Virus record (IMG/VR): IMGVR_UViG_2700989400_000006
Location: 1 to 25,248 of that record
Source of the DNA: a virus
Lineage: Duplodnaviria > Heunggongvirae > Uroviricota > Caudoviricetes
Direction: 5' to 3' (one strand)
Length of the DNA stretch: 25,248 nt
The position numbers and the translations under genes were made by a program. Of this stretch, positions 1 to 25,248 are shown piece after piece (position 1 is the first letter of the stretch; every line of letters begins with the position of its first letter). Under the pieces are notes generated by a model. That model was not told the DNA's origin, ran no database searches, and worked only from the letters and a program-made list of their open reading frames with translations.

Positions 1-1344
1 TGCACCATTCCGGCGGGTATAGGTTTTATTGATGGCCTCATCCACACGCAGCAGCGTCTGTTCATCGTCGTGGCGACCCATAATAATCTGCCGGTCAATC
101 AGCCAACTTTCCTCACCCGGCCCCCATCCCCATACGCGCATTTCGTAGCGGTCCAGCTGGGAGTCGATACCGGCGGTCAGGTAAGCCACACGGTCAGGAA
201 CGGGCGCTGAATAATGCTCTTTCCGCTCTGCCATCACTTCAGCATCCGGACGTTCGCCAATTTTCGCCTCCCACGTCTCACCGAGCGTGGTGTTTACGAA
301 GGTTTTACGTTTTCCCGTATCCCCTTTCGTTTTCATCCAGTCTTTGACAATCTGCACCCAAGTGGTGAACGGGCTGTACGCCGTCCAGATGTGAAAGGTC
401 ACGCTGTCCGGCGGCTCAATCTCTTCACCGGATGACGAAAACCAGAGAATGCCATCACGGGTCCAGATCCCGGTCTTTTCGCAGATATAACGGGCATCAG
501 TAAAGTCCAGCTCCTGCTGACGGATGACGCAGGCATTATGCTCGCAGAGATAAAACACGCTGGAGGGATCATCCGGCGTCCATTTGAGGCCAAACGGCGT
601 CTCTTTATCGCCAAATTTAAGGTACTGCTCCTCCCCGCAGTGCGGGCAGGCAACATGAAAACGCATAAAATGCGGGGATTCACTGGCTGCACGCTCAATC
701 TGGCAGGTGCCTCTCACTTTGGGGGTGGAGCCACGGATGGACTTTGGCCAGACCGAGCCTTCAATACGTTTGTCGCCAAGGAACGTCGGAGAGCCTTCCT
801 GTTCAATATCCTCATCAAAGGCAGCAAGTTCATCATAACCCGCCACATCCACCGACTTTTCACGGTAGTTTTTTGCCGCTTTACCGCCCAGGCACCAGAA
901 GCCACGACCATTGGAAAAACGCTTCATGGTGAGCGTGTTATCCCGGTGCTTTTTGCCATACCACGGAGCCAGCGCCAGCAGCAACGGAATATCGCGGATG
1001 GTCGGCTCAACGTGGGTTTTCATAAAGTTCTCGGCATCACCATCCGTCGGCAACCAGATAAGTGTGTTGCGCTGCTTATGCTCTATGAAGTAGGCATAAA
1101 CACCCAACAGCATTTTGGAATAACCAACACGGGCAGACTTCACCACATTCACCTCGCGGATGTAGTCGCTGCCCATCGCATTCATGATGGCCCGCTGAAA
1201 GGGCAGTGTTTCCCAGCGCCCTTCCTGGTATGCGGATTCTTTCGGGAGATAGTAATTAGCATCCGCCCATTCAACGGGGGTCATTGGCAATGGTCTTTTC
1301 AGGACTGAGAGACCCGCCTTCACTGCCAATACGAAATTATTCAT
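1..1344 (-). CDS. A: Terminase large subunit (lambda gpA-like), first 448 codons; the 3' end runs off the left edge of the window
   Basis: It is absent from the ORF track because it has no stop codon in the window. Hand translation of the reverse complement from ATG 1344 gives MNNFVLAVKAGLSVLKRPLPMTPVEWADANYYLPKESAYQEGRWETLP... The codons at the window edge read ...DEQTLLRVDEAINKTYTRRNGA. From about residue 22 on, this matches lambda gpA as I remember it almost residue for residue. 1344 nt is 448 codons in frame. The + strand ORF 538..1308 is its shadow. Confidence 0.95.
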   Translation of the reverse strand, partial: MNNFVLAVKAGLSVLKRPLPMTPVEWADANYYLPKESAYQEGRWETLPFQRAIMNAMGSDYIREVNVVKSARVGYSKMLLGVYAYFIEHKQRNTLIWLPTDGDAENFMKTHVEPTIRDIPLLLALAPWYGKKHRDNTLTMKRFSNGRGFWCLGGKAAKNYREKSVDVAGYDELAAFDEDIEQEGSPTFLGDKRIEGSVWPKSIRGSTPKVRGTCQIERAASESPHFMRFHVACPHCGEEQYLKFGDKETPFGLKWTPDDPSSVFYLCEHNACVIRQQELDFTDARYICEKTGIWTRDGILWFSSSGEEIEPPDSVTFHIWTAYSPFTTWVQIVKDWMKTKGDTGKRKTFVNTTLGETWEAKIGERPDAEVMAERKEHYSAPVPDRVAYLTAGIDSQLDRYEMRVWGWGPGEESWLIDRQIIMGRHDDEQTLLRVDEAINKTYTRRNGA

Positions 1345-1843
1345 CTGTATTTCTGTAATACTCATCCGCAAATTCCTTCATTTTTTCAGCGGACTCAACG
1401 CATTTATTAGCCCCCTTCGCAACCAGCTCTTTTAGATAAGCCAATTGTCTGCCTGTCAATTCAGGGAATTTTCTTTGCATCGAAAGCGGAATACTGTCCA
1501 AAACAGATGCCAGTTCTCCGGATAACCGGGACAGGGCAAAAATAGAGAAAGCTGTATCAATCACCTTATGCTCTGCAACCTGGTTTTTTAACCGCTGAGC
1601 AATAGCCTGTTCTTCCGTCAGGTTAACCCTGGCCTGAAGTAGCCTTTCCTCAAGATCATTTTCACCACCTGAAGATTTCTGGTTTTGTTGACGTCGCTCG
1701 CGATCTATCTCCAGTACAGTTTTAACGTCATAGAAAACCTCTCTCCCCCGGCGCTCAACAGGAGGAACACCCCATTTATCAAATGCCTGTACTGAGATAC
1801 CGATGGAGGAGGCCATGTCGCTTTTATTCAATAAAAAGGCCAC
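1337..1843 (-). CDS. Terminase small subunit (Nu1-like), divergent from lambda Nu1
   Basis: This is track ORF 1337..1867. It aligns by eye with lambda Nu1: LNKSDMASSIGISVQAFDKWGVPPV versus VNKKQLADIFGASIRTIQNWQEQGMPV, and VIDTAFSIFALSRLSGELASVLDSIPLSMQRKFPEL versus VVETAFCTFVLSRIAGEIASILDGLPLSVQRRFPEL. Its stop overlaps the A start (ATGAATAA). I chose GTG 1843 as the start because GGAGG lies 4 nt upstream. TTG 1831 and ATG 1816 are alternatives. Confidence 0.85.
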   Translation of the reverse strand: MAFLLNKSDMASSIGISVQAFDKWGVPPVERRGREVFYDVKTVLEIDRERRQQNQKSSGGENDLEERLLQARVNLTEEQAIAQRLKNQVAEHKVIDTAFSIFALSRLSGELASVLDSIPLSMQRKFPELTGRQLAYLKELVAKGANKCVESAEKMKEFADEYYRNTDE

Positions 1844-2048
1844 AGCCCCTCCATAAACCACCGGCAAAAAAGCAATACAACAACCACGTTTTTTGTAAAA
1901 CCCTCTGATTTTACATGCTTTTTCGTATAAGAAAGATCATCAGGTTGTTGTGTTTATTTTTCTTTCTTATTACTTATCAAGTAGATATATCAAACGATAA
2001 AACAACAACCATCACCTCAAAAAAACTCGTAAATAGCGAAAACCCGCG

Positions 2049-2060
2049 AGGTCGCCGCCC
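2049..2060 (-). other. cosN cohesive-end sequence (lambda type); the cosB region lies between it and the Nu1-like gene (about 1868..2048)
   Basis: The reverse complement of 2018..2090 reads gggtcctttccggtgatccggcaggctacg GGGCGGCGACCT cgcgggttttcgctattta. The 12-mer equals the lambda cohesive end. The next 19 nt equal the start of the lambda genome, and the 30 nt before it nearly equal the lambda right end as I remember it. The sequence diverges from lambda after that point, toward Nu1. Confidence 0.9.
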
Positions 2061-2620
2061 CGTAGCCTGCCGGATCACCGGAAAGGACCCGCAAAACCGA
2101 GAATAAGTATCAATACTATTTGTGATTTGAATGATGCACATCATTGAAACGCCATTCATCCATATACCAGCAGCAGTCGGTGTTGCACTTCGTAACTCTG
2201 TGACTACGGTTATAAAAGCATTGGCAACTTTTGCCACCGGCAAGTCTTCAATGGATTTCCCCTGCCGGTTTTTTATTTTCGTCGATGCATAACATTGCAT
2301 TTACATCAATAGCAGCTATTGTCATTAGTATGTTGCATCGATGCATGGGTGGTATTGGCGGTCTTCGCCGACCGGTTCTGTGTAGCTCCCTATGACCGGT
2401 TTTTTATTTCTAAGATTACAGAAGCCCTTCACTGTATGAAGGGCTTATGTAACTCTTCTTACTTAGTAATTTTCGCACCTTCCGGTATTTCCATGAGTTG
2501 AGAAAACCTCATACTATCCGACAATAATCATCAATATACGATAAAGACATCTGACCAGATTGCAGTATTAAAAGCACTCATGCAGACTACGCCCCTCATA
2601 TCATATACAAGGGGATACTG

Positions 2621-3031
2621 ATGGCTCAGGTTGCCATTTTTAAAGAAATATTTGATCAAGTGCGGAAAGATTTAAACTGTGACCGGTTTTACTCTGAACT
2701 AAAACGCCACAATGTCTCACATTACATTTACTATTTAGCCACAGGTAATATTCACATTGTATTTGAGAGCGATAACACGGTGTTAATAAAAGGTTTCCAT
2801 GATGTTATTCATGTTAGCTTTTGCAGAGACACGCGACTTATAGAAACTTACCTTCATAAGTTGAAATCAAGAGAAATCACATTTCATGAATACAGGGTAA
2901 ATCTGGCTAAAGCTGGAGTTTTCCGATGGGTTACAAATATCCACGAACACAAAAGATATTACTATACCTTTGACAACTCATTATTGTTTACCGAAAGCAT
3001 CCAGAACACGACTCAAATTTTTCCACGCTAA
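2621..3031 (+). CDS. ybcV: DUF1398 family protein (YbcV/YdfO-like prophage moron)
   Basis: The protein is 136 aa. Long stretches ([73 protein letters not shown]) match E. coli DLP12 YbcV / Qin YdfO as I recall them. GGGG lies 6 nt upstream of the ATG. Confidence 0.85.
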
Positions 3032-3255
3032 ACCATAACGTCCGGTTTGATCCGCCTCAGTAGCCGGCACTCCCACACAGGAGTTACCAGTCGGTGCTGT
3101 GGCCATAGTTAATCTGGGTATACAGTAAAGATACAGCACATCTGGCATACTTTAATAAACATTAACAATATGAGATTTCAACTCATTGTTTAGGTTTTGT
3201 TTAAATTTCCACAAATACGATGCACCAAACTTAAAAACACAACGGGAATCACACG

Positions 3256-3549
3256 ATGAAAAAAACGCTACTCACTTTCACACTGGCGCTGCTTATCTCT
3301 GGATGTGCTCAACAGACGTTTACAGTTGAAAACAAACCTACAACAGTAACACCGAAGGAAACCATCACTCATCATTTCTTCGTTTCAGGAATTGGTCAGA
3401 AGAAAACTGTCGATGCAGCCAAAATTTGTGGTGGCGCAGATAAAGTTGTTAAAACTGAAACCCAGCAAACATTCGTAAATGGATTGCTCGGTTTTATTAC
3501 TTTAGGCATTTATACTCCGCTTGAAGCTCGGGTCTATTGCTCACAATAA
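3256..3549 (+). CDS. bor: Bor outer-membrane lipoprotein (serum-resistance moron)
   Basis: The protein is 97 aa with a signal peptide and lipobox LISGC (Cys17). It is near-identical to lambda Bor from memory (GCAQQTFTV.NKP, PKETITHHFFVSGIGQKKTVDAAKICGG, VVKTETQQTFVNGLLGFITLGIYTPLEARVYCSQ). It is oriented opposite to the late genes, as in lambda. Confidence 0.95.
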   Translation: MKKTLLTFTLALLISGCAQQTFTVENKPTTVTPKETITHHFFVSGIGQKKTVDAAKICGGADKVVKTETQQTFVNGLLGFITLGIYTPLEARVYCSQ

Positions 3550-3558
3550 TTACATGCG

Positions 3559-3586
3559 CTGCCCATCAATATGGGCAGTTTTATTT
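3559..3586 (+). terminator. Rho-independent terminator downstream of bor
   Basis: CTGCCCA tcaata TGGGCAG forms a 7-bp stem and is followed by TTTTATTT, 10 nt after the bor stop. Confidence 0.7.
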
Positions 3587-3631
3587 ACACTGTTAACCCC
3601 TTGGTTGTTTCAGCCGCCGGGGTTTTACTTG

Positions 3632-3914
3632 TTATTCACTGGTATGAGTACGACATCTGGCCATTTCATTCCGGGCTTTACTGTCGCCGCGACAGATGCA
3701 ACGCATCGTATCGCCGTTCAGCGTAGTGATATAAGCCTCATCCGTTTTCTCTACCTGCAAACATGAAATATTCCCGTTCCGGCAATACTCAATTTTTGCT
3801 GCCAGATGGGTATTACGCGGGTAAAACTCCATACGATACATATCCCCCCAGGACATGCACTTCCTCAACCTGACGACCATCTTCAGTTACCGTAATCTTT
3901 TTCAGTGCGTACAT
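3632..3914 (-). pseudogene. Hypothetical gene split by a frameshift in a homopolymer (33-codon 5' part plus the 82-aa track ORF)
   Basis: ATG 3914 has a strong SD (GGAGG, 5-nt spacer) and reads MYALKKITVTEDGRQVEEVHVLGGYVSYGVLPA, stopping at 3813. Track ORF 3632..3880 lies in the +1 frame with no SD of its own. The two frames meet at a C6 run at 3844..3849 (G6 on the coding strand). Removing one G would give one ORF of about 94 aa. Confidence 0.35.
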
Positions 3915-3944
3915 ACGTACCTCCGTTCTTTCGTTTTTTGAACA

Positions 3945-3968
3945 ATAAAAAAGCCACCGAAGTGACCT
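3945..3968 (-). terminator. Putative rho-independent terminator after the endolysin gene
   Basis: The minus strand reads GGTCAC ttcg GTGGC followed by TTTTTTATT. The stem is 5-6 bp including G-U pairs, with a UUCG loop. It starts about 12 nt after the endolysin stop. Confidence 0.55.
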
Positions 3969-3979
3969 TTTCGATGAGT

Positions 3980-4525
3980 TTATAAACCAACGCGCTCTTT
4001 CATCCAGCCATAGACAAACGACTCGTTAGCCTCGCGTTTCTCGGCCAGCGCCAGATAACGCTCACCCTGCGTACAGTTCAGGGCTTTCACCAGTACCAGT
4101 TCGCCATCCCTGCCGCGATTTTTCAGATAAGAACGTAACGCATTAATGGTTCGCGGCCCGATCCCCCCGTCTGTAACTATGTCCGGATACAGCATTCCCT
4201 TCTGATTAAACACATTCAGCCAGCGCTGAAGCATTTTTGTGGCTACCGACGGCCCCATGTTTACCCCGGTATCACACAGTTCTGCAGCAATATCAGGAGA
4301 CAGGTTTGCCACCTGGTCAAAACGAGGTCCATACCAATAGTCTGCCTCAAGGATTTCCAGAGCCTGCCCGCGGCTCAAATCACGCATATCACCACGGTAA
4401 CCATGCGCGCGCGCCACTTTTTCAGTAATTCCCCACTTCGTCGCTCCGCCTGTATCGTCAGGATGACTGACATACCCCCCCTCTTTTCCGAGGATTTCAT
4501 CAAAAATTTCATCTCTCGATTTCAT
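3980..4525 (-). CDS. Endolysin, glycoside hydrolase family 108-like N-terminal domain plus a C-terminal peptidoglycan-binding-like domain
   Basis: The N-terminal motif DEILGKEGGYVSHPDDTGGATKWGIT is the pattern I associate with GH108 phage muramidases. The gene lies directly after two holin-like genes. I chose ATG 4525 (MKSRDEIF...). The track start GTG 4534 is an alternative. Confidence 0.85.
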   Translation of the reverse strand: MKSRDEIFDEILGKEGGYVSHPDDTGGATKWGITEKVARAHGYRGDMRDLSRGQALEILEADYWYGPRFDQVANLSPDIAAELCDTGVNMGPSVATKMLQRWLNVFNQKGMLYPDIVTDGGIGPRTINALRSYLKNRGRDGELVLVKALNCTQGERYLALAEKREANESFVYGWMKERVGL

Positions 4526-4526
4526 A

Positions 4527-4805
4527 TCAGCCACTCAGGAAAGCAAAAATTTTTGAAACATTACCGCGCGCACGCACTACCATGACACCAAACACCAGGT
4601 TCAGCATCACTACCAGCCAGTCTGCCGGCAACGGATGACCACAGAGATAACTTAACGGCGTTATCGCATACAACAGCATCAGACACCAGGCGCACCACGA
4701 TATCAGCGGTTTGTGTCGGGACTCTTTTCTGCGGTAGAAAAAAAGCGTCAGTACGATAACCGTACATAACGCCGCATTCAGTAATCCTGGAAGATTATTT
4801 GTCAT
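4527..4805 (-). CDS. Holin-like small membrane protein (92 aa, about 3 TM segments)
   Basis: MTNNLPGLLNAALCTVIVLTLFFYRRKESRHKPLISWCAWCLMLLYAITPLSYLCGHPLPADWLVVMLNLVFGVMVV has three hydrophobic stretches and a charged C-terminus. ATG 4805 is preceded by GGAGGAGG and overlaps the upstream gene by 11 nt. The endolysin gene follows immediately. Confidence 0.7.
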   Translation of the reverse strand: MTNNLPGLLNAALCTVIVLTLFFYRRKESRHKPLISWCAWCLMLLYAITPLSYLCGHPLPADWLVVMLNLVFGVMVVRARGNVSKIFAFLSG

Positions 4806-5187
4806 TACCACCACCTCCTCCACGCTGACGGGAGAACAGACCGGATACCAGTGATGTAATCTCCTGCTGGTGGATGAATGACAGGACTTTTACTGAGAGC
4901 ACCGACACCAGGACCGCACACAACGCATCAACGGAAGCACTGTTAAACCCAATACGTTCCGCCATGTAACCGGCCACACCACGGGCCCCAAGCACACCAA
5001 CAATAAAGGACACCAGAAAATGTGCAGCCACACGCCAGGCTGAAAGTGTCTGCGGCATTGTTGCCACAAATAACGCACCAGCGAACGCACCAAATACAAT
5101 CCCGAAATCCGTCCCGGTAAACAGCCCGAATACCGTCGCCCCGCCGAGCGCCACAGCAGTGCCGGAACCGGATAAGGGTTCAGACAT
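4795..5187 (-). CDS. Holin-like membrane protein (130 aa, about 4 Gly/Ala-rich TM segments, Gly5 tail)
   Basis: ATG 5187 (MSEPLSGSG...) has GGAGA 7 nt upstream. The sequence contains multiple hydrophobic Gly/Ala-rich helices and is the first gene of the holin-holin-endolysin block. Confidence 0.7.
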   Translation of the reverse strand: MSEPLSGSGTAVALGGATVFGLFTGTDFGIVFGAFAGALFVATMPQTLSAWRVAAHFLVSFIVGVLGARGVAGYMAERIGFNSASVDALCAVLVSVLSVKVLSFIHQQEITSLVSGLFSRQRGGGGGNDK

Positions 5188-5272
5188 ATTTATTCTCCTG
5201 TAAATAAAAAGGACCATCAGCGGCCCTAAAAAACTTTATCAAAGGTACCCGCAGATACCTTTTGTAGGCTGT

Positions 5273-5425
5273 TTATTCAGATTTGCGAAGTAAAGGCCAG
5301 AGTAAGACCGTTACCATCGCCACCAGCACACCATCAGCCAGTACCGACATCAGCCATCCAGTGAAATCCACTGCCACTACCAGAAACAACAGGATGGCAG
5401 CCAGCACAAGGCCCGCACTTTTCAC
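5273..5425 (-). CDS. Small predicted membrane protein (50 aa), below the ORF-track size cut-off
   Basis: Hand translation gives VKSAGLVLAAILLFLVVAVDFTGWLMSVLADGVLVAMVTVLLWPLLRKSE, with two hydrophobic helices. The GTG start overlaps the TGA of the TerB-like gene (GTGA), which suggests translational coupling. Confidence 0.45.
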   Translation of the reverse strand: MKSAGLVLAAILLFLVVAVDFTGWLMSVLADGVLVAMVTVLLWPLLRKSE

Positions 5426-5847
5426 AGATACTGCTCCAGTGGTAACTGAAGCGCCTGTGCAATTTTCTTGAGCTGCGCTTCTTCATCCGGACCAATGCCA
5501 TCCTGATCAGCGATATCCAGACAGAGGCAAAGCACGTCAACCGCCTCAGTTGTCCCCGCCACATCAGCCAGCTCACGCAATGCATGCGCATTCGCACTAC
5601 GCGGTGACGCTTCATAACGGGCGCGGATATTGGCGCTCATCTGGGCAATCTCACCAGAGAACGGTGCAAAAGCAGGAAGCGCAGCAATAGTTTTCTCCAG
5701 TACTGCGATTTCTTTCGCATCGCAGGTGCCGTCGGCATATGCAATGGAATATGCGCCCCAGACGGTCGCCTCCACCGCATCACGGTTCTCCATCTTCTTC
5801 ACTTCTGTGATGGCCTTGCGGGTTTTCTTTTTGAAAATACCTAACAT
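5422..5847 (-). CDS. TerB-domain (tellurite-resistance TerB-like) protein
   Basis: The protein is 141 aa and helical. It has the duplicated acidic ADG/DxDG...E motifs (YADGTCDAKEIAVLE and IADQDGIGPDEEAQL) that I associate with the TerB fold. Confidence 0.7.
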   Translation of the reverse strand: MLGIFKKKTRKAITEVKKMENRDAVEATVWGAYSIAYADGTCDAKEIAVLEKTIAALPAFAPFSGEIAQMSANIRARYEASPRSANAHALRELADVAGTTEAVDVLCLCLDIADQDGIGPDEEAQLKKIAQALQLPLEQYL

Positions 5848-5981
5848 CGTGACTTTTCCTTTGCGTAGACGAGCCTGCGCCAGATGGTTACCAGTCCACA
5901 GTGAAAGTCACACTGACAATCCCGTAAGCACCTCCTGAAAGGCTCTGTGTTTTTGATGTGCGCCAGGTGTGGCTCAGATAC

Positions 5982-6005
5982 AAAAAAAGCTCGCCGTAGC
6001 GAGCT
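5982..6005 (-). terminator. Strong rho-independent terminator inside the late transcription unit
   Basis: The minus strand reads AGCTCGC tacg GCGAGCT, a perfect 7-bp stem, followed by TTTTTTT. It lies 24 nt after the stop of ORF 6029..6307. Confidence 0.8.
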
Positions 6006-6028
6006 AACAGAAAATATGAAGCATGTTT

Positions 6029-6307
6029 TTATCCACGAAGTATGACGTTGAATTCATCCATACCGACACGGCTGGCTATCTCGTTGTATTCCTCAACAAG
6101 AGCCAGCAATTCTGAATTAGCAGCCATGAACTCTTCAAAAACCTTATGGATGGCATCACTGTTTAATAAAACAATGTTCTTTCCTGAAAGGCGATCAGGG
6201 GTAGAAAATATAACTGTCAAACGACTAAAGGCCCTGGCTCGTTCAGCATTAACATCCTCAATACGCTGCAACAAGCTGGAGCACCTGGAAATATCATCAA
6301 TATTCAC
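6029..6307 (-). CDS. Hypothetical protein (92 aa, helical/coiled-coil-like)
   Basis: This is a track ORF. GTG 6307 has AGGAG 4 nt upstream, and a terminator follows. I recognise no family. Confidence 0.5.
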   Translation of the reverse strand: MNIDDISRCSSLLQRIEDVNAERARAFSRLTVIFSTPDRLSGKNIVLLNSDAIHKVFEEFMAANSELLALVEEYNEIASRVGMDEFNVILRG

Positions 6308-6827
6308 TCTACTCCTGTCATCTGGATGATAATCATTTCACGGAGAGAAGCACTCAGAAGTACCACTGAAGTATAACTGGTGACCAGCTGCTTACACATC
6401 TGTTGCCATCCTGCTGATGATAAGTCGATATTAACCCTTCTGTCTATAAACGAAACAAAGGATAAGTTCAGGTTTTAAACACACTGCCAGGATAAAGTAT
6501 TGTATACAGTATAGAAGAGCGTTATTGAATGACATAAAAAACCAGACCTAATCCCTTATCCGGAAGATATATCAAATAAACGGGGAAAATGTATTAAGAT
6601 GGCGTTCCTATTCTCTCCATCCCTGATGTCCACGTAACTCGTTATAGAATCAGAACGCCATCTGAATACACAGAAAAAAAGCTGGCTTCACACCCTCCTG
6701 CATGTGTGAACGCAGTGCCCGACCACGTGCTTTCGCAACCAGCGAAAATCAGTTTTAAATACCGAAAAACGATAAGAATATATCAGAACTTCCAAGCATC
6801 CTGCTTGGCTTAGATATTAATCGAGGA

Positions 6828-13651: not shown

Positions 13652-14895
13652 CCAGCCTCCTGATTCAAAGTCTCGCAAGACATAGCTTTCGTTACTGGGT
13701 ATCGCTTGGTATGCTCTTCGATAATAAAGTCATTAATCAAAAATATTTTATCTTCTAATTGTTTCATGACTTGATCAAAGTCTGCGTCACTGAGTTTTTC
13801 TCTCTCTGCGGATGCAGAGTTGCTTTCTTTGTATAACGCTCTGAATTTTATATTTTTCCCAAGATATTTATCATCGAAACTAAGTTCAAAAGTTATAGTA
13901 TGATTCTTAACTACTGAGGAAAATGACTTCCATCGAATTAAGCTTCGATAAAACCCATCACTGCACAGTTCCTTAATTTGAGGTGCGTTCACTAATGATA
14001 GGCCATCATACGCGGCATTGTTAATGTTAAAAGTTAGGTTTTCATCATCGTCAGATGCCATTTCCTGATTATTAATGTCATCATCATTTTCGTTATCTGT
14101 AGAAGGTGAAATCTTGTTTAATAACTCTTGTGTTTCTTCGTTATTATTTCCTTCGAGATTATCTCCATTAATATCCAGAGATGTTTTTATTCTGCTTACT
14201 CTAACCTTTTCAAGACCAGCATATTCAAGTCCTGTTTTTTTATAATTTCCATCAAAATCATAAAGATGAACAGCAAAAATATTCCTAAGATCTGTATCAA
14301 CGATACTTGATAAATCTATTTCGTTGACAACTATGTTGTTACAAACTGTTGATGAATATGTATCAATTATTTGCTTGAGAATTTCTGAAATGCGTGGCGT
14401 ATAGTTATATCTTACTGAAACATATCCTTTTTTTACTATAAAAACTATACTCCCACTGTACAATTTTTTCTGCTGAAACTTACCCCTTCTAAAATCAAAC
14501 TCAGTATAATCAATAGATATATGATAGGTTTGCAAGCCTGAGTAATGATCAATTTTCTCATGCCCTAGCAACTTGGGTCTATTTTCTTTCACTTTGTTTA
14601 CAACGTCATAGAGTTTCTCTATATCAAATTCTTCATATATACGTTTTACTGAGAAGACGTCTTGGCTGGGTTTGGTTGCCAGTTTATCTTGTACTTCTCT
14701 GATGTGATTATATGAAAATGGCAGGTCTGATAATTTTTCTATCAATACCTCTTTTGATAAGTTAGATGGGAAAATTATCCCTCTATTGAAGGCGATTTTC
14801 CTTAATGTAACATCTGTGATTTTTGCACTGTTAGAGTGGAGGGCGGTATAAATGTCACTTTCGTTTGAAAACAACGTAGCTTGATATTTATTCAT
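13648..14895 (-). CDS. Cassette gene 2: hypothetical protein (415 aa), two domains joined by an acidic Asn/Asp-rich linker
   Basis: This is a track ORF. ATG 14895 has AAGGAG 7 nt upstream and lies 10 nt after the gene 1 stop. The linker covers residues about 241-286 (DINGDNLEGNNNEETQELLNKISPSTDNENDDDINNQEMASDDDENL). I recognise no family, Walker motif or TM segment. Confidence 0.85.
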   Translation of the reverse strand: MNKYQATLFSNESDIYTALHSNSAKITDVTLRKIAFNRGIIFPSNLSKEVLIEKLSDLPFSYNHIREVQDKLATKPSQDVFSVKRIYEEFDIEKLYDVVNKVKENRPKLLGHEKIDHYSGLQTYHISIDYTEFDFRRGKFQQKKLYSGSIVFIVKKGYVSVRYNYTPRISEILKQIIDTYSSTVCNNIVVNEIDLSSIVDTDLRNIFAVHLYDFDGNYKKTGLEYAGLEKVRVSRIKTSLDINGDNLEGNNNEETQELLNKISPSTDNENDDDINNQEMASDDDENLTFNINNAAYDGLSLVNAPQIKELCSDGFYRSLIRWKSFSSVVKNHTITFELSFDDKYLGKNIKFRALYKESNSASAEREKLSDADFDQVMKQLEDKIFLINDFIIEEHTKRYPVTKAMSCETLNQEAG

Positions 14896-14905
14896 GTCAT
14901 ACTCC

Positions 14906-15997
14906 TTATGAAAAGTGACATTTTCTATTCACCTGCTTGCTGGCAACCTGGTACTCAAATATAGATAGCTTTTGATTAACAAAAGGAATGGATACTATTT
15001 TTTCCTTTAACGTTTCTATATGAGATTGAGTGAAAGAATATATTCCTATGTAATCATTAATGGCGGATTGCAAATGAATGCTTGAGTGTGATGAGAACGG
15101 AGTTATAACAAATATTTTGTTAAATTGATTGAGTAATTGATAGTTAAATATATACTCTAAAAGAAATATAAAGTGGTTACTGGAATCAATCTCTTCCTTC
15201 CAGAATATATTCAATATTTTATTTCTTATTCTATCGCCACCATCATTTCTAATATATTCGTGTTCATATGAGTAAAAAATCATCCCAGATGTTATCATTT
15301 CAATTGTGGCTGGAAGGATTTTCCCTTTCGTTGCTATTTTATTATGTTTGTCAGGGTAAAAATATGTACAGTTCTCTATCTCAGGAATTTTTTGCCATAA
15401 CATATTTGTTTCTTGTGTTACTTTGTCAGTAATTCCTCTTCTAGTCTCGATGTGTTCTGTAACATCTAGTAAAAATCTGATCATAGTTGGGTCAAAAACG
15501 GCAATCACAGAGTTCTCTGGAAAATCATAACTTGCTGTGGCTGCTCCATTTAATTTCTCAATTAAATCAGAGTCATATTTATTGTCATGATTATATATAA
15601 AAAGTAGGCCGTTAACTTGATATTTCTCATTTGTGCTGTCAACAAATAGACGCCGCCACTCAGGACTTCTTGGCGCGCAAGCTACCTGTTGTGATAAACT
15701 TCGTACAGTGTTCAATATTGATTTTGTACCGTCAAGCGTGCTGGCACAATAAGATTTTAAATCTGTTTGTATATACTGAGTTATATCTGAATAAGGATCT
15801 TTATATTTGAAGACTACATCCGTAGGATGAGTTTTTTTTGGGTTTTCAGATAAAAGTTGTTTAGCGTTTAGATGAGATCTCAAACAACAGTCCCAACTTA
15901 TATCCGTTGTATTTTGGGTTTTCCAGCCTAACTCATCAAAAATTCTACTGGAAATGATACCTGCAATCTCATCAATATTCTTAGTTTCGCCGCCCAC
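14906..15997 (-). CDS. Cassette gene 1: hypothetical protein (363 aa) with an N-terminal PD-(D/E)xK nuclease-like motif
   Basis: GTG 15997 has GGAGG 4 nt upstream. The arrangement is E22 (IFDELGW), then D60 (HPTDVVFKY), then D79-L-K81 (YIQTDLKSY). This fits the helix, strand(D), strand((D/E)xK) core of restriction-endonuclease-fold enzymes. I recognise nothing in the C-terminal 190 aa or so. Confidence 0.85.
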   Translation of the reverse strand: MGGETKNIDEIAGIISSRIFDELGWKTQNTTDISWDCCLRSHLNAKQLLSENPKKTHPTDVVFKYKDPYSDITQYIQTDLKSYCASTLDGTKSILNTVRSLSQQVACAPRSPEWRRLFVDSTNEKYQVNGLLFIYNHDNKYDSDLIEKLNGAATASYDFPENSVIAVFDPTMIRFLLDVTEHIETRRGITDKVTQETNMLWQKIPEIENCTYFYPDKHNKIATKGKILPATIEMITSGMIFYSYEHEYIRNDGGDRIRNKILNIFWKEEIDSSNHFIFLLEYIFNYQLLNQFNKIFVITPFSSHSSIHLQSAINDYIGIYSFTQSHIETLKEKIVSIPFVNQKLSIFEYQVASKQVNRKCHFS

Positions 15998-16069
15998 GCT
16001 TCCTCCATAGTTCGTTGTTTTATCTAGTGAAGATCTGATTCATGGTTTTCCAAGCCCATGCGCAAAACA

Positions 16070-16098
16070 ATTAATCAAGTAAGAATAATCTTAATCAA
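16070..16098 (-). promoter_or_regulatory. Sigma70-like promoter candidate for the three-gene cassette
   Basis: The minus strand reads TTGATT (16093..16098), a 17-nt spacer, then ATTAAT (16070..16075). It sits in the AT-rich leader about 70 nt upstream of the gene 1 start. Confidence 0.4.
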
Positions 16099-16287
16099 TT
16101 TAATCTTTTTTATTTGAATCATCAAGAGCCCCATTACTGATAGGCATCAGTTGGTGGTATCTCTGCTCAAGCTTCAGTAAAATCTGGTTTGCTACTTCCG
16201 CTCCTGGCACAAAGCGGACAACCGCGCTAGCTCTACCCTGTGCCACAAAATGTCAATTTGCATCTGAACTAATGCACTTTAATCTCG

Positions 16288-16710
16288 TCACTTCAGTAAA
16301 TACCGAACATCCCCCTGATAAAACGACAATATGCGCTGCATAACTTCGCTTTTACGACACTCAGTACAAATCATATTATGACGCCTGTCGTAACGACGTA
16401 TTTCTCCATCAGGTAATGACCAGATAAGGTCCGGATCAACCGCAGATGGTTTCTTCAGCTTTGCCCTTGAGAGCTTTTTACGGGCATTTTGCCAGTCCTT
16501 ACGCGCCTGTTCAGACGGGAATAACCCGTAACCAGAGTTGTATACATCGCCACTGGCAACCAGCTCTCTGGCCAGAACGTTCATCAGATATCTTGTTGCC
16601 CCAGTTTTAGTTTCCAGTTGTCGTAACGTCTCGCGCCCACTCTGGCGTACGAGTTCAACAACCTGCCCTTTAATTTTTTCCCGCTCTTCTTGTGTAAAAA
16701 CTTTTGCCAC
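16288..16710 (-). CDS. Hypothetical protein (140 aa) downstream of the replication gene; basic, possible N-terminal wHTH and C-terminal CxxC
   Basis: This is a track ORF. GTG 16710 has GGAGGG 3-4 nt upstream. The gene occupies the position of a replication accessory gene (the P/DnaC slot) but has no Walker A motif. I recognise no family. Confidence 0.55.
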   Translation of the reverse strand: MAKVFTQEEREKIKGQVVELVRQSGRETLRQLETKTGATRYLMNVLARELVASGDVYNSGYGLFPSEQARKDWQNARKKLSRAKLKKPSAVDPDLIWSLPDGEIRRYDRRHNMICTECRKSEVMQRILSFYQGDVRYLLK

Positions 16711-16750
16711 AAGCCCTCCTGAAAATTACCTCATGACCAGAAATTAACAC

Positions 16751-17821
16751 TTACCCCCTGAAGCCCGGCGGAATTTCGTTATCCGGTTCAGAAATATGAT
16801 TCACACAACGCTGGTTGTTCGTGCCGCTTACCGGGAGCAACCAGGGATTCTCAAAATTCCGGTCCGGTCCAAAAAACGTCGTCGCTCGCTGAACAAATTC
16901 CGTTCCCGTTTTCCCGGTAGCCGCCAAGTATCTTGCGTAACGCCTCACGCCATCCAGCATGGCCTCTGGTGGCACCCCCTCGCGTAATCTGGCCTTCCAG
17001 GCACTGAAAGCGGATTTCTTCGGGTTTGCCCCAGCACGCAACGGGTACTCCCGCCAGACCTGTTCGAACACATCCGGATAATCCACTCGTCCCACAGACT
17101 GCCCGGTGTTTTCCGGGACTACCCGATCGGCTTCCCGCTGAATGGCGGAATCGGCTTCGGGCTGCTGCAGTTGGTGTGATTGCTCCGGTCTTGCGGTCAT
17201 CACCTGCTGCACAGCGCCCGAATCGGCTTTCAGCGCATACGCTGAATCGGCTTCCGGTGTCGTGCCTGCTGGCTGACCAGGATTGACGGTCTGAACATCC
17301 CCTGCCTGGTTCGTGGCGTTTTTTACGCCATGGACCATAGTGTTTTGATCTTCTTGATCTGTATCTTTATCTGTATCTTTATCTGTCGTGACTCGTCGTG
17401 ACATGTGCGTGACATTTCGTGACGCGCCGTGACAATCGCCATTTTGTTCCCGCTTTCTTTCCCTCTCTCGCTGCGCCCTCTTGCGCTCTGCAGGAGATTT
17501 TGCGGTTTGCGAAATATTGCCGTTGTCCTCTTTAAGCACCTGGCGTTTTTCCCATCCAGTGATTAAATCACCATCAAGTACCCGCCCCTGCATCGTCTGC
17601 AAAATTGAATCAATTACCTCTTCTGTCACGTCGAGCGCACTTGCCAAATCTTCTGTCGTGACATCAATGTGACCTCGCGTGACATTTCGTGACGCGCTCA
17701 CCAGGAGGTGGATATACACTGCCATCACTGTTGCAATTGGCTGCCCTGACACCCTGGCAATTGTTCGCCACTTAGGGTCATTTGGCATGTCATGCCATAA
17801 TCTGAGCCAGGCGTTAGCCAT
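16751..17821 (-). CDS. Replication initiator / replisome organiser (YdaU/DUF1376-like N-terminus), containing the putative origin iterons
   Basis: ATG 17821 (MANAWLRLWHDMPNDPKWRTIA...) has GAGG 5 nt upstream. The N-terminal WxxxxxDxKW pattern and the C-terminal FEQVWREYPLRAGANPKKSAFSAWKARL...FFGPDRNFENPW pattern are typical of lambdoid and Rac-type replication proteins as I recall them. Two clusters of phased CGTGAC repeats lie inside the gene. Confidence 0.8.
   Translation of the reverse strand: MANAWLRLWHDMPNDPKWRTIARVSGQPIATVMAVYIHLLVSASRNVTRGHIDVTTEDLASALDVTEEVIDSILQTMQGRVLDGDLITGWEKRQVLKEDNGNISQTAKSPAERKRAQRERERKREQNGDCHGASRNVTHMSRRVTTDKDTDKDTDQEDQNTMVHGVKNATNQAGDVQTVNPGQPAGTTPEADSAYALKADSGAVQQVMTARPEQSHQLQQPEADSAIQREADRVVPENTGQSVGRVDYPDVFEQVWREYPLRAGANPKKSAFSAWKARLREGVPPEAMLDGVRRYARYLAATGKTGTEFVQRATTFFGPDRNFENPWLLPVSGTNNQRCVNHISEPDNEIPPGFRG
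17387..17433. repeat. Iteron cluster 1: five CGTGAC repeats at 10-11 bp spacing, inside the replication gene
   Basis: CGTGAC occurs at 17387, 17397, 17408, 17418 and 17428. A 12-nt tandem repeat atctgtatcttt x2.5 (17357..17386) precedes it. Confidence 0.75.
17657..17693. repeat. Iteron cluster 2: four (C/T)GTGAC repeats at 10-11 bp spacing
   Basis: CGTGAC occurs at 17657, TGTGAC at 17668, and CGTGAC at 17678 and 17688. An inverted copy GTCACG lies at 17625. The 18-mer tgacatttcgtgacgcgc is shared with cluster 1. Confidence 0.7.
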
Positions 17822-17892
17822 ACTCACCTCTTTTGATACCGAATCTTTTTACTCACAAATTGCCGGAAGTGATCCGGTATGAATATTGCGAG

Positions 17893-18318
17893 TCAATGCA
17901 CAGCCACAATATTTCCTGCAGGGCCACCACGATTCATCTGGTTGAAACCAGCGATCGCCACTGCGACAAAATCATCAGCGTCTCTCACCAGTCGTTCCCG
18001 CGTCTCCACTAGTTCCCGAAAATATGCTGAGCTATGACTGCGCATTCGGGCCACCAGCAGAGGTGGCATTGCTTTTTCGATAGCTGGTAACAACGCCTGA
18101 ATTTTTTTAACCGCATCAGGGGTGTCTTTCTCCACCCAGCGGAAAATTTTCTGAGTATTGCGAGCCAGGGCTTCCGGATGGTTGTCGTCATACAGTTCCG
18201 GGAACGTCATTCCCAGCTCGAAATACGCTTTGGTAATTTTCGCAGCCGGTACTTTTTCGCCGTCCGGATGCGCCCAGGCATTCATCGCCATGCGGATGTG
18301 TTCATGCTTGATTTTCAT
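17893..18318 (-). CDS. ydaT: YdaT-like protein (CII-position regulator of Rac-type immunity regions)
   Basis: The protein is 141 aa. It starts MKIKHEHI and ends VAVH, like Rac YdaT as I recall it. Its start overlaps the cro-like stop (ATGA). Confidence 0.65.
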   Translation of the reverse strand: MKIKHEHIRMAMNAWAHPDGEKVPAAKITKAYFELGMTFPELYDDNHPEALARNTQKIFRWVEKDTPDAVKKIQALLPAIEKAMPPLLVARMRSHSSAYFRELVETRERLVRDADDFVAVAIAGFNQMNRGGPAGNIVAVH

Positions 18319-18569
18319 GAATCAACTCCCATCAGCTTTTTCGTAGTAGTTTTATTCCTGCCAATAGTTAAAATTGCATCGGCAGAAAATAATCCGTTTG
18401 ATGCAAGAGCGATTTTTTCAGCGTAATTTGTTTCGCCGGTATATTCTGTGCGAGGCAATTTTCCGTTATCCATCCATTTATAGATTGCTCTTTGGCTGAC
18501 ACCACAAACGTCGGCCACAACAGCAACGCGAACAGTTTTGATTACATCTTCAAGTGTTTTCTGGTTCAT
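18315..18569 (-). CDS. Cro/YdaS/DicC-position HTH regulator (84 aa)
   Basis: The HTH is VADVCGVSQRAIYKWMDNGKLP. The gene is divergent from the repressor gene across a 79-bp operator region. GAGG lies 5 nt upstream of ATG 18569. Confidence 0.75.
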   Translation of the reverse strand: MNQKTLEDVIKTVRVAVVADVCGVSQRAIYKWMDNGKLPRTEYTGETNYAEKIALASNGLFSADAILTIGRNKTTTKKLMGVDS

Positions 18570-18584
18570 ATCACCCTCACAGTG

Positions 18585-18623
18585 TGAACTTTAAGTACAT
18601 GCTATAACAGAACTGACAGTACA
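18585..18623. promoter_or_regulatory. Two 15-bp operator-like imperfect palindromes (consensus TGwACT-N3-AGTACA) in the divergent cro-like/repressor promoter region
   Basis: TGAACTttaAGTACA lies at 18585..18599 and aGAACTgacAGTACA at 18609..18623. They overlap candidate promoters: minus strand TTGAAT-16-TATAGC, plus strand CTGACA-17-TATCAT. Confidence 0.6.
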
Positions 18624-18648
18624 TTCAAGAGCGAATATCATTGAACTT

Positions 18649-19068
18649 ATGGTTCATGAAGATAAAGCGCGTAAAGAGTTCGCCAGTAGGCTTGCGCTAG
18701 CCTGTGAAAACGCTGGTTATGAACAACATGGAAGGCAGGCAGAAATTGCCCGTCGAATGAAATTAACACCAAAAGCGGTTAGCAAATGGTTTAATGGCGA
18801 AACAATTCCTCGCCGGGAGAAATTAAGGGAATTAGCAACACTAATAGGAACAACACCAACCTATCTTTTGGGAGAGGATACAGAAGAAAGTGGACAGGTA
18901 CGTTTCTATCAGGAGTTAAATCCAAGACAAAAAATCATCATTGACCTTCTGGACGAGCTCCCTGACAGTGAGACAGATGAACTTTTAAAAACTCTTGAAG
19001 AGAAAAAACAGAAGTACAATGCAATTTACGAAGAGTTAGCACGAAAGAAAAAACAAAAAGCCTCTTAA
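18649..19068 (+). CDS. Prophage repressor, DicA-like architecture (N-terminal HTH_XRE plus a C-terminal helical tail, no S24 peptidase domain)
   Basis: The protein is 139 aa. The HTH is QAEIARRMKLTPKAVSKWFNGETIP. The tail IIDLLDELPDSETDELLKTLEEKKQKYNAIYEEL parallels DicA LLELFNALPESEQDTQLAEMRARVKNFNKLFEEL from memory. There is no SD before ATG 18649. Confidence 0.8.
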   Translation: MVHEDKARKEFASRLALACENAGYEQHGRQAEIARRMKLTPKAVSKWFNGETIPRREKLRELATLIGTTPTYLLGEDTEESGQVRFYQELNPRQKIIIDLLDELPDSETDELLKTLEEKKQKYNAIYEELARKKKQKAS

Positions 19069-19144
19069 ACCAGCATAAATCCGGTAGCGCCTTCCTCCGG
19101 GTTTGTGCTTCACTTTATCCCATCTCATTTTTTTACACACAAAA

Positions 19145-19187
19145 TGTACTAAAAGTACTTTACAACAATGAACGCAAAGTACATTAT
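19145..19187. promoter_or_regulatory. Two more operator palindromes overlapping a promoter candidate for the ydfA-dicF-dicB operon
   Basis: TGTACTaaaAGTACT lies at 19145..19159 and TGAACGcaaAGTACA at 19169..19183. The promoter candidate is TTTACA (19159..19164), a 17-18 nt spacer, then cATTATA (19182..19188). Confidence 0.55.
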
Positions 19188-19362
19188 ATACCTGCCACCC
19201 ACCCCGCCCCACAGAATGCAGGGTAATACTTCGAGTTACCAGGCAGTGGTCAGGGGTTAAGTAGCCAGCCCGAGGCGTAAGAACATGACGGCAGGGTTCA
19301 ACTTTAACTATGCAGCAGGTTTTTGTTCCGCCACCCCGGCGTTAAGGGGAAATGAGGTCAGC

Positions 19363-19515
19363 ATGGATACTATCGATCTTGGCAACAGCGAATCTCTGGT
19401 ATGTGGCGTGTTCCCCAACCAGGACGGTACGTTCACCGCGATGACATATACCAAAAGCAAAACGTTTAAAACCGAAACTGGCGCGCATCGCTGGTTAGCC
19501 AGAAACACTGACTGA
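19363..19515 (+). CDS. ydfA: DUF1391 protein (Qin YdfA-like, 50 aa)
   Basis: MDTIDLGNSESLVCGVFPNQDGTFTAMTYTKSKTFKTETGAHRWLARNTD closely matches YdfA as I recall it. GAGG lies 5 nt upstream of ATG 19363. The longer track ORF start has no SD. Confidence 0.8.
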   Translation: MDTIDLGNSESLVCGVFPNQDGTFTAMTYTKSKTFKTETGAHRWLARNTD

Positions 19516-19526
19516 TGAGGTTGACT

Positions 19527-19916
19527 ATGGAATTTAAAGAGTTACCAAAAGAAATCCAAGAAATTGCAGCACATACACTTCGTCAACGTCTGAACGAAGT
19601 TGCATTAGAAGCTGAAACGAAAAAAGACATTGATAATATGGCTCGTAATGTGCGCGATGCGTTTACCGGACTGTATTCTGTTTCTGTTGAGGGCAATAAC
19701 ATTCCTGACGAACAGGAAGAGAGTACAGACCCCCACAAATTCTGGAAATCTGTAGAGGTCATTGCAAAAGCCAAACTACTGGAACTTAACAACTTATATC
19801 ATCGTGAGAATGATGGTCGTCAATCTTTGCATCATCAGGGAGTCGCCACCCTGATAGCTCTAACGAAAGAGCAAGGCGAATATCATCCAGTGGCATTAAA
19901 CGACACTGTGAAATAG
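19527..19916 (+). CDS. Hypothetical protein (129 aa)
   Basis: I trimmed the track ORF to ATG 19527 (MEFKELPKEIQ...), which has GAGG 6 nt upstream. The protein is helical and acidic. I recognise no family. It replaces ydfB/ydfC of K-12 Qin. Confidence 0.6.
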   Translation: MEFKELPKEIQEIAAHTLRQRLNEVALEAETKKDIDNMARNVRDAFTGLYSVSVEGNNIPDEQEESTDPHKFWKSVEVIAKAKLLELNNLYHRENDGRQSLHHQGVATLIALTKEQGEYHPVALNDTVK

Positions 19917-20427
19917 TCCATCCATGTTTACGGGATAGATAAAGATATATCGCTTCGAAACCATCGACATGGTTTGGATAGCCTTCCTCAGCAGCAAGGT
20001 TATCCCCAAAACATTCAAGAATATAATTTAAACGCGCTGTTTAATAATGAATCTTCCAGCGAGTCTGATTTAGTTTGCTGACCATTTTAATTTTATCCTC
20101 CATTGAGGTTACTGGTTGAGAATGGAGACCACACGTGACAGCGCGTGGTCGTGCGCCGGACACGGATAAGAATCCGGCACAAACAGTTTACTGAAAGGAT
20201 ATATCCCTGAAAAGTCAGGGCATAACGCGAAAGCGCACGGCGAAGTCATTCCTCCCTTTGTTGTGTACTACTGACATCTTCGTCTGTGCGCTTCCGGTTG
20301 TGGCAATCCGCGAAATGGCGCGGCGGTAAGTATGGCGGGGTTATTCCTTCCCCGTTGAGGACACCGGGTTGTCAGGTTGACCATACGCTTAAGTGGCAAC
20401 CCCGCTGCAACGCCCTCTGTTATCAAT

Positions 20428-20485
20428 TTTCTGGTGACGTTTGGCGGTATCAGTTTTACTCCGTGACTGCTCTGCCGCCCTTTTT
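20428..20485 (+). ncRNA. dicF: DicF small RNA (ftsZ-targeting, Hfq-dependent)
   Basis: tttctggtgacgtttggcggtatcagttttactccgtgactgctctgccgcccttttt matches the E. coli K-12 DicF sequence as I remember it, including the GGCGG...GCCGCC terminator stem and U-run. It lies upstream of dicB, as in Qin. Confidence 0.9.
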
Positions 20486-20668
20486 AAAGTGAATTTTGTG
20501 ATGCGGTGAATGCGGCTCAGCGCACGCGGAACAGTTAAAAAGGCCAGTTGACTTCCGTATTGGTTCTTATGGGTGGGTTCTCTGTATCCGGCGTTAATTA
20601 TTAACTGGTTAACGTCACCTGGAGGCACCAGGCACCGCATCACAAAATTCATTGTTGAGGATGCGATA

Positions 20669-25248: not shown

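Follow-up and report, generated by a model that had tools for sequence, protein, structure and literature searches.

Hp1 of a divergent 3HP defence cassette in a Qin-like prophage is a candidate GAPS4-like DNase effector

The 3HP system is a three-gene system of the P2-prophage hotspot that was found to protect only against phage P1, and the paper in which it was validated reported 'no clear predicted domain' (Rousset et al. 2022, PMC9122126). Defence-finding tools list this type of cassette as 3HP or Rst_3HP, and we found no mechanistic study of it in the searchable literature. GAPS4, consisting of GAPS4a and GAPS4b, has been studied experimentally and is a non-selective DNase that is activated by DNA breaks. 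Its complex is an a2b2 assembly that degrades host as well as phage DNA, it responds to nalidixic acid or a T6SS DNase, its phage range is broad, and the GAPS4a substitution D59A/D49A abolishes defence, D49 being the Asp equivalent to D60 of the protein described below (Mahata et al., bioRxiv 10.1101/2025.09.07.674715).

The DNA analysed here, referred to as the window, is the whole 25,248-nt stretch of the IMG/VR virus record IMGVR_UViG_2700989400_000006. It harbours three contiguous and co-directional genes whose products all match the PADLOC models Hp1, Hp2 and Hp3, in this order, with E values of 7.6e-41, 9.6e-11 and 4.2e-11, respectively. The genes and the larger regions within them are as follows.

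15998 to 16287, minus strand: AT-rich leader of 290 nt between the DUF977 gene and the protein 1 gene, the presumed promoter region of the cassette
14906 to 15997, minus strand: protein 1 (Hp1), ORF of 363 aa with a GTG start, coordinates including the stop codon
15578 to 15997, minus strand: predicted N-terminal PD-(D/E)xK nuclease domain of protein 1, residues about 1 to 140
14909 to 15505, minus strand: C-terminal mixed alpha/beta domain of protein 1, residues about 165 to 363, pLDDT mostly 80 to 95
13648 to 14895, minus strand: protein 2 (Hp2), 415 aa, with an N-terminal helical SAP-like region, two beta-rich domains and an acidic linker
14029 to 14166, minus strand: acidic disordered linker of protein 2, residues 244 to 289, rich in D, E and N, pLDDT below 50
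12995 to 13651, minus strand: protein 3 (Hp3), 218 aa, matching phrog_5850

The GTG start of protein 1 is preceded by GGAGGA, and the RefSeq protein WP_033560811.1 begins at the same codon and has an identical CDS extent. The ORF of protein 3 could begin at 13678; the start given in RefSeq, at 13651, overlaps the stop of protein 2 by 4 nt. A scan of the cassette for promoters and terminators gave matches that were no more numerous than in shuffled sequence. To see how the genes are arranged in relatives, we collected 82 loci from 188 species genomes encoding a relative, which belong to Proteobacteria, Verrucomicrobia, Acidobacteria, Myxococcota and other groups. All 78 complete loci have their genes in the order Hp1-Hp2-Hp3, overlapping or abutting and with Hp3 downstream of Hp2, and the other 4 loci end at contig ends.

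A cassette of the reference type (333, 359 and 227 aa) matches the three PADLOC models over their full length with E values of about 1e-240. It is found on the E. coli plasmid pZ1323HEC0009-3 (locus L084, 4001 to 6751), within a 55-kb P2-like phage-plasmid, where it is flanked by portal/LPO_1073 genes on one side and by DinI and replication endonuclease genes on the other, a setting that fits the P2 hotspot of Rousset et al. The cassette of the window shares with this reference the three models, their order, and similar gene sizes and overlaps. It differs in sequence, with an identity of about 33% for Hp1 and about 21% for Hp3, in the additional acidic disordered linker of its Hp2, and in its location, since the reference occupies the P2 hotspot whereas the present cassette lies in a lambdoid Qin-like prophage between replication genes and hokD/Q antiterminator. 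Judging from the sequence matches, we assigned the cassette to the 3HP defence system as a divergent member; the protection against P1 was shown for the P2-hotspot representative.

The GC content falls from about 50% in the surrounding prophage to 31-37% across the cassette, the insert itself having 31-34%, and the cassette is inserted between the replication module and the hokD/ydfU/Q antiterminator genes of a Qin-like E. coli prophage. Among 5426 complete E. coli genomes, only 11 carry the cassette, and 946 have the flanks. Directly downstream lies a hok/sok type I toxin-antitoxin locus (12377 to 12551, minus strand; Rfam sok, 111.7 bits), and the ORF at 12227 to 12439 on the same strand is the Hok/Mok reading frame, named hokD in RefSeq. 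The antisense sRNA DicF was found at 20429 to 20480 on the plus strand (Rfam, 76.7 bits), with dicB/ydfD just downstream in the homologous RefSeq record; from DicF and its neighbouring genes, the element is recognized as a lambdoid prophage of the Qin type. Further along, at 21138 to 23609 on the plus strand, is the gene of an 823-aa prophage protein that is annotated as 'exonuclease' and has an acidic, Gln-rich low-complexity centre and a Cys-rich segment.

Protein 1 matches phrog_7059 with an E value of 1.7e-91. Scans against Pfam, in a version that did not include PF26115, and against NCBIfam gave no matches for proteins 1, 2 and 3. Precomputed annotation places PF26115 (PDDEXK_GAPS4) on a database protein 99% identical to protein 1, as well as on all 72 homologues of protein 1 that were obtained by a word-indexed search, and one RefSeq record already names protein 1 'PD-(D/E)XK nuclease domain-containing protein'. 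The structure of Hp1 was modelled with AlphaFold2 on a 36-sequence alignment (pLDDT 84.4, pTM 0.85). The modelled order of elements is helix 6-22, strands 26-36, 56-66 and 73-83, helix 91-110 and strand 126-136, which is the canonical alpha-beta-beta-beta-alpha-beta core that the original prediction had anticipated. In the model, strands 56-66 and 73-83 form a hairpin, with D60 on strand 2 and D79 and K81 on strand 3, so that the two motifs face each other. The closest folds included those of the Mrr-like AF1548, FokI, modification-dependent enzymes of the MspJI/AspBHI type and McrC, and also Can2 and Hjc; each match covers 91-141 residues, in the N-terminal domain alone. A Foldseek search of the PDB with the Hp1 model returned nothing at E <= 1e-3 and thus gave neither a close solved homologue nor an assignment for the C-terminal domain, and sequence-profile searches of the PDB with Hp1, Hp2 and Hp3 likewise yielded nothing significant.

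To assess the conservation of the putative active site, we scanned 1.84 billion representatives with HMMER, which gave 596 clusters at E <= 1e-3, and aligned protein 1 with 150 representatives of 50%-identity clusters (n=151). The alignment of 36 sequences, which are 26-87% identical, was used as a second set. The residues considered here are listed below.

15986 to 15988, minus strand: E4, the only invariant acid upstream of D60 (141 of 141 ungapped sequences)
15932 to 15934, minus strand: E22, proposed earlier as the helix acid
15887 to 15889, minus strand: C37 of a conserved His-Cys-Cys cluster (150/151)
15818 to 15829, minus strand: H57-P58-T59-D60 motif (P58, 147/151), with D60 as the predicted strand-2 catalytic Asp; it matches THGID49 of GAPS4a
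15827 to 15829, minus strand: codon of H57, a member of the cluster with C37
15755 to 15763, minus strand: D79-L80-K81, the (D/E)xK motif of strand 3 (L80, 143/151)
15677 to 15679, minus strand: codon of C107, the third member of the cluster (151/151)
15584 to 15592, minus strand: N136-H137-D138 at the end of strand 4 (150/151, 142/151 and 145/151)

The results showed that H57, D60 and K81 are each present in all 151 sequences and D79 in 150, the remaining one having E; none of the four residues varies in the 36-sequence alignment. Therefore, a strand-2 Asp and a strand-3 (D/E)xK motif, both placed on the predicted hairpin, are conserved among the homologues, and this shows that the D...DxK part of the signature is far more than a chance resemblance. 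The original prediction had read a signature E22...D60...D79-x-K81 from the strings IFDELGW, HPTDVVFKY and QYIQTDLKSY. Its coordinates, residue numbers and strings are correct, as the translation of 15755 to 15934 on the minus strand, ELGWKTQNTTDISWDCCLRSHLNAKQLLSENPKKTHPTDVVFKYKDPYSDITQYIQTDLK, runs from E22 to K81, and the check that it set itself, by fold and by conservation among homologues, comes out in favour of D60, D79 and K81 and against E22, which is E in 28 of the 151 sequences. Thus, two of the three elements of the signature are strongly constrained, unlike the third. The spacer between HPTDVVFKY and QYIQTDLKSY, given as 13 aa, is in fact 8 residues long (KDPYSDIT). On the basis of the sequences and the model, we concluded that the N-terminal 140 residues or so of protein 1 are a PD-(D/E)xK nuclease domain with D60 and D79-x-K81 as its predicted site.

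The comparison of profiles linked this domain to GAPS4. An hhalign alignment of Hp1 with GAPS4a gave a probability of 96.6% and an E value of 5.4e-10 over 205 columns, and GAPS4a matches the PADLOC Hp1 model at 2.9e-5. The homology covers the nuclease domain and continues into the C-terminal one, and PF26115 is common to both proteins. The C-terminal 200 residues or so of Hp1 are conserved and shared with GAPS4a, the alignment reaching residue 247 approximately; conserved positions in this part are P170, Y214-P215, A230, E233, F276 and Q287. In the joint alignment the invariant residues common to Hp1 and GAPS4a are W25, C37, H57, D60, C107 and L132-F133, and W25 and L132-F133 are also among the near-invariant positions of the 151 Hp1 sequences.

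Protein 2 likewise matched GAPS4b in its N-terminal half. A profile of 81 Hp2 sequences aligned with a profile of 22 GAPS4b sequences with a probability of 96.75% and an E value of 3.1e-10, compared with about 0.3 for the controls; the aligned parts are the N-terminal halves (Hp2 8-236 and GAPS4b 7-253). Against the single GAPS4b sequence, the Hp2 profile gave an E value of 0.61 when built from 26 sequences and a marginal 1.3e-4 when built from 81. PF26110 is present on none of 80 Hp2 homologues, and the NCBIfam model GapS4b has no match to Hp2. Structural modelling gave Hp2 an RdgC-like fold. Enterobacterial and Vibrio Hp2 have the acidic linker, whereas the distant Hp2 of Pseudomonas sp. HK3 and Psychrobacter lack it; it might act as a DNA mimic or an auto-inhibitor. 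For Hp3, we found no relationship to GAPS4a, GAPS4b, Hp2 or solved structures; a match to AriB in the PDB profile search (E 0.04) was treated as noise. No enzymatic signature was found in Hp2 or Hp3 with PADLOC, Pfam, NCBIfam and PDB profiles.

Taken together, the original proposal that protein 1 is the effector of the cassette is the best reading, because protein 1 is homologous to GAPS4a and the Asp mutant of GAPS4a loses defence. The reading we favour, to which we give a probability of roughly 70% from sequence, models and homology, is that Hp1 of this divergent 3HP is a DNase effector in a GAPS4-like break-sensing system with an RdgC-like Hp2. By homology with GAPS4, Hp2 would be a ring-type, DNA-binding protein that senses DNA ends or breaks arising in the course of infection, and Hp1 probably docks on it, the complex and the ring being extrapolated from AF3 models of GAPS4. 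Once activated, Hp1 would degrade DNA non-selectively and cause abortive infection. Hp3 would be a 3HP-specific third subunit modulating the complex, and our guess is that it is a regulator or a specificity factor. The analysis itself establishes the fold, the conservation, the homology and the gene architecture; nuclease activity, a DNA substrate, complex formation and the sensing of DNA breaks are what we infer for 3HP from its relatives.

The same nuclease could instead be restriction-like and attack phage DNA directly. What it recognizes would then be a modification, a structure or an intermediate of replication, and it would not act in break-triggered abortive infection. This would agree with its closest folds, which include the Mrr-like AF1548, FokI, MspJI/AspBHI-type enzymes and McrC, with the narrow validated range of 3HP (P1 only) as compared with the broad range of GAPS4, and with the presence of the extra Hp3, which could be a specificity factor. 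However, no methyltransferase and no recognizable DNA-reading domain were found with PADLOC, Pfam and NCBIfam, and, as both Hp1 and Hp2 have homologues in GAPS4a and GAPS4b, a shared mechanism is more economical; we therefore regard a restriction-like action as unlikely. Some PD-(D/E)xK enzymes cut RNA, and the target might be tRNA, rRNA or mRNA instead of DNA. We consider this highly improbable, since the RNA-related fold matches have lower scores than those to DNA nucleases, DNA is what the homologous GAPS4 degrades in vivo, and the partner Hp2 has a predicted DNA-binding RdgC-like fold.

The part of the signature that did not hold concerns the acid on helix 1. We computed distances from the coordinates of the AF3 model of GAPS4a (E. 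coli RiKo) provided in the supplement of bioRxiv 10.1101/2025.09.07.674715. In that model D49, S69 and K71, which correspond to D60, D79 and K81 of protein 1, cluster within 3.5-4.4 A, and E13, a helix acid facing the site, has its carboxylate 6.1-6.6 A from the D49 carboxylate. The equivalent residue of protein 1 is G13, so that a site-facing acid is lacking there; an acid at position 13 occurs in only 90 of the 151 Hp1 sequences. The helix-1 acid varies across the PD-(D/E)xK superfamily; therefore its loss does not exclude protein 1 from membership. Sequences without an acid at position 13 tend to carry one at 9 or 10 (Fisher p of 3e-8 and 9e-10, uncorrected for phylogeny, n=151). This anti-correlation suggests that D9/E10 may substitute for the position-13 acid in protein 1, which we keep as a speculation from sequence, the corresponding segment of the GAPS4a model being non-helical and 19 A away.

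The missing acid at position 13, together with the lack of an assigned function for Hp3, could also be taken to mean that the domain binds DNA as a PD-(D/E)xK-like module without catalytic activity and that toxicity resides in Hp2 or Hp3, for which we see a very slim chance, because D60, D79 and K81 hardly vary among the 151 representatives, which is not expected of a dead site, Hp2 and Hp3 carry no enzymatic signature, and the GAPS4a Asp mutant loses defence. We give hardly any credence to E22 as the third catalytic acid, as the full triad of the original prediction would have it: a replacement for the position-13 acid must sit somewhere and E22 is conserved in the close subfamily, being kept in the 36-sequence alignment only by relatives at least 38% identical, but its position is mostly V, F, I or W in the larger set, its GAPS4a equivalent L22 has its CA 16.7 A from that of the catalytic Asp, it lies nine residues and about 180 degrees round the helix from position 13, and the anti-correlation with an acid at 13 is shown by acids at 9/10 and not at 22.

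Other conserved residues of protein 1 were placed on the same GAPS4a model. H46, C36 and C97, the equivalents of H57, C37 and C107, have side chains 3.5-4.0 A apart at about 10 A from the active site. The model thus suggests that the His-Cys-Cys cluster is structural and possibly metal-binding, and, at this distance, that H57 of the HPxD motif is unlikely to take part in catalysis. The two papers on 3HP and GAPS4 cited above do not mention this triad. E4 has a low pLDDT in the Hp1 model and is conserved in GAPS4a as E3; it may be an interface residue or act in trans. As active-site residues, E4 and E233 were rejected, since their GAPS4a equivalents are 25 and 21 A from the site, respectively. 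N136, whose CA is 8.2 A from that of the catalytic Lys and whose side chain points away, and D138, with its CA at 13.8 A, were also considered, and neither position suggested a role.

A more specific version of the favoured GAPS4-like mechanism is that 3HP is a three-subunit elaboration of GAPS4 in which Hp3 gates or retargets the RdgC-like sensor ring and the active site has been remodelled (DxK for SxK; helix-1 acid at 9/10, 13 or 17/18). We put this forward tentatively, as a possibility that we would not expect to hold in full. If true, Hp3 would explain the narrow phage range of 3HP, and it could be a new trigger adaptor or a built-in safety catch of a self-destructive nuclease.

The analysis places the predicted catalytic centre of 3HP on Hp1, at D60, D79 and K81, relates Hp1 and Hp2 to GAPS4a and GAPS4b, for which experiments exist, and finds an RdgC-like fold in Hp2. 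What results is a testable mechanism for 3HP, namely the sensing of DNA ends or breaks coupled to a non-specific DNase, with Hp3 singled out as the difference. The gain is incremental, as the nuclease domain was already in Pfam and named in one RefSeq record; the added value is modest and consists of the link of Hp2 to GAPS4b and RdgC, and of Hp3.

Settings of GAPS4 itself were also seen. In Citrifermentans bemidjiense (locus L089, 5209 to 6950) a GAPS4 pair has GmrSD_N and HEPN_RiboL-PSP genes directly after it and an HNH gene in front of it, an arrangement resembling a defence island. In the enterobacterial loci L086 to L088 (188 to 8220), a RiKo-type GAPS4 pair of 308 and 385 aa is located between the conjugation genes TraC and TraU, and hence within the transfer operon of a conjugative element.

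Compared with other known systems, the PD-(D/E)xK effectors of Shedu (SduA) and Hachiman (HamA) have no sequence-level relationship to Hp1, and their partners and sensors are unlike those of 3HP, Hachiman having a helicase and Shedu none. The two beta-rich domains of Hp2 resemble the fold of RdgC, lambda RexA and Iml3-Chl4; there is no sequence similarity between Hp2 and RdgC, and Hp2 has in addition the N-terminal SAP-like helical region and the acidic linker. The differences from GAPS4 are found at three levels. GAPS4a has the motif HGxD...SxK, where Hp1 has HPxD...DxK (HPTD...DLK in protein 1), and the GAPS4a form is not the one carried by the 151 Hp1 sequences. The C-terminal half of Hp2 does not align with GAPS4b. 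GAPS4 has two genes, in loci without an Hp3-like gene, whereas 3HP has three genes in all 78 complete loci. Given the homology of Hp1 and Hp2 on the one hand, and the differences in motif and gene number on the other, we concluded from the sequences compared that 3HP is a sister system to GAPS4 and not a member of it.
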